The notes under the pieces were generated by a model that saw only the letters and a list, made by a program, of their open reading frames with translations, did no database searches and was not told the DNA's origin. The translations under genes were made by a program, and so were the position numbers. DNA of 34,195 nucleotides from a virus (taxonomy: Duplodnaviria; Heunggongvirae; Uroviricota; Caudoviricetes). Shown here one piece after another: positions 1 through 34,195 of this stretch. How positions within the stretch are numbered: position 1 is the first letter of the stretch; every line of letters begins with the position of its first letter. The DNA lies in the IMG/VR virus record IMGVR_UViG_2579778804_000007, positions 1 through 34,195 of that record; one strand, 5' to 3'.

Positions 1-120
1 TACCCAATTTTTCTGAATCTAAAAAGCGCCTGCGGGTGGTTTTGGTGGTGTATTAACATATTGAAAATAAAGGTTTTTTATTTTCATGTGTCCAGATAAC
101 GTCCATCTTTGAAACAAAAA

Positions 121-153
121 GCCCGCAGTTTTTACGCTGCGGGCTTTGTTTTT
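121..153. terminator. Rho-independent terminator hairpin (GCCCGCAG / CTGCGGGC) with A-run upstream and T-run downstream; ends hok-like locus 1 on the minus strand
   Basis: Perfect 8-bp GC-rich inverted repeat with 8-nt loop, flanked by aaaaa and tttgtttttc; functions as a terminator in either orientation. Confidence 0.5.
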
Positions 154-238
154 CTTTGTGACTTTTGTGTGAGGGTGCGACTTTCGACCGAACCTTTGGC
201 AACCGGATAGCGGGGGCTTTCACCCCCGCTGCGGTTTC

Positions 239-379
239 TTACGGTTTACACTGCAAGAACGCCGCAAATTCTGACCACATGATGTTAAGTCTGAACTCAC
301 ACGGAGAACGGTGTATCATCCAGACGGTCAACAACATGGTTAAGCATAAAATGCTCACGATGATCGTTTTTTGCGGCAT
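239..379 (-). CDS. Hok/Gef-family type I toxin, 46 aa (copy 1)
   Basis: Minus-strand ORF MPQKTIIVSILCLTMLLTVWMIHRSPCEFRLNIMWSEFAAFLQCKP: N-terminal TM helix, then R-S-x-C-E and E-x-A-A-F motifs as in Hok/HokA toxins. AAGGAG 9 nt upstream of ATG. Below the ORF-track size cut-off. Coordinates +/-2. Confidence 0.7.
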   Translation of the reverse strand: MPQKTIIVSILCLTMLLTVWMIHRSPCEFRLNIMWSEFAAFLQCKP

Positions 380-534
380 AGCGCTTGACTCCTTTTACAG
401 GGAGGCGCTAACCTTCCACTTGTCTAGGGTAGGAAGGGTTAGGCCTCGGGTTAAACAAATGTTTTACTCGGGGCCTTTCCACATCCGGCCTTCAGGTATT
501 CCTTCCAGCCGTCAGCCGAAAGGCACCCGCATGT

Positions 535-563
535 AATTTACTGATTTCCCTTTGTGTGCGCAA
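535..563 (-). promoter_or_regulatory. Putative sigma70 promoter of hok-like locus 1 (TTGCGC-N17-TAAATT on minus strand)
   Basis: Hexamers read on the minus strand; the same arrangement recurs upstream of copy 2. Confidence 0.35.
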
Positions 564-592
564 TGCTCAGTATTGAAGCTGTTGAGGGGAGA

Positions 593-621
593 CGGCAAAA
601 AAAAGCCCGCATATTGCGGGC
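593..621 (-). terminator. Rho-independent terminator ending hok-like locus 2 (GCCCGCA-tat-TGCGGGC followed by U-run on minus strand)
   Basis: 7-bp GC stem with 3-nt loop, A8 on + strand immediately 5' (T-run on minus). Confidence 0.5.
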
Positions 622-711
622 AATGAAGTCAGTACGCTAACCCAAAAGGGTGCCATATCAGCCGAACCCGGCAACCGGATAGCGGGGGGCTTTCACCCCC
701 GCTGCGGTTTC

Positions 712-852
712 TTACTGTTTACACTGCAAGAACGCCGCAAATTCTGACCACATGATGTTAAGCCTGAACTCACACGGTGACTTGTGTATCATCCAGACAA
801 TCATCAAAATAGTTATGCATAAAATGCTCACTATGATCGTTTTTTGCGGCAT
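712..852 (-). CDS. Hok/Gef-family type I toxin, 46 aa (copy 2)
   Basis: ORF MPQKTIIVSILCITILMIVWMIHKSPCEFRLNIMWSEFAAFLQCKQ; differs from copy 1 only by conservative substitutions (L/I, M/I, R/K, P/Q) despite nucleotide divergence, suggesting purifying selection. AAGGAG ribosome-binding site. Coordinates +/-2. Confidence 0.7.
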   Translation of the reverse strand: MPQKTIIVSILCITILMIVWMIHKSPCEFRLNIMWSEFAAFLQCKQ

Positions 853-1003
853 AGCGCTTGCTCCTTTTTCAAAGAGGCGCTAACCTTCCACTTGCTAGGT
901 AGATGGTCAGGGCCTCGGGTTAAACAAATGTTTGACTCGGGGCCTTTCCTCATCCGGCCTTCAGGTATTCCTTCCAGCCGTCAGCCGAAAGGCACCCGCG
1001 CGT

Positions 1004-1032
1004 AATTTACCTTTTACGTCCGTTACGTGCAA
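1004..1032 (-). promoter_or_regulatory. Putative sigma70 promoter of hok-like locus 2 (TTGCAC-N17-TAAATT on minus strand)
   Basis: Same spacing and -10 hexamer as locus 1; overlaps the first TTACGT repeat cluster. Confidence 0.35.
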
Positions 1033-1600
1033 CGGATGACGTGGCTGTTTTTCCTTCCCCTTCGCCATCCTTTTTCGGAGCAGTTGTGCAAAAGTGTGCA
1101 AAAGTGATTTTTGCTGCCACTCCCCGCCAGGCCGCGCCAGTTCTGGCTTTCCAGATTTTTTCGTTTTCGTCGTCGGATCCTTTTTCAGATCTTCGATCGT
1201 GACGTAATTTTAAAAATCTCTTGTTATTCAGTGCATTAAAATTTTTCGGGATCCTCAGAAAGCCGGAGTTTTTGCACACTTTTGCAAAACCTTGCACAAA
1301 GTGCAAAACCATTCAGAAGGGAAAACCTCAGTAATGGCGCGCCCTGGAGGGGTGTTTTGCACCCCTTTCGATTTGCAAAATTTATCGTACACAAATACCG
1401 GAGGCGTGTGCGGGGTAGCGCCGATTACGTCACTTTACGCGTTACGTCGCCCCCGAAAATTTCCTGCCATTTGCGGCGATTTTGGGGCGCAGAAATCGTT
1501 TTCTGATGTCAGGGGATCGAATCGGGCTGTCGGGGTTATCTCTTCGTTACGTGGCGTTACGTGACGTTTTACGCGGGGATTACGTGGGGCGTTTCGTCCA
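1010..1600. repeat. Non-coding array of short direct and inverted repeats: about 10 copies of TTACGT(G/C) in clusters (about 1012-1045, 1196-1206, 1425-1450, 1545-1590) interleaved with GTGCAAAAG direct repeats and TTGCAC-N3-GTGCAA inverted repeats (about 1085-1110, 1270-1312, 1355-1385)
   Basis: Repeats seen directly; ORFs called here (1007..1312 minus, 1282..1564 plus) look non-protein-like. Function unknown. Confidence 0.5.
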
Positions 1601-1667
1601 TCTTTTTTTCTGCTGCGGGCGGTTTTTTCGTGGTGGGTGATGTCCGGTGATGAATATTTTTTATTGT

Positions 1668-1700
1668 CGGGGGAATAAAAAAGGCCACATTGCGCGGCCT
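1668..1700 (-). terminator. Rho-independent terminator of the phage late (tail) operon
   Basis: On minus strand: AGGCC-gcgcaatgt-GGCCT hairpin followed by TTTTTTATT, just past the stop of the last tail gene at 1715. Confidence 0.4.
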
Positions 1701-1714
1701 GTTAAAGTGAATGA

Positions 1715-3388
1715 TTATTCGATTATTGGTGAATATTTATTTTTAAGCTGGCGGCACTCCTGAGCGACCTGGCTGAACTGTGCGGCCTGCGGAGACGTGC
1801 CCGTTTTGGGGTGGGTATGTGATGCTGTAATATCTGCCAGCTCTTCCACCACATCGGCAAGGTCCGTCAGCATGGTCAGTACATTAATGCCCTCGTTTCC
1901 CAGCTTCACCGTATCGCCAACCAGCTTCTGCGCCAGCGCAATACTGTGACGGACGCCCTTAATCTTTTCGGTAAGGCTGCCGCCCACGGTGTCCAGTGTG
2001 TCGCCTTCCACGTCGCGCTCACAGGTACCGGCAACCACCATCATGTGCCCGCCCGTGCTGATGCTGTAGTTCTCTTCAGTGATATGGGTGACCGCGCCAG
2101 CCTGAAGCGTGGATACGCCCAGGACGGTGGTTGTGTCGGTTGCCTGTATGGTGGTCTCCCGGCTGGTCAGGCTCCGCATTTCCTCGTCTGCGCTCACCAC
2201 GCGCTCGCGTGATCTCTCCTGTATCCGCTGGTCTGTCTGGCGCTCCCAGTCTCCGGCGACCGTCACGCGCTGCGATACGCCGTCGCGCTGTTGCTGCAAC
2301 TGCTCGCCCGGCTTCACGTCGGGCAGATTGTGGCCCTCTGCCATTATCTGGCGGATGAAGGGCTTATCCGCCCGGCCTTCCACAAATCCCACTTCCACCA
2401 GGGTTCCGGGTGGCGGGAACTGGAACATGCCGGACTCACTGCCCGCCATGGGAACGGGGAGGGGAACGGCGTTATAAACGGGCGTATCCGCTGCCGGGTT
2501 GCCGTTCTCGTCAAGCAGCTGGAGATTCACCGCGTAGCGGGGTCTGAACGGGTCGGCAATATTGCCCGCGCTGACGGCTTCGGTCGGCGCCTCAACACGT
2601 GCCAGTTTGGGCAGGTGAAGCCCTGATGCCAGTTCAGGGAAGGCCTTTTCAGCCTGGCGACGGAAAGGGGACTTCTGGAGGGGGGCGCCGGTGGCTTTAT
2701 TGCGTGGTGTCCACGTGATGGTCATGTTGTCATCTTCCAGCATGACCATCGTCAGGCGCTGACCGTTCACCTCCACACCCGGTCGCAGCGTCTGAATCAT
2801 CGGGAGGGTCATACTGTGCCCGCCCGTTGATGCCTGGCTGAACTCGTGCGGGATGGTGACGGGGCGACCGGAAAACATCCCCTGCGCGGCAGCAGCGGCC
2901 ATAATGCCGCCGTCCGGTAACGGATGCCAGATGTAATCCGGTACGGAGAAAATACGCCCCAGACTGGCCAGCAGTTCGTAGCCCGTGCCGCTGTGCGTGA
3001 AATGCGGAACGGGCCTGTCAGTGTAAGCCGCGTTGTCCGGCAGGATGATTTCCAGCCCGCTGGTCTCACTCAGCCACTGTGTGACCGTGCGCATTGTCGG
3101 GTGCTGAAATGAACAGGGGAAGGGGTGATCAAGGATCCCCGCCATTTCACGAATCAGAAGCCGTACCGAACCGTTTTCAGCGGGCTGGCTGCGTTCAACG
3201 TATCCGGTAAACCAGCGCACCAGGTCGTTTCCGTAGCCGATATCGAGACGAACGGGGCGCCCGGTGTAGTTCTGCTCTGTTCTGGCCGTGATAAATCCGC
3301 GTCCGCACGCGTTCAGCTCAAGCATGACGGAACAACTGACCAGCTGAATGGTGTCGTTACCCAGTAACAGACGTTTAGTGGGGTTCAT
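1715..3388 (-). CDS. Phage baseplate hub / central spike protein (gpD / VgrG-like), 557 aa
   Basis: Last gene of late operon; size and C-terminal H-x-H (SHTHP) motif resemble hub-spike proteins. Family assignment from memory only. Confidence 0.45.
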   Translation of the reverse strand: MNPTKRLLLGNDTIQLVSCSVMLELNACGRGFITARTEQNYTGRPVRLDIGYGNDLVRWFTGYVERSQPAENGSVRLLIREMAGILDHPFPCSFQHPTMRTVTQWLSETSGLEIILPDNAAYTDRPVPHFTHSGTGYELLASLGRIFSVPDYIWHPLPDGGIMAAAAAQGMFSGRPVTIPHEFSQASTGGHSMTLPMIQTLRPGVEVNGQRLTMVMLEDDNMTITWTPRNKATGAPLQKSPFRRQAEKAFPELASGLHLPKLARVEAPTEAVSAGNIADPFRPRYAVNLQLLDENGNPAADTPVYNAVPLPVPMAGSESGMFQFPPPGTLVEVGFVEGRADKPFIRQIMAEGHNLPDVKPGEQLQQQRDGVSQRVTVAGDWERQTDQRIQERSRERVVSADEEMRSLTSRETTIQATDTTTVLGVSTLQAGAVTHITEENYSISTGGHMMVVAGTCERDVEGDTLDTVGGSLTEKIKGVRHSIALAQKLVGDTVKLGNEGINVLTMLTDLADVVEELADITASHTHPKTGTSPQAAQFSQVAQECRQLKNKYSPIIE

Positions 3389-3390
3389 GG

Positions 3391-3933
3391 TTACTCCAGC
3401 GCATCATTGACGGGTTTGAGGACCTTTTCTTCGAACCAGGTCATTTTCTCCGGTGTTTCGTCGGCCACGGTCCCGCCTTTTGCGCCGGGCGTCTGCGGCG
3501 TCTGTTTACGGCTGCTGCCGGGGGTGGCGCGTGCCTGGCGTTTTTCCGGTACGCTTCGTCTTTCGCGTAATGTGAAGCTGACCTGCCAGGCGAGGCGGTC
3601 GGTCTGTTGCTGTGCGTCTATCTGCCCGGAAAATGTCCCTTCACGAAAGTTAATGGCGGCAGCGGTGGCGTTTGCGATACGGTAAACTTTCAGGGCACCG
3701 TCCCCGGTGGTGGCAGAGGCCAGCTGGAAAATGCGCTGAAGGGCCCGCTCATTGTCAAAGGTGATCATCCCGGTTACGCGAAGCTCTTTGGCCTTGATGC
3801 CCTGCTCGGCGTTCGCGGTGCTCGATGTCTGGCCGGACTGGTCCTTTTCCTGGAACTGCATCGAGGGTGAAATCACCATGTTCTGCATGAAAATACCCTC
3901 ACCATCAAGGGCGAGCAGTGCGGTCTGGCTCAT
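3391..3933 (-). CDS. Uncharacterised tail-module protein, 180 aa (possibly gpU-like)
   Basis: Abuts the hub gene and overlaps the upstream ORF; no motif recognised. Confidence 0.35.
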   Translation of the reverse strand: MSQTALLALDGEGIFMQNMVISPSMQFQEKDQSGQTSSTANAEQGIKAKELRVTGMITFDNERALQRIFQLASATTGDGALKVYRIANATAAAINFREGTFSGQIDAQQQTDRLAWQVSFTLRERRSVPEKRQARATPGSSRKQTPQTPGAKGGTVADETPEKMTWFEEKVLKPVNDALE

Positions 3934-4630
3934 GGATCATTTTCCCCAGTTCAGTTAATGAGTCTGCCGCCAGGAGTGCGGCCACGGTATGTACGGCGGT
4001 CGGAGCCGGGATATCCTTCACCATGGCCGCCGCTGCGGCGCGGTGATACCCCCGGTACTGAAATACCCAGGCCTGCGCCTTCTGTTCTGCCAGTGTTCTG
4101 ATCCCCTCTTCCAGTCCGGCAAGTGCGCCAGCCCGTCTGCTGATAAAGCGGCTTATCTGGCTGCGAAGCCCTGCGGCATCCGGGCGTTGTGCTGCCAGCT
4201 GCCTGGCCTGTGCTGCACGGGCGGCGCTGACTGCGTTGCGCATTGTGGCAACGGAAAGATGCACAGGTGCGGGCAGGGTGTCGGTGGTGATCGGGATTTG
4301 CATTTTGTCAGTGCTCAGACTGGCGGCAGCCTGTGCCATGCGCTGTGCCTGCGTGAATACCGGCACGGGCAGAACGGCGGTCAGTGCCGCCATTGACTGT
4401 ATAAAAAGATCGTGGGTGTTTTCGGCAATCATGATAATGGTCACGTCGCCGGATGCACGGCTTCCGGCCATTTTCCCGGCCAGCCAGTTTATGGCGTTCG
4501 GAGGGCTTAAATATACCCCCGATTCTTCATATCGTCCCAGCCCGTAAGTCCACGGTGTGACGGGGATGACGGAACAGCTCAGCGGGGGCATGTCAGCGCT
4601 GACGCTGATTGTTTTTCTTGTCCACGTCAT
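3905..4630 (-). CDS. Uncharacterised late-operon protein, 241 aa, Ala-rich
   Basis: GGAGG ribosome-binding site 4 nt before ATG, directly after the fibre-assembly gene; no family recognised. Confidence 0.35.
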   Translation of the reverse strand: MTWTRKTISVSADMPPLSCSVIPVTPWTYGLGRYEESGVYLSPPNAINWLAGKMAGSRASGDVTIIMIAENTHDLFIQSMAALTAVLPVPVFTQAQRMAQAAASLSTDKMQIPITTDTLPAPVHLSVATMRNAVSAARAAQARQLAAQRPDAAGLRSQISRFISRRAGALAGLEEGIRTLAEQKAQAWVFQYRGYHRAAAAAMVKDIPAPTAVHTVAALLAADSLTELGKMIHEPDRTARP

Positions 4631-4641
4631 GGTGCCTCCGG

Positions 4642-5238
4642 TCAGCCTGCGTGATGATCCGGCGAAGGGGATTCAGGCCAGACAATATCCGGCGCGTTGC
4701 CCGTGTCTGTCCGGCTCAGTAATACCCGGTATTTTTTCCACAGGGGAAGCAGGGCGCTTTCATCGTCGGTCGCCATATTTAAATCCACGGCATCCTGAAG
4801 GATGTTTATTGTATTTGTTGCCTCCTGTATTAATTTCCGTTTTTTATTCTCTGCCTCGCTTACCCGGTAAGCCTGTTCTGCCGCTTCATCCTTAACCCAT
4901 GATGAACCGTCCCAGCGGCAGAACTCCCCGTCCGGTTTTATCATGGTCACGTTTTCCGGTAACGGGCCCGGCTCAGTAATCAGTAAGGCGCTTCCCGACT
5001 CCAGACGCCAGACGGTTTTACCCCGGTGATCTTCCATGAGGTGCCAGGTGTTTTCATCCTCATCAAAGATAGCCACGTGTCCTTCAGGAATGTCAGGCGG
5101 GGCAATGTCCGTTGAGTGCGCAGGCAGTCCGGTATGCGGAGGGATCCATGCATCGCCTTCGCCGATAAATTCATTTGTTCCGGCTGACAGGTTGTAGATT
5201 TTAATTGTCTGCGGGTGTTCGCTCATTTTAAAGGTCAT
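4642..5238 (-). CDS. Tail fibre assembly protein (Tfa / P2 gpG-like)
   Basis: 198 aa; C-terminal [18 protein letters not shown] motif typical of Tfa chaperones; directly after the tail fibre gene. Confidence 0.75.
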
Positions 5239-7280
5239 TATGCAAGCCTCACGATGTAGTTAAATGCGATGTTTTTAACGGTGTTTTCGGCATTACCGGT
5301 GGGGTTAATGGTCAGGCCGTGACCATGTGAACCCAGTGCGATCGTGTGGGCGTGTTCGCCAATGGCTACCGAATGTGTGTGCCCCGGAAGGTTTACTGTC
5401 AGGTTTGCTCCGGAACCCGGTCCGTATGCGGTCCAGTCGCCGCTGCCTTCCGGTGACGCGGTGGCGGTTCTCAGTGCTATGTTTGCAGAGCCTGAACCCG
5501 CGCTTCCTGTTGTTTTTGTGCCGTAATTGAAGGATGAGGTCGTTTTCGTGCCAAGGTTAGTGTTTGAGACGCTCCCCCCGTGGGTGTGGGATTTGATACC
5601 GTCCTGCTCCTGTGACAATACCGCACGACCGCTGGCGGGTTTCCCCTTGATTGTCCAGCCGCGCATATCCGGGATGCGACCGTTCGGATAGGCTTTTGCC
5701 AGCAGGGGGTATTGCGCTTTATCGAATGTCTGCCCCACCATGATGGCGTAACCGTCAGGCGGGGTGTCTGACGGCCACGGAAAAGGAATACCAGCCGGTA
5801 ATGCCTCAGTTGCAGGCAGTGCGCCGATGTCCTGTGGTGTGGGTTTGTTTTTATCCGTGTAAGTGCGGTACCAGATGGGTTTTCTTCCCCGATCCAGTAT
5901 CACCCCGGTAAATTGTGCCCGGTGTTCTTTTGTGGTCGGATCTGAATCTTCCAGCCCGGTGGTGATCCTGACTATTCCGCCGATGAGTTCGCCAAACACT
6001 TCAATCAGGCAGCCACCCAGGCAGATATCGCCATACCCCGTGTCAGTAAGCACGCTGTGCTGTGACAGTGAAATATTGGCCCTTAATACCCAGCTCCCCG
6101 TTCTGAATGCACCGCGCTCATTCAGCCATTCCACGAACTGTTCTGTTGTCCAGCGTTGCCCTGCTTTACCCACGTATCCGTCAGCATCATAAACCCGGGG
6201 AGCACCGATGTTGATAATAAACAATTCCTTGTTGGGGATGTCCTCACCATTGCGGTTTTTCGCAAGCCGACCATCGGCGTTGTCCATGGCGATCTTTATA
6301 GCCTTTGGCGTGGCTGCCTGTGTCTCTGATGTACTGGTGGTGGCGCTGCTTAACTGTGTGAATCCCTTTTCTTTCAGTGTTGCGTCCGGGTGGTTGCGTG
6401 ACTTCTCGTGTTTTTTCAGAGCGTCCAGACTGCGGCGCTCCTCCGGGGTTCCTGTGGGACGAAGGTCGGTTACAGTGCCTTCTGCGTTGATGTCCGCAAG
6501 GGCTGTGACATAATGCTGAATACCGTTTTCCTGGTAATCTTTCAGCGAATCGGTCACCGTGATTTTGTGCTGAACCTCCCATTCACTGGTGAGCGTGCCG
6601 GTCCAGCATACATCCAGCCAGAGGCGGGCTGGACGGCGGGGGATACTGACGGGCTGGCTGACTGCCAGTTCGGCGCGTAAGCCCTGTACGTAGCCGTAAC
6701 CCTTATTCACCGTGTAGGTGTTGCCGCTTCTGGTGATCAGCCAGCCGTCACCGAAGAATGCAGCGTTACCGTAAATATCGATGTTTTCGCGGCGCTGGCG
6801 TTCGTCCATGGATGCCAGGCGTGCCGTGAAGTCTATCTGCCAGGTCTGCGCCGGGGTGGTGATACCTGTGGCTTCCTTCGCACCGCTGTACTCCATGAGC
6901 ATGGAACGGACCAGCACATTACCTTCGTTACCGTTGTGGGTTCTGATTTTTTTCTGTGTGGGGGCGTGAACAATCATGGCCAGCGTGCTGGTTGCTTTGC
7001 TGACCAGTCCCACCCAGTTAAATTCAAAATCACCCAGCTCTGCCCCCAGGGTGACCGAATAAACCACGGCATTCTCATTCACCACGCCGGTTTTACCAAC
7101 GGCCTGGCGGTGAACAATCTGATCTTCAGGCGGCAGGATTTCGTCGGGGGATACCGGTGTTTCCGGGTTGAGGTCCGGGACGTTTGCAAAAATAAACTCA
7201 TCCAGCACGACGGGGGTGCCTTCCGCCGCCTGCTGTGCCTTGAGCCGGATAAAGGCGCTGGTAATTACAGATTTCGCCAT
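5238..7280 (-). CDS. Tail fibre protein (P2 gpH-like), 680 aa
   Basis: Conserved fibre N-terminus ([40 protein letters not shown]), Gly/Ser/Thr-rich distal region with His-rich C-terminal repeats. Confidence 0.8.
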
Positions 7281-7302
7281 AAAGTCATACTCCTTCAGTC
7301 AT

Positions 7303-7866
7303 TCACTCTGCCCTGGCCGTCCAGCAGATATACTCCCCTTCGTATGCGCCATAATGGATGATGAAGGGGTTGAGGGTTTCCACTTCAAAACGGTAACGGC
7401 GGCATGTCCTGCCATATTTGCGGATGATCTCCAGAAGAAGATCGCTGTTGTCGGCTATCTGGCTGTCTGTCACCCGCACCAGGATCACATCCCAGTCCAC
7501 GCCGGGCTGGCGCTCGAGTAACTCCACGTAGCCGATGCCCAGCCGTTCAAAAATGGCGATAAAGCCCGCCACCTCGCCAGCCTCCTGTGCATTGATGAAG
7601 GCGTAACTGATGCGGCGGCGGTAGATCTCCGTGGGTTCCCCTTTAAAGCGGGTGATGTCCCGCTCCCATGCCAGCAAATCAAGTACAGGCTCTGCACATG
7701 TCATAGGGTCAAACTGACGTTGCGGCCAGGTGATCCATTCCCATACGCGGGACCAGAACGCCTGTGCGGCCCGCAGTAGTTTGTCGGGTTCCCCCCTGTC
7801 CATCCACGAGGGCAGTTTCAACGAGCGAAGCTGTTGCAAAAAATCACTCAATGACCACCTCCACAC
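7303..7866 (-). CDS. Baseplate/tail protein (P2 gpI / Mu gp48-like)
   Basis: 187 aa between baseplate J gene and fibre gene; family assignment from position and general resemblance. Confidence 0.5.
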   Translation of the reverse strand: MWRWSLSDFLQQLRSLKLPSWMDRGEPDKLLRAAQAFWSRVWEWITWPQRQFDPMTCAEPVLDLLAWERDITRFKGEPTEIYRRRISYAFINAQEAGEVAGFIAIFERLGIGYVELLERQPGVDWDVILVRVTDSQIADNSDLLLEIIRKYGRTCRRYRFEVETLNPFIIHYGAYEGEYICWTARAE

Positions 7867-9028
7867 TCAGGGATTCGAGCCGTGGCACGGCCAGATCGCT
7901 GATGATGTCCTCCAGTGAAAACTGAACCGATGCCACCACCGGGAAGGTCTGATGAATTTCCTTGCCCAGCGTGGAAAACGAAAAGCGCGAATAGGGCCAG
8001 ACTTTTTTCACATTAAAGCGGGCGTTCTCCCGAAAAGCGCAGCGTATCAGGTCGCTGATATCCTGTTTCAGCCCGTCCACGCCGTCAGGTGGCAGGGTGG
8101 TTGTGCTTCTGACGTACACGGTGACGTCCAGAGTGTGGCTCGTCTCCGGCATGGCAAAACACTGTAAATCATCCCCGTGTCCGTGATGGCCCTCCTCGCT
8201 GATGTAACGGTTTACGGCCTCAATGAAAGGGGCGGATGCCTCGCCGCTGTCCAGCAAGAGGTAGGCGTTGGCTGTTCCCGGTCCTCTCGGAGCGTCGTGT
8301 TTAAAGTAGATCCGGTCGATGCTCAGGCCTGCCACGCTGGCGATAAGTCCCCGGTAGACGGCGTCCGTGTGGTAACTGCTCACGAGGTTAAACTGGTTGC
8401 GTATTCTGTCGCGCAGTTCGTCGTCGCTTTCCTCATCGGCACCCGGTACGGTCAGCCAGTCTTCCCGGTTCACCACGGATGCAATGCCGGGAATGGCAAC
8501 GGGAAGGATACGGAAGTACCCCGGCGCGAGGTTGTGCCCGCTGCCTTCGGTGGTGGCTTCCACGGGAACGGATGCGCCGCTTTTACCGCTGCTGATAAGC
8601 GTTTCTTCCGTGACGGTCATGCTGTATATCACGCCGTTAATTCTGGAGGTCTGGACGATGGTGCCTTCGGGGATGAGGACGTCATCATTTGCCCTGGTTT
8701 TGGCAAACCAGATCACGCCACTGGCCTTACTGGCCGGTTTTGGGGTGATGTTGACGTCGTGCGCATGAAGCAGAAGAAGTGACCGGTCAGCCGTGGCGAC
8801 AAACATACCGGGCAGCACAACGTCAACCAGCGCATCACGCAGCCACTGAACGGGTCGTATGACAATGGTCAGAATGAGCCGCCAGAAGGGACTCATGGGC
8901 GAGGTGTTGGTGATGAGTCCGGTTTTCTGTACATCCTCATGAAAGAGGGTGGCGATCTCTTCTTCTGTTTCCGGCATACCGCTTTCACGGAATACCTGAT
9001 TAAAATCAACGTCCGGTTTCCCTTTCAT
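7844..9028 (-). CDS. Baseplate J-like protein (P2 gpJ / Mu gp47 family)
   Basis: 394 aa; size and position typical of baseplate wedge J proteins. Confidence 0.7.
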   Translation of the reverse strand: MKGKPDVDFNQVFRESGMPETEEEIATLFHEDVQKTGLITNTSPMSPFWRLILTIVIRPVQWLRDALVDVVLPGMFVATADRSLLLLHAHDVNITPKPASKASGVIWFAKTRANDDVLIPEGTIVQTSRINGVIYSMTVTEETLISSGKSGASVPVEATTEGSGHNLAPGYFRILPVAIPGIASVVNREDWLTVPGADEESDDELRDRIRNQFNLVSSYHTDAVYRGLIASVAGLSIDRIYFKHDAPRGPGTANAYLLLDSGEASAPFIEAVNRYISEEGHHGHGDDLQCFAMPETSHTLDVTVYVRSTTTLPPDGVDGLKQDISDLIRCAFRENARFNVKKVWPYSRFSFSTLGKEIHQTFPVVASVQFSLEDIISDLAVPRLESLSVEVVIE

Positions 9029-9356
9029 AGTTCACCCTGGTGTTTATGCGTCCAAAATCCTGTGTCTCTGCCGTCACATGCAGCCTGCCCGGTGCCTCTT
9101 CGTTAATGAACACCGTCCCCGGAACCAGCCGTTCATCATCCTCAACCAGGAGGATAAGCCGGGTAATGATGTCGCTGCGCAGCGTCGGGCTGCGTTCGCC
9201 GATAAGCAGGGCGGCGATCCCGCTTTCGATAATGCTGTGCACCACGTCCTGGCCGATGCTGACCCGGTTATCACATCGCTGTGGCTCGTTGCCGCTGTTC
9301 AGCGTAAAACTGCCGTCAGTGATAAGCAGGTCGATGTAAAGCGATGGCGTGTTCAT
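9006..9356 (-). CDS. Small baseplate assembly protein (gpW / Mu gp46-like), about 116 aa
   Basis: Start taken as the ATG overlapping the tape-measure stop (ATGA coupling); the track's longer ORF starts at 9377. Family assignment weak. Confidence 0.4.
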   Translation of the reverse strand: MNTPSLYIDLLITDGSFTLNSGNEPQRCDNRVSIGQDVVHSIIESGIAALLIGERSPTLRSDIITRLILLVEDDERLVPGTVFINEEAPGRLHVTAETQDFGRINTRVNYERETGR

Positions 9357-11539
9357 CCCGCGTAAAGCTCCGTCCATTCATCCAGTTGCCCCGGCGTCAT
9401 CGGGTTCTGCGTGTTGATTGTCAGATTGCCGAACGTCCGGCTGTTGTCGATACGGGTTGAGGTGTCCGTGCGTATCTGGTTGCGTATGCCTCCGGGTGGC
9501 AGCTCTGCGCTGATGCGGTTGCCTGCCAGTACCGGGACGGCGGTTTCTGCAATCTGCGGAGGTACGGTGCTGCCTGTTGCGCCCCGCGTCATGGTGTTCA
9601 CCTGCTCCGTGGGCTTCATGTCGATACTGATACCGGGGATTTTGTTCAGCTTTTCCGCAAGCCAGTTCCACGTCCGGTTAAACGAGTTTTTAATGACGTT
9701 CCATAAGTCCCCGAAGACGTTACCGATGATCCCCGCCATTTTCCGGAAGGATTCGACCGGGGCAGTCGGGTCAAATGCAGCCACCACGTCCTGCCACCCT
9801 CTGATGACGATGGCGAAGATGTCGACCAGGGTTCTGATCACGCTGATAACCACCTCCAGCGCGGGGGATATCAGGCTTACCGCTGCGGCCACCACGCGAC
9901 CGCATGTTTCCCCGGCACGGGTGACGCTGTTCATCTGTCCCGTGGTCAGCTGTACCGGTGCAAACAGATCGGAGAAGGCACTGAACAGTGTTTTTATGCC
10001 CTGCCATACCGGGGTCAGCGCACGGGCAATGTCGCCGAACGCGGCAGTCACCGGGCTCATGGCGTCCAGTGCGCTGGTAAAACCATCAATAAAGCCGCGA
10101 ATAAAGGCTTTGACGGGCTGCCAGAACTTAATGGCCACCACCACCAGTGCGGCGATGGCGGCGGCAACCAGGAGGACCGGGGCGCTCATGGTCAGAAACG
10201 ACACGCCCGCCAGACGCGCGGCAAGACTGGTGGCAATGATGACGCTGCGTACTTTTGTGAGTGCGAGCGTGTACAGACCCCAGGCTGCCCTGGCGCCCTT
10301 TATGATGGCCTTATGGCCTTCCATGATGAAGCTGAACACACCCAGCACGATGTTCGTGACCGCACCGGCTGCGCCCAGCGCCAGCATGGTCAGCGTGATG
10401 TAACCCAGCCAGCGGGCGATGTTCGGGAACATGTTCAGCCAGCGCACGAACGTCGCGCCGATATCGGCAAAACGGCCAGCCAGTGGTGCGAGAATGGGGT
10501 AGAGGGCGTTACCGATGGCGGCCCGGATGTTGTAGAAGGAGGCCACAAGGCGGTCCCACGGGTCGGTCATGGCTTCCGCCATTTCCGTGGCACGCTTCAT
10601 GCCGTCATTACGCCCCAGCGCTGATATGCTCCGGTTAAGCATTTCCTGCTGTCCCCAGAGTTTTTTAATCACGTCCGCGCCACTGCCGAAGGCGTCATCC
10701 AGCGCCTGTTGTGCCGCCACGTTACCCTCAATGTTCCTGCCGAACCTCGCCTGCAGACGGTCGAGGATGTCACCCATGGGTAAAATCTTCCCGGTGGCAT
10801 CGACGAAACTCATCCCCATTTTTTGTGCGGCAGCGGGGGCACTGCGCAGGAACTCCTCATAGATGCCTGATGCCTCGGTACCCATGGTCCGTGACAGGGT
10901 GCCCAGTATGGCAAACTGCTCTGCCATGCTGACGCCAAAATCCGCGCCCGCGTTTTTGGTGCCCTCAATAAGCTCCTGCATGGTGCTCATTTCCACGCCG
11001 AACTGCTGAACCATCCACGCGGTTTTACCTGCCAGATCTTCAGCAAACCCCACGGCACCCATGGCAGAAAACTCACTGCGGAAACGGGCACCCATGGCGG
11101 CAAGGTAGCCGCTCGCCTCTTCGCTGCTGACGCGGGCAGCCACGGCCAGGGTGCTGGTTGCTGCCGTCACACGGGGTAAATCCCCGTCGCTCAGTCCGTC
11201 CAGTGCGCCGCGAATATGCCATGCGGAACGGATGATCTCCGTGGAAGACTGACCGAATGCGGTCCCCAGTTTCATGGCCTGCGTGGTGAGGGCGGTCAGC
11301 GCCTGCGCCCCGACGCCTTTGGCCTCAAGCTCGCCCAGCGCCTTCTGCATCTCCCACGCCGGATCCATCGCGGCGCGGATACCTTCAGCCACGCCCCACA
11401 GTCCGGCCACACCCACACCGATACGCGCGAACGCGCCCTGCGAGCGTTCGGCGAATCCCGTCACGGATTCCTGAACCTGCCGCAGCGGGCGGGTAAGCTG
11501 GTCTGTCAGATTGATAATGAAATCCAGCTGGCTGGCCAT
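9353..11539 (-). CDS. Tail tape measure protein, 728 aa
   Basis: Long Ala/Gly-rich protein with central hydrophobic segments, directly after the frameshifted chaperone gene. Confidence 0.8.
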   Translation of the reverse strand: MASQLDFIINLTDQLTRPLRQVQESVTGFAERSQGAFARIGVGVAGLWGVAEGIRAAMDPAWEMQKALGELEAKGVGAQALTALTTQAMKLGTAFGQSSTEIIRSAWHIRGALDGLSDGDLPRVTAATSTLAVAARVSSEEASGYLAAMGARFRSEFSAMGAVGFAEDLAGKTAWMVQQFGVEMSTMQELIEGTKNAGADFGVSMAEQFAILGTLSRTMGTEASGIYEEFLRSAPAAAQKMGMSFVDATGKILPMGDILDRLQARFGRNIEGNVAAQQALDDAFGSGADVIKKLWGQQEMLNRSISALGRNDGMKRATEMAEAMTDPWDRLVASFYNIRAAIGNALYPILAPLAGRFADIGATFVRWLNMFPNIARWLGYITLTMLALGAAGAVTNIVLGVFSFIMEGHKAIIKGARAAWGLYTLALTKVRSVIIATSLAARLAGVSFLTMSAPVLLVAAAIAALVVVAIKFWQPVKAFIRGFIDGFTSALDAMSPVTAAFGDIARALTPVWQGIKTLFSAFSDLFAPVQLTTGQMNSVTRAGETCGRVVAAAVSLISPALEVVISVIRTLVDIFAIVIRGWQDVVAAFDPTAPVESFRKMAGIIGNVFGDLWNVIKNSFNRTWNWLAEKLNKIPGISIDMKPTEQVNTMTRGATGSTVPPQIAETAVPVLAGNRISAELPPGGIRNQIRTDTSTRIDNSRTFGNLTINTQNPMTPGQLDEWTELYAG

Positions 11540-11540
11540 G

Positions 11541-11745
11541 TCACCTTCCGTTAAATGCGATCGCTATACCTTCAGCGGTCTTGTTGGCGCGGGTACGGGC
11601 AAAATATTCATCCAGCCAGATGGCCCGGGCGATGCTCTCTTCGTCGTCCGGCTCTCCGGGGAGGTAGTGACGCCGCAATGCCAGATACTGCTCAAGGGGA
11701 TTGCGGCGGATGCTTTCGACCCGCGCGGTCAGTTTTTTAACTCAA
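11541..11745 (-). CDS. E' extension of tail assembly chaperone, made by programmed -1 frameshift (E+E' product)
   Basis: Slippery heptamer A_AAA_AAC at 11738-11732 just before the E stop; the -1 frame stays open for 63 codons (KLTARVESIRRNPLEQYLALRRHYLPGEPDDEESIARAIWLDEYFARTRANKTAEGIAIAFNGR) and stops at TGA 11543-11541, two nt before the tape-measure ATG. Confidence 0.55.
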
Positions 11746-12004
11746 TCTCCAGTTTCGGGGAGTAAACCTCGTTAATCTTCTCGACGATCTGCATCTCACA
11801 GCCCGGATAACGCGCAATCAGGTCAGCCAGTGCGTCGCGGCTGGCAGGCGTCACGATGCGGTTAAGATAGGTGCTCATCGGCGCCACCTTGTTGGTCATC
11901 GTGATTTCGTTGATGAGGTTGTTAAATGCCGTCTTGTTCGGTTCAAAGCTCAGGGTTACGCCCGCAACGGACAGGATGATGGTGCCGGTGTTCTTCGTGG
12001 TCAT
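11729..12004 (-). CDS. Tail assembly chaperone (P2 gpE / lambda gpG analogue), 91 aa
   Basis: Small acidic protein immediately upstream of the tape measure gene, ending in a slippery site. Confidence 0.6.
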   Translation of the reverse strand: MTTKNTGTIILSVAGVTLSFEPNKTAFNNLINEITMTNKVAPMSTYLNRIVTPASRDALADLIARYPGCEMQIVEKINEVYSPKLEIELKN

Positions 12005-12294
12005 TGTAGTTTCTCCGTGTTTCGTATGGTTTCCACCAGGCTGTTATGCCTGGCGGCGCATTCGGTGTAGCGGCTCGTGAGGGTTCGCAGTGCCGCATCA
12101 AAATCAGCGCCTGTCGGGCCTGCCAGTCTCGGCAGTGTCTTCGGGCATTCCGTCAGCTGGTTTTCCTGCCAGGGTACGCTCAGCGGCTTCAGCACGGGCG
12201 TTGAACAGCCGGACGTAATCATCAGTAGCGCACACATTGCGGAATACCGGGCGGACGGTTTCCGTGTGAATAACGCGTTCAGTGTGAATTTCAT
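12001..12294 (-). CDS. Rz1-like outer-membrane spanin lipoprotein, overlapping the Rz gene in another frame
   Basis: Lipobox-like LLMITSGC; likely start at internal Met near 12237; reading frame begins inside the Rz gene and extends past it. Confidence 0.45.
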   Translation of the reverse strand: MKFTLNALFTRKPSARYSAMCALLMITSGCSTPVLKPLSVPWQENQLTECPKTLPRLAGPTGADFDAALRTLTSRYTECAARHNSLVETIRNTEKLQ

Positions 12295-12490
12295 TGCCCT
12301 TTAACGCCTCCAGCCGTTTTTCCAGTATGCGGGCGGACTGCTGCCCGGCTTCTGTCACCGCCCGTCGCGTGGCTTCCATGGCTTCCTGTTCGGCAAGCAC
12401 CACCCTGGCGTCATGCCAGTCATGGGCCAGCCAGCCCGCCCACATGGCGGCAAAGAGGATCACCAGGCAGCCCGCCAGCTGTTTCATCAT
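12104..12490 (-). CDS. Rz-like inner-membrane spanin
   Basis: 128 aa, N-terminal TM segment then charged coiled-coil-like region; follows the endolysin. Confidence 0.5.
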   Translation of the reverse strand: MMKQLAGCLVILFAAMWAGWLAHDWHDARVVLAEQEAMEATRRAVTEAGQQSARILEKRLEALKGNEIHTERVIHTETVRPVFRNVCATDDYVRLFNARAEAAERTLAGKPADGMPEDTAETGRPDRR

Positions 12491-12825
12491 TTCACCCCGT
12501 TGTGCTCAAGGCTGAAATGATTGCCGTCTGCCCGGCTGAAGCGCCCGCCCCATGTGCCGCCGATGGATTCCCAGTATTCCCCCAGCGGCCTGTAGGCGTC
12601 GGTGTCGGCCTGGTATTTGCCGTTAATAAACAGGTTGAAGTCCACCGCGAGGCGCAGGGTGTGAAGGCTGTTGCGGATGCCTTTTCCGGTTTTCGCATTC
12701 AGTGCTGCCTGCTCCGGCGTGCGGTATGCCTCGCCGAAGGTCAGGCGATAGCCGTGCTCCTGTGCCCAGTGGATGAGATCGGCAATCATGACGGCAAACA
12801 GTTGTTGTTTTTCGCTCAGATTCAT
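12487..12825 (-). CDS. Endolysin, peptidase M15 family (L-alanyl-D-glutamate peptidase type)
   Basis: 112 aa; motifs resemble small phage M15 endolysins; sits between holin and spanins. Confidence 0.65.
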   Translation of the reverse strand: MNLSEKQQLFAVMIADLIHWAQEHGYRLTFGEAYRTPEQAALNAKTGKGIRNSLHTLRLAVDFNLFINGKYQADTDAYRPLGEYWESIGGTWGGRFSRADGNHFSLEHNGVK

Positions 12826-12875
12826 GGGGTATCTCCTGTGCGTTATACAGGTTCAGGGAAGGTGAAATGTAAGGC

Positions 12876-13181
12876 TTATGGGTCATTTCTGCGTTCCTTC
12901 TGCTTCAGGTAGCGGTCTGCCAGACGGCAAAAGCATTCTTCAATAAAGGCGCTGCCCATAATGCCCAGCGCGCACGCCAGACCGACCACAACCAGTTCCG
13001 GCATGTCCGGAAATTTAAACAGCGGAATGGCGGCAACCGGCGCCACGGCAGAGCCCATAATCATTCGCCCGATAAGCAGACGGGCTGTGATGCGATCGCG
13101 GCTCACCATGAGACGCCCCAGCCCGATGGCGGCACCGATGATAATCAGTTTTGCCAGGAGTGAAGTCTGACCGTCCGGCAT
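12876..13181 (-). CDS. Holin (predicted three TM helices)
   Basis: 101 aa with three hydrophobic segments and charged C-terminus, immediately upstream of the endolysin. Confidence 0.5.
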   Translation of the reverse strand: MPDGQTSLLAKLIIIGAAIGLGRLMVSRDRITARLLIGRMIMGSAVAPVAAIPLFKFPDMPELVVVGLACALGIMGSAFIEECFCRLADRYLKQKERRNDP

Positions 13182-13185
13182 GGCA

Positions 13186-13677
13186 TCACCCCTTCAGATC
13201 GCGGGTGTCACGGGCTGACAGGTAGGGCACGCCGTCAATGCTGATAAAGTCCGGGCTTGTGACCATGAACTTGATTTTTTTCGTGGTCTTTCCGGCTTCG
13301 CCTGCGCTGATGTTCACCACGTCCGACAACATGGGGACGCAGCCGAATACCTCGATTTTTTCCTCCTCGCTGCCGTTGTTGGCATAAAAGAGAAAATCCT
13401 TTTCAGGAATGGCACGCCACGACCCCGCAGAGCGGGCCACGGCACCAAACTTTTTAAAGTTCTGCGCGTCGACTTCCACCTCCACATCGGCAGAAACAGA
13501 ACCACGGGTGTAGCCGTTCGGCACGCCGCGCGTCTGTGCCACGGCGCTGTTGTCGGTGATGGTGACGGTGGCGCTTTCCACGTGGATCATGATCCCGTCG
13601 TAGTTGATATCAAACGCGCCGCCGCTGATACGTTCATTTCCGGCCATGTCAGATCTCCAGTGCTGTGTCGAGTTCAA
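13186..13677 (-). CDS. Contractile tail tube protein
   Basis: 163 aa directly after the putative sheath gene; size and position fit a tail tube. Family not verified. Confidence 0.5.
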   Translation of the reverse strand: MNSTQHWRSDMAGNERISGGAFDINYDGIMIHVESATVTITDNSAVAQTRGVPNGYTRGSVSADVEVEVDAQNFKKFGAVARSAGSWRAIPEKDFLFYANNGSEEEKIEVFGCVPMLSDVVNISAGEAGKTTKKIKFMVTSPDFISIDGVPYLSARDTRDLKG

Positions 13678-14794
13678 TACTTACGCCAATGGCTTTTGCG
13701 CTCTCGTAGGGGCGTACCACAATGTAAATCTGCACGTGTGTACTGCTGGTCCAGACGATGGTGATATCCCCGTCCTGTGGCGGTTTAACCTCGCCGGGGA
13801 ACGGTACGCCGTTAATCTCCGTGGCGAGCGCCATTTCACGCAGCGTGCGGCTGAAATATGTCTGGCTGGCGGCAATGCTGCCCGGTGTGCTGTTGAGTGC
13901 GCGATCTGCAAGGCGGGCAATGGCGCGCAGACGTACACGGCGGGAGACTTTATCCACCACGCGCACGTTTTCGATGACCTGGTAATCGCCCCCCTCCACA
14001 TCAAGGGTGCGTCCGTCTGACCAGTAGAGCCCGTCGAAATCGTGATACCACATGGGCACGCTGAAGCGTTTGCCTTCCAGCGAGCGCAGCGTGGCCAGTT
14101 CAAGGGGCTGTTTCTTGCCGTCCTGCGGGATCTCATCGTTACCCATCGCCACCAGGGCACCGGTTGCCACACGTGCCGGACTGTCCGCAACGGTGACGGA
14201 AGGATTACAGAGACGGCCCGCCAGTACGCCGGGCTCATTTCCCCATAAGCGGGGAACCACCATCACGCCAGGTGCTGCCACGCCGTCCTGTATGGCACTG
14301 ATGCGGGTGACGTATGCCGCCCATGCTTCATCCCTGCCCGGTCCGGCCACGCACAGCATGAACCAGACAAAACGGCCATAAGCGGACTGAAGCAGGGCGC
14401 GGGTTTCGGTGGCGCGGTTAACGGCATCTTTAGCCGTGATGTCAATGGCAATCACCACGCCTTCGGCAGAAGCAATGGTCTGCGCTTTTTTCACCGCGTC
14501 CACCCATGCGGCGTTAGCGTCGCCGCCCTCCGGTGCCGGGGGTTTGGGTTCAGACAGAACGTGAACATAGGCAAACCAGTTCTGGCCACCGTTGGCGATT
14601 GCGGCGGTAAGCGTGGATTTAAGCAGGCTTTCATCCGGTCCCAGCACGTCGTCCAGGTCGGTCTCAGGGGAGACGGAAAGGGTGTTACCTGTGTTCTTTT
14701 TGCCATAGCCCACAAAAAGCAGCGTGCGCTCCACTTCACGGGTGGCACCGTTGAAACGGTTCTGATGGCTTACGGTTACATTCGGCCAGCTCAC
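13649..14794 (-). CDS. Contractile tail sheath protein
   Basis: 381 aa between tail completion genes and the tube gene; not P2 FI-like in sequence, so assigned by position and size. Confidence 0.5.
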   Translation of the reverse strand: MSWPNVTVSHQNRFNGATREVERTLLFVGYGKKNTGNTLSVSPETDLDDVLGPDESLLKSTLTAAIANGGQNWFAYVHVLSEPKPPAPEGGDANAAWVDAVKKAQTIASAEGVVIAIDITAKDAVNRATETRALLQSAYGRFVWFMLCVAGPGRDEAWAAYVTRISAIQDGVAAPGVMVVPRLWGNEPGVLAGRLCNPSVTVADSPARVATGALVAMGNDEIPQDGKKQPLELATLRSLEGKRFSVPMWYHDFDGLYWSDGRTLDVEGGDYQVIENVRVVDKVSRRVRLRAIARLADRALNSTPGSIAASQTYFSRTLREMALATEINGVPFPGEVKPPQDGDITIVWTSSTHVQIYIVVRPYESAKAIGVSIELDTALEI

Positions 14795-14805
14795 GGTGTG
14801 ACTCC

Positions 14806-15516
14806 TTATCTGATATCCTGTGCGTCAACGTCCAGGCCGTAGCCCATTGCGTTCATCTGGCGTGCCAGGATGTGTGAAAATTCTTCGTTTGTTACCCCCA
14901 GAAAGACGCGCGACGGAAGGGTAATGGTCCATGTCCGGGCCTTCTGCTGGCGTGGTCCGGCGATAATCTGATCTTCCATAATGGTGATCAGCAACCCGGC
15001 CTGCGCCCGCGAAAGCGTTAACAGGTATTTCATGGATGCTTTCCGCCAGCGCCCCTTCTGGCGTACCTTAAAGCCCAGCTCCCGCAGTCGTTTTGCCTGT
15101 CGGCGGGTGGCGGTCTGCCCGTTCTGGTCCTGACCGCTGAAGCTGTCAGCACTGACCCGGATTTCTGCGCCGTTGTGGTGAACCCAGCCCACGGCACCGG
15201 CACTGATGCGGCTCCTGCCACTGGTGTGATTGCCGTTACGGAAATAAACCTTTACGGCATCCTGTCCGGGCATCTCACGGACCGCCAGAAGACGCGGCAG
15301 CTTTCTGAACATTTTCCCTTTGCCGCGTTTCCGGGGGGCCCATGCTGTACCGTCCGGTGCGGCCTGATCGCGCTGATGGCGTCTGGCAGCGGCGATAATG
15401 CCGTGCCGGGCAATACGCCATAACAGGCGACGGCGTTTTTTCGGGGGCAGATCCAGCGACTGAAGCATCGCCTGCGCTTCTGCCAGCTGCTGCGGGTTCA
15501 GCTGGCCGCTTATCAT
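14806..15516 (-). CDS. Phage virion morphogenesis / tail completion protein (gpS-like)
   Basis: 236 aa basic protein following the gpR-like gene. Confidence 0.45.
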   Translation of the reverse strand: MISGQLNPQQLAEAQAMLQSLDLPPKKRRRLLWRIARHGIIAAARRHQRDQAAPDGTAWAPRKRGKGKMFRKLPRLLAVREMPGQDAVKVYFRNGNHTSGRSRISAGAVGWVHHNGAEIRVSADSFSGQDQNGQTATRRQAKRLRELGFKVRQKGRWRKASMKYLLTLSRAQAGLLITIMEDQIIAGPRQQKARTWTITLPSRVFLGVTNEEFSHILARQMNAMGYGLDVDAQDIR

Positions 15517-15986
15517 TCGCGGCTCCTGCTGACAAACAGATCCATGGTTTCCGCCGTCCAGATTTCAGGGTTAACCAGTGTCCAGCGTTTCCCCCTGTAC
15601 GGAACGGGGCCGTCCTCCTGCACCTGGATGATCAGCGGGTCAGCCAGTCCCACCGTGATATCGAGAAGGCACGAGTCCTCATCGTTAAACTGCGGGTCGA
15701 CGTTCACATCCTCCGGGCGGAATTCCTCCCTCAGCGGGTCCGCGTGCTCTTCCAGCCAGGCCATGACCAGCGCGTAAACCAGCCCCGGTGAGTATTTGCG
15801 GAACGGGAAGTTATCCCATGCAATCACGCCTGTGTACGTCATCACACCCATGCGGATCTGGTTGTTACCCAGCGCCTTCTGACTGCGGATAAGCTGCGCG
15901 TCTTCCTGACTGCTCATGAAGAACTGCATGGCGTCAGGCGGCAGATTTTCGGTAATGAAGGCGGTCAGGCTTTCCAGCTGGTTCAT
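15513..15986 (-). CDS. Tail completion protein (gpR-like)
   Basis: 157 aa, overlaps the head completion gene stop; P2-like position. Confidence 0.45.
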   Translation of the reverse strand: MNQLESLTAFITENLPPDAMQFFMSSQEDAQLIRSQKALGNNQIRMGVMTYTGVIAWDNFPFRKYSPGLVYALVMAWLEEHADPLREEFRPEDVNVDPQFNDEDSCLLDITVGLADPLIIQVQEDGPVPYRGKRWTLVNPEIWTAETMDLFVSRSRE

Positions 15987-16456
15987 ATGATGTGCACTCC
16001 CGCGCGTCTGTGCCCCAGCATGTTACGCATGACCAGCGAGGCTTCAGCCAGTAAGGTGGCGCGCGTGTCCTCGCTTTCCTGCCCCGGATAGGTTTCACGG
16101 CGACCAATGGTGGCGAACTCGCCCATAAGATCGGCCTTGGCACGGGCATAAACGGCCTTTTTGTACTGTGCGACCAGCTGGGTTTCATCGCCCAGCCTGG
16201 CCCCCGGTACGTCTGCGGCGCGTTCATGCCCCTGCGCCTTCCAGTGCGCCACAACCGGCGCAAGCGTGGTGTTCACCTCGGCCACTGCGGCAAGCAGCGC
16301 CATGGCCGCCGTGTCGTCGGGTAAATCAGCCGGAAGCGTGCGTGACCCCTGAAGCTCAGCCAGATCAAGGTCCGGCCAGAACGGCTCGCCGTTTGTCACC
16401 GTCTGCGGTGTGGATTTCAGCGGTTTACCGCTGACGCTGAAGCTCGGTTCGCTCAT
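15983..16456 (-). CDS. L: Head completion/stabilisation protein (P2 gpL-like)
   Basis: Start chosen at MSEPSF with GAGG 8 nt upstream (track ORF extends to 16507); follows the small terminase gene as in P2. Confidence 0.6.
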   Translation of the reverse strand: MSEPSFSVSGKPLKSTPQTVTNGEPFWPDLDLAELQGSRTLPADLPDDTAAMALLAAVAEVNTTLAPVVAHWKAQGHERAADVPGARLGDETQLVAQYKKAVYARAKADLMGEFATIGRRETYPGQESEDTRATLLAEASLVMRNMLGHRRAGVHII

Positions 16457-16563
16457 GACGTGCCTCATATGAATAAAAAGGCGGGCTGTCCGGGATTCCA
16501 CGGCCATACAGCTCGCAGAGCTGATGCCTCCTCCCGCGCCCGCCCGGCCCTGCGGGTAGTCGT

Positions 16564-17262
16564 TTACGCTGCATTAAGGGCGCTGATGCGTGCCCTGATG
16601 CGCGCCCTGATACTTTTTACGCCAGCGGTACGGCTCAGTGCTGCCGCCTGTGCCAGGTATGCATCTGCCTTTTCCAGTACGGCAGTATCATTAATCGCGG
16701 TGGCTCTCGGTTTGCCCGCCTCGTCGCGCAGAAGATACAGCCCGGCAAATCTGAACCACTTCGCGCGGATTTCCTCATGCAGCCGCCACGAGGTGGTGAC
16801 GTTCCTGAAGGTGCGCGAAAAATACGGTTCTATGCTGTGTCCGGCCTCGCTGTTGTCGGTGGCCCACTGCAGCACCGTGTCTGCCACGAAGGCGGGCAGG
16901 GTGCTGCGGAAGTTGTCCGGTGTGGTCTGGCCTTCACTGATGGCAATGTCTGCCCAGTCAAGGGCGCGACTCAGGTCGCCCGTGTCGAACAGCCAGATGA
17001 TGCAGTACACCAGTACCGGGCAGGCGTGGCGCTTTCCGTCAGCGATATAGCGCTCCGCGACGGGCAGCCAGCGCGGCAGGAGAATGTCGCGCTTGAACGC
17101 CAGCCGCTCTTCGCGGACCGGAAGACTGCGCAGCCGTGCCACATCGCGATCAAGCTCCGCGCGTAACAGGTGGAAGCTGACCGGGGAGGCCGTCATCGCC
17201 TCCCGTCGTTCCAGTGCCTCCTGTGTGCGGATTTTCGCCCGGTGCCGCTGGCAGGGTGTCAT
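16564..17262 (-). CDS. M: Terminase small (endonuclease) subunit (P2 gpM-like)
   Basis: Start chosen at MTPCQ with GGAGGG ribosome-binding site (track ORF extends to 17418); follows the capsid gene; C-terminal RARI repeats come from GCCCTGATGCG direct repeats. Confidence 0.7.
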   Translation of the reverse strand: MTPCQRHRAKIRTQEALERREAMTASPVSFHLLRAELDRDVARLRSLPVREERLAFKRDILLPRWLPVAERYIADGKRHACPVLVYCIIWLFDTGDLSRALDWADIAISEGQTTPDNFRSTLPAFVADTVLQWATDNSEAGHSIEPYFSRTFRNVTTSWRLHEEIRAKWFRFAGLYLLRDEAGKPRATAINDTAVLEKADAYLAQAAALSRTAGVKSIRARIRARISALNAA

Positions 17263-17279
17263 TGCGCCGCCCTCCGTCC

Positions 17280-18299
17280 TCAGCCGCCGACGCCCGGTAC
17301 GGCTTCTGCGCCCTTGATGGTCAGTTTGTCGTAGGCCGCGTAAATTTCGTCGTGCTCCACGGCGTAACCTTCCATGCGCAGATAGTTGTTTTCGAAACGC
17401 TTGCGATCGTCGTTCCACTCTGCCCGGCGCTGACGGGTACCGCGCTGCGTGTAGATGTGAAGGTTCGCCAGCGTGGTGACAATCAGACGGCCTTCCGGCA
17501 TAAACGGCGGGGTGTATGCCGTCAGTCCGGCGATCTGGCGACCGATAAGCTGTGCGGCCACTTTTTCGGTGGGGGCGTCGATAGCGTTAAGCAACGTCAC
17601 CTTGTCCTGTGCCACAAGGTCGGGGGCTACCAGTACCACCAGATCCGGATGACCTCGATACGACTCATCAATGAGGGTGTGCACGAGATCTGCCACTGCC
17701 GCATCCAGCCCGATAAAGTCGCCACCCTTGCCCAGCGTCGGGCCTGCGTCCACGATCTGTTTTGTGCTTCGGGCTTTGACGATGGCATGCCAGCCGGTGT
17801 TGACGTCCTCGCCGTTTTTGTTGGTTACCGGGTCAGTATTTTCGGCCACGCTGGTACCGTTAAAGGCGATGCGCAGGATATCCAGCGCAATCTGTCTGTT
17901 AACGAAATTCTGAATGCGGTTAAAAAACTCGTTTTCACCGCCGGCGTTGGCCCAGGTCACCAGTGTGGTGTACAGGAGGTGGGCACCGGAATCGGTCTCA
18001 GCCAGCTTGTATTCATTCCCGGTGACACCCAGCGGAAGGGTGAAGCGGGCATCTTTTTTACGACCGGTGTGCAGACCCGGAGTGCCGGTGGTGACCACCT
18101 GGCCTGTCACCTGTTCAACATCCAGCACGTTCGGCAGTTTTGATAAAAACTCATCGGAGTGCATGATGGCGTCACGCAGCGCGGTCTCCTTCGGGTCAGA
18201 CAGCGCAAAATAGCGTGAGACATCGTCAGTTCCGTTTGCCGCGCCCAGCCCGGCTGCGTACTTGCGAAGCAGGGCTTCAGTTTTCTGGTTCAGTTGCAT
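17280..18299 (-). CDS. N: Major capsid protein (P2 gpN family)
   Basis: 339 aa; resembles P2 gpN; position between scaffold and small terminase. Confidence 0.85.
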   Translation of the reverse strand: MQLNQKTEALLRKYAAGLGAANGTDDVSRYFALSDPKETALRDAIMHSDEFLSKLPNVLDVEQVTGQVVTTGTPGLHTGRKKDARFTLPLGVTGNEYKLAETDSGAHLLYTTLVTWANAGGENEFFNRIQNFVNRQIALDILRIAFNGTSVAENTDPVTNKNGEDVNTGWHAIVKARSTKQIVDAGPTLGKGGDFIGLDAAVADLVHTLIDESYRGHPDLVVLVAPDLVAQDKVTLLNAIDAPTEKVAAQLIGRQIAGLTAYTPPFMPEGRLIVTTLANLHIYTQRGTRQRRAEWNDDRKRFENNYLRMEGYAVEHDEIYAAYDKLTIKGAEAVPGVGG

Positions 18300-18310
18300 G
18301 TTGCGTATCC

Positions 18311-19360
18311 TTAAACAAAGTCAAACGGTTTTTCGCTTTCTGCCGGCGCGCCTGCCGGGCGTGGCGTGATGCCGGTGGCTGACAGCTTCGTGGTCAGTTC
18401 ATCAAGTTTTTCGGCAATGGCTTTGATTTCTTCTTTGTCGGTATCGTCCCGGCGACGGGCGGCAAAGCGGCGGTAACGTTCGCCTTTTTCCGGTGTGATG
18501 GTGCTGAAGGCTTTGATGCTATCTTCCAGCTTCGCTTTTGCAGCGGTAAAGGCTTCGGCTTTAACCTCGTCTTCCGGGGCGGCTTTCACTTCTTCTGCCA
18601 GCTCTGCCACCTCTGCGGCGGCGTCGGCGATTTCGGCGGCGATTTCCGCGACTTCGGCTTTTGCTTCTTCCGGCGTGTCTGCTGTGCCCTCGCCAGCGGC
18701 AGCGGCGCTGCCGCCTTCCACCAGGGTGATCAGCTTTTCAAGCAGTGCTTTAATTTCGTCCATTTTTGCGTCCTCGCCTGTATCAGGCTTACTGGTGTCG
18801 GTGTTGTCGGTCTGTCCTGCGCTGAACAGGCGTTTCAGGAATGATTCAGGTTTACGGGGGGCCGGGGAGGCGTCCGGTGACAGGCTGCCCAGCGTGAACG
18901 CCTGGCAGTTCGCCCGCTGTGCCGTGTATTCCTCGTTGTTCAGGGTGAGGCGTATTTTTTCCGTCCCCAGACTGGCGGGGATATCCGTCACCGCCACGCC
19001 CATGAGATAGTCGCGTCCGCTTTTGGCAAAGTTCGGTATTAATTCGACTGATGTGAAGAGTTTTTGCCCCAGCCTGTTGGCTTCAATCAGGTACTGATTA
19101 GGGACCAGTCGCGCGTAAAGACGGGTTTTACCGTCCTCGCCGGTTTCCACTTTCAGCGCGTCCACTTCGCCCAGATTGAAGGTGTGCTGGCGGTAACTGG
19201 TGTCGCCCTCATGGCAGGGCCACAGCATCGCCGTGTAGGTGTTGCGGGAATAGGTTTCAGCGGCATCAATCAGCCACTGCGGATCAATTTCGCGACCGTC
19301 AGCGGTCGGCCCTGATGTGGCGATGCATGTCCAGTCGGTCATCAATGTTGGCTGCGGCAT
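18311..19360 (-). CDS. O: Capsid scaffolding protein (P2 gpO family)
   Basis: ELIPNFAKSGRDYLMGVAVTDIPASLGTE matches the conserved gpO core; Ala/Glu-rich C-terminal coiled coil. Start set at second ATG with AAGAGG 5 nt upstream (track ORF extends to 19552). Confidence 0.8.
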   Translation of the reverse strand: MPQPTLMTDWTCIATSGPTADGREIDPQWLIDAAETYSRNTYTAMLWPCHEGDTSYRQHTFNLGEVDALKVETGEDGKTRLYARLVPNQYLIEANRLGQKLFTSVELIPNFAKSGRDYLMGVAVTDIPASLGTEKIRLTLNNEEYTAQRANCQAFTLGSLSPDASPAPRKPESFLKRLFSAGQTDNTDTSKPDTGEDAKMDEIKALLEKLITLVEGGSAAAAGEGTADTPEEAKAEVAEIAAEIADAAAEVAELAEEVKAAPEDEVKAEAFTAAKAKLEDSIKAFSTITPEKGERYRRFAARRRDDTDKEEIKAIAEKLDELTTKLSATGITPRPAGAPAESEKPFDFV

Positions 19361-19526
19361 CATGGCCTCTTTTACGTGAAAATCTGAAGAACTCCGGTGA
19401 GTGTCGGGATTTTTACAGCGGGGGGCTACTGGCTGAATTCGGCTGTCTTCGGATAACACGGGATAGCCGAACACAGCCGAAATTTTCTGCCTGAATGCGG
19501 GCCGGATGCGCCGCCATAATGGGCGC
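19361..19526. promoter_or_regulatory. Divergent late promoter region between scaffold (minus) and terminase (plus) operons; contains dyad TTCGGCTGT...ACAGCCGAA and TGT-N10-ACA elements
   Basis: Intergenic space between divergent late operons, as at the P2 O/P promoters that Ogr activates; dyads seen directly. Confidence 0.4.
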
Positions 19527-21329
19527 ATGGCTAAATATTCTGACGAAATCAAAGAGGCGGCGCGATCGCTTTACCTGAAGCGGTGGCACCCCCGCGATAT
19601 TGCGGCGGAACTCGGTATTCCGCCGCGCACGGTTTACCACTGGTGTGATGTGGGGCAGTGGGCTACCCTGCTGCCCGCTGAATCCGTTGAGGACGTGATC
19701 GCCCGGCGTATTGATGTTCTGACCGGACGGGAGGGCAAGACAGAGTGTGAACTCGCCGAACTGCGTGAACTTATCGCGCAGCACGTGAAGATCATCGCCC
19801 AGAAAAACAAACATGCTGAAAGGATGGCGGAAATTGCCGCCACGCGTCCGGCAGTGTACGACGACGGTGTGGCGGCGACCAGCGGCGGGGGTGAAGGGAA
19901 AAAGCGGCGCTACCGGAAAAACGACGTTTCCGGGCTGACTGCTGAAATGCTGGATGAATGGGCGCGTAAAAATCTTTATGCCTATCAGCTGCACTGCCGC
20001 GAGAACCGGCACCGTGAGCGCCGTTTCATCCTCAAGAGCCGCCAGATAGGCATGACCTGGTATTTTGCATGGGAGGCGTTCGAAGATGCGGTGGTGACCG
20101 GTGATAACCAGATTTTCTTTTCTGCGTCACGGGTACAGGCGGAAATCTTTCGTGAATATATTATTGATTTCGCCCAGCAGTTCGGGATCACGCTCACGGG
20201 TAAGCATATCCGTCTGAGCAATGGTGCAATGCTGCGCTTCCTGTCCACCAATGCCAGTACCGCCCAGGGATTTAACGGCCACCTTTACGGCGATGAGGTG
20301 TTCTGGATCCCAAAATTCACGCGACTGCATGAAGTGGCCTCGGCAATGGCGACCCACGACAAATACCGCACGACGTACTTTTCCACACCCAGCGCCAAAA
20401 CCCACCAGGCTTATCTGGTCTGGAACGGTGACGACTGGCGCGGGGATGACCCGACGCGTCGTGCTGTTGAGTTTCCGAAAGAAAGCGCGATGCGTGTGGG
20501 CTGTGAATGCCCTGACGGGATCTGGCGCTACATTATCCGGCTGGAAGAGGCGGTGGCGGGTGGCCTGTCTGCACGGGTTGATATTGAACGTATCAGGAAC
20601 CTCTACAACCCGACCACCTATGCGATGCTGTACGGCTGCGAGTTTGTTGACAGCAAGGATGCGGTATTTAAGTTCTCCGAACTGGTCAGGTGCGAGGTGG
20701 AGATGGAGACGTGGGGTGACTACGATCCCACGGCGGCACGTCCGTTCGGCAATCGTGAGGTGTGGGCGGGCTTTGACCCGTCAAGGTCCGGGGATAATTC
20801 CACGTTTGTGATTGTGGCTCCGCCTGTCCATGAAGGCGAGCGGTTCCGTGTGCTCGCCGTCTGGCAGTGGCAGGGATTTAACTTCACCTGGCAGGCCGAT
20901 CAGATCCGCGAACTGATGCAGCGCTTTAACATTACCTATATCGGCATAGATATCACCGGTATCGGGAAAGGGGTGTTTGATATCGTCAGTCGCTTTGCGC
21001 CACGTGAGGCTAACGCCATTCTTTACAGCGTGGAGAGCAAAAACCGCCTGGTGATGAAAATGATAGACGTGGTGGCCCATAAGCGTATCGAGTGGGCGAA
21101 AGACGCCATTGATGAGGCCAGCCGTGAACGCACGGAGATCCCCGCGTCGTTCATGTCCATACGCCGCACCACCACAAAAAGCGGTAACGCGCTGACGTTC
21201 GTGGCGGAACGGTCGGATGTTACGGGGCATGCGGATGTGTTTTTTGCCATTTCGCACGCCGTGATTAATGAGCCTGTAGATTATGACTATGAACGCCCGT
21301 CCACATGGGCCTTCGGGAAAGCCGCATGA
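19506..21329 (+). CDS. P: Terminase large (ATPase) subunit (P2 gpP-like)
   Basis: 607 aa; terminase-like ATPase region; divergent from O and followed by portal with ATGA overlap. Alternative start at 19527. Confidence 0.85.
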   Translation: MRRHNGRMAKYSDEIKEAARSLYLKRWHPRDIAAELGIPPRTVYHWCDVGQWATLLPAESVEDVIARRIDVLTGREGKTECELAELRELIAQHVKIIAQKNKHAERMAEIAATRPAVYDDGVAATSGGGEGKKRRYRKNDVSGLTAEMLDEWARKNLYAYQLHCRENRHRERRFILKSRQIGMTWYFAWEAFEDAVVTGDNQIFFSASRVQAEIFREYIIDFAQQFGITLTGKHIRLSNGAMLRFLSTNASTAQGFNGHLYGDEVFWIPKFTRLHEVASAMATHDKYRTTYFSTPSAKTHQAYLVWNGDDWRGDDPTRRAVEFPKESAMRVGCECPDGIWRYIIRLEEAVAGGLSARVDIERIRNLYNPTTYAMLYGCEFVDSKDAVFKFSELVRCEVEMETWGDYDPTAARPFGNREVWAGFDPSRSGDNSTFVIVAPPVHEGERFRVLAVWQWQGFNFTWQADQIRELMQRFNITYIGIDITGIGKGVFDIVSRFAPREANAILYSVESKNRLVMKMIDVVAHKRIEWAKDAIDEASRERTEIPASFMSIRRTTTKSGNALTFVAERSDVTGHADVFFAISHAVINEPVDYDYERPSTWAFGKAA

Positions 21330-22378
21330 GCAAGAAACGCAGAAACAAAACGTCACGCGTGACGAAAAAAGCATTCACGCCCGCACGTGGCAGCACAATC
21401 ACCTTTGGCCAGCCGGAACCGGTGCTGACCACCGGCACGGACTACCATAACATCTGGTATGACAACGAACACAACCACTGGCAGCTGCCGATTAACCGCC
21501 TGGCACTGGCGCAGCTCCCGAACCTTAACGCCCAGCATGGTGGGGTGCTGTATGCCCGCCGTAACATGGTGGCGGGGGGCTATACCGGTGGTGGTCTCAC
21601 AACGGACCAGATGGAACAGGCGGTATTTGACTACCTGTTGTTCGGCGATCTCGCCCTGCTCAAGGTGCGTAACGTATTCGGCGACGTCGTGGCACTTGAG
21701 CCGCTTCCGTCGCTGTATCTCCGGCGCCGCAAAACCGGTGAGTTCGTGGTGCTTCAGGAAGGCCCCGCGCTGGTCTATACGCCGGAAGATATTATCTTTC
21801 TGCGGATGTATGATCCGCGTCAGCAAATTTACGGGCTGCCGGATTATATCGGTGGCATTCACTCGGCGCTGCTGAACAGCGAGGCCAGCCTTTTTCGTCG
21901 CCGTTACTACAACAACGGGGCACATATGGGTTTTTTGCTGTATACGAACGACCCGGGGATCACCACGGAGATGGAGGATGAGATCCGCGAGAAGGTGGCG
22001 GAGTCTAAGGGGCTGGGAAATTTCCGCAATCTGTACATCAACATCCCCAAAGGTTCGCCGGATGGGGTGAAAATTATTCCGATTGGTGAGGTGAGCGCCA
22101 AGGATGAATTTTCAAACATCAAGGGGATCAGCGCCCAGGATGTGTTTACGGCACACCGTTTTCCTGCCGGTCTTGCGGGGATCATCCCCACGAACGGGGC
22201 CACCATCCCTAACCCGGAGACGACGCGTGAAACGTACCGCAAGGATGAGGTGATACCGCTTCAGCGTAAAATCATGAACGCCGTGAACAGCGATCCCGAT
22301 ATACCGGAACACCTTTATCTTTGTTTTGATGTGGATGCCGGGCATGTGGCGGAAGAAAAAGCGGTGCCGGTCGGGTAA
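21326..22378 (+). CDS. Q: Portal protein (P2 gpQ-like)
   Basis: 350 aa; start overlaps the terminase stop (ATGA); P2-like position downstream of P. Confidence 0.8.
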   Translation: MSKKRRNKTSRVTKKAFTPARGSTITFGQPEPVLTTGTDYHNIWYDNEHNHWQLPINRLALAQLPNLNAQHGGVLYARRNMVAGGYTGGGLTTDQMEQAVFDYLLFGDLALLKVRNVFGDVVALEPLPSLYLRRRKTGEFVVLQEGPALVYTPEDIIFLRMYDPRQQIYGLPDYIGGIHSALLNSEASLFRRRYYNNGAHMGFLLYTNDPGITTEMEDEIREKVAESKGLGNFRNLYINIPKGSPDGVKIIPIGEVSAKDEFSNIKGISAQDVFTAHRFPAGLAGIIPTNGATIPNPETTRETYRKDEVIPLQRKIMNAVNSDPDIPEHLYLCFDVDAGHVAEEKAVPVG

Positions 22379-22415
22379 AATGTCCTCCCCGGGATACGTG
22401 TTATCGGGAGGTAAG

Positions 22416-22679
22416 ATGCGGATTTTTAAAGCCCGGTGTCCGGACTGTGGCGCACCTGCTGTCATCCGGAAGACAGACTGGAAAACCCTTGAACTTGCGG
22501 ATCTTTACTGTGCATGCAGTGATGTCGAATGCGGGCACACCTTCGTCTGTACGATGACCTTTTCCCATACCCTCAGCCCCGGTGCCCGCTCCGGTCGCAA
22601 TATGGTGAAGTTCCTGGTGGATGCCATGCGCCCGGAAGATCGCCGGTATGCGCTTGAACTTCTGTCGCGGCGTTCCTGA
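22416..22679 (+). CDS. ogr: Ogr/Delta-family zinc-finger late-gene transcriptional activator
   Basis: CPDC-x18-YCACSDVEC cysteine pattern and downstream GHTFVCTMTF...SPG match the Ogr C-x2-C...C-x4-C finger; GGGAGG ribosome-binding site before ATG at 22416. Confidence 0.7.
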   Translation: MRIFKARCPDCGAPAVIRKTDWKTLELADLYCACSDVECGHTFVCTMTFSHTLSPGARSGRNMVKFLVDAMRPEDRRYALELLSRRS

Positions 22680-22706
22680 CGCGCTTCGCTTGTCTGCTGC
22701 TTCGCC

Positions 22707-22729
22707 GGGGCAAAAAGAATTTTTGCCCC
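22707..22729. terminator. Perfect palindromic hairpin GGGGCAAAAA-gaa-TTTTTGCCCC; bidirectional terminator between ogr and the minus-strand genes after gpA (alternatively part of cos)
   Basis: 10-bp perfect inverted repeat with 3-nt loop seen directly. Confidence 0.45.
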
Positions 22730-22773
22730 GACTCACCAGCTCCAGTGGTTCTTCATATCATTCGTTTTTTCTT

Positions 22774-22938
22774 TCAGCATACCATCCAGATAACCGCAAC
22801 GGTTGCCGCGTAAATTCTGGCGATAAAGCCCGGTGTGAAGTGTCGAAACGGGTTTTCCCACGTCAGGAATGCCATTAAAGCAATCCATGCAATGGTAAAA
22901 ATCAGCGCGCCCTTAACGGCGATAAACAGTTCGTTCAT
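22774..22938 (-). CDS. Small membrane protein, 54 aa, two predicted TM helices
   Basis: ORF MNELFIAVKGALIFTIAWIALMAFLTWENPFRHFTPGFIARIYAATVAVIWMVC with AAAGGAG 8 nt upstream; not in ORF track (under 60 aa); overlapping + strand track ORFs look spurious. Confidence 0.45.
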   Translation of the reverse strand: MNELFIAVKGALIFTIAWIALMAFLTWENPFRHFTPGFIARIYAATVAVIWMVC

Positions 22939-23011
22939 TGTGGTGTTCTCCTTTATGTGTCGGGCGAATAAACCGCGTTGCGGTGAAAAAATCAGGCGCG
23001 CCAGCGCAGCC

Positions 23012-23167
23012 TTACTGCTGACGGCGTTCCCGGAGTTCGGTCAGTGCCGCAAGTAAATTCTCCCACCACGTTTCTTCCACGACCGGGTTTTGTCGTGAAA
23101 GCAGCTGCTGTGCCGACTCAATCATTTTCTTCAGGTCTTTGTCGCTGATCCTCCTGATGTCGTTCAT
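23012..23167 (-). CDS. Small hypothetical protein, 51 aa
   Basis: Start chosen at MNDIRR with AAGGAG ribosome-binding site (track ORF 23012..23206). Confidence 0.4.
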   Translation of the reverse strand: MNDIRRISDKDLKKMIESAQQLLSRQNPVVEETWWENLLAALTELRERRQQ

Positions 23168-23214
23168 GGTGTGCTCCTTCAGTTTGCTGTTTCTGGTTAT
23201 GTTCATGGTCTTTG

Positions 23215-23619
23215 TTACCTGCGTGATTGCCTGTTGGCGGCCGAATGCACATAGCGGGCAATTGCCGCTTTTCGGTTAATCGATGCCAGTGTTCTGGTGA
23301 GTTCTGCGTTGTGTTTGTGTGCCTGCTCTTCGTGGTACTGCCGCATGATTTTTCCGGCAGGCGTGAGCGGCTCCGGCTCCCCGGGCGGACGGCGCGGACG
23401 AACGGCGACAAGCCAACTGCGGTTAGTGCTGTCCGGTCGTCCGTTGAGTATGTCGGTGATGATGGCCGTGGTGGTGCGATCGGGACTGACGACCGTGATT
23501 TCCAGCTCATCGCCAGGTTGTGGCCCCGTGGCAATGTTGTTCAGGGTCAGTAAGGGCGTGCGCTGGCGCATCAGTTCGTCAAAACGCTGTCGCTGCATGG
23601 CGCAATAAAAGCGGGTCAT
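23215..23619 (-). CDS. Hypothetical protein, 134 aa, immediately after gpA
   Basis: Start overlaps the gpA stop (coupled translation); no family recognised. Confidence 0.45.
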   Translation of the reverse strand: MTRFYCAMQRQRFDELMRQRTPLLTLNNIATGPQPGDELEITVVSPDRTTTAIITDILNGRPDSTNRSWLVAVRPRRPPGEPEPLTPAGKIMRQYHEEQAHKHNAELTRTLASINRKAAIARYVHSAANRQSRR

Positions 23620-26135
23620 TGTGGCGCCTCCGTATTCGGTGCGGGGGTGATATCAATGCGGCGGGTGCTGTCATTCCAGTACGCGGTGCGTCCGTCAGCC
23701 AGGCGCACGCGGGCACCGTGACGGACGGAAACGACGGCGCTTTCATGCAGCTGCACGCCCAGCGCATCAAGCTCACGGGTGATTTGTGCGGTGATGTGTG
23801 GCTCAGCGGTCAGAGCGATACTCACGCGAACGCCGCCAGCGGGCGCACTGATGCCGCCGTTTTTCACGGTTTCCGTGTCAGGTGGTGGGTTTTTCAGCTG
23901 CCTGGTGAGTTGTTTTCGCTCTGTGGGGGTCAGTGACCTTAACCATTCACCCAAATCACCTTCCGGCAGGGTAAGTCGCTGCTCCCTGCGTCCGTCCGGC
24001 TGCCTTTCTGGCGGGTCGTTTATGGTCAGATTCTGGTCAGGGGGACAGTTATTGCCACGAGTCCAAGGTGCGGCAAAGCCGCACTCAACGTCAAAACCCT
24101 CGTCCGTGCGGTCTTCGTTTTCCGGCTTACGTCTGACCAGTTTCCAGGTGTCCGGGTGGGTGCATATGGTGTAGCGCTCCCCGAGTGACGGGGCGCGGAC
24201 GCCGTAAATGCGTTGCGGGAATTCGCCGTAGTCGTTGGCCTCTTCGGCAGTTTCGTATGCGGTGCGGACCAGGTACGTGTTGCGGGGAATGAGCACACCA
24301 CCCTGGCGGGTGATATAGGTGGCAAAACATCCCACGTCGGCGGCGGCCAGTATGGCGTCAATGTCGTCATGGTCCAGACGCTGCGGGGCTGCCGGGTTAC
24401 GGGCCATCTGCCCGGCAAGGCGGCGGAGTTCGCGCCATACCTGGCGGGGCGGGATGCCGAAGAACTGGAACTGGTGGATGCGGTGAAGGCCTGCCCAGCC
24501 GATTGCGTTCTCCACGGTTTCGGCCATGGTTTTGCCTGATTCCTTATCGACGTAAGGTTTGCCGGTTTTCGGGTCATTCCCCATGAAGGCGCTGGCGTCC
24601 AGGTTCTTACCGATATAGGTCGCGATATAGCTTGTCGGTGTGCCTTTTGCCGGGTCGATTTTTTCGCATTTAAAACGCGGGGAGATATCATCACCCAGCT
24701 CTGCGCGGTCCTCCCTGATGGCGGCGTTGCGCATGATTTCAGTGATACGGGCTTCGTTTTCCGGGCTGGTGAATACCAGCATGTGCCAGTGCGGTGTACC
24801 GTCGTGGTGGGGCTCTACTGTGCGCACGCCGTACCAGCCCAGCCCGGCCTTGTTGATGGCCTTGCGGACGGCGGCGAAAAAGCGGTAAACCAGATAATCA
24901 CTGGCATCACGTACCGTTGCCCCGCAGTATTTCGGGTTCAGACTGCCGTCATCGTTCACGCTGTGAAAACGGGAAGGGGCTGTGACGGTGACGAAAAACG
25001 CCACGTCGCCGCGTGCTTCGGCGACCTGCTCCATTCCCCGGACGCAGGCCATCATCTCGTTACGGCGGTTACGCGGATTAGAGAGACCTGCCCAGTAGAT
25101 ATCCTCAAGGCTGAACCGTTCTCCCTCTTCGTTCTCGATGTCCCAGGCCTTCAGAAAATCGCGGGTGCGCTGGCGTTTTTCGCGCCAGTCCAGTAACGCT
25201 TCATGGCTGATATATACCGACGTCTTACGTGACACCAGGCCTGCGGCGCGTAACAGCTCTTCACGCCAGATGTCCCGGAGGTGTCTTAACTGACTGTTCC
25301 ACCATGTCGCACAGGAAAGGCGCATGACCGCACCCGGCACCTGTTCCGGGTCGGGGGCGGTGCGGCGGTCGGGCCTGATTTCCAGCGACGGCCAGCAGGG
25401 TGGCGTGATACCCAGTTTTAACGCCATGTGTGCCAGTGGCTGGTAGGTCAGTAACCAGGTGAACAGGTCATCGTCACCCCTGCCGGTCTTTTCGATGACC
25501 TCATCACATGCGCGCTCCAGTGCGGTGGAAAACGCGGTGGCGGTCAGGGTGGCAAGGCGCTGGATTTCGTCACGGCTCAGCTGCGGCAGCATAAGCAGTT
25601 CATCCAGCCGTTCGCGCGCGGCGGTGGCCTTAAAGGCCGGGGTGGCAAAGCGATCATTTACACGGGCGATACGTTTCAGGCGGGCACGCAGCCCGTGACG
25701 AACGAAGTTATCCGCCGCGTATGCGCTGTTGTTCTTAAGCCCTTCCCGGCGTGCGCTCTCCTGTTTGCGGCTCAGGCGTGCCAGGTCACGGATGAGCGGA
25801 CCGGCAAGAAACGGCGGCAGGGCGCGCAGCTCTGCCATGGCTTCAGATACCAGTGTGGGCGGATTCTCGTGTTTGTGCCGCGCCAGTTTTTCCAGTCTGA
25901 TCCGACGCTCTTCGTCGTGGTGAAGATGCGAATTAATTCGCTTGCCTTCGTCTGTGTTTGTCTGGAAGTCGACGGTCTCTTCATCCAGTCTTGCATCAAT
26001 GCGAATGTCTTCGTTGATGTAGCTCTGAATGGCCTGGCGCAATGCAGTTGGTTGCGCTCTGCCGAATGTTTCAGGATCGATAACCGGTAGCGGGGCGTTC
26101 CACGGGTACGCCAGTTGTGCATTATGGTCGCTCAT
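23616..26135 (-). CDS. A: Replication initiation endonuclease (P2 gpA family, rolling-circle HUH nuclease)
   Basis: About 840 aa; HUH motif in HHDGTPHWHMLVF; ATG at 26135 with GGGGAG ribosome-binding site (track starts at GTG 26144). Confidence 0.85.
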   Translation of the reverse strand: MSDHNAQLAYPWNAPLPVIDPETFGRAQPTALRQAIQSYINEDIRIDARLDEETVDFQTNTDEGKRINSHLHHDEERRIRLEKLARHKHENPPTLVSEAMAELRALPPFLAGPLIRDLARLSRKQESARREGLKNNSAYAADNFVRHGLRARLKRIARVNDRFATPAFKATAARERLDELLMLPQLSRDEIQRLATLTATAFSTALERACDEVIEKTGRGDDDLFTWLLTYQPLAHMALKLGITPPCWPSLEIRPDRRTAPDPEQVPGAVMRLSCATWWNSQLRHLRDIWREELLRAAGLVSRKTSVYISHEALLDWREKRQRTRDFLKAWDIENEEGERFSLEDIYWAGLSNPRNRRNEMMACVRGMEQVAEARGDVAFFVTVTAPSRFHSVNDDGSLNPKYCGATVRDASDYLVYRFFAAVRKAINKAGLGWYGVRTVEPHHDGTPHWHMLVFTSPENEARITEIMRNAAIREDRAELGDDISPRFKCEKIDPAKGTPTSYIATYIGKNLDASAFMGNDPKTGKPYVDKESGKTMAETVENAIGWAGLHRIHQFQFFGIPPRQVWRELRRLAGQMARNPAAPQRLDHDDIDAILAAADVGCFATYITRQGGVLIPRNTYLVRTAYETAEEANDYGEFPQRIYGVRAPSLGERYTICTHPDTWKLVRRKPENEDRTDEGFDVECGFAAPWTRGNNCPPDQNLTINDPPERQPDGRREQRLTLPEGDLGEWLRSLTPTERKQLTRQLKNPPPDTETVKNGGISAPAGGVRVSIALTAEPHITAQITRELDALGVQLHESAVVSVRHGARVRLADGRTAYWNDSTRRIDITPAPNTEAPQ

Positions 26136-26542
26136 GCGTCGCACTCCCCGGCAGTTGCCGCCTGAAACGCCGCGCGGTACAGCACGAGAAGGCGCTGGTA
26201 TTCACCGATAAAGTCTTCTGCGGTGTATATACCTTTCACGGCCACGCTGTGGTTTGTCATTTCCAGCACAAGCGTCATCTCTGACGACGACCAGCTGATG
26301 GCGGTGCTGTCGGTTCCGTTGATGTGAAATAAACCAAAACCATCACCTTTCACGTCCACGCGGTAACGGTCGTCAACGGTGAAGGAGAAATCCCCGTATG
26401 TGGTGACGCGTCTGGCGGCCTGTTTACAGGCGCGGCGGTAATAGTCGTGCCAGTCGTTGAGGCGGGAAGCCAGCCGGGGCTCCACTGCCCACATCCAGTT
26501 AAAAAAATCCTGAATATCTGAAAGTCCCTTAACGTTCTTCAT
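26132..26542 (-). CDS. Hypothetical early protein, 136 aa
   Basis: Overlaps gpA start by a few nt (operon coupling); no family recognised. Confidence 0.5.
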   Translation of the reverse strand: MKNVKGLSDIQDFFNWMWAVEPRLASRLNDWHDYYRRACKQAARRVTTYGDFSFTVDDRYRVDVKGDGFGLFHINGTDSTAISWSSSEMTLVLEMTNHSVAVKGIYTAEDFIGEYQRLLVLYRAAFQAATAGECDA

Positions 26543-26610
26543 GAGAACCTCCGGTAACAGACGTGCGGAAGCCTCCCGCGCACGGGTGCGGGATGGCTTC
26601 AGGATGTTGT

Positions 26611-26838
26611 TTAGTGGTGGTGTTGCTGGTTGATGAGGCTTTGCAGTTCTGCCATATCTTCGGCGAGATAGCTGAAGACAGCAGCGCAGTAACGGTTTGA
26701 TAGCGCGTGCGTGCGCTCATGCAGCATGTTGATATGCATGATTTGCGCGACGCGTGATGCGCGCCAGAGTCTGCGGTTGATTTCGGTGCGGATGTGAAGA
26801 CGCTCAGCGCGGGCGCGCTGTTGCTTGCGGTTTGCCAT
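26611..26838 (-). CDS. Small basic hypothetical protein, 75 aa
   Basis: Helical-looking basic protein; GAGG upstream of ATG. Confidence 0.45.
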   Translation of the reverse strand: MANRKQQRARAERLHIRTEINRRLWRASRVAQIMHINMLHERTHALSNRYCAAVFSYLAEDMAELQSLINQQHHH

Positions 26839-26877
26839 GACGTGGCCTCGTGTATAGTAAGTTTTGAAAACTCACCA

Positions 26878-27073
26878 TCCAGAGTTGAGAATCTCGGGGT
26901 GGCGAGACGTACGGGGTTCTCAACACCGGCTACACACGATCCCGGCCCGACCGAAGTCGGCCCCGTACGCCCCGCCATAATTCTGACGCGAAAAAGACGT
27001 GGCAATACAGTACGCACAAAAAAACCGCTGGCGCGGTTGTGCGCGTGTGTAGTCAGCGGGTTGAGAATCCCGG
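26878..27073. promoter_or_regulatory. Intergenic regulatory region: GTTGAGAATC direct repeats (about 26881 and 27060) with an inverted copy (about 26915), inverted repeat CGTACGGGG / CCCCGTACG, and a minus-strand terminator hairpin AACCGC-tgg-cGCGGTT followed by a T-run (about 27015-27045)
   Basis: Repeats and hairpin seen directly in a roughly 380-bp non-coding gap. Confidence 0.4.
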
Positions 27074-27132
27074 CACCCGTTTTATGAGGTGCAGCGGAAA
27101 TGTAACCTGACTCAACGAGCGCTGGCAAGCGG

Positions 27133-27163
27133 TTTTTGTGTTGCGTGCTGAAGTATGTATAAT
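27133..27163 (+). promoter_or_regulatory. Sigma70-like promoter (TTGTGT-N16-TATAAT) for the + strand membrane-protein gene
   Basis: Consensus -10 TATAAT at 27158-27163 with a -35-like hexamer at the right spacing, about 60 bp before the start codon. Confidence 0.45.
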
Positions 27164-27224
27164 CGCGGCGCAAAAATGGAATGCGCCGAAGGATAGCGGC
27201 GTTTATTAACAATGGAGGTTGTTT

Positions 27225-27692
27225 ATGCCTGTTGCTATGGAGCAAGCAGACAAGAAGATTTTTTTCCATCTGTGGTACAGCTACTGGCTGGAAGAGATGG
27301 TTTTCATACTCAGCAATAAAGCCGCTGCCGTGTTGCGCGCCGGGGCACTGATTGCTGCGGTATTCTCCTTTCTTCTCGTAGGTTTCCCCGTCCTGATGAG
27401 TCTTTGCGGGCTGGCGTTTTTTGTTTTTTCCTGGTTTTGCAGTAAGTTTGAGTGCGTCGCCGAATGGGCGTGCTGGCAGAAACAGAGCTACCTTCGTCTG
27501 ATTACGCAAAGGGATTTCATGAGCACTGAACGCCTCATTGAGCGCATTCTGTACCTGGAGGAAACGAACAGCGCATTCATGAAGGCGTTTGTCAGGCCCG
27601 CAAAAAACAAAGCGAGCGCATCTGTTGGTCTGTCTGCCAGCGAGCATTTGCGTTACTCCGAAAGGTTAATCTGCTGGTTGTGCGGCTTCTGA
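27225..27692 (+). CDS. Membrane protein of unknown function, 155 aa, transcribed opposite to the flanking phage genes (moron)
   Basis: GGAGG 6 nt before ATG 27225 (track ORF starts at TTG 27219); two or three hydrophobic helices and an amphipathic C-terminal region; own promoter. Confidence 0.55.
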   Translation: MPVAMEQADKKIFFHLWYSYWLEEMVFILSNKAAAVLRAGALIAAVFSFLLVGFPVLMSLCGLAFFVFSWFCSKFECVAEWACWQKQSYLRLITQRDFMSTERLIERILYLEETNSAFMKAFVRPAKNKASASVGLSASEHLRYSERLICWLCGF

Positions 27693-28016
27693 CCGGCGAA
27701 GCAGCTGCGCGACGGTTTCGCTGGCTGCCCGGTCAGACGGGTATGACACTGGCATATTCAGCTTAAGTGCCATTGCGTACTCAGCCCGTGCGCCAGCGGA
27801 CTCTTCCCATCCATCCAGTAAGTAAATGACGTCGACACACATGAGCATCGGAATACAAATGCTCATGTACTGCTGTTGGCTTAATCCGTCCGGCAACATG
27901 GCAGGGCTCAGCACAACGTGCGCGGCTGCTTCGAGCTCCGTCGCCGCTATGGAAAACGCCGTTCTGTTGTGGTCTTTGTATCCGGTCATGGGACCTGCGA
28001 TATAAATCACTGCCAT
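27666..28016 (-). CDS. DUF4406-family protein (nucleoside 2-deoxyribosyltransferase-like fold)
   Basis: MAVIYIAGPMTG N-terminus and DGWEESAGARAE motif match recalled DUF4406 consensus. Confidence 0.6.
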   Translation of the reverse strand: MAVIYIAGPMTGYKDHNRTAFSIAATELEAAAHVVLSPAMLPDGLSQQQYMSICIPMLMCVDVIYLLDGWEESAGARAEYAMALKLNMPVSYPSDRAASETVAQLLRRSEAAQPAD

Positions 28017-28225
28017 GCTTTACCTCCCGTATTGCGTGTTGCTGTCAGCACGCGTACTTCTTCCACGTTCGTGGCGCAGAAGTGCGAACCGTTGATAAGG
28101 CGGATGTGATGCATCTCAGAATTGCGTGAGTCCTGGCGTGTCATGCCCTGGTCAATCAGGCTTTCGTCGACTTCATACTGACGGTCGTTGGCTGTGAATC
28201 TGATAACGGTTGACTCCTTGATCAT
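28007..28225 (-). CDS. Hypothetical small protein, 72 aa
   Basis: ORF in operon register, overlapping neighbours by a few nt. Confidence 0.4.
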   Translation of the reverse strand: MIKESTVIRFTANDRQYEVDESLIDQGMTRQDSRNSEMHHIRLINGSHFCATNVEEVRVLTATRNTGGKAWQ

Positions 28226-28458
28226 TGCTTGACTCCTTGCCCGGCAGATTTCTCGTTGAGCTGCTTTTTAAGGGCGGCGATTTCACTTTCCTGATCCTGA
28301 ATTACCTGGATTGCTTCCATGGTGATCCTCAGTGAAATCGCTGAAGAGATAACGACCTTTGGTCTTCCAGCGGCTGCGGCAGCTCTTGCTGTTTCCTTGT
28401 GTGCATGGGCGATGAGACGCAATTCCCGCAAAAGCCCTTTGTTGTTTTCGCTATTCAT
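28222..28458 (-). CDS. Hypothetical small protein, 78 aa
   Basis: ORF in operon register; coiled-coil-like C-terminus. Confidence 0.4.
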   Translation of the reverse strand: MNSENNKGLLRELRLIAHAHKETARAAAAAGRPKVVISSAISLRITMEAIQVIQDQESEIAALKKQLNEKSAGQGVKQ

Positions 28459-28493
28459 TTCCTGACTCCGGCGTTACTGATTCATCTGTTTAT

Positions 28494-29474
28494 TCACGTA
28501 TTGGCTGTGGCAAACATTGCGCTGTAAGTTGCATCTCCCGTTACCGGTCCGCAGTCCGGGCAGTAGCCACCGCCATGGCGACCGCAGGCGTTGCACTGTC
28601 TCAGGGTGGCGATAACCTCCGGTGCTGATTCCCGGGTTCTTGCGCCAACGCTTCGTGGTGCCTGTATGCAGTTCATCCGGTAACCCCGATAAATGCGTCG
28701 TGTTTCCGGTGTGTCGGAATTGGAGATGGTGATGCTGGTCATGCCGCCCGTTTCCTGTGAAAGGCGGTCAAGCGCTGCCCTCAGACGAACGTGCTCGCCT
28801 TCATCGAATGGTTTTCCGTAGGCGGTAAAATTGTCCCGGCCACTGAATTGCAGGTAAGGGGGATCGCAGTACACGCAAAGCGTGTTACCCATGCTGAACA
28901 GGTGGCTGGCACAGCTCAGCGTTTTTCGAAAATCGCCATGAACAAGCAGTGTTCGGGTGCTGTTTGCCTTGTCTGCAAATGCGCGGATTTCCCGTTCAGG
29001 GAAGTAGGGGGTCCGGTAGCCGCCGAAAGAAACGTTAAAGTCACCTTTTCCGTTCACCCGGTACAGGCCATTAAAGCAGTGCCGGTTGAGATACAAAAAC
29101 ATGGCGGCCAGTCGCAGTTCACGGCGGTCTCTCATTCCCGTTCTGCTACTCAGGAAGGCATGATTCTCTGCGTTAAAGGTTTCGCGAATGATGAGATAGT
29201 CACCCCTGTTGTTGTGGTTCAGGAACAGGGTTTTCGCCTCGTCGATCAGGCTGTCGGTGTTGTCCCTGGCTTGCCGGTAGAAATTAATCAGCGCACCATT
29301 GGAATCACCCAGGATGTAACGCTTGTAACTGGTGTTCATGAATACCGATGCGCCACCCACAAACGGCTCAACCAGGCAGTCTGCTTCTGGCAGATGCGCC
29401 TTCAGTGTGTTCATGATGCGACTTTTTCCGCCCACCCATTTCAGCGGCGTACCGGATAACAGTTCTTTGCTCAT
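28494..29474 (-). CDS. dam: DNA adenine methyltransferase (Dam-like) with C-terminal Cys4 zinc-ribbon extension
   Basis: DPPY catalytic motif and N-terminal SAM-binding region; C-terminal CNAC-x9-CPDC. Confidence 0.8.
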   Translation of the reverse strand: MSKELLSGTPLKWVGGKSRIMNTLKAHLPEADCLVEPFVGGASVFMNTSYKRYILGDSNGALINFYRQARDNTDSLIDEAKTLFLNHNNRGDYLIIRETFNAENHAFLSSRTGMRDRRELRLAAMFLYLNRHCFNGLYRVNGKGDFNVSFGGYRTPYFPEREIRAFADKANSTRTLLVHGDFRKTLSCASHLFSMGNTLCVYCDPPYLQFSGRDNFTAYGKPFDEGEHVRLRAALDRLSQETGGMTSITISNSDTPETRRIYRGYRMNCIQAPRSVGARTRESAPEVIATLRQCNACGRHGGGYCPDCGPVTGDATYSAMFATANT

Positions 29475-29677
29475 AACGCGGCCTCTTTGTTATAGGTTTC
29501 GTGCGTTAATAAATCCCATGACACCCCGTTGTTTTTGCTCAGCAGTCGCCAGCGAAAACCGATTCTTATTACCAGGTAGTCGTGGGGTTTTATGCGTGAA
29601 AAATTCCGCACGCCGTCGCGGAATAAACGCAGTGATGCGCGGGCTTTTCTTTCCACGTTCAGGGGGGGCAGCAACAC
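29471..29677 (-). CDS. Hypothetical small protein, 68 aa (GTG start), coupled to dam
   Basis: Stop overlaps dam ATG (ATGA); an alternative overlapping 63-aa ORF exists (29490..29681). Confidence 0.3.
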   Translation of the reverse strand: MLLPPLNVERKARASLRLFRDGVRNFSRIKPHDYLVIRIGFRWRLLSKNNGVSWDLLTHETYNKEAAL

Positions 29678-29706
29678 ACATTCAGGATGGCGACCATAGC
29701 TTCACC

Positions 29707-30297
29707 TCATATGCTCAGGAATGGTGTTGTGAAGCGTTGCCAGATTTCTGACACGACCTTTGCCTGGTAAATGGCATCGCCCAGTGCAGTGTGAGCAATG
29801 GTCTCTTTGCCTGATCGGCCTGGCATTCTCCAGCCGGAGGACTTAGCCATGTCGATAAGCGAACGCATACAGCGCTCGTTCCAGTAGCGCCACGGAACGC
29901 TTTTTTCTCCGGCCGTGCGCTTTATGGCGGATCTCAGGATCGGGAAATCAAAGGATGCGCCCTTGCACCATACGATCAGTTGATTGCCTAGGGTTTCGTC
30001 TTGCATGTTGCGCGAAATGAACGCCAGAAATTCGGTTACTGCCGCAAGTTCTGTTCCCTCTGCGTTGAGCAGGCAGGCTCTGGCCTTCGCGGATTCCCCG
30101 GCCCACCATACGGCGGTTGATGCATTGACGGTTCCGCCGTTGCGCTCTGAATCCACCGGGTCGATGAGTTTCTCAAACTGCTTGCCCAGCTTTCCGGTGA
30201 ACGGGTCGAAAAACACCGCGCCGATCGCGAATATGACTGCATCCGGTCCGGTACCCAGTGTTTCGGTGTCGATCATGAGATGGTTCACTGTGTGCAC
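29707..30297 (-). CDS. DEDD-type 3'-5' exonuclease (DnaQ-like fold)
   Basis: LMIDTETLG Exo I motif near N-terminus and later H/D motifs; start codon uncertain (GTG candidates at 30297 and 30288). Confidence 0.6.
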   Translation of the reverse strand: MHTVNHLMIDTETLGTGPDAVIFAIGAVFFDPFTGKLGKQFEKLIDPVDSERNGGTVNASTAVWWAGESAKARACLLNAEGTELAAVTEFLAFISRNMQDETLGNQLIVWCKGASFDFPILRSAIKRTAGEKSVPWRYWNERCMRSLIDMAKSSGWRMPGRSGKETIAHTALGDAIYQAKVVSEIWQRFTTPFLSI

Positions 30298-30518
30298 TCC
30301 TTCTGTTCGGCGTTGTTCGTGAGCGTTGCAATCAGTCGTTCAATGGATGAACAGGTTTCCTCCGGGGAGGTGTGCTTCTCTCTCGCTGTGTCAACCAGGT
30401 CACGCAGTAATTCGCAGATATGCGCACGTTCGGCTTTTCTTGCGGTCATGCTGATGTGTGCATGTGGCTGTTCCGGTCTGGCGGTTATTTCTCTGCTGGG
30501 TGATTCGGCAGTTCTCAT
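30285..30518 (-). CDS. Hypothetical small protein, 77 aa
   Basis: AGGAG 7 nt upstream of ATG 30518 (track ORF extends to 30542); stop overlaps exonuclease start. Confidence 0.4.
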   Translation of the reverse strand: MRTAESPSREITARPEQPHAHISMTARKAERAHICELLRDLVDTAREKHTSPEETCSSIERLIATLTNNAEQKECTQ

Positions 30519-30623
30519 TTGTTGACTCCTGAAAAAAGACAAAGGGAAGCCGAAGGCATGAGTGCCTTAATTAATTGCTTGTGTGTTTTCTGGTGTTATT
30601 CCGCTCCTGCTTTCGGCTTCAGA

Positions 30624-30719
30624 TTATCCCCAGATCTTCAGGGCTAACCAGATAAGCGCGCACACCTGAAATATCAGCCATACAGTGGCGATGGTGAGTA
30701 TTGCTTTTACATTCTTCAT
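30624..30719 (-). CDS. Short hydrophobic peptide, 31 aa
   Basis: MKNVKAILTIATVWLIFQVCALIWLALKIWG; single TM helix; no clear ribosome-binding site, 12 nt after the upstream peptide stop; not in ORF track. Confidence 0.35.
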   Translation of the reverse strand: MKNVKAILTIATVWLIFQVCALIWLALKIWG

Positions 30720-30731
30720 AAAGTTTTTGCT

Positions 30732-30857
30732 TTATTTGCGGCGTTTGTCGCCAGTAAAAAATAATTCGATATCCTTCAGTGCGTGGATAATTCGCATAAT
30801 GCCGATTGCCATAAGCACGGAGATAATCAGAATTACCCATGAAAGAAATATGCTCAT
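30732..30857 (-). CDS. Short hydrophobic peptide, 41 aa
   Basis: MSIFLSWVILIISVLMAIGIMRIIHALKDIELFFTGDKRRK; AGGAG 7 nt upstream; ATG overlaps TGA of the upstream 80-aa gene (ATGA); not in ORF track. Confidence 0.45.
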   Translation of the reverse strand: MSIFLSWVILIISVLMAIGIMRIIHALKDIELFFTGDKRRK

Positions 30858-31096
30858 GCTGCCGCTCCTGTGAAGTAAGGCTCAACAATTTCACCTTCAA
30901 ACAGTTCGGCCACAATAACTTTTAATTCTTCCAGTGCTTCGCGGTCATCGCTGCCCAGCGCGCAGTTATACAGTCCCATAATTGCGCCGCGCAGTGAGTT
31001 ACGAAGGCTTTCATCCTTAGTTACGCCCCGGTTTGCAAGTTCGAAGTGGTAACGCTGCAACGCGTTATTAATAAGTATTTTGTAGGCTTCGATCAT
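30854..31096 (-). CDS. Hypothetical protein, 80 aa
   Basis: ORF in operon register, coupled to the downstream short peptide gene. Confidence 0.45.
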   Translation of the reverse strand: MIEAYKILINNALQRYHFELANRGVTKDESLRNSLRGAIMGLYNCALGSDDREALEELKVIVAELFEGEIVEPYFTGAAA

Positions 31097-31115
31097 GGCT
31101 GAATCCTTTTATTTA

Positions 31116-31454
31116 TCAGCGGCGATGTTCCGGGTGCTGAAAACTGCGACCGCTGATTAACCGGTCTGCCGTTCTTAATGCTTCGTGCAGGGTGAAATCC
31201 TGCCCGAACTGCTCATCTCCGCGAGTCAGGGAGTAACAGGTATTTCCGGTAATCGGGTTGCGTGCGCCTCTGTGTATGACAATTCCGGCATCATTAATCA
31301 GCCAGGTGTGTTTACCGGTTTGTTTAACCAGATGCCCGTCAGGTGTGGCGTGCGTTTCCTGCAGACTGTAGTGCGTGTTGCTGCGTGATGCACTGGTTGA
31401 GAAACGGGCTGCGTGGCGTTCTGTGCCAGTGCGGAAGCTGCGTCGCTGTGTCAT
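31116..31454 (-). CDS. Hypothetical protein, 112 aa
   Basis: ORF following a 300-bp gap that holds a palindromic operator-like site. Confidence 0.45.
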   Translation of the reverse strand: MTQRRSFRTGTERHAARFSTSASRSNTHYSLQETHATPDGHLVKQTGKHTWLINDAGIVIHRGARNPITGNTCYSLTRGDEQFGQDFTLHEALRTADRLISGRSFQHPEHRR

Positions 31455-31489
31455 ATCGGAAAACCCCGTTTAAGTTAAATGAAAATCAG

Positions 31490-31530
31490 TACCGGGATGT
31501 TTAACCACGCCCGGCGCGTGGTATTCTGGT
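31490..31530. promoter_or_regulatory. Palindrome CCACGC-ccggc-GCGTGG inside a promoter-like TTTAAC...TATTCT arrangement; candidate operator between divergent transcription units
   Basis: Inverted repeat seen directly in the gap between minus-strand early genes, just upstream of the + strand ORF at 31562. Confidence 0.35.
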
Positions 31531-31561
31531 GTTTCCACACAACCAGAAAAAGGAGATAGCA

Positions 31562-31786
31562 ATGTCTTACGACGATGAATTAATAAAAATGCTTAAATCA
31601 GTAATTGAAATCGTGGATAAAATCCCCGAAGTTCCTCCGTCTTCTGATGATAAGTACGATCAAATCAGAGATCTGGCTAACGATGTCCGCGAAAAAGTAC
31701 TTCATAAATACCCTCGCAAGAGTTCCTGGAACTTTTCTAAGGGACCAACATGCCGGGTTACTCCGGCATTTTTCTTTTGTAAATAG
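31562..31786 (+). CDS. Hypothetical + strand protein, 74 aa, in AT-rich island
   Basis: AGGAG 8 nt upstream of ATG 31562; convergent with, and 3'-overlapping, the minus-strand 131-aa gene. Confidence 0.4.
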   Translation: MSYDDELIKMLKSVIEIVDKIPEVPPSSDDKYDQIRDLANDVREKVLHKYPRKSSWNFSKGPTCRVTPAFFFCK

Positions 31787-32153
31787 TGGTTTTATTAAGT
31801 GCTATTTCTCCGAATATATCCACAGCCTGCTCAACGGGCAGATTAATCATTATTCCACGGGTTGCGTATAGCATTATTCCGATGCATCCATTTTCTCTAC
31901 TTTCGCAAAAGTGCCCGAACTCTGCTTCTGGTTTAAGTATCAGGTCATCAATGTTTTCATTCGCTTTTAGCTTTGAACAAAAGTTAATTAATCCTTTAAG
32001 CTCTTTGTGTAACTCGCTATAGGTTGTTGTGATTGTTATTTTCGGTGAGCCTTCCAGATGCATCAATATCGTGGCGTCCTTGTGTTCCTCTTTCAGGAGG
32101 CTTAACTGCTTAAGGACGGTTGCGGTTTTTTCTGATTTATTTTTGCCGCTCAT
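31758..32153 (-). CDS. Hypothetical protein, 131 aa, AT-rich, second gene of early operon
   Basis: Start 6 nt after the Cox-like gene stop; markedly lower GC than surrounding phage genes. Confidence 0.5.
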   Translation of the reverse strand: MSGKNKSEKTATVLKQLSLLKEEHKDATILMHLEGSPKITITTTYSELHKELKGLINFCSKLKANENIDDLILKPEAEFGHFCESRENGCIGIMLYATRGIMINLPVEQAVDIFGEIALNKTTIYKRKMPE

Positions 32154-32159
32154 CGATCA

Positions 32160-32684
32160 TCACCGTTCGTTTACATCCTGGCTCTGTTCCAGCTTTGACT
32201 TTCTGCCTTTGTAAACCCGTTTTCCATTGACGGTCTGGCAATCTTCCTTATCAGCCGGGGTAAACTTTCTTTTCTGGCGGTCGTATGTCCAGTAGCTTTT
32301 CCAGTTGTGCCATTCTGGTGGCTCACATTCCGGGAGTTCGTCGGCCAGCTTGTCCCACTCTCTGACGTTAAACCACCAAACACCATCCGAATTCTCATCT
32401 TCAGGGTTTGAGCGGGTTTTATGCCCTGGCATCTGGTTACGCTGAAGAGCTGCGCGTAATGCTGTTTTTGTTAATCCGATGTAGGCGGCCCCTTTTTCAA
32501 GTGAGCAAAGCCCGGCTATTGGGCCATCCAGCCGCAGGGTTGCCCCTTTTTTATATGTGCGCTGTGGCTTTTGTTCGTCGTTGTTATCTGTTGCTTCTTG
32601 TTGACTGGTATCGGCGTTGATGTACGCCGCTCCAGTTGTGTGATCGGTGTCAGATAACTCTTTATCGGCAATGAAGTCCCGCAT
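32160..32684 (-). CDS. Cox-like helix-turn-helix protein (putative excisionase / early regulator) with acidic N-terminal extension, 174 aa
   Basis: First gene of the early operon, divergent from the repressor; HTH AAYIGLTKTALRAALQRN then Trp-rich segment resembling P2 Cox; GAGAGGA ribosome-binding site. Confidence 0.45.
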   Translation of the reverse strand: MRDFIADKELSDTDHTTGAAYINADTSQQEATDNNDEQKPQRTYKKGATLRLDGPIAGLCSLEKGAAYIGLTKTALRAALQRNQMPGHKTRSNPEDENSDGVWWFNVREWDKLADELPECEPPEWHNWKSYWTYDRQKRKFTPADKEDCQTVNGKRVYKGRKSKLEQSQDVNER

Positions 32685-32785
32685 TTGTTATCCTCTCGCA
32701 CAGGTGCGCCTATTGCACCTTATGAAGGTTTGTTTTGGTTTGTTTAATGTCGAAATTACGACACTTTTGCGAGGATTTTAGTGGT
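32685..32785. promoter_or_regulatory. Immunity switch region: divergent early and repressor promoters with inverted repeat GGTGC-gcctatt-GCACC (candidate operator)
   Basis: Intergenic between divergent Cox-like and repressor genes; palindrome seen directly; promoter hexamers not confidently assigned. Confidence 0.4.
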
Positions 32786-33133
32786 ATGAATTCGACACTG
32801 TCAATAAGTATCGGTGAAAAAATCTTGATGATCCGGAAAAGTGAGAGGCTTACAAGGAAGCAATTCTTTGAGCTTACAGGGATTCCTGTTAATACGCAGA
32901 GGTATTACGAAACGGGAAGGCAAGATGGAATCGGAAGTGAGATCTTATTAAAGATCACAAAAAATTTACGTTTTAAAAAATATGCACTTTGGTTAACAAC
33001 TGATGAAACGTTTGAAGCTGGAGGTCAAATTGCCCCGGCTCTCTCTCTTGATGGATCTTCTCAGTCGGAGGGCGATCTGGCTTCAATCGACGTTACCCAA
33101 AAATCATCCCGATCAGGCCGCAATGCTGGCTGA
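32786..33133 (+). CDS. CI-type immunity repressor (XRE-family helix-turn-helix)
   Basis: HTH IRKSERLTRKQFFELTGIPVNTQRYYETGR; start at ATG 32786 (track ORF from 32735); immediately upstream of the integrase, as P2 C-int. Confidence 0.7.
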   Translation: MNSTLSISIGEKILMIRKSERLTRKQFFELTGIPVNTQRYYETGRQDGIGSEILLKITKNLRFKKYALWLTTDETFEAGGQIAPALSLDGSSQSEGDLASIDVTQKSSRSGRNAG

Positions 33134-33202
33134 CGTTACACATCGAGCGGGTTTCATCCCGCAGGGAGTGTTTGGTTAATTTATCCGTTGGAGGGGCTAA
33201 TC

Positions 33203-34195
33203 ATGTCGATTAAGCAACTCAAAGACGGACGTTATAAGGTTGATGTAAGGCCACAAGGGACGGAAGGAAAGCGGATTCGTAAGATTTTTACCCTGAAGTC
33301 AAAGGCGCAGGAGTTTGAAAGGTATGTTTTGCAGAATTTTCATGATAAGCCATGGCAGGCTAAGCCAGTAGATCAGCGTCGGTTATCCGAACTGATAGAG
33401 GCCTGGTGGTTGCTTGATGGTCGTAACCAGGATTACGGGGATACCTACAGGGTCAGACTGGAAAAGATAAACCGTGAGATGGGTGATCCTCGTGCCAGTC
33501 AGATGACGCGAAAATTTATGCTCGGGTACCGGTCCGACAAATTACAGGCCGGGTTAATGCCTTCCAGCATTAACCGCGATTTGTGTGCCTTGTCTGCAAT
33601 GTTCAGCTCGCTGATTGAGGGTGAGGTGTTCCATAACGAAAACCCGGTTCGGGGAATACGTAAGCTGAAAGTCAGGAACACAGAGATGGCCTTTCTTTCA
33701 GATGAGGAGATTGAACGACTGCTTGAACGACTCGATGGAGATGCGCGGCGTGTTGCCATTCTGTGTCTTTCCACGGGGGCAAGGTGGGGTGAAGCAGCTG
33801 GTTTACGTGGGGAACATATTGTAGGTAACCGCGTGATGTTCTTTAACACCAAGAACGGAAAATCTCGTGCCGTTCCCGTTTCTGATGCGGTACTTGCGTT
33901 AATTAAAACCCGCAGAACCGGATTGTTGTACCAGGCTGATTACCTCAGATTTCGGGAGATCCTTCAGGAGGTGAAGCCGGACTTGCCGAAAGGGCAGGCC
34001 ACCCATGTCATGCGTCATACATTCGCTACACATTTCATGATGAATGGCGGAAATATCGTTACGCTACAACGAATCCTGGGCCATGCCACGATTCAACAAA
34101 CGATGACGTATGCGCATTTTTCGCCGGACTTTTTACAGGATGCAATCAGCTTTAATCCGCTGGCTGAAAGTGTCCATAAACTGTCCATCGATTAG
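33203..34195 (+). CDS. int: Tyrosine site-specific integrase (P2 Int-like)
   Basis: C-terminal catalytic motifs HVMRHTFATH and LGHATIQQTMTYAHF; GGAGGGG ribosome-binding site before ATG 33203; stop codon at 34193-34195, the last bases of the window. Confidence 0.9.
   Translation: MSIKQLKDGRYKVDVRPQGTEGKRIRKIFTLKSKAQEFERYVLQNFHDKPWQAKPVDQRRLSELIEAWWLLDGRNQDYGDTYRVRLEKINREMGDPRASQMTRKFMLGYRSDKLQAGLMPSSINRDLCALSAMFSSLIEGEVFHNENPVRGIRKLKVRNTEMAFLSDEEIERLLERLDGDARRVAILCLSTGARWGEAAGLRGEHIVGNRVMFFNTKNGKSRAVPVSDAVLALIKTRRTGLLYQADYLRFREILQEVKPDLPKGQATHVMRHTFATHFMMNGGNIVTLQRILGHATIQQTMTYAHFSPDFLQDAISFNPLAESVHKLSID

Follow-up and report, generated by a model that had tools for sequence, protein, structure and literature searches.

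The open reading frame of 155 codons on the + strand at positions 27225–27692 of the window (the whole 34,195-nt stretch of IMG/VR virus record IMGVR_UViG_2579778804_000007) is a real gene, and this coding call is well above chance. Our main addition to the initial annotation is a family assignment, as the predicted protein belongs to phrog_6315 and this family is, by profile comparison, remotely SLATT-like; its function is one that we infer. The gene is carried by a cassette which we read as a moron, a self-contained and horizontally shuffled single gene inserted antisense in a P2/P88-like early operon, and its product would act in phage exclusion as a SLATT-like membrane effector that stands alone and is expressed from the prophage. 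We give this joint reading of cassette and product an even chance of being correct.

The window represents a P88-like (Xuanwuvirus) prophage of the P2 family, in which an integrase and a putative repressor on the + strand face a long minus-strand early operon of ~9 kb (Table 1). Across this operon the 155-aa ORF is the sole + strand gene that does not shadow a minus-strand gene, and it encodes two transmembrane (TM) stretches at residues 34–73. The initial description of a 155-aa protein with hydrophobic helices, encoded on the + strand inside a minus-strand operon, is thus borne out.

Table 1. Features of the window that bear on the 155-aa ORF, in order of decreasing coordinate.
Feature	Position	Strand	Remarks
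Integrase	33188–34195	+	
Small putative repressor	32735–33133	+	
Cox-like gene	32160–32684	–	Start of the early operon
DUF4761 gene		–	Early operon, after the Cox-like gene
3′–5′ exonuclease		–	Early operon, after the DUF4761 gene
Dam methylase	28494–29474	–	Early operon; two small genes between it and the DUF4406 gene
DUF4406 gene	27666–28016	–	Convergent neighbour of the 155-aa ORF; its 3′ end overlaps the ORF by 27 nt
Inserted cassette	about 27142–27705 (~560 bp)	+	–10, 5′ UTR, ORF and ~13 nt past the stop
CDS, 155 aa (phrog_6315; remotely SLATT-like)	27225–27692	+	ATG 27225, stop 27690–27692
Two-TM hairpin, residues 34–73	27324–27443	+	Turn G53-F-P55; hydropathy and AlphaFold2 model
5′ UTR	27164–27224	+	Two short GC hairpins and Shine-Dalgarno GGAGG; from sequence
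Promoter-like site	27136–27163	+	TTGTGT 27136–27141, 16-nt spacer, TATAAT 27158–27163
isrK/C4 promoter-like site	27099–27128	–	TTGCCA-N18-TACATT; back-to-back with the –35 of the ORF
isrK-family RNA	27018–27092	–	Leader with C4 target sites a1 and b1 and an intrinsic terminator; Rfam, 61.8 bits; outside the cassette
C4 antisense RNA	26895–26982	–	Rfam, 76.8 bits; outside the cassette
75-aa 'derepression protein' (PF25738)	26611–26838	–	C4 target site over its Shine-Dalgarno; context only
136-aa gene		–	Between the derepression gene and gpA
gpA replication endonuclease	23616–26144	–	End of the early operon

Four lines of evidence identify the + strand ORF as a gene. Its frame is the only fully open one in all 11 copies examined, which represent two diverged alleles; the differences between allele copies fall preferentially on the third codon position (10/12/27 and 26/16/48 over the three positions); the Nei-Gojobori dN/dS for the ORF is 0.07–0.22; and PGAP calls the identical CDS in E. 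coli (WP_251279877.1 and WP_074568453.1). The PGAP start in the E. coli prophages is the ATG at 27225, which is preceded by a Shine-Dalgarno sequence, and in the mechanical ORF list the same frame begins at a TTG at 27219.

If the + strand ORF were spurious, the true gene would be the 372-codon minus-strand frame at 26529–27647, which the initial annotation had named as one of the findings that would overturn its own reading. This frame is long and open, some public records annotate an 'ash family protein' or antisense ORFs at the locus, and residues 182–273 of the frame give a sub-threshold match to Pfam Phage_ASH (23.6 bits, cut-off 26). That match, however, coincides exactly with the isrK and C4 RNA genes, both of which are above their Rfam gathering scores and both of which the frame crosses, and the frame in addition overlaps the 75-aa derepression gene in a different reading frame. 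The substitution pattern tracks the codon positions of the + frame, and what Yersinia, Salmonella and Mu-like prophages conserve is the + frame protein, their minus frames being unrelated. This makes a true minus-strand gene extremely improbable, and we rejected the 372-codon frame as an artefact, a near-stop-free antisense shadow that runs across isrK, C4 and the derepression gene.

The GGAGG ribosome-binding site reported for the ORF was recovered at 27214–27218, 6 nt ahead of the ATG. The TTGTGT-N16-TATAAT promoter proposed together with it held up in part: the letters are present and the position of the –10 is constant in both diverged alleles (TATAAT or TAGAAT), but a consensus promoter scan does not list the site and the motif is not above chance, as shuffling the 160 nt upstream produced an equally good site in 21 of 200 cases. 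Its –35 agrees with TTGACA at 3 of 6 positions and lies within the invariant flank common to the isrK upstream region, and upstream of most other family members we saw no convincing sigma-70 site. Within the 5′ UTR, the hairpin at 27184–27201 was also scored as terminator-like on the minus strand. No intrinsic terminator-like site follows the ORF on the + strand between 27692 and 28033, and a terminator of its own, as might be looked for in a moron, was accordingly not found in this interval.

Comparison with related prophages defines the edges of the cassette. On the left, homology to P88 ends directly after TTGTGT, near 27141; on the right, homology to E. coli 100181 ends at 27705, 13 nt beyond the stop codon, in a genome whose ORF is 97% identical in DNA and whose right-hand neighbour is a different one (MarR). 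The second allele, present in E. coli SW070917 and others, shares 39% protein identity with that of the window between flanks that are ~90% identical; at locus L003 it replaces ~27151–27692, and divergence extends from within the promoter spacer to the stop codon. E. coli O103:H2 12009 and strain 100181 carry the cassette at 91–97% identity. In P88 and in 4/4 sampled E. coli prophages, the latter drawn from across the ranking, the cassette is missing, a minus-strand gene abuts isrK with no + strand gene present, and homology to the window breaks off just past TTGTGT. The adjacent C4/isrK module is present in 1,181 of 5,426 complete E. coli genomes, the window ORF allele in 12 and the second allele in 25 of the same 5,426, and the cassette is carried by ~37 of the ~1,180 genomes with the RNA module. 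Its GC content is mildly atypical (50.6% versus 55.8%), a weak signal of foreign DNA. Presence and absence between collinear relatives, with defined boundaries, is what a moron would leave behind, and the alleles of 39% identity between near-identical flanks fit arms-race diversification. The initial annotation's view of the locus as accessory-gene architecture is supported by the missing cassette in P88 and the four relatives, by the variable right neighbours and by family members that occur as single antisense genes in several unrelated temperate-phage backbones.

It could also be the transcription of the cassette, and not its protein, that matters, in which case it would insulate the isrK–C4–antirepressor module from residual early-operon read-through in lysogens. 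The cassette does occupy the very interval that separates the early genes from the immunity RNA promoter, and the ORF runs towards the early operon, with a 27-nt overlap and no + strand terminator until ~28033. Against this, the protein is under strong purifying selection (dN/dS 0.07–0.22), the protein family is kept down to 20–30% identity in unrelated contexts, which indicates that the protein is what is selected, and the cassette is absent from most relatives, leaving pure insulation improbable.

The cassette lies directly upstream of, and divergent from, the promoter of the isrK–C4 immunity RNAs, and this promoter region is invariant in 8 loci. The layout of C4, isrK and derepression gene is presumably that of the P1/P7 immI region (c4-icd-ant), and by analogy with this immI-type architecture it implies that isrK here would be the leader of the C4 precursor and that C4 would block translation of an antirepressor-like protein. 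As the isrK/C4 promoter must fire in lysogens for C4 to hold the antirepressor off, the intergenic region is plausibly transcriptionally open. Dependence of the ORF itself on C4/isrK was considered and rejected, as neither RNA was found in the seven other family contexts scanned and which allele is present is not tied to the C4 immunity type. No complementarity to C4 was seen in the ORF mRNA on inspection by eye.

The initial annotation recognised no family for the protein, and this claim did not survive profile comparison. The window protein matches phrog_6315 (PHROGs, where no function is assigned) at E 1.9e-29, residues 9–155 aligning with positions 4–149 of 152, and the second allele matches it at E 5.9e-65. 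An exhaustive profile search of 1.84 billion cluster representatives gave no more than 41 clusters at E ≤ 1e-3, which with few exceptions have 150–175 aa and are matched over their full length; a further indexed search contributed extra members from gut phage, Methylococcus and Aromatoleum, and a profile search of genome contigs with one family alignment gave no relative. Protein identity within the family is 20–40% in Yersinia, Salmonella and other prophages, and the more diverse family alignments contain no stretch of 7–10 conserved residues.

The genomic contexts of these relatives are diverse. In a Yersinia P2-like phage (Firavirus) the family gene is flanked by gpB and a small early gene, both of which run on the opposite strand, and GenBank annotates an antisense 221-aa ORF in its place; in Fels-2 (Salmonella LT2) and a related 186-like prophage it lies antisense between fil and DUF5347, where the Fels-2 record annotates the antisense ORF STM2733.1. 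Two Mu-like prophages carry it antisense in the stretch from the terminase to small late genes, it is antisense to its two neighbours in another prophage fragment and in a short contig, and in lambdoid elements it is found at divergent or module junctions. Over ~10 distinct contexts we found no conserved neighbour, the neighbours being ordinary phage genes on the other strand. Single genes that have no conserved neighbour, and no C4/isrK in the seven other contexts scanned, are the signature of a moron moving between temperate-phage backbones. Searches of the literature for the locus tags of the Fels-2 homologue found no expression or functional data, and those of prophage transcriptomics found no transcriptome of a cassette-carrying lysogen.

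These contexts also bear on the idea that the gene has a role in the biology of the phage itself or in the physiology of the host, through lysis timing, the choice between induction and lysogeny, or the host envelope (lysogenic conversion). In such a model one would point to the control region shared with the immunity RNA promoter in the window, to the nearby lysis and terminase modules in the Mu-like prophages and to the holin- and antiholin-like factors known among two-TM hairpin proteins. We nevertheless consider it distinctly unlikely: ~97% of the close relatives with the same RNA module lack the cassette, the position of the gene varies by phage type with no C4/isrK link elsewhere, it is antisense to the surrounding lysis and late genes, and no similarity to holin families was found.

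The protein is predicted to reside in the inner membrane as a tight two-TM hairpin whose N and C termini are cytoplasmic and whose periplasmic loop is ~4 residues long. Its 40-residue hydrophobic block (residues 34–73) has Kyte-Doolittle 19-residue means of 2.0–2.4 and is broken at G-F-P 53–55, so that the topology check suggested at the outset came out in favour of two TM helices. AlphaFold2, run on a 30-sequence alignment, yielded a model (pLDDT 86.2, pTM 0.77; pLDDT ~92 over residues 34–73) with helices at 2–50, 55–94, 101–113, 120–134 and 144–153 and a 4-residue turn between the first two. Conservation before TM1 is seen in a YSYxLE motif of the N-terminal helix and in an RR pair, and after TM2 in Q..Y..L on the long post-TM helix. 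E.DS, PA..RA and an AGG(I)P-like motif at the C terminus are conserved as well.

By itself the window protein gave nothing meaningful in Pfam, PADLOC or NCBIfam, no SLATT match among them, and PADLOC did not recognise it as a defence system; the SLATT signal is exposed only by scans at the level of the family. NCBIfam SLATT_4 is matched by 17 of 37 members (best E 2.2e-5) and SLATT_1 by 7 of 37, any other NCBIfam family being matched by at most 3 of the 37. The family consensus matches SLATT_4 at E 6.1e-7 (residues 33–116 against model positions 34–134 of 154), followed by SLATT_1 (5.8e-4), SLATT_5 (1.2e-3) and SLATT_6 (0.019), all in register; the score against NF033632 SLATT_4 is 29.4 bits and thus below the cut-off of 55, and that against Pfam SLATT_5 (E 0.0022) is 17.8 bits against a cut-off of 29.5. 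The PADLOC models for the CBASS '2TM effector' and for 'RTasSLATT' are matched by the family at 1e-4 to 3e-3, and one family member is publicly named SLATT family 5 (SLATT_5). In a Foldseek search of BFVD, SLATT proteins made up 6 of the 9 top matches and 7 of the top 21, with TM-scores of 0.35–0.69 and E-values of 0.05–0.7 that are not significant. The profile HMM and structure searches that had been proposed as a check therefore delivered phrog_6315 and a family-level SLATT similarity, but no family match reached a curated SLATT cut-off in Pfam or NCBIfam, and in the PDB both Foldseek and a sequence-profile search found only generic helical hairpins and designed proteins.

Measured against the common properties of SLATT proteins, the family is predicted to have the TM hairpin with cytoplasmic flanking helices within ~150–190 aa and displays specific, in-register similarity at family level, while no partner gene (SMODS cyclase, SLOG, TIR or reverse transcriptase) was found nearby in the ~10 contexts. 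We did not file it in a defined SLATT subfamily, as all scores are below the cut-offs and the partner genes are missing; on the profile evidence it is instead a divergent, stand-alone branch, remotely SLATT-like and outside every defined subfamily. The likeness to the SLATT proteins of NCBIfam (SLATT_1/4/5/6) and Pfam (SLATT_3/4/5), which include the CBASS '2TM' effectors and the SLATT_5 partner of DRT10/UG17 reverse transcriptases, extends to the length of ~150–190 aa, to the succession of N-terminal helix, tight 2TM hairpin and cytoplasmic helical tail, and to residence on mobile elements and prophages. Unlike them, the phrog_6315 gene is single: neither a partner (cyclase, SLOG, TIR or RT) nor a dedicated ncRNA is conserved alongside, and the gene carries its own putative transcription signals antisense to phage operons. 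SLATT proteins known so far work with a partner sensor (cyclase, SLOG or RT), and this counts against a stand-alone reading. Literature searches on stand-alone SLATT likewise found no expression or functional data.

SLATT proteins are predicted pore-forming effectors of the CBASS and DRT defence systems (10.64898/2026.04.29.721553), and cell suicide is thought to be the outcome when defence systems use transmembrane effectors (PMC9122126). The remote SLATT similarity of the family favours abortive infection or exclusion over conversion. If the product is indeed a SLATT-like membrane effector, then in the lysogen, where the early promoter is repressed, the gene would be transcribed from its own putative promoter and the protein would lie inactive in the membrane until another phage infects. 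Its cytoplasmic helices may then sense a phage product or a perturbation of the membrane and trigger oligomerisation, and the oligomer would permeabilise or depolarise the inner membrane so that the infection is aborted; the oligomerisation and permeabilisation steps are adopted from proposals for SLATT and other TM effectors (PMC9122126; 10.64898/2026.04.29.721553). Once the prophage itself is induced, the gene would be shut off by strong early transcription running convergently over the cassette.

A bolder version, which we think unlikely, is that the family represents the first stand-alone SLATT-type immune protein, in which one chain of 155 residues both senses infection, by way of its conserved cytoplasmic helices, and perforates the membrane with no nucleotide-signalling or RT partner, and which, as part of the same joint proposal, has been spread as an antisense moron by P2-, 186-, Mu- and lambda-like temperate phages. 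In such a case the shared divergent promoter region may tie the gene to C4 immunity, so that it would be on only while C4 immunity is on.

Nothing in the evidence for defence distinguishes abortive infection from entry exclusion or from a role outside defence. As a superinfection-exclusion factor, the protein would block DNA translocation in the manner of T4 Imm, HK97 gp15 or P22 SieA and would not kill the cell. An entry block would come with the same moron architecture and the same predicted inner-membrane location, it needs no partner sensor, and allelic diversification would fit a protein that touches other phages' injection machinery directly; the family consensus moreover gives a weak match to Pfam SieB (E 0.0068), although SieB itself is of the abortive type. 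We find it doubtful nonetheless, in view of a periplasmic loop of ~4 residues that exposes almost nothing to an incoming tail tip, of conserved parts that are the cytoplasmic helices and of SLATT effectors, with their link to cell-killing responses, as the best remote similarity. T4 Imm, HK97 gp15 and P22 SieA are likewise small membrane proteins that a resident phage directs against superinfection, but here almost nothing is periplasmic and no sequence or profile similarity to them was found.

The proposed SLATT-like effector has further counterparts among known prophage genes. SieB of P22 and lambda is also a small prophage-encoded inner-membrane protein, transcribed apart from the lytic operons as the cassette gene would be, and both it and the cassette product are presumed to be made in the lysogen and are candidates for aborting the growth of heterologous phages; unlike SieB, the cassette gene has no sign of an internal-start, Esc-type self-immunity product. 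At the level of sequence, one of two family consensus sequences matches SieB PF14163 (16.4 bits against a cut-off of 26), and the window protein does not match it. The classical P2 lysogenic-conversion genes old, tin and fun/Z and the gpA–gpQ defence hotspot (Rousset et al. 2022, PMC9122126) are likewise accessory cargo of the P2 family, variable between collinear genomes and expected to act against competing phages. In contrast to the gpA–gpQ hotspot, the cassette is located within the early operon and beside the isrK/C4 module, and its site does not appear to be a multi-cargo hotspot, as in the samples it holds either the phrog_6315 family or nothing. The literature searched on the P2 hotspot does not mention the cassette site.

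If our reading of a SLATT-like effector is right, a minimal protein of this kind that acts with no partner would offer a simple model for SLATT activation and membrane effect, which were explicitly left open for DRT10 (10.64898/2026.04.29.721553). The gene would then also be a defence gene missed by current catalogues, as PADLOC, Pfam and NCBIfam make no call, and P2-family prophages would carry defence cargo outside the known gpA–gpQ hotspot. If it is wrong, the gene is one more small prophage membrane protein. Independent of function, the antisense shadow ORFs in the records of Fels-2 and of Yersinia phage vB_YenM_42.18 can be corrected to a conserved gene, and the public 'ash family protein' calls, which fall on RNA genes, can be corrected as well.

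Finally, the neighbouring immunity RNAs allow an observation in their own right. C4 contains the segments a′ (CGUGUGUAG) and b′ (GUUGAGAA), each of which is complementary to two site pairs, the targets being a1 and b1 in isrK and b2 and a2 in the 59-nt leader of the derepression gene, where a2 overlaps the Shine-Dalgarno sequence. In two other immunity types the C4 segments differ and most of the targets change compensatorily, and in L003 the match between a′ and a2 is only partial.

The minus-strand stretch of the window at 26838-27128 is an RNA immunity module resembling immI of P1 and P7, and its components are listed with the other features in the table below. When L001 and L003, two comparison loci of other C4 immunity types, are set against the window, both a' and b' differ and most of the target sites have changed along with them, although in L003 a' pairs with a2 only in part. 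Taken together, these features imply that heteroimmune types of the module exist, and that the antirepressor-like 75-aa protein would be repressed by the module at the level of translation.

Features of the window and of related loci
Feature	Location	Strand	Details
isrK	window	minus	leader role; sites b1 (UUCUCAAC) and a1 (CUACACACG)
C4	window	minus	segments a' (CGUGUGUAG) and b' (GUUGAGAA)
Leader of 75-aa derepression gene	window	minus	sites b2 and a2; SD overlapped by a2
Hotspot stretch	window, about 22400-23620		between gpA and capsid/portal genes
vBYenM4218_008	L004 (Yersinia phage vB_YenM_42.18) 4803-5468		annotated CDS; antisense shadow ORF
Conserved family member	L004 4992-5459	opposite vBYenM4218_008	unannotated in record
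STM2733.1	L031 (Fels-2) 3414-3818		annotated CDS; antisense shadow ORF
Conserved family member	L031 3501-3959	opposite STM2733.1	unannotated in record
Family member	L022 and L023 (Mu-like) 6001-6462	antisense	terminase large subunit on one side, DUF1804/small late genes on the other
Insertion with family member	L029 (lambdoid prophage) 6001-8798		terminase-portal junction

A Pfam Phage_ASH match in the minus frame at 26829-27104 (23.6 bits, below the cut-off of 26) has a footprint that is exactly the translated isrK and C4 RNA genes, and 'ash family protein' is annotated over the same stretch in public records (PV468777.1, NZ_CP060950.1); this protein family may in part be a model of translated RNA genes. 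Two short GC hairpins, GGCGCA/TGCGCC and CGCCG/CGGCG, lie at 27164-27205 in the 5' UTR of the 155-aa + strand ORF, the second of which reads on the minus strand (27201..27184) like a weak terminator just upstream of the isrK promoter and could limit read-through of the early operon into the immunity module.

Between the exonuclease and Dam genes lies a 68-aa minus-strand ORF (29471-29677), for which no obvious antitoxin partner was noted; RefSeq names its counterpart in L001 and L003 'ParE family toxin-like protein'. In P2-like phages the stretch from gpA to the capsid/portal genes is known as their defence hotspot (PMC9122126); in the window nothing but small ORFs, of 134 aa and 138 aa and without a Pfam match, occupies it.

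In the two reference phage records L004 and L031 the antisense shadow ORF is recorded in place of the conserved homologue of the 155-aa ORF, and family members also occur in Mu-like and lambdoid prophages. In the Mu-like L023 an additional 56-aa ORF (5817-5987) lies just upstream in the same orientation and might be a partner of the family member within that lineage. Besides its family member, the lambdoid insertion encodes a WYL-domain protein and carries two other genes, of 231 aa and 68 aa; given this joint content, it may be a small defence islet.

Follow-up and report, generated by a model that had tools for sequence, protein, structure and literature searches.

Does the cluster of DNA-processing genes at positions 28494–30297 of the window (the whole stretch of viral DNA that was analysed, 34,195 nucleotides) represent an anti-restriction or DNA-modification set expressed early, in which a Dam methyltransferase has gained an additional DNA-binding or regulatory module? 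That reading was proposed in an earlier note on this DNA, which had recognised a Dam methyltransferase, a DEDD exonuclease and a nearby DUF4406 protein, and had singled out a zinc ribbon at the C-terminus of Dam. We consider it probable, taking the explanation as a whole, that the interval belongs, with nothing out of the ordinary about it, to the early lytic operon that a P2-like E. coli prophage (Peduoviridae) carries, and that the Cys4 tail is standard for its clade of phage Dam proteins. The only unexpected point in an otherwise ordinary stretch is the presence of the same module in RecE.

Genomic context of the cluster

The gene identities given in the earlier note (Dam, DEDD exonuclease and DUF4406) proved correct, with matches to PF02086/TIGR00571, PF16473 and PF14359, respectively, all above the family cut-offs, and with the positions and minus strand as the note had them; its gene list for the interval was incomplete in that a ParE-like ORF had been missed (Table 1). 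The cluster genes are arranged head-to-tail on the minus strand, flanked by a cox-like gene and replication gene A, and profile matches to Phage_GPA, Phage_Cox, DUF4761 and DUF4754 around the cluster provide a prophage context. When the region was scanned for promoter-like sites, the top-scoring site on the minus strand was found at 32804–32775, upstream of the cox-like gene, and no internal promoter stood out within the operon. The placement of minus-strand genes between the cox-like gene and gene A, together with the position of the best promoter-like site, makes the early expression that the note had proposed plausible. In the layout suggested by these data, an integrase and a repressor would be followed by the cox-like gene heading a minus-strand operon, and transcription from a promoter upstream of this gene would run through the genes for the DUF4761 and DUF4754 proteins, a DexA/EcD-type DEDDh 3'-5' exonuclease, the ParE-like ORF and the Dam-family methyltransferase, and then through two small ORFs, the DUF4406 gene, an isrK/C4 RNA and derepression-protein module, and the replication nickase gene A.

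Table 1. Features of the early region discussed in the text (window coordinates).
Feature	Position	Strand	Description
cox-like gene	32160–32684	minus	Operon head
DEDDh 3'-5' exonuclease	29707–30297	minus	Rv2179c-like / T4 DexA family; PF16473 4e-51, 174 bits (cut-off 27)
ParE-like small ORF	29471–29677	minus	68 aa from GTG; PF24732 2e-17, 63.3 bits (cut-off 24.4)
Dam-family N6-adenine DNA methyltransferase	28494–29474	minus	326 aa; catalytic domain residues 13–266
Putative Cys4 zinc-knuckle/ribbon module	28533–28616	minus	Dam residues 287–314, VIATLRQ-C294NAC297-GRHGGGY-C305PDC308-GPVTGD, then conserved ATY
Small early-operon ORF	28222–28458	minus	78 aa; phrog_23826 1e-41; hypothetical in relative
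Small early-operon ORF	28007–28225	minus	72 aa; phrog_3459 3e-34
DUF4406 protein	27666–28016	minus	116 aa; PF14359 4e-33, 114 bits (cut-off 22)
Replication gene A (nickase)	23616–26144	minus	

The cluster is present at about 92% identity, and annotated identically, in 31 of 5,426 complete E. coli genomes. A 92%-identical locus carries, according to PGAP, an integrase, an HTH repressor and Cox, followed by the exonuclease, the ParE-like protein, Dam, DUF4406, a derepression protein and a replication endonuclease; the order exonuclease, Dam, gene A is also found in Klebsiella peduovirus 3LV2017 and among 80 IMG/VR loci. The composition of the cluster varies: in the 80 related loci with Dam, the exonuclease lies alongside in 49 and DUF4406 in only 6, indicating that the trio does not occur as a constant unit. 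The gene cluster itself is routine, consisting of mosaic accessory early genes of a P2-like prophage that are already annotated in public E. coli genomes.

The ParE-like ORF lies between the exonuclease and Dam genes, overlaps the Dam start and is present in 41 of the 80 related loci; a 75-aa relative carries the PGAP name 'ParE family toxin-like protein'. A run of seven C in the window (29663–29669), as opposed to eight in the relative, shifts the ATG at 29697 into another frame, and the ORF is probably disrupted at its N-terminus in the window copy. No antitoxin-like ORF was seen beside it, its neighbours being the exonuclease and Dam. On the other side of Dam, two small ORFs stand between Dam and the DUF4406 gene. 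The DUF4406 protein matched phrog_355 ('nucleoside 2-deoxyribosyltransferase') at 3e-39 and had no sequence match in the PDB; it resembles a nucleotide N-glycosidase or transferase, and a role in the handling of modified nucleotides is speculation.

The Dam-family methyltransferase

Over its catalytic domain the window Dam matched PF02086 (D12/Dam) at 5e-51 (174 bits; cut-off 22), and it scored 224 bits with TIGR00571 (cut-off 114.85). It did not reach the equivalog model of chromosomal Dam, NF008152 (210.9 bits; cut-off 441), and on these scores it is placed in a phage clade separate from chromosomal Dam. The DPPY motif at residues 204–207 and the FxGxG AdoMet motif at residues 38–42 (F38-V-G-G-A) were invariant or nearly so (114 sequences). 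The closest match by sequence was to E. coli Dam structures (E about 6e-49), and E. coli Dam was also the best fold match when an AF2 model was searched with Foldseek (33–34% identity). The Dam ATG shares bases with the stop codon that ends the preceding ORF (ATGA), and AAGAGG stands 8 nt upstream.

EcoDam contacts GATC through K9, N120, L122, R124 and Y138 (PMC4417163). Five of the seven EcoDam GATC-recognition residues are identical in the window Dam (K12, N135, L137, R139 and Y153); the other two differ, with F134 at the position of EcoDam Y119 and S149 at that of the base-contacting P134. Since Ser149, which is Pro in at least 90% of the Dam clade, occupies a GATC-contact position, specificity or activity could differ in the window copy. 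We predict that the window Dam is an active m6A methyltransferase for GATC, in which case it could provide full GATC methylation of replicating and packaged phage DNA independent of the host enzyme. The natural host already methylates GATC, and methylation-sensitive restriction of lysogen DNA, which had been suggested as a check, would reveal nothing where the E. coli host is dam+. The window contains 120 GATC sites where 121.9 are expected; the site is neither depleted nor enriched, and the idea that a skewed GATC content might betray selection by, or against, the enzyme was rejected.

The Cys4 tail of Dam

At its C-terminus the window Dam is approximately 35 residues longer than E. coli Dam: the alignment with 2G1P ends at query residue 290, and four cysteines lie beyond. 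These form the pairs C294-N-A-C297 and C305-P-D-C308, separated by seven residues (GRHGGGY) rather than the nine previously given, and constitute the sole CxxC-x4-12-CxxC motif in six frames of the whole window. The tail was present in all 113 full-length homologues, which came from five genera or more, excluding the frameshift artefact that the earlier note had named as a possible refutation, and in 63 of the 80 related IMG/VR loci. Quantification of the tail patterns revealed the strict form CxxC-x6-9-CPxC in 108 homologues, a second knuckle reading CQDC or CAYC in 2, and the loss of one cysteine in 3 (n = 113); C294, C297, C305 and C308 were each invariant or at least 90% conserved. Moreover, residues 292–318 were 67% identical to distant clade members, as compared to 49% for the catalytic core. 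At the level of sequence comparison, this conservation indicates that the tail is maintained by purifying selection in the phage Dam clade. Since cysteines are lost or replaced in some relatives, the module is dispensable, at least in decaying prophages. Distant phage Dams, for example those of Erwinia phages, are without the tail, and their matches stop at residue 291. Thus the description of the tail as non-standard holds with respect to chromosomal Dam, which is without it, and fails for the peduovirus Dam clade, in which it is universal. The earlier note had itself listed a tail common in ordinary phage Dam proteins as evidence against its reading, and comparison with related phage Dams found it to be common there, at least in this lineage.

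We ran AlphaFold2 with 17 and then with 114 sequences; the methyltransferase core was recognisable and the tail remained of low to moderate confidence (pLDDT 57–60 for residues 291–310 and <45 beyond). The proposed domain search of the tail did return zinc-ribbon families from Pfam (Prok-RING_2, 0.017; HVO_0758, 0.064; Zn_Ribbon_TF, 0.22), although all were sub-threshold, and no curated Pfam zinc-ribbon family matched above threshold. A profile search of the PDB with the tail gave zinc ribbons at E 0.003–0.1, including weak TFIIB-type and VapC6 matches. Judged by its motif and conservation, the tail is a genuine Cys4 zinc-ribbon-like appendix and a putative zinc binder, in which the last ~35 residues of Dam would fold into a compact zinc knuckle or ribbon of the Cys4 kind, with a conserved GPVxGDATY strand after it.

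A module shared with RecE

Dam residues 294–321 were 68% identical over 28 aa to residues 517–544 of K-12 RecE (BLASTP, E 2e-10). The tail also matched positions 526–556 of the NCBIfam exoVIII model NF007259 and two PHROG exonuclease families (phrog_20376 and phrog_2082). An exhaustive hmmsearch of 1.84 billion proteins connected the tail profile to RecE-like proteins at E about 4e-9. This search, together with tblastn against phages, replaced a word-indexed protein search with a 43-aa tail profile, which was unsuited to so short a query and returned three fragments only. Most of the matches at the top of the exhaustive search were to large repeat proteins, covered only profile positions 21–41 ('VTGDATYTAQF' repeats with no cysteines) and were set aside as a half-motif, not homologues. 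In addition to RecE, the module was found in lambdoid ExoVIII-exonuclease fusions, just upstream of a DexA-like or PD-(D/E)XK nuclease domain, and at the C-terminus of several small phage proteins. A literature search on a zinc motif in RecE or phage Dam, or on DUF4406, found nothing relevant, an absence that is no proof of the module being undescribed.

The net charge of the module ranged from -1 to -7 in 20 of 20 examples. Such consistent acidity makes a DNA-binding role unlikely and speaks against the suggestion that the tail is an added DNA-binding module. Because both the module and its flanks are acidic and are attached to otherwise unrelated DNA enzymes, we infer a protein-protein contact: tentatively, and with slightly less than an even chance in our estimation, the module may be a tether or assembly module that takes enzymes to a common host or phage partner, and not a determinant of DNA binding or specificity. 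The further idea that it is a previously undescribed tether by which temperate enterobacterial phages bring Dam, RecE, DexA-like exonucleases and small early proteins to one shared partner (e.g., a replisome or recombination component) is possible but doubtful. Counting against a common partner, the tail was not positively associated across the 80 loci with the neighbouring exonuclease, which was present in 34 of 63 loci with the tail and in 15 of 17 without it, and a Rosetta-stone idea in which the Dam tail partners the adjacent exonuclease was rejected on this co-occurrence.

The N-terminal region of RecE, which holds residues 517–544, is of uncharacterised function, yet RecE in its full-length form boosts linear-linear recombination (review PMC11611040). 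If the tether reading is true, the Dam tail would explain this enigmatic region, which is needed for efficient linear-linear recombination. RecE is a recombineering workhorse whose full-length form differs in behaviour from the nuclease domain alone, and the shared 28-residue module, by tying a phage Dam clade to RecE, gives mutagenesis and interaction screens something well defined and inexpensive to aim at.

The DEDDh exonuclease

The likely real start of the exonuclease is at 30288 (the 193-aa RefSeq form) or at 30276 (ATG, 189 aa), and both forms are found as exact matches in NCBI E. coli records. Its best matches among solved structures were 8KEN/8KEL of T4 DexA (PMC12153337), with whose catalytic residues D10, E12, D117, H169 and D174 of the window exonuclease align. 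W139 aligns with DexA W152, a 5hmC-recognition residue, and A85 (EcD A78 when counted from M8, at the ATG at 30276) aligns with the tetramerisation residue DexA D90. DexA D169 is reported as key for 5hmC recognition (PMC12153337); in a MAFFT alignment that is uncertain at this point, its position falls on a Lys in the window exonuclease.

EcD ('HREX'; Kang et al., NAR 2025; GenBank HAK9828821.1) is an E. coli homologue of T4 DexA reported to degrade 5hmC DNA and to block T4; when plasmid-borne, it broke down T4 DNA and shielded E. coli against the phage even uninduced (PMC12153337). The forward cloning primer for EcD matches the window at 30260–30276 with one mismatch. The reverse primer has no match in the window within three mismatches and, by eye, differs by one indel and one mismatch, so that the relation is one of close homology and not identity. 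Judged by these primer sequences and by residue numbering, the window exonuclease is a close relative of EcD. By analogy, it most likely works like EcD and DexA, degrading DNA from 3' ends, and it possibly prefers the 5hmC-modified DNA of T-even competitors. The "bacterial" anti-T4 exonuclease EcD would then appear to be an early gene of a P2-like prophage, located beside Dam, and its natural expression and role would be viewed as phage-versus-phage competition or phage DNA metabolism instead of that of a chromosomal defence gene.

Other explanations of the tail and of the gene set

A tail that acts in cis, whether as a structural cap, as a dimerisation element or as a DNA clamp altering the processivity or flanking-sequence preference of Dam, with no tether involved, seems to us unlikely. 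Small Cys4 knuckles often stabilise termini, the tail comes immediately after the final beta-strand of the methyltransferase fold, and the weak TFIIB-type and VapC6 matches would fit such a role; however, RecE-type proteins carry the module too, inside linkers that are long, acidic and probably disordered, and it is also found at the termini of small proteins that are unrelated, settings in which it cannot be capping a methyltransferase fold, and its net negative charge speaks against DNA clamping. To an origin of the extension in a sequencing or frameshift artefact, or of its cysteine pattern in chance, we assign a negligible probability. The frameshift-like difference in the nearby ParE-like ORF does indicate that indels occur in the window copy, but conservation refutes the artefact, given that frame and motif are the same in the full-length homologues and in most of the IMG/VR loci, that the tail is more conserved than the catalytic core, and that it has significant homologues in other proteins.

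As for the genes together, it is very unlikely that they constitute an early anti-restriction or DNA-modification set whose zinc ribbon is a DNA-binding or regulatory gain absent from standard phage Dams. Dam methylation can shield GATC sites from MboI/DpnII-type restriction, which would be protective; the genes do lie inside the early operon; and the tail is indeed absent from chromosomal E. coli Dam, T4 Dam and the distant phage Dams. Against this stand the universality of the tail in the phage Dam lineage, the acidity of the module, the mosaic occurrence of the genes (above all of DUF4406 with Dam), the unbiased GATC content of the window and a host that already methylates the site. Furthermore, searches of Pfam, PHROGs, NCBIfam and PADLOC gave no match between a member of the cluster and an anti-restriction family such as ArdA, Ocr, KlcA or DarB, and PADLOC recognised only Dam (with methyltransferase models of the orphan or type II class) and the exonuclease (weak DEDDh match). 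Inter-phage competition offers a different role for the same genes, in which an EcD-type exonuclease would destroy the 5hmC DNA of superinfecting T-even phages, DUF4406 would handle the released modified nucleotides, and Dam would mark or protect the prophage DNA; we regard this as possible, though on the unlikely side. P2-like prophages are reportedly known carriers of anti-phage genes, and the exonuclease, with the Ala of EcD at the DexA D90 position and a Trp equivalent to W152, is close to an enzyme that guarded E. coli from T4 and has been described as a nuclease directed at T4 and its 5hmC DNA, with no anti-restriction role ascribed to it (PMC12153337). However, the genes are in a repressor-controlled early operon, outside the known P2 defence hotspots and with no internal promoter that stands out, the equivalent of DexA D169 is not clearly conserved in the alignment, and DUF4406, whose proposed role is itself speculative, rarely co-occurs. 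In addition, a prophage Dam homologue of E. coli EC958, possibly of another clade, was transcriptionally silent in the lysogen (PMC4659465).

Comparison with known systems

The window Dam shares the D12-class fold, DPPY and FxGxG with EcoDam (PDB 2G1P/4RTJ) and the TIGR00571 family. It differs from both EcoDam and T4 Dam, which are without a tail, in its extra 35-residue Cys4 tail, and from EcoDam in being prophage-encoded in an early lytic operon. The same tail and the same place between exonuclease and gene A are found in the Peduoviridae Dams of Klebsiella 3LV2017 and ST16-OXA48phi5.4, Salmonella SW3/SI7/SEN4, Enterobacter phiT5282H and E. coli prophages (WP_016232593.1 being an example), which are 45–93% identical to the window Dam, 311–345 aa in length and different from it in minor respects. 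The window copy has Ser149, and the E. coli lineage carries the ParE-like ORF as an insertion separating the exonuclease from Dam; in some relatives the spacing is x6 or the tail is longer, with eight cysteines.

Among exonucleases, T4 DexA is only 24% identical to the window enzyme. EcD has Ala at the DexA D90 position, as the window enzyme does; the paper on EcD is silent about any prophage or operon setting (PMC12153337). With generic CPxCG Cys4 zinc ribbons (TFIIB, archaeal HVO_0758-like micro-proteins and the VapC6 C-terminus) the tail has in common two CxxC knuckles, the second being CPxCG, and short spacing, but the GGG loop and GDATY strand are specific to the phage module and the matches are below the family thresholds. 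RecE (exonuclease VIII) of the Rac prophage (K-12 b1350) and the lambdoid ExoVIII fusions carry the same 28-residue CxxCGxxGGxxCPDCGxVxGDATY module; in proteins of the phage Tritos TRITO_27 type some 60 residues separate it from a DexA-like domain downstream, which shares 40% identity with the window exonuclease. RecE itself combines an Exonuc_VIII N-domain with a PD-(D/E)XK nuclease and is without a methyltransferase, so that its likeness to the window Dam is limited to the module, which is internal in RecE with acidic linkers on both sides, whereas in the window it makes up the Dam C-terminus, with the exonuclease encoded by a gene of its own.

Genomic setting of the cluster

The gene layout of the window is that of a canonical P2-like (Peduoviridae) prophage, and the cluster is an ordinary, already annotated part of it, consisting of six tandem minus-strand ORFs that either overlap or lie no more than ~35 nt apart. 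The earlier note had called the exonuclease, Dam and DUF4406 genes from the sequence, and our ORFs and Pfam matches bear out these calls and their coordinates, but the ParE-like ORF had been overlooked. At ~92% identity, the 2.8-kb cluster is found in 31 of 5,426 complete E. coli genomes, where PGAP names the genes 3'-5' exonuclease, ParE family toxin-like protein, DNA adenine methylase, ..., DUF4406 domain-containing protein. Upstream of the cluster lie a DUF4754 ORF, a DUF4761 ORF and a cox-like regulator, and then the repressor and integrase on the plus strand. Since the best-scoring sigma-70-like minus-strand site in the region scanned (11/12 matches) is located just upstream of the cox-like gene, early expression of the cluster may reasonably be inferred by analogy with the P2 paradigm.

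Features of the cluster and of the region downstream of it
Feature	Position	Strand	Description
exonuclease	29707-30297	minus	196 aa; PF16473 Rv2179c-like 3'-5' exonuclease, 4e-51 (Pfam)
ParE-like ORF	29471-29677	minus	68 aa; PF24732, 2e-17 (Pfam)
Dam	28494-29474	minus	326 aa; PF02086 D12 N6-adenine methyltransferase, 5e-51, residues 13-266 (Pfam)
ORF, no assigned function	28222-28458	minus	78 aa
ORF, no assigned function	28007-28225	minus	72 aa
DUF4406 protein	27666-28016	minus	116 aa; PF14359, 4e-33 (Pfam)
157-aa ORF, no assigned function	27219-27692	plus	phrog_6315, 2e-29
isrK RNA	27018-27092	minus	Rfam, above gathering score; downstream of cluster
C4 antisense RNA	26895-26982	minus	Rfam, above gathering score; downstream of cluster
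'derepression protein' ORF	26611-26838	minus	75 aa; PF25738; after isrK/C4, before gene A
gene A replication nickase		minus	PF05840, 7e-108; downstream of derepression protein ORF

Several features of this region are of separate interest. At the ParE-like ORF (29663-29697, minus strand), the window has a C7 run compared to C8 in the 92%-identical E. coli relative; therefore, ATG 29697, the start of the 75-aa protein of the relative, is out of frame, and only the 68-aa ORF from GTG 29677 is left. Mutation, sequencing error or a tract prone to slippage could each account for this difference. Promoter-like sites precede both isrK and C4. Phage P88 and Xuanwuvirus share ~86% identity with segment 26611-27128 (minus strand), which has the appearance of a P1/P7-type module under antisense-RNA control, inserted into the P2-like early operon directly upstream of gene A. 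The 157-aa ORF, placed opposite the early operon between DUF4406 and isrK, is hypothetical in the relative and hydrophobic, membrane-like in appearance; it is possibly a moron with expression separate from that of the lytic operon.

The Dam tail is conserved in its lineage

Alignment of the window's Dam to E. coli Dam stops at residue 290; beyond this point ~35 residues follow, with four cysteines arranged as C294-NA-C297, seven residues, and C305-PD-C308. The earlier note had described this tail as CNAC-x9-CPDC; the cysteines are there, but the spacing is x7. We examined the 120 best database homologues (E. coli, Klebsiella, Enterobacter, Citrobacter and Raoultella; 48-93% identity), in which all 113 full-length proteins carry the tail and 108 retain the strict Cys4 pattern, the other 5 having a variant second knuckle (CQDC/CAYC) or a single Cys substitution. 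When compared with the ~50%-identical half of the Dam family, residues 292-318 show 67% identity versus 49% for the catalytic core, and this segment ranks 40th of 300 sliding windows in conservation. Its retention among homologues and its conservation above that of the core indicate that the tail is under purifying selection, and rule out a frameshift artefact. The tail, which had been taken as unusual for Dam, is also ordinary in this lineage, which by the earlier note's own standard takes away the interest of the finding.

With the Dam alignment, we retrieved 80 P2-like loci from IMG/VR; 63 of them have a Cys-rich tail, including x6-spaced and longer 8-Cys variants; in the remaining 17 it is point-mutated, frameshifted or replaced. 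Tail variants were seen in loci L069 and L077-L082, L070, L072 and L083, and L035 and L043. One lineage has 'GDVG(C/R)NSGACGAWTS...' in place of Cys4 and regains 'WIGFDxAAGFDNGEP' downstream, other tails are longer with ~8 Cys, and still others carry single Cys-to-Tyr substitutions.

Predicted specificity of Dam and the anti-restriction question

Dam reached the Dam-family model TIGR00571 (224 bits, cut-off 115; NCBIfam) and scored below the cut-off of the chromosomal-Dam equivalog model (211 bits versus 441). Its best sequence and fold matches are E. coli Dam structures (33-34% identity), and the DPPY and FxGxG motifs are invariant or nearly so. The GATC-reading residues of E. coli Dam, K9, Y119, N120, L122, R124, P134 and Y138 (PMC4417163), align to K12, F134, N135, L137, R139, S149 and Y153, that is, five identities, one conservative aromatic change (Y119 to F134) and one Pro to Ser change (P134 to S149). 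Since these readers are mostly conserved, specificity for GATC is the best prediction, with a caveat at codon 149 (window 29030-29032): Pro occupies this position in at least 90% of the phage Dam clade, so Ser149 is peculiar to this copy and may alter how the inner base pairs of GATC are discriminated. The window contains 120 GATC sites versus 121.9 expected by chance.

The three genes had also been proposed to form an early anti-restriction or DNA-modification set. None of the cluster members matched a described anti-restriction family in Pfam, PHROG, NCBIfam or PADLOC; PADLOC recognised only a generic DEDDh nuclease and the methyltransferase, the latter by its orphan and type II methyltransferase models. 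In nearly all of the 80 related loci, gene A comes after Dam; an exonuclease is present in 49 and a ParE-like ORF in 41, and DUF4406 accompanies Dam in just 6. Klebsiella phage 3LV2017 lacks a ParE-like ORF at this place, and its exonuclease lies directly next to Dam. The region is an accessory early-gene mosaic and not a conserved system of three genes. The check suggested in the earlier note, methylation-sensitive restriction of lysogen DNA, could not discriminate, as GATC is methylated by E. coli anyway; in one studied strain, a prophage Dam homologue, not necessarily of this clade, was transcriptionally silent in the lysogen (PMC4659465). The earlier note was essentially correct, with corrections, in what it observed, and is only partly supported in its interpretation.

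The tail is a module shared with RecE

Dam residues 292-323 gave unexpected local matches to 'exonuclease' and 'exodeoxyribonuclease VIII' models (PHROG, NCBIfam). Upon tblastn of the tail against phage genomes, matches fell in the Dam genes of peduoviruses and within large 'ExoVIII' genes of lambdoid/Rac-type phages; translation of the latter sets the module in acidic linkers of two kinds of protein. Rac-type RecE combines it with an Exonuc_VIII N-domain and a PD-(D/E)XK C-domain; in the 823-aa Tritos protein, it lies ~60 residues upstream of a PF16473 domain 40% identical to the window's exonuclease. RecE of E. coli K-12 MG1655 (exonuclease VIII of the Rac prophage) carries the Cys4 module at residues 517-544, with 68% identity to Dam 294-321 (E 2e-10), in an N-terminal region labelled 'of unknown function' in reviews; linear-linear recombination is nonetheless improved by full-length RecE (PMC11611040). 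When 1.84 billion representative proteins were searched with a profile, the module turned up in RecE-like proteins (E ~4e-9), in DexA-like fusions and, as a C-terminal element, in five or more unrelated small proteins (79-190 aa). Our literature search found no report on the motif, and the homology that links the Dam tail to RecE and other phage proteins through an uncharacterised module is the first point of residual interest.

Multi-repeat proteins scored higher in the profile search and were discounted as homologues, being without cysteines and matching the GDATY half only. This second half (xVTGDATYxAxF) resembles the repeated strand motif 'VTGDATYTAQF' of large cysteine-free repeat proteins (P0124-P0133 from the representative-protein search, and similar), a likeness that is probably convergent or coincidental.

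The Cys4 arrangement with a CPxCG second knuckle, together with weak similarity to TFIIB-type, VapC6 and archaeal micro-protein ribbons, would fit a minimal zinc ribbon; the tail reached no curated zinc-ribbon family, and its AlphaFold pLDDT is only 57-60. All 20 clean module examples are net acidic, as are the flanks in nuclease fusions. Since the module is acidic, short, highly conserved and grafted onto unrelated DNA enzymes, often in disordered linkers, the most economical reading, which we put forward tentatively, is that it may act as a protein-protein tether or assembly element and not as a DNA-binding or specificity element. Co-occurrence gave no support for a partnership with the neighbouring exonuclease: the exonuclease adjoins 34 of 63 tail-bearing versus 15 of 17 tail-less Dam genes, so its presence does not depend on the tail.

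The exonuclease resembles EcD and T4 DexA

The closest solved structures to the window's exonuclease, 8KEN and 8KEL, are of T4 DexA (PMC12153337). EcD, an E. coli DexA homologue described in 2025, leaves unmodified DNA uncut, degrades 5hmC-containing T4 DNA and, when plasmid-borne, protects cells from T4 (PMC12153337). The EcD forward cloning primer ATGATTGACACCGAAAC (PMC12153337 supplement) aligns to window 30260-30276, at an ORF-internal ATG, with a single synonymous mismatch, and the reverse primer matches the 3' end of the gene except for one indel and one mismatch. Counting from this ATG, residue 78 is Ala at the position of DexA D90, which is what was reported for EcD; the DEDDh residues are conserved, as is the equivalent of DexA W152, and the D169 equivalent is uncertain in the alignment. 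The primer matches, Ala78 and these conserved residues indicate that the window's exonuclease is a close relative of EcD. Its 189-aa and 193-aa forms occur verbatim in NCBI E. coli records.

Prophages are nowhere mentioned in the EcD paper (PMC12153337). EcD (HREX), published as a 'bacterial' anti-T4 exonuclease, is apparently encoded in the early operon of a P2-like prophage (window 29707-30276 compared), as is the EcD-type gene in the present context. Placing this recently described type of exonuclease in a prophage early operon is the second point of residual interest; its role may lie in phage DNA metabolism, as that of DexA in T4, or in competition with T-even phages.

Follow-up and report, generated by a model that had tools for sequence, protein, structure and literature searches.

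Small single-pass inner-membrane proteins of 30-50 aa with a short charged tail, such as MgrB, AcrZ, MgtS and KdpF, serve as regulators in bacteria. The two adjacent short ORFs described here, ORF41 and ORF31, resemble these regulators in size (30-50 aa), in one predicted transmembrane helix and in a short charged tail. Furthermore, it is chiefly the helix that is conserved, which points to action by helix-helix contact with some larger membrane protein. However, no sequence similarity to MgrB, AcrZ, MgtS or KdpF exists, and ORF41 and ORF31 are phage-encoded and stem from an early lytic operon. By sequence, ORF41 belongs to the family of P88 gp07 (YP_009113050.1), together with WP_016232595.1 and WP_000110304.1, both of which are entered as hypothetical proteins. 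It shows full-length similarity to this family, shares 78-98% identity with its copies in E. coli prophages, occupies the same site after a DUF4754 gene with an ATGA overlap and shares one predicted N-terminal helix with the motif F-x-SW-x-x-LI...A-x-G-I-M-R-I-I. In contrast to ORF41, P88-type copies end four codons sooner (37 aa) and thus lack its KRRK tail, while some other copies of the family carry frameshifted 45-aa tails. The homologues in P88 (gp07) and vB_EcoM-569R5 are annotated as (putative) membrane protein.

Both ORFs lie in a stretch of 34,195 nt, the whole of which was analyzed and is called the window hereafter. It represents a prophage of E. coli that is P2-like (Peduoviridae, Xuanwuvirus-like). 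The same gene order recurs in the annotation of E. coli chromosomes, at up to 94% DNA identity, and of phage P88 (Peduoviridae, Xuanwuvirus). The first-pass annotation had placed the short ORFs in an early operon, which is borne out by the surrounding genes:

33188 onward, plus strand: integrase
32735-33133, plus strand: C-type repressor
32804-32775, minus strand: near-consensus promoter TTGACA-18-TAAAAT
32160-32684, minus strand: Cox-family gene
after the Cox-family gene and listed before the DUF4761 gene, minus strand: 131-aa ORF
31116-31454, minus strand: DUF4761 gene
30854-31096, minus strand: DUF4754 gene, 80 aa (Pfam PF15946, E=1.7e-16; phrog_2549)
30865-30869, minus strand: Shine-Dalgarno sequence AGGAG of ORF41, 7 nt before the ATG, as read from the sequence
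30732-30857 (30857 to 30732), minus strand: ORF41, 41-aa predicted single-pass membrane protein of the P88 gp07 family, MSIFLSWVILIISVLMAIGIMRIIHALKDIELFFTGDKRRK
30600-30731, minus strand: accessory cassette of 132 nt between AAATAA and ATAACACC
30624-30719 (30719 to 30624), minus strand: ORF31, 31-aa hydrophobic peptide, MKNVKAILTIATVWLIFQVCALIWLALKIWG, 12 nt past the ORF41 stop
30285-30518, minus strand: orf77 (phrog_22206), the next early gene, with its ATG at 30518

Downstream of orf77, whose counterparts in relatives are annotated as a 76-77-aa hypothetical protein, follow a 3'-5' exonuclease, a ParE-like ORF, a Dam-type methylase and, farther on, a replication endonuclease. In short, integrase and C repressor are followed by a face-to-face early promoter and cox, after which the minus-strand early operon leads toward replication gene A. 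A scan with the DUF4754 protein against species-representative genomes gave no match, nor did PDB sequence searches with ORF41 and with DUF4754, and our search of the literature on DUF4754, P88 and the peptide sequences found nothing on function.

To allow a comparison between relatives, 31 distinct haplotypes of the region were compiled, namely the window and 30 others. They were taken from E. coli complete genomes, from IMG/VR contigs found via DUF4754 or a DNA pattern, from contigs with variant ORF41 proteins and from three P88-like phages. Most were retrieved by ORF41 protein identity, which biases the set toward an intact ORF41, while the DNA-seeded and DUF4754-seeded loci agree with the others. 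A search with a degenerate DNA pattern matched only E. albertii, one probable contaminant contig and one chance match.

ORF41 begins with an ATG (30857-30855) that overlaps the TGA (30856-30854) of the DUF4754 gene as ATGA. An identical overlap is found in the annotation of E. coli relatives and of P88 (L001-L005, L048 and L050). Its Shine-Dalgarno sequence is kept in all 31 haplotypes, with an anti-SD duplex energy of -4.2 to -9.3 kcal/mol. Selection on the amino acid sequence is evident from the substitutions: in its own frame we counted 33 synonymous and 38 non-synonymous changes (dN/dS ~0.33, P=5e-6), compared to dN/dS values of 0.9 and 3.4 in the other frames, and pairwise Nei-Gojobori dN/dS ranges from 0.06 to 0.49. 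Among the prophages ORF41 is 68-98% identical, whereas the coupled DUF4754 protein reaches only 27-44%, and mosaic breakpoints coincide exactly with the start and stop of ORF41. A profile search returned 146 homologous clusters (37, 41 or 45 aa), nearly all from Escherichia and all named hypothetical. In the assembly collection, variants of ORF41 occur in hundreds of blocks, and at least 1,000 contigs carry one of them (P0010). Comparison by phmmer and hmmsearch to 41-aa E. coli proteins gave E values of 1e-12 to 1e-24, tblastn against P88 gp07 gave 68% identity (E=2e-10), and a protein identical to the ORF41 product of the window occurs in NCBI E. coli records. Judged by these sequence comparisons, ORF41 is a real and conserved core gene of this phage group that has been annotated before, both by PGAP in RefSeq and in P88.

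ORF31 follows in the same reading frame as ORF41. We considered a read-through fusion of the two and rejected it, since all haplotypes retain the TAA and a shared frame is a 1-in-3 chance. The cassette that carries ORF31 consists of a 12-nt spacer, the ORF itself and 24 nt that include the left arm of an inverted repeat. It is missing from six haplotypes of sister prophages, which have just 81-82 nt from ORF41 to orf77; in five of these (U22-U25 and U27, from L005, L033-L037 and L047) the junction reads AAATAA directly followed by ATA(A/G)CACC. In four further haplotypes the downstream region is unrelated.

Where the cassette is present, ORF31 is intact in all cases (22 of 22 haplotypes), with lengths of 31, 33 or 34 aa. 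These differences in length result from an in-frame 3-nt indel and from a 1-nt indel that swaps only the last few residues. Notwithstanding 31 nucleotide changes, the frame is open throughout. Within it, 14 synonymous stand against 15 non-synonymous changes (dN/dS ~0.32, P=0.0025), compared to dN/dS values of 1.1 and 1.7 in the other frames; this estimate draws on only 29 substitutions within 84 nt, which were counted across 10 distinct core sequences with no phylogeny applied. Pairwise dN/dS is 0.08-0.58, and 0.08-0.26 in the most diverged pairs. Hence ORF31 shows what is expected of a coding gene, an open frame and purifying selection limited to its own frame across relatives, and it is probably a real, lineage-specific accessory gene for a small membrane protein. 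It is also an under-annotated orphan: an exhaustive HMMER search of 1.84 billion representative proteins found only its own family, and tblastn against phage and plasmid collections gave no match. Only a few GenBank records annotate it, while PGAP left it uncalled in both cassette-bearing complete genomes inspected, as did the gene calls of 20 further cassette-bearing loci.

The first-pass annotation had called both peptides from the DNA alone: a 41-aa one with an AGGAG ribosome-binding site and an ATGA coupling to the upstream gene, and behind it a 31-aa one, each with one predicted transmembrane helix. All of these elements are present in the sequence, and both short frames turned out to bear frame-specific signatures of purifying selection. 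The description of the two ORFs as missed holds for the ORF track supplied with the DNA; it does not hold for ORF41, which RefSeq and P88 include, nor for ORF31 as far as the few GenBank records are concerned.

The predicted helices are consistent with hydropathy and with structural models. The best hydrophobic 19-mer scores 2.75 in ORF41 and 2.31 in ORF31 on the Kyte-Doolittle scale, and the summed Hessa dG is -3.6 and -1.5, respectively. AlphaFold2 models ORF41 as a single helix over residues 2-38, with a pLDDT of 85-94 over residues 1-30, and ORF31 as a single helix over residues 2-30. Only five of the 142 ATG-initiated ORFs of 25-60 aa in the six frames of the window are equally hydrophobic. 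Two of these five are the adjacent ORF41 and ORF31, and thus a chance pairing is unlikely. Pfam, PHROGs, NCBIfam and PADLOC gave no match for either peptide.

Based on these results, a mode of action can be proposed. ORF41 is translationally coupled to the DUF4754 gene through ATGA; its product has a predicted transmembrane helix at the N-terminus and ends in a short tail with positive charge. Its topology is predicted to be N-out/C-in because of the positive-inside rule and six Lys/Arg residues in the C-terminal flank, while ORF31 is predicted to be N-in/C-out. Some lineages, that of the window among them, have gained the 132-nt cassette directly behind ORF41 and with it the hydrophobic ORF31 of 31-34 aa. 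Translation of ORF31 most likely depends on ribosomes that terminate at the ORF41 stop and re-initiate 12 nt on. Both peptides may enter the inner membrane early in lytic growth, where, by analogy with other small membrane proteins, they might bind and modulate a larger membrane protein or complex of host or phage. ORF41 might act jointly with the co-translated DUF4754 protein. ORF41 is a candidate early membrane factor of P88-like P2 relatives, host-directed or replication-associated and tightly coupled to DUF4754. Taken together, we consider it likely that the locus is best explained as part of a P2-like prophage with a coupled ORF41, a cassette-borne ORF31, a membrane role of both peptides, a chance 98-aa ORF over the same DNA and an inverted repeat confined to one lineage. 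The outcome is a correction of the annotation and a modest lead, while current understanding stays as it is.

Other explanations of the cassette have to be weighed. It might be non-coding filler or an RNA element, with ORF31 untranslated and its synonymous excess a coincidence in a short and recently spread sequence. The failure of PGAP and of the gene calls at 20 loci to report ORF31 fits this idea, as do the lack of homologues beyond its lineage, the small sample of substitutions and the fact that sister prophages dispense with the cassette. In addition, ORF31 has no Shine-Dalgarno sequence, the anti-SD duplex energy being just -0.1 to -2.9 kcal/mol in all haplotypes. However, non-coding DNA would hardly keep this frame open in 22 of 22 haplotypes through 31 changes and two indels, nor confine a low dN/dS to one frame and lower it to 0.08 in the most diverged pair. 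Moreover, ORF31 is one of the five most hydrophobic short ORFs and sits directly behind another of them. We therefore regard an untranslated ORF31 as unlikely and retain the reading as an accessory membrane-protein gene.

Besides the two short ORFs, the stretch between the cassette and orf77 deserves attention. Its features are as follows:

30519-30599, minus strand: near-invariant leader of 81 nt upstream of orf77
30553-30568, minus strand: small conserved hairpin (palindrome), AAGGCA-CTCA-TGCCTT in the window
30532-30543, minus strand: T-rich run TTTGTCTTTTTT within the leader
30526-30530, minus strand: Shine-Dalgarno sequence AGGAG of orf77 within the leader

The invariance of this leader was unexpected. 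It has the lowest diversity of the early region (pi 0.027) and is 90% identical even in prophages whose flanking genes can no longer be aligned as DNA. The hairpin reads AAGGCAT-TC-ATGCCTT in most relatives, with the general form AAGGCA(Y)TCATGCCTT, and it is found in nearly every predicted minimum-energy fold of relatives. In the alignment 98% of its cells are paired, yet it is invariant and thus offers no covariation to score. It ends at 30553, 9 nt ahead of the start of the T-rich run (30543). Rfam gave no match in the region, leader included, and no internal promoter was seen in the leader on either strand. The palindrome AAGGCAT-TC-ATGCCTT was also considered as a repeated operator, which was rejected as it is unique in the window. 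One might speculate that the leader and the optional ORF31 cassette form an undescribed cis-regulatory checkpoint in the P2-like early operon, an idea that we rate as quite improbable. If true, such a checkpoint would lie between the first early genes and those for replication and modification, and in cassette-bearing lineages the translation of ORF31 would modulate RNA folding at this point.

An inverted repeat spans the cassette border:

30604-30620, minus strand: left (5') arm, beginning 3 nt past the ORF31 stop codon
30546-30562, minus strand: right (3') arm, overlapping the 3' half of the small conserved hairpin

The first-pass annotation had reported two arms about 57 nt apart, followed by a T-run on the minus strand, and these are present: a 9/9 core consists of GAAGCCGAA at 30546-30554 and TTCGGCTTC at 30612-30620 with a spacing of 57 nt, extends to 15/17 complementarity with a 41-nt gap and is followed by CCTTTGTCTTTTTT (30545-30532) on the minus strand. 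As such, a bare 9-bp inverted repeat is unremarkable in the window, in which 34 perfect ones with loops of 3-80 nt were observed, compared to ~13 in Markov simulations. Within the window, however, the repeat resembles the trp, his and pheA attenuators, in which a short ORF ends before one arm of mutually exclusive helices and a U-rich run comes after. The cassette would then be a translation-sensing attenuator with ORF31 as its leader peptide: a ribosome that stops at the UAA of ORF31 (30626-30624) would mask the left arm (30620-30604) and keep the long helix before the U-rich run from forming, in favour of the small hairpin, and orf77, the exonuclease, the ParE-like gene, Dam and onward would be transcribed only if ORF31 is translated. 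The geometry of the window fits this scheme. Long helix and small hairpin are mutually exclusive there, the long helix is the minimum-energy fold (-28 kcal/mol), the ORF31 stop codon lies 3 nt ahead of the left arm, a U-rich run follows the right arm, and three window-specific substitutions each strengthen the long helix.

However, this geometry is not conserved in relatives. While the right arm belongs to the least variable part of the early region (pi 0.027), the left arm falls in the most variable one (pi 0.231) and is mutated or missing in relatives, being absent in U22-U27. Of the 15 pairs, 7 do not form in some of the nine distinct leaders, and six leaders have lost the central G-C; compensatory changes were not found for any pair, and the result was equalled in 319 of 500 shuffles. 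The long helix is predicted to be weaker or absent in several relatives and is impossible in the prophages that lack the cassette. With a z-score of -1.8 the fold of the repeat region is not significantly more stable than its shuffles. An intrinsic (Rho-independent) terminator has a G+C-rich stem, a 3-8-nt loop, a U-run within 0-2 nt and a stem that is maintained in related sequences, whereas the loop of the long helix measures 41-57 nt and its stem is not maintained; the terminator scan detected no minus-strand site between 30519 and 30623. ORF31 also differs from the leader peptides of trp, his and pheA, as it lacks a run of regulatory codons and its amino acid sequence is under purifying selection, which is unexpected for a mere leader. 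Thus an attenuator is very unlikely, and the long-range inverted repeat is, as far as the compared haplotypes tell, a feature of the lineage of the window and not a conserved terminator. While the first-pass annotation was right in its gene calls, its suggestion of a terminator or attenuator found no support.

Hok, Ldr, TisB and Ibs are likewise short hydrophobic peptides that often reside on mobile elements, and ORF31 is located on a discrete cassette. ORF31, or both peptides, might accordingly be a type I toxin-like membrane poison under the control of an antisense RNA, comparable to Hok/Sok. Size, lysines at the N-terminus ahead of a single hydrophobic helix, and the presence or absence as a cassette are reminiscent of type I toxins, and a Hok-family ORF is indeed encoded elsewhere in the window (712-852, minus strand). 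The model library that detected this Hok-family ORF gave no hit for ORF41 or ORF31, and neither peptide matches a toxin model of NCBIfam, Pfam or PADLOC. In contrast to the known toxins, neither a dedicated promoter nor an antisense RNA was detected: sequence scans found no antisense RNA gene with a promoter, Rfam listed none, and the sole promoter-like site nearby on the plus strand (30806-30833) scores 9/12, with counts at chance. ORF31 instead stands in line within an operon, 12 nt after another gene. A toxin is thus a highly improbable interpretation of peptides that we prefer to see as membrane-protein partners.

The remaining feature is the ORF that the track had reported over the same DNA:

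30619-30915, minus strand: 98-aa ORF, a spurious overlapping frame with a hydrophilic product

That it is the true gene and the short hydrophobic frames are its by-products can be dismissed, for although the window has no longer open frame across this DNA, it has in-frame stop codons in 30 of the 30 other haplotypes, which already refutes this reading, shows a non-synonymous excess over ORF41 (dN/dS 2.3-3.4), overlaps the well-supported DUF4754 gene, has no credible family match above noise and is absent as an exact sequence from a collection of 15 billion proteins. Based on this comparison, the 98-aa ORF is a spurious frame that is open by chance. The first-pass annotation had found it less protein-like and had proposed a comparison of synonymous and non-synonymous change by frame, in which the short frames proved conserved and the 98-aa frame did not; the opposite pattern was not seen. 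The annotation of small membrane proteins is systematically incomplete, and the present locus illustrates two sides of this: ORF41, with only 41 aa, surpasses all of its neighbours in conservation, and the 31-aa ORF31 was skipped in all gene calls and PGAP annotations inspected, with a longer spurious ORF reported over the same DNA. A further short ORF was noticed in the divergent prophage L051, where the same place is occupied by an unannotated hydrophobic ORF of 34 aa with the same ATGA coupling.

The least variable part of the early region is the 81-nt leader that precedes orf77 (window 30519-30599, minus strand), with a pi of 0.027 as compared to 0.045-0.11 for the genes. In prophages whose flanking genes are no longer alignable, 90% identity is still kept across this leader. 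Most relatives carry within it a 7-2-7 palindrome, AAGGCAT-TC-ATGCCTT, which occurs only once in the window. A comparison of the leader against Rfam gave no match.

At the position of ORF41, the 41-aa membrane-protein gene, one of the compared loci (L051, from E. coli SCU-106, NZ_CP053234.1) encodes a hydrophobic ORF that lacks annotation:

L051 1582-1703, 34-aa hydrophobic ORF, MSSTLIIIASWVILLASFVVSYFVVKLLTQYLNL

It is coupled by ATGA to a divergent DUF4754 gene and looks like a replacement of ORF41, either distant or analogous. The intergenic region that follows the 37-aa gp07 gene differs in the P88-like phages L048 (2615-2700), L049 and L050. A small hairpin is found there after gp07 and shows a compensatory change (CCGC-ATTC-GCGG vs CCGT-ATTA-ACGG). 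Furthermore, a P88-type DUF4754-gp07 locus is carried by L054, a contig labelled Vagococcus sp. WN89Y, which is a Gram-positive genus; its presence on this contig is probably the result of contamination or mis-binning.

Besides the leader and the ORF41 position, four ORFs of the window were recorded:

712-852, minus strand, 46-aa hydrophobic ORF matching HokA/Hok type I toxin models, MPQKTIIVSILCITILMIVWMIHKSPCEFRLNIMWSEFAAFLQCKQ
23157-23279, plus strand, very hydrophobic 40-aa ORF starting with ATG, MSFMVCSFSLLFLVMFMVFVTCVIACWRPNAHSGQLPLFG
29474-29677, minus strand, 68-aa ORF with a ParE-like toxin domain (PF24732, E=2e-17)
31529-31786, plus strand, ORF that runs against the early operon and is located between DUF4761 and the 131-aa gene

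The ParE-like ORF lies between an exonuclease gene and a Dam methylase gene, and its end overlaps the start of the latter. No obvious antitoxin gene adjoins it, and it is annotated in some relatives only. For the 40-aa ORF no family match was obtained, and it may be spurious. The match of the 46-aa ORF to the Hok models (E=4e-10) did not reach the curated cutoff; this opposite end of the window possibly harbors a hok/sok-like locus. The plus-strand ORF at 31529-31786 has at its end a terminator-like hairpin with a T-run behind it (31750-31769), and relatives have a 64-aa hypothetical protein annotated at this site. This ORF may represent an insert with independent transcription.

Follow-up and report, generated by a model that had tools for sequence, protein, structure and literature searches.

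The AT-rich segment at positions 31455–32160 of the 34,195-nucleotide viral sequence analysed here (hereafter the window, meaning that whole stretch) is an exchangeable accessory-gene slot just 3′ of cox, in a P2-like Escherichia coli prophage beside dmsA. The slot probably holds two independent units: ORF131, a gene of the early operon, and a moron-like cassette under a portable head and leader module. Across Enterobacterales, a few dozen near-invariant bases with covarying stems, the head of this module, precede at least 42 unrelated small genes.

Base composition sets the segment apart. Its GC content is 0.407 (40.7%) against a window mean of 0.56 (s.d. 0.046 in 706-bp windows); only 0.15% of 706-bp windows are as GC-poor, and it is the window's lowest-GC stretch. 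By gene, the values are 0.394 for ORF131, 0.391 for the small plus-strand ORF, 0.50 for cox and 0.555 for the DUF4761 gene. A first-pass annotation had described an AT-rich island with a sharp drop in GC relative to its flanks and suggested horizontally acquired cargo. The windowed GC values reproduce the drop, and the strongly deviant composition, together with the swapping of content between cox and the DUF4761 gene in sister prophages, upholds the interpretation. The minus-strand features of the locus are as follows:

32775–32804, minus strand: Pe-like early promoter, TTGACA-18-TAAAAT (promoter scan, 11/12 matches)
32160–32684, minus strand: regulator of the Cox family, which heads the early operon (Pfam Phage_Cox, E 3e-6; PHROG 23196, E 3e-95)
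31758–32153, minus strand: ORF131, 131 aa, the second early (Pe) operon gene, immediately behind cox
31116–31454, minus strand: DUF4761 early gene, conserved and bounding the variable slot on the left (Pfam PF15958, E 7e-48)

The gene order runs int, C-like repressor, cox, ORF131, plus-strand ORF, DUF4761, DUF4754 and on to gpA, with dmsA adjoining in relatives. An integrase, an HTH repressor and a divergent operon led by Phage_Cox, with the replication endonuclease gpA in relatives, identify a P2-like (Peduoviridae) early region. By analogy with the P2 layout, the Pe-like promoter would drive cox, ORF131 and transcription antisense to the cassette. The DUF4761 gene was found at all sister loci, and between it and cox other genes occur in six loci (L003, L004, L005, L019, L020 and L022), sister prophages at the same dmsA site included; a check for homologous phages that lack the segment, as suggested in the first-pass annotation, returned sisters with different genes in this position. 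The locus sample is enriched in loci carrying the small plus-strand gene family described below (MSYD), which were fetched on purpose. The int-to-gpA interval is a minor defence hotspot of P2-like phages, with about 8% of their defence systems (PMC13586616), the main ones being the gpA-to-gpQ interval and a site within the tail genes (Rousset et al. 2022, PMC9122126; PMC13586616). Our locus resembles such hotspots in lying in that interval and in having hypervariable content between conserved flanks. It differs from them in carrying very small single genes under a common leader rather than multi-gene systems, and no family of PADLOC-DB 2.0 matched ORF131, the small ORF, the L003 alternatives or DUF4761.

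The plus strand of the slot carries the components of the putative cassette:

31484–31522, plus strand: conserved head element, GAATwwGTGCCGGG(w)TTTTAG-CCAYGC-CCGGC-GCRTGG, the whole element being about 45 nt
31523–31561, plus strand: leader from the head element to the start codon, with a TGGTATTCT box, a second hairpin and the Shine-Dalgarno (SD) sequence AAGGAG
31562–31786, plus strand: small cargo gene of the MSYD family (MSYD...KYPxxSxWxF), 74 aa, its ATG behind AAGGAG
31748–31749, no strand assigned: junction left by the deletion of 12 bp that the closest relatives retain (alignment A1; missing bases CATACTAATAAC)
31750–31779, plus strand: intrinsic-terminator-like hairpin ATGCCGGGTTACTCCGGCAT with a T-run, inside the last ORF131 codons (terminator scan)

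ORF131 and the small plus-strand gene are both real genes. ORF131 belongs to a narrow family whose members all come from P2-like prophages of Escherichia, Salmonella and Citrobacter and follow cox in every one sampled from these genera. An E(F/Y)GHF motif is invariant across this small family, and a dN/dS of about 0.2 indicates long-term purifying selection. The MSYD protein has 74 aa in the window; that of the closest relatives has 64 aa and that of a second subfamily 60 aa, and a further homologue occurs in Pantoea stewartii (hmmsearch, E 8e-12). Purifying selection on its gene is clear between the subfamilies (pN 0.42 vs pS 0.80) and in Pantoea. Against its own reading, the first-pass annotation had set a conserved core early gene accompanied by an unconserved plus-strand ORF. 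The first half of that picture stands, ORF131 being a conserved early gene in a P2-like subgroup; the second does not, the plus-strand ORF being conserved at the protein level as well.

Neither protein had been recognisable from the sequence, and remote homology searches left them so. Sequence profiles from Pfam, PHROGs, PADLOC, NCBIfam and the PDB returned unnamed prophage proteins or nothing for both, and the outcome was the same when 1.84 billion representatives were searched exhaustively with phmmer and 5.8 billion proteins with a profile. No recognisable fold emerged for ORF131, and no PADLOC, Pfam, PHROG or NCBIfam match linked either protein to exclusion or defence. A match to P0007 (1035 aa, with repeats) was judged spurious.

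The two genes converge, as previously annotated, and in the window they overlap tail-to-tail by 29 bp (31758–31786). This overlap is specific to the allele. In the closest relatives, L001 and L009, the small protein ends ...GPTY-TAA at 64 aa, leaving a 13-bp gap to ORF131 and zero overlap. Loss of the 12 bp CATACTAATAAC removes that TAA and so gives rise to the 74-aa form, the 29-bp overlap and an ORF that runs through its own terminator hairpin; judging from the alignment, the 3′ overlap is the product of a recent deletion. Tail-to-tail packing as such recurs, with a 0-bp gap in L013 and overlaps of 7 bp in L019, 50 bp in L020 and 30 bp in phage phiES15. The hairpin at 31750–31779 is a predicted terminator of the cassette's own on the plus strand (fold −12.2 kcal/mol, z −1.9), and its counterpart in L013 includes a G.U pair on the cargo strand.

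Among DNA more than 95% identical, the MSYD gene comes in five or more alleles that differ by frameshifts or at the C-terminus. These include frameshifts in L002 and P0005 and a truncation in P0004; the 74-aa allele itself recurs in other isolates (P0003, 18 member sequences). Substitutions within a type are mostly non-synonymous (for example 1 synonymous vs 5 non-synonymous, and 0 vs 4). With several near-identical alleles frameshifted or truncated and changes of this kind, the gene may be decaying in the window's lineage. One might then see the small ORF as a remnant here, and the antisense transcript as what matters, damping leaky expression of the early operon. We give this explanation little credence: the window's protein keeps all 60 conserved residues, its SD and ATG are conserved, and selection has been purifying between subfamilies and in Pantoea.

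Two small neighbouring genes beside an inverted repeat, carried by a mobile element, are reminiscent of a type II toxin-antitoxin system, and the first-pass annotation had thought a toxin-antitoxin-like or regulatory switch module possible. On such a reading ORF131 and the small protein would cooperate and the palindrome would be their operator. Some co-divergence is apparent: ORF131 is about 30% identical to P0006 (for which tblastn against deposited phages gave no match), the 64-aa and 60-aa MSYD proteins are 38% identical, both pairs are tail-to-tail, and they are found with three Cox types at three integration sites. However, a type II system is an operon, whereas these genes lie on opposite strands, ORF131 within the repressed cox early operon, and they are separable both ways. 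ORF131-family genes take five other kinds of convergent partner (L003, L019–L022, L025), for example 78-aa, 107+172-aa, 155-aa and 162+41-aa, while the MSYD gene occurs without ORF131 in Pantoea (L030). In L002 the small ORF is frameshifted and ORF131 intact; between the window and L009, ORF131 has a dS of 0.36 while the small gene is nearly identical, so that their recombination histories are separate. No toxin, antitoxin or defence profile matches either protein, and the inverted repeat is common to unrelated cargo rather than specific to the pair. A two-partner system is hence very improbable, and the locus is better described as the accessory slot of a P2-like prophage than as a toxin-antitoxin pair.

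The inverted repeat in question, ACCACGC/GCGTGGT at 31504–31510 and 31516–31522, lies within the head element. It had been called a perfect palindrome; an inverted repeat is indeed present, but its 7-bp arms are split by a 5-nt spacer. By itself a 7-bp repeat is unremarkable, with 22 repeats of at least 6 nt in 850 nt. The motif CCAYGC-N5-GCRTGG is expected 0.03 times per window and is extremely conserved elsewhere. We found the head element in 15 species genomes across Enterobacterales, in at least 119 IMG/VR contigs of P2-like and lambdoid phages, and in phages SopEPhi, HK225 and Edno5, with a diverged copy in phiES15. In SopEPhi, carried by S. Typhimurium SL1344, the locus has a 91-aa ORF that is not annotated. 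Among the matches listed, the Y and R stem positions are complementary in all 123 unique head versions, and for 133 of 157 element instances a same-strand ORF of 35 aa or more follows within 150 nt. The ORFs behind the element fall into at least 42 unrelated families, among them ECs1072 and, in two fetched viral contigs (L098 and L133), SieB (PF14163, E 9e-23). Both the orientation of the head and its distance to the plus-strand SD and ATG are kept in unrelated contexts, such as the HK225 late operon and L006, where it lies between cox and C. In roughly half of 99 contexts, the cassette has opposite-strand ORFs on both sides. A regulatory role for the head element is very likely, yet the notion of a palindromic operator dedicated to this gene pair is not supported, since the same element accompanies such varied cargo and unrelated repressors. 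We discarded a reverse-strand sigma54 site (TGGC-N10-GCA), as its spacer differs in length by 0–2 nt between versions.

Between the head and the SD lies a leader of one of three structured classes, A (that of the window), B and C. In all three the predicted fold is more stable than that of shuffled sequence (mean z −1.5, −2.4 and −1.1). In the window the second hairpin pairs TTCTGGT with ACCAGAA (31524–31530/31542–31548), and relatives show compensatory variants: TCTTGG/CCAAGA, CTGACGG/CTGTCAG, CCTCTT/AAGAGG, CCTTATC/GATAAGG and TTCTGTT/AACAGAA. These variants were listed by eye, the second hairpin being out of register in several rows of MAFFT alignment A6.

Folding z-scores and energies are equal on both strands and so do not discriminate between them. 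The structures might instead act on the minus strand: the early transcript has to cross the cassette, and in it they could serve, for instance, to direct processing or stability ahead of DUF4761, with the plus-strand ORFs being incidental. At most P2-like loci the head element does abut the next early gene at its start, as this explanation would have it. It nevertheless seems to us very unlikely. The constant orientation and SD/ATG distance on the plus strand in unrelated contexts speak against it, the G.U pairs of L076, L037, the competing helix described below and the L013 terminator become C.A mismatches on the minus strand, and that strand has no U-tract.

A default promoter scan found no promoter for the plus-strand cassette. 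The sole sigma70-like match combines TGGTATTCT, which resembles an extended −10, with TTTAAC 16 bp upstream (17 bp with GTTTAA as the −35). On this basis the inverted repeat could be a DNA operator occupying the spacer of a sigma70 promoter, between a TTTAAC −35 and an extended −10 TGGTATTCT, and bound by a factor that all hosts share or by a conserved phage protein. A TGnTAnnnT box comes straight after the repeat in class A; most class B leaders have it 6–10 nt (typically 8) further on. Its TA and final T are constant and the three bases in between differ, a pattern also seen in genuine −10 elements. The phiES15 version of the box is TGGTATACT, and there too the spacer is an inverted repeat, although of different sequence. 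Covariation of the half-sites is also compatible with a symmetric DNA-binding dimer. However, the box coincides in part with the 5′ arm of a covarying helix, an argument for its being transcribed rather than a −10: the compensatory helices of classes A and B begin inside it or at most 3 nt after it, and a transcript starting about 7 nt downstream would lose their 5′ arms. Class C leaders have no box at that position, the phages have unrelated repressors, and we did not recognise a known host-factor site in the repeat. An operator of this kind is possible but unlikely.

The head could alternatively belong to an RNA attenuator. At the Gifsy-1 isrK locus, a leader hairpin and U-tract are followed by a small ORF with its ribosome-binding site (RBS) in alternative structures, a mechanism that has been documented (PMC4825925). 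By analogy, a short leader RNA would stop at the hairpin and U-rich tract, the read-through mRNA would be silent with its RBS paired, and pairing of GUGCCGGG with CCCGGCGC, competing with the hairpin, would switch the state. In the window's head, CCGGG (31492–31496) has an alternative pairing with CCCGG (31511–31515). Pyrimidine- or U-rich tracts follow the hairpin in common leader types, for example UUUUGUGGUAUUUUU, UUUCCCUGCUUUCC and UAUUCUGGUGUUU. A competing helix of 8–9 bp with G.U pairs, possible on the cargo strand only, is the predicted minimum-free-energy fold in most class B and some class A leaders. Of the class B leaders, 24 of 41 have a paired SD, as do 17 of 24 in class C. Like isrK-orf45-anrP (RF01394), our module would thus be a prophage leader hairpin with a U-tract before a small ORF whose RBS takes part in alternative structures, and the short motif GUGCCGGGAU is common to it and the isrK consensus. 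Against this, only 3 of 20 leaders of class A, the window's own, have a paired SD, and the competing helix shows no covariation because the core is invariant. Conservation of the head stops about 12 nt upstream of CCGGG, information content being about 0 beyond −12, and a search of the region before the element for a conserved −35 or −10 found neither. The Rfam isrK match is confined to the relative HK225, where it is weak (21.2 bits vs a gathering threshold of 50) and on the opposite strand; window positions 31000–33300 gave no isrK match at E up to 5. We regard an isrK-like attenuator as rather unlikely.

We return to the accessory slot with its two independent units. ORF131 would presumably be transcribed from Pe only once the repressor is lifted. 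The opposite-strand cassette would comprise the head element of about 45 nt, a structured leader extending to the SD, the MSYD gene and an intrinsic terminator inside the 3′ end of ORF131, with head and leader acting as a portable expression or regulation module that many P2-like and lambdoid temperate phages of enterobacteria put before dozens of interchangeable small cargoes. We infer expression in lysogeny from the orientation of the cassette only: with the lytic operon silent in the lysogen, the cassette could be transcribed against it. Base-pairing in the leader may then tune translation, and after induction the converging transcription from Pe and from the cassette would be expected to interfere.

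This arrangement recalls the moron, or lysogenic-conversion, genes of the Hendrix/Juhala concept, such as tin, old and fun(Z) of P2 and bor and lom of lambda, which in their classical form were described with individual promoters. Like them, the cassette consists of a predicted regulatory region, one ORF and a terminator, inserted in a lytic operon and oriented against it; its composition is deviant (GC 0.39–0.41 vs flanks of 0.50–0.56), and it is present or absent among close relatives. It departs from them in that the regulatory head is itself conserved and portable, across P2-like and lambdoid phages and at least 42 cargo families. The nearest functional clue comes from SieB of lambda and P22, since a SieB-family gene stands behind the same head element in L098 and L133. 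Ranade and Poteete are said to have found, in 1993, that sieB is expressed by the prophage from its own promoter inside an early operon. With SieB as one cargo family, the MSYD protein would most plausibly be a prophage-expressed factor in phage-phage or phage-host conflict. Sharing a control element with SieB does not show a common function, and the proteins differ: that of the window is dissimilar, has 60–74 aa across its family and looks soluble, whereas SieB has about 190 aa and is membrane-bound. In Pfam the 74-aa protein had no match, the SieB profile PF14163 included.

More broadly, we propose tentatively that the head of about 45 nt, joined to one of three structured leader classes that pair with or next to the RBS, may be an undescribed and very widespread cis-regulatory module, a plug for hypervariable small cargo including SieB. 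The module has no Rfam family, and a literature search covering the motif, DUF4761, antisense genes of the P2 early operon and the BTP5 transcriptome found nothing on this locus. If it is a conformational RNA switch or a host-factor site, dozens of prophage accessory genes would share a regulatory input, raising the question of what signal co-regulates all the genes behind the element. The head would also be a sequence tag for new exclusion, defence and anti-defence proteins, many now unannotated, and could serve a systematic harvest of prophage cargo, among which one established exclusion protein already figures. Three published phage genomes lack an annotation for the gene that follows the element or probably have it called on the wrong strand.

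At its right end the window carries the regulatory region of a P2-like prophage, with the following features.

33188 to the window end, plus strand: integrase
32792-33133, plus strand: C-type repressor, helix-turn-helix
32804-32775, minus strand: Pe-like promoter from a promoter scan, TTGACA-18-TAAAAT
32160-32684, minus strand: Cox-family protein of 174 aa, in the divergent early operon
31758-32153, minus strand: 131-aa protein (ORF131), early operon
31116-31454, minus strand: DUF4761 protein, early operon
Same minus-strand early operon: DUF4754 protein and further genes

The promoter at 32775-32804 (-), near-consensus for sigma70, faces cox and overlaps the start of the repressor gene, a layout that would be expected for the face-to-face switch between the early (Pe) and repressor (Pc) promoters of P2. 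At about 97-98% identity the region occurs in 11 complete E. coli genomes, beside dmsA in every fetched locus, and 3 more E. coli genomes carry a replacement within it; the cox part only, at 77-83% identity, is common to about 300 further genomes and a few deposited P2-like phages. Elsewhere in the window, a 41-aa hydrophobic ORF (MSIFLSWVILIISVLMAIGIM...) at 30732-30857 (-), a hypothetical protein in the annotation of relatives, has a 4-bp overlap with the stop of the DUF4754 gene inside a second AT-rich patch (30550-31000, GC about 0.42), and GC is low again over positions 1-1500, which rank among the lowest of the sequence's 706-bp windows.

The first-pass annotation described 31455-32160 as an AT-rich island with a convergent, overlapping gene pair, and both features hold. 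Windowed GC is 0.407 against 0.56 ± 0.046 for same-size windows, of which 0.15% are as low, and ORF131 shares 29 bp (31758-31786) with a 74-aa plus-strand ORF that starts with ATG at 31562 behind AAGGAG and stops at 31784-31786. The small ORF of the closest relatives has 64 aa, ends ...GPTY-TAA and leaves a 13-bp gap before ORF131; its stop is followed by a hairpin and T-run (ATGCCGGGTTACTCCGGCAT TTTTCTTTTG), which lies at 31750-31779 in the window and is predicted by a terminator scan to be an intrinsic terminator. Compared with these relatives, 12 bp (CATACTAATAAC) are missing from the window at about 31748/31749. This loss removes the stop codon, so that translation would continue across the terminator and enter ORF131 at its 3′ end. 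On this sequence comparison, the 29-bp overlap is a recent accident.

ORF131 and the small ORF are both, as judged from their relatives, real genes. A 60-aa counterpart of the small protein (38% identity; pattern MSYD...KYPxxSxWxF) sits beside a second ORF131 subfamily, and a homologue is present in Pantoea stewartii. Between subfamilies the MSYD gene has a pN of 0.42 and a saturated pS of 0.80; within one subfamily the changes are few and mostly non-synonymous. These patterns point to constraint over the long term that shows signs of having relaxed recently.

The order cox, ORF131-family gene, convergent small gene and DUF4761 gene recurs with 3 Cox types and at 3 or more integration sites, and so looks like a module. 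A toxin-antitoxin-like pair had been suggested, but the partners are separable. Relatives of ORF131 face a 78-aa protein (locus L019), a 155-aa ECs1072-family protein (L020, L021, L025), a 162+41-aa pair (L022) or a 172-aa and a 107-aa gene (L003), and the Pantoea MSYD gene adjoins an unrelated early gene. Between the window and L009, one of its closest relatives, ORF131 has a dS of 0.36 and the small gene is almost identical, which implies different recombination histories. The C-terminus of the ORF131 family varies with the partner (121, 135, 162 or 203 aa), placing an exchange boundary inside the 3′ end of the gene. With the convergent orientation, and with no family match for either protein that ties the pair to toxin-antitoxin systems, we reject the classical form of this reading; some functional link between the two genes is possible. 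At L003 2464-3283 (E. coli O22:H8 strain 154), and at the same place in JNEC-KY172 and OkiPb01677, the 107-aa plus-strand gene replaces the 64-aa gene behind the same conserved sequence described below, with ORF131 retained and the 172-aa minus-strand gene added; neither the 107-aa nor the 172-aa protein matches any family.

Upstream of the small gene, the palindrome reported as perfect is an inverted repeat with 7-bp arms and a 5-nt spacer, ACCACGC-CCGGC-GCGTGGT (31504-31522). A bare inverted repeat of that size is nothing unusual in the window; for the specific motif, 0.03 chance occurrences are expected per window. Other E. coli prophages share a 66-bp piece of the window (31492-31557), which there precedes an unrelated plus-strand ORF of 78 aa, between cox and C in one case and among early genes in another. 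In prophages at cpxP (L006/L007 3001-3305), the element and 78-aa cargo lie between cox and the repressor gene, giving a switch region of more than 500 bp, unusual for a P2-type Pe/Pc arrangement.

An exact pattern, TTTARCCAYGCCCGGCGCRTGGT, was found in 15 species-representative genomes (Escherichia albertii, Pectobacterium, Brenneria, Pantoea, Erwinia, Sodalis, Kosakonia, Enterobacter and Izhakiella), and a slightly looser one in at least 119 IMG/VR contigs. BLAST placed the element in SopEPhi, a P2-like phage, and in lambdoid-type phages: Edno5; phiES15, whose copy is diverged with a palindrome of different sequence; and HK225, where it lies between Q and the holin gene and precedes the antisense gene gp66. 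Across 123 unique versions among the matches listed, the core of this head element reads GAATwwGTG-CCGGG-(w)TTTTAG-CCAYGC-CCGGC-GCRTGG; conservation sets in about 12 nt ahead of CCGGG, and further upstream the versions share no -35 or -10. The Y and R stem positions were left free in the search pattern, and in these versions they are always complementary (C-G or T-A), each form occurring with different downstream leaders.

These leaders fall into three classes. Class A, which includes the window, has TAT(T/C)(C/T)T directly after the repeat and then a second hairpin, with the Shine-Dalgarno sequence adjoining its 3′ arm or forming part of it. Its stem varies in a compensatory way between phages: TTCTGGT/ACCAGAA in the window, and elsewhere TCTTGG/CCAAGA, CTGACGG/CTGTCAG, CCTCTT/AAGAGG, CCTTATC/GATAAGG and TTCTGTT/AACAGAA. 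Class B carries TTTTGTGGTAnnnT, an inner stem-loop whose pairing is conserved and whose sequence varies, and ACCACAAAGGA, able to pair back to UUUGUGGU; class C has two TTTCCACAGACAAAGGAAA repeats, each of which can pair UUCC with GGAA. Compared with shuffled controls the leaders fold better (mean z of -1.5, -2.4 and -1.1 for the three classes), and do so equally on either strand; G.U pairs favour the cargo strand. In most class B leaders and some of class A, the fold predicted to have the lowest energy is a competing helix of GUGCCGGG with CCCGGCGC, which overlaps the repeat hairpin. The window's own predicted alternative is nested, pairing CCGGGAU with AUUCUGG and UUUCC with GGAGA.

Were the head a promoter with an operator, TGnTAnnnT would serve as an extended -10, with the repeat in the spacer or at -35. 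On the alternative reading it would be a transcribed leader, acting as an attenuator or translational switch resembling isrK-orf45 (PMC4825925). The covarying helices begin inside or directly after the -10-like box, which favours the transcribed leader; the lack of any upstream promoter signal counts against it. The window has no match in Rfam; a sub-threshold isrK match (L040 1816-1893, minus strand; 21.2 bits against a gathering score of 50) occurs in one relative, HK225, between gp66 and the holin gene. It lies on the strand opposite to the element and spans the CCGGG...CCCGG helix and a downstream terminator; GUGCCGGGAU is common to the isrK consensus and the head. Phages sharing the element have unrelated repressors, so any trans-acting factor is more likely host-encoded, or none exists.

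Behind the element, 133 of 157 instances among the matches listed have a Shine-Dalgarno-preceded ORF of at least 35 aa on the same strand within 150 nt. These ORFs are mostly of 40-190 aa, and BLASTP separates them into at least 42 unrelated families. Three resemble named families: SieB (PF14163, E 9e-23), the ECs1072 phage family and, below threshold, YmfI/GhoS. A crude flank analysis found opposite-strand ORFs on both sides in about half of contexts. The proposal of horizontally acquired cargo is borne out by the low GC and by sister loci that hold other genes in the slot. The simplest account is a moron-type cassette: a cargo ORF with a terminator behind it and, in front, a regulatory head and leader that are portable. 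Such a unit would sit antisense within the lytic operon, and recombination between the head, which is conserved, and the facing gene's 3′ end would exchange it. From this orientation and the behaviour of other lysogenic-conversion genes, we infer that the cassette may be expressed in the lysogen and interfere with Pe.

P2-like phages have a known minor defence-system hotspot between int and gpA (PMC13586616), and the presence of SieB among the cargoes suggests a part in conflict between phages; neither the MSYD protein nor ORF131 could be tied to a particular activity. As a locus this is unremarkable, one more accessory slot in a prophage. The more interesting by-product is the head, apparently an undescribed and very widespread control element that marks small, hypervariable genes of prophages.

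Unannotated ORFs follow the element in SopEPhi (AY319521; L041 2571-2846; 91 aa) and phiES15 (NC_018454; L042 2066-2353; 95 aa, with a 30-bp overlap with convergent gp10). In Edno5 (NC_054464; L043 2102-2314) a zinc-ribbon cargo ORF of 70 aa occupies the place of gp50, whose annotation on the opposite strand is probably a mis-call. In sister prophages at dmsA (L004, L005) and in loci L013-L018, the early operon carries a ParE-like toxin gene adjoining a Dam methylase and 3′-5′ exonuclease, and several have a 75-76-aa protein with a Pfam 'Derepression' domain (PF25738) upstream of gpA. Lastly, L005 2556-2700 holds a head element, class B leader, Shine-Dalgarno sequence, ATG and 13-codon ORF followed by unrelated genes, a remnant which suggests that cargo was lost and the head kept.
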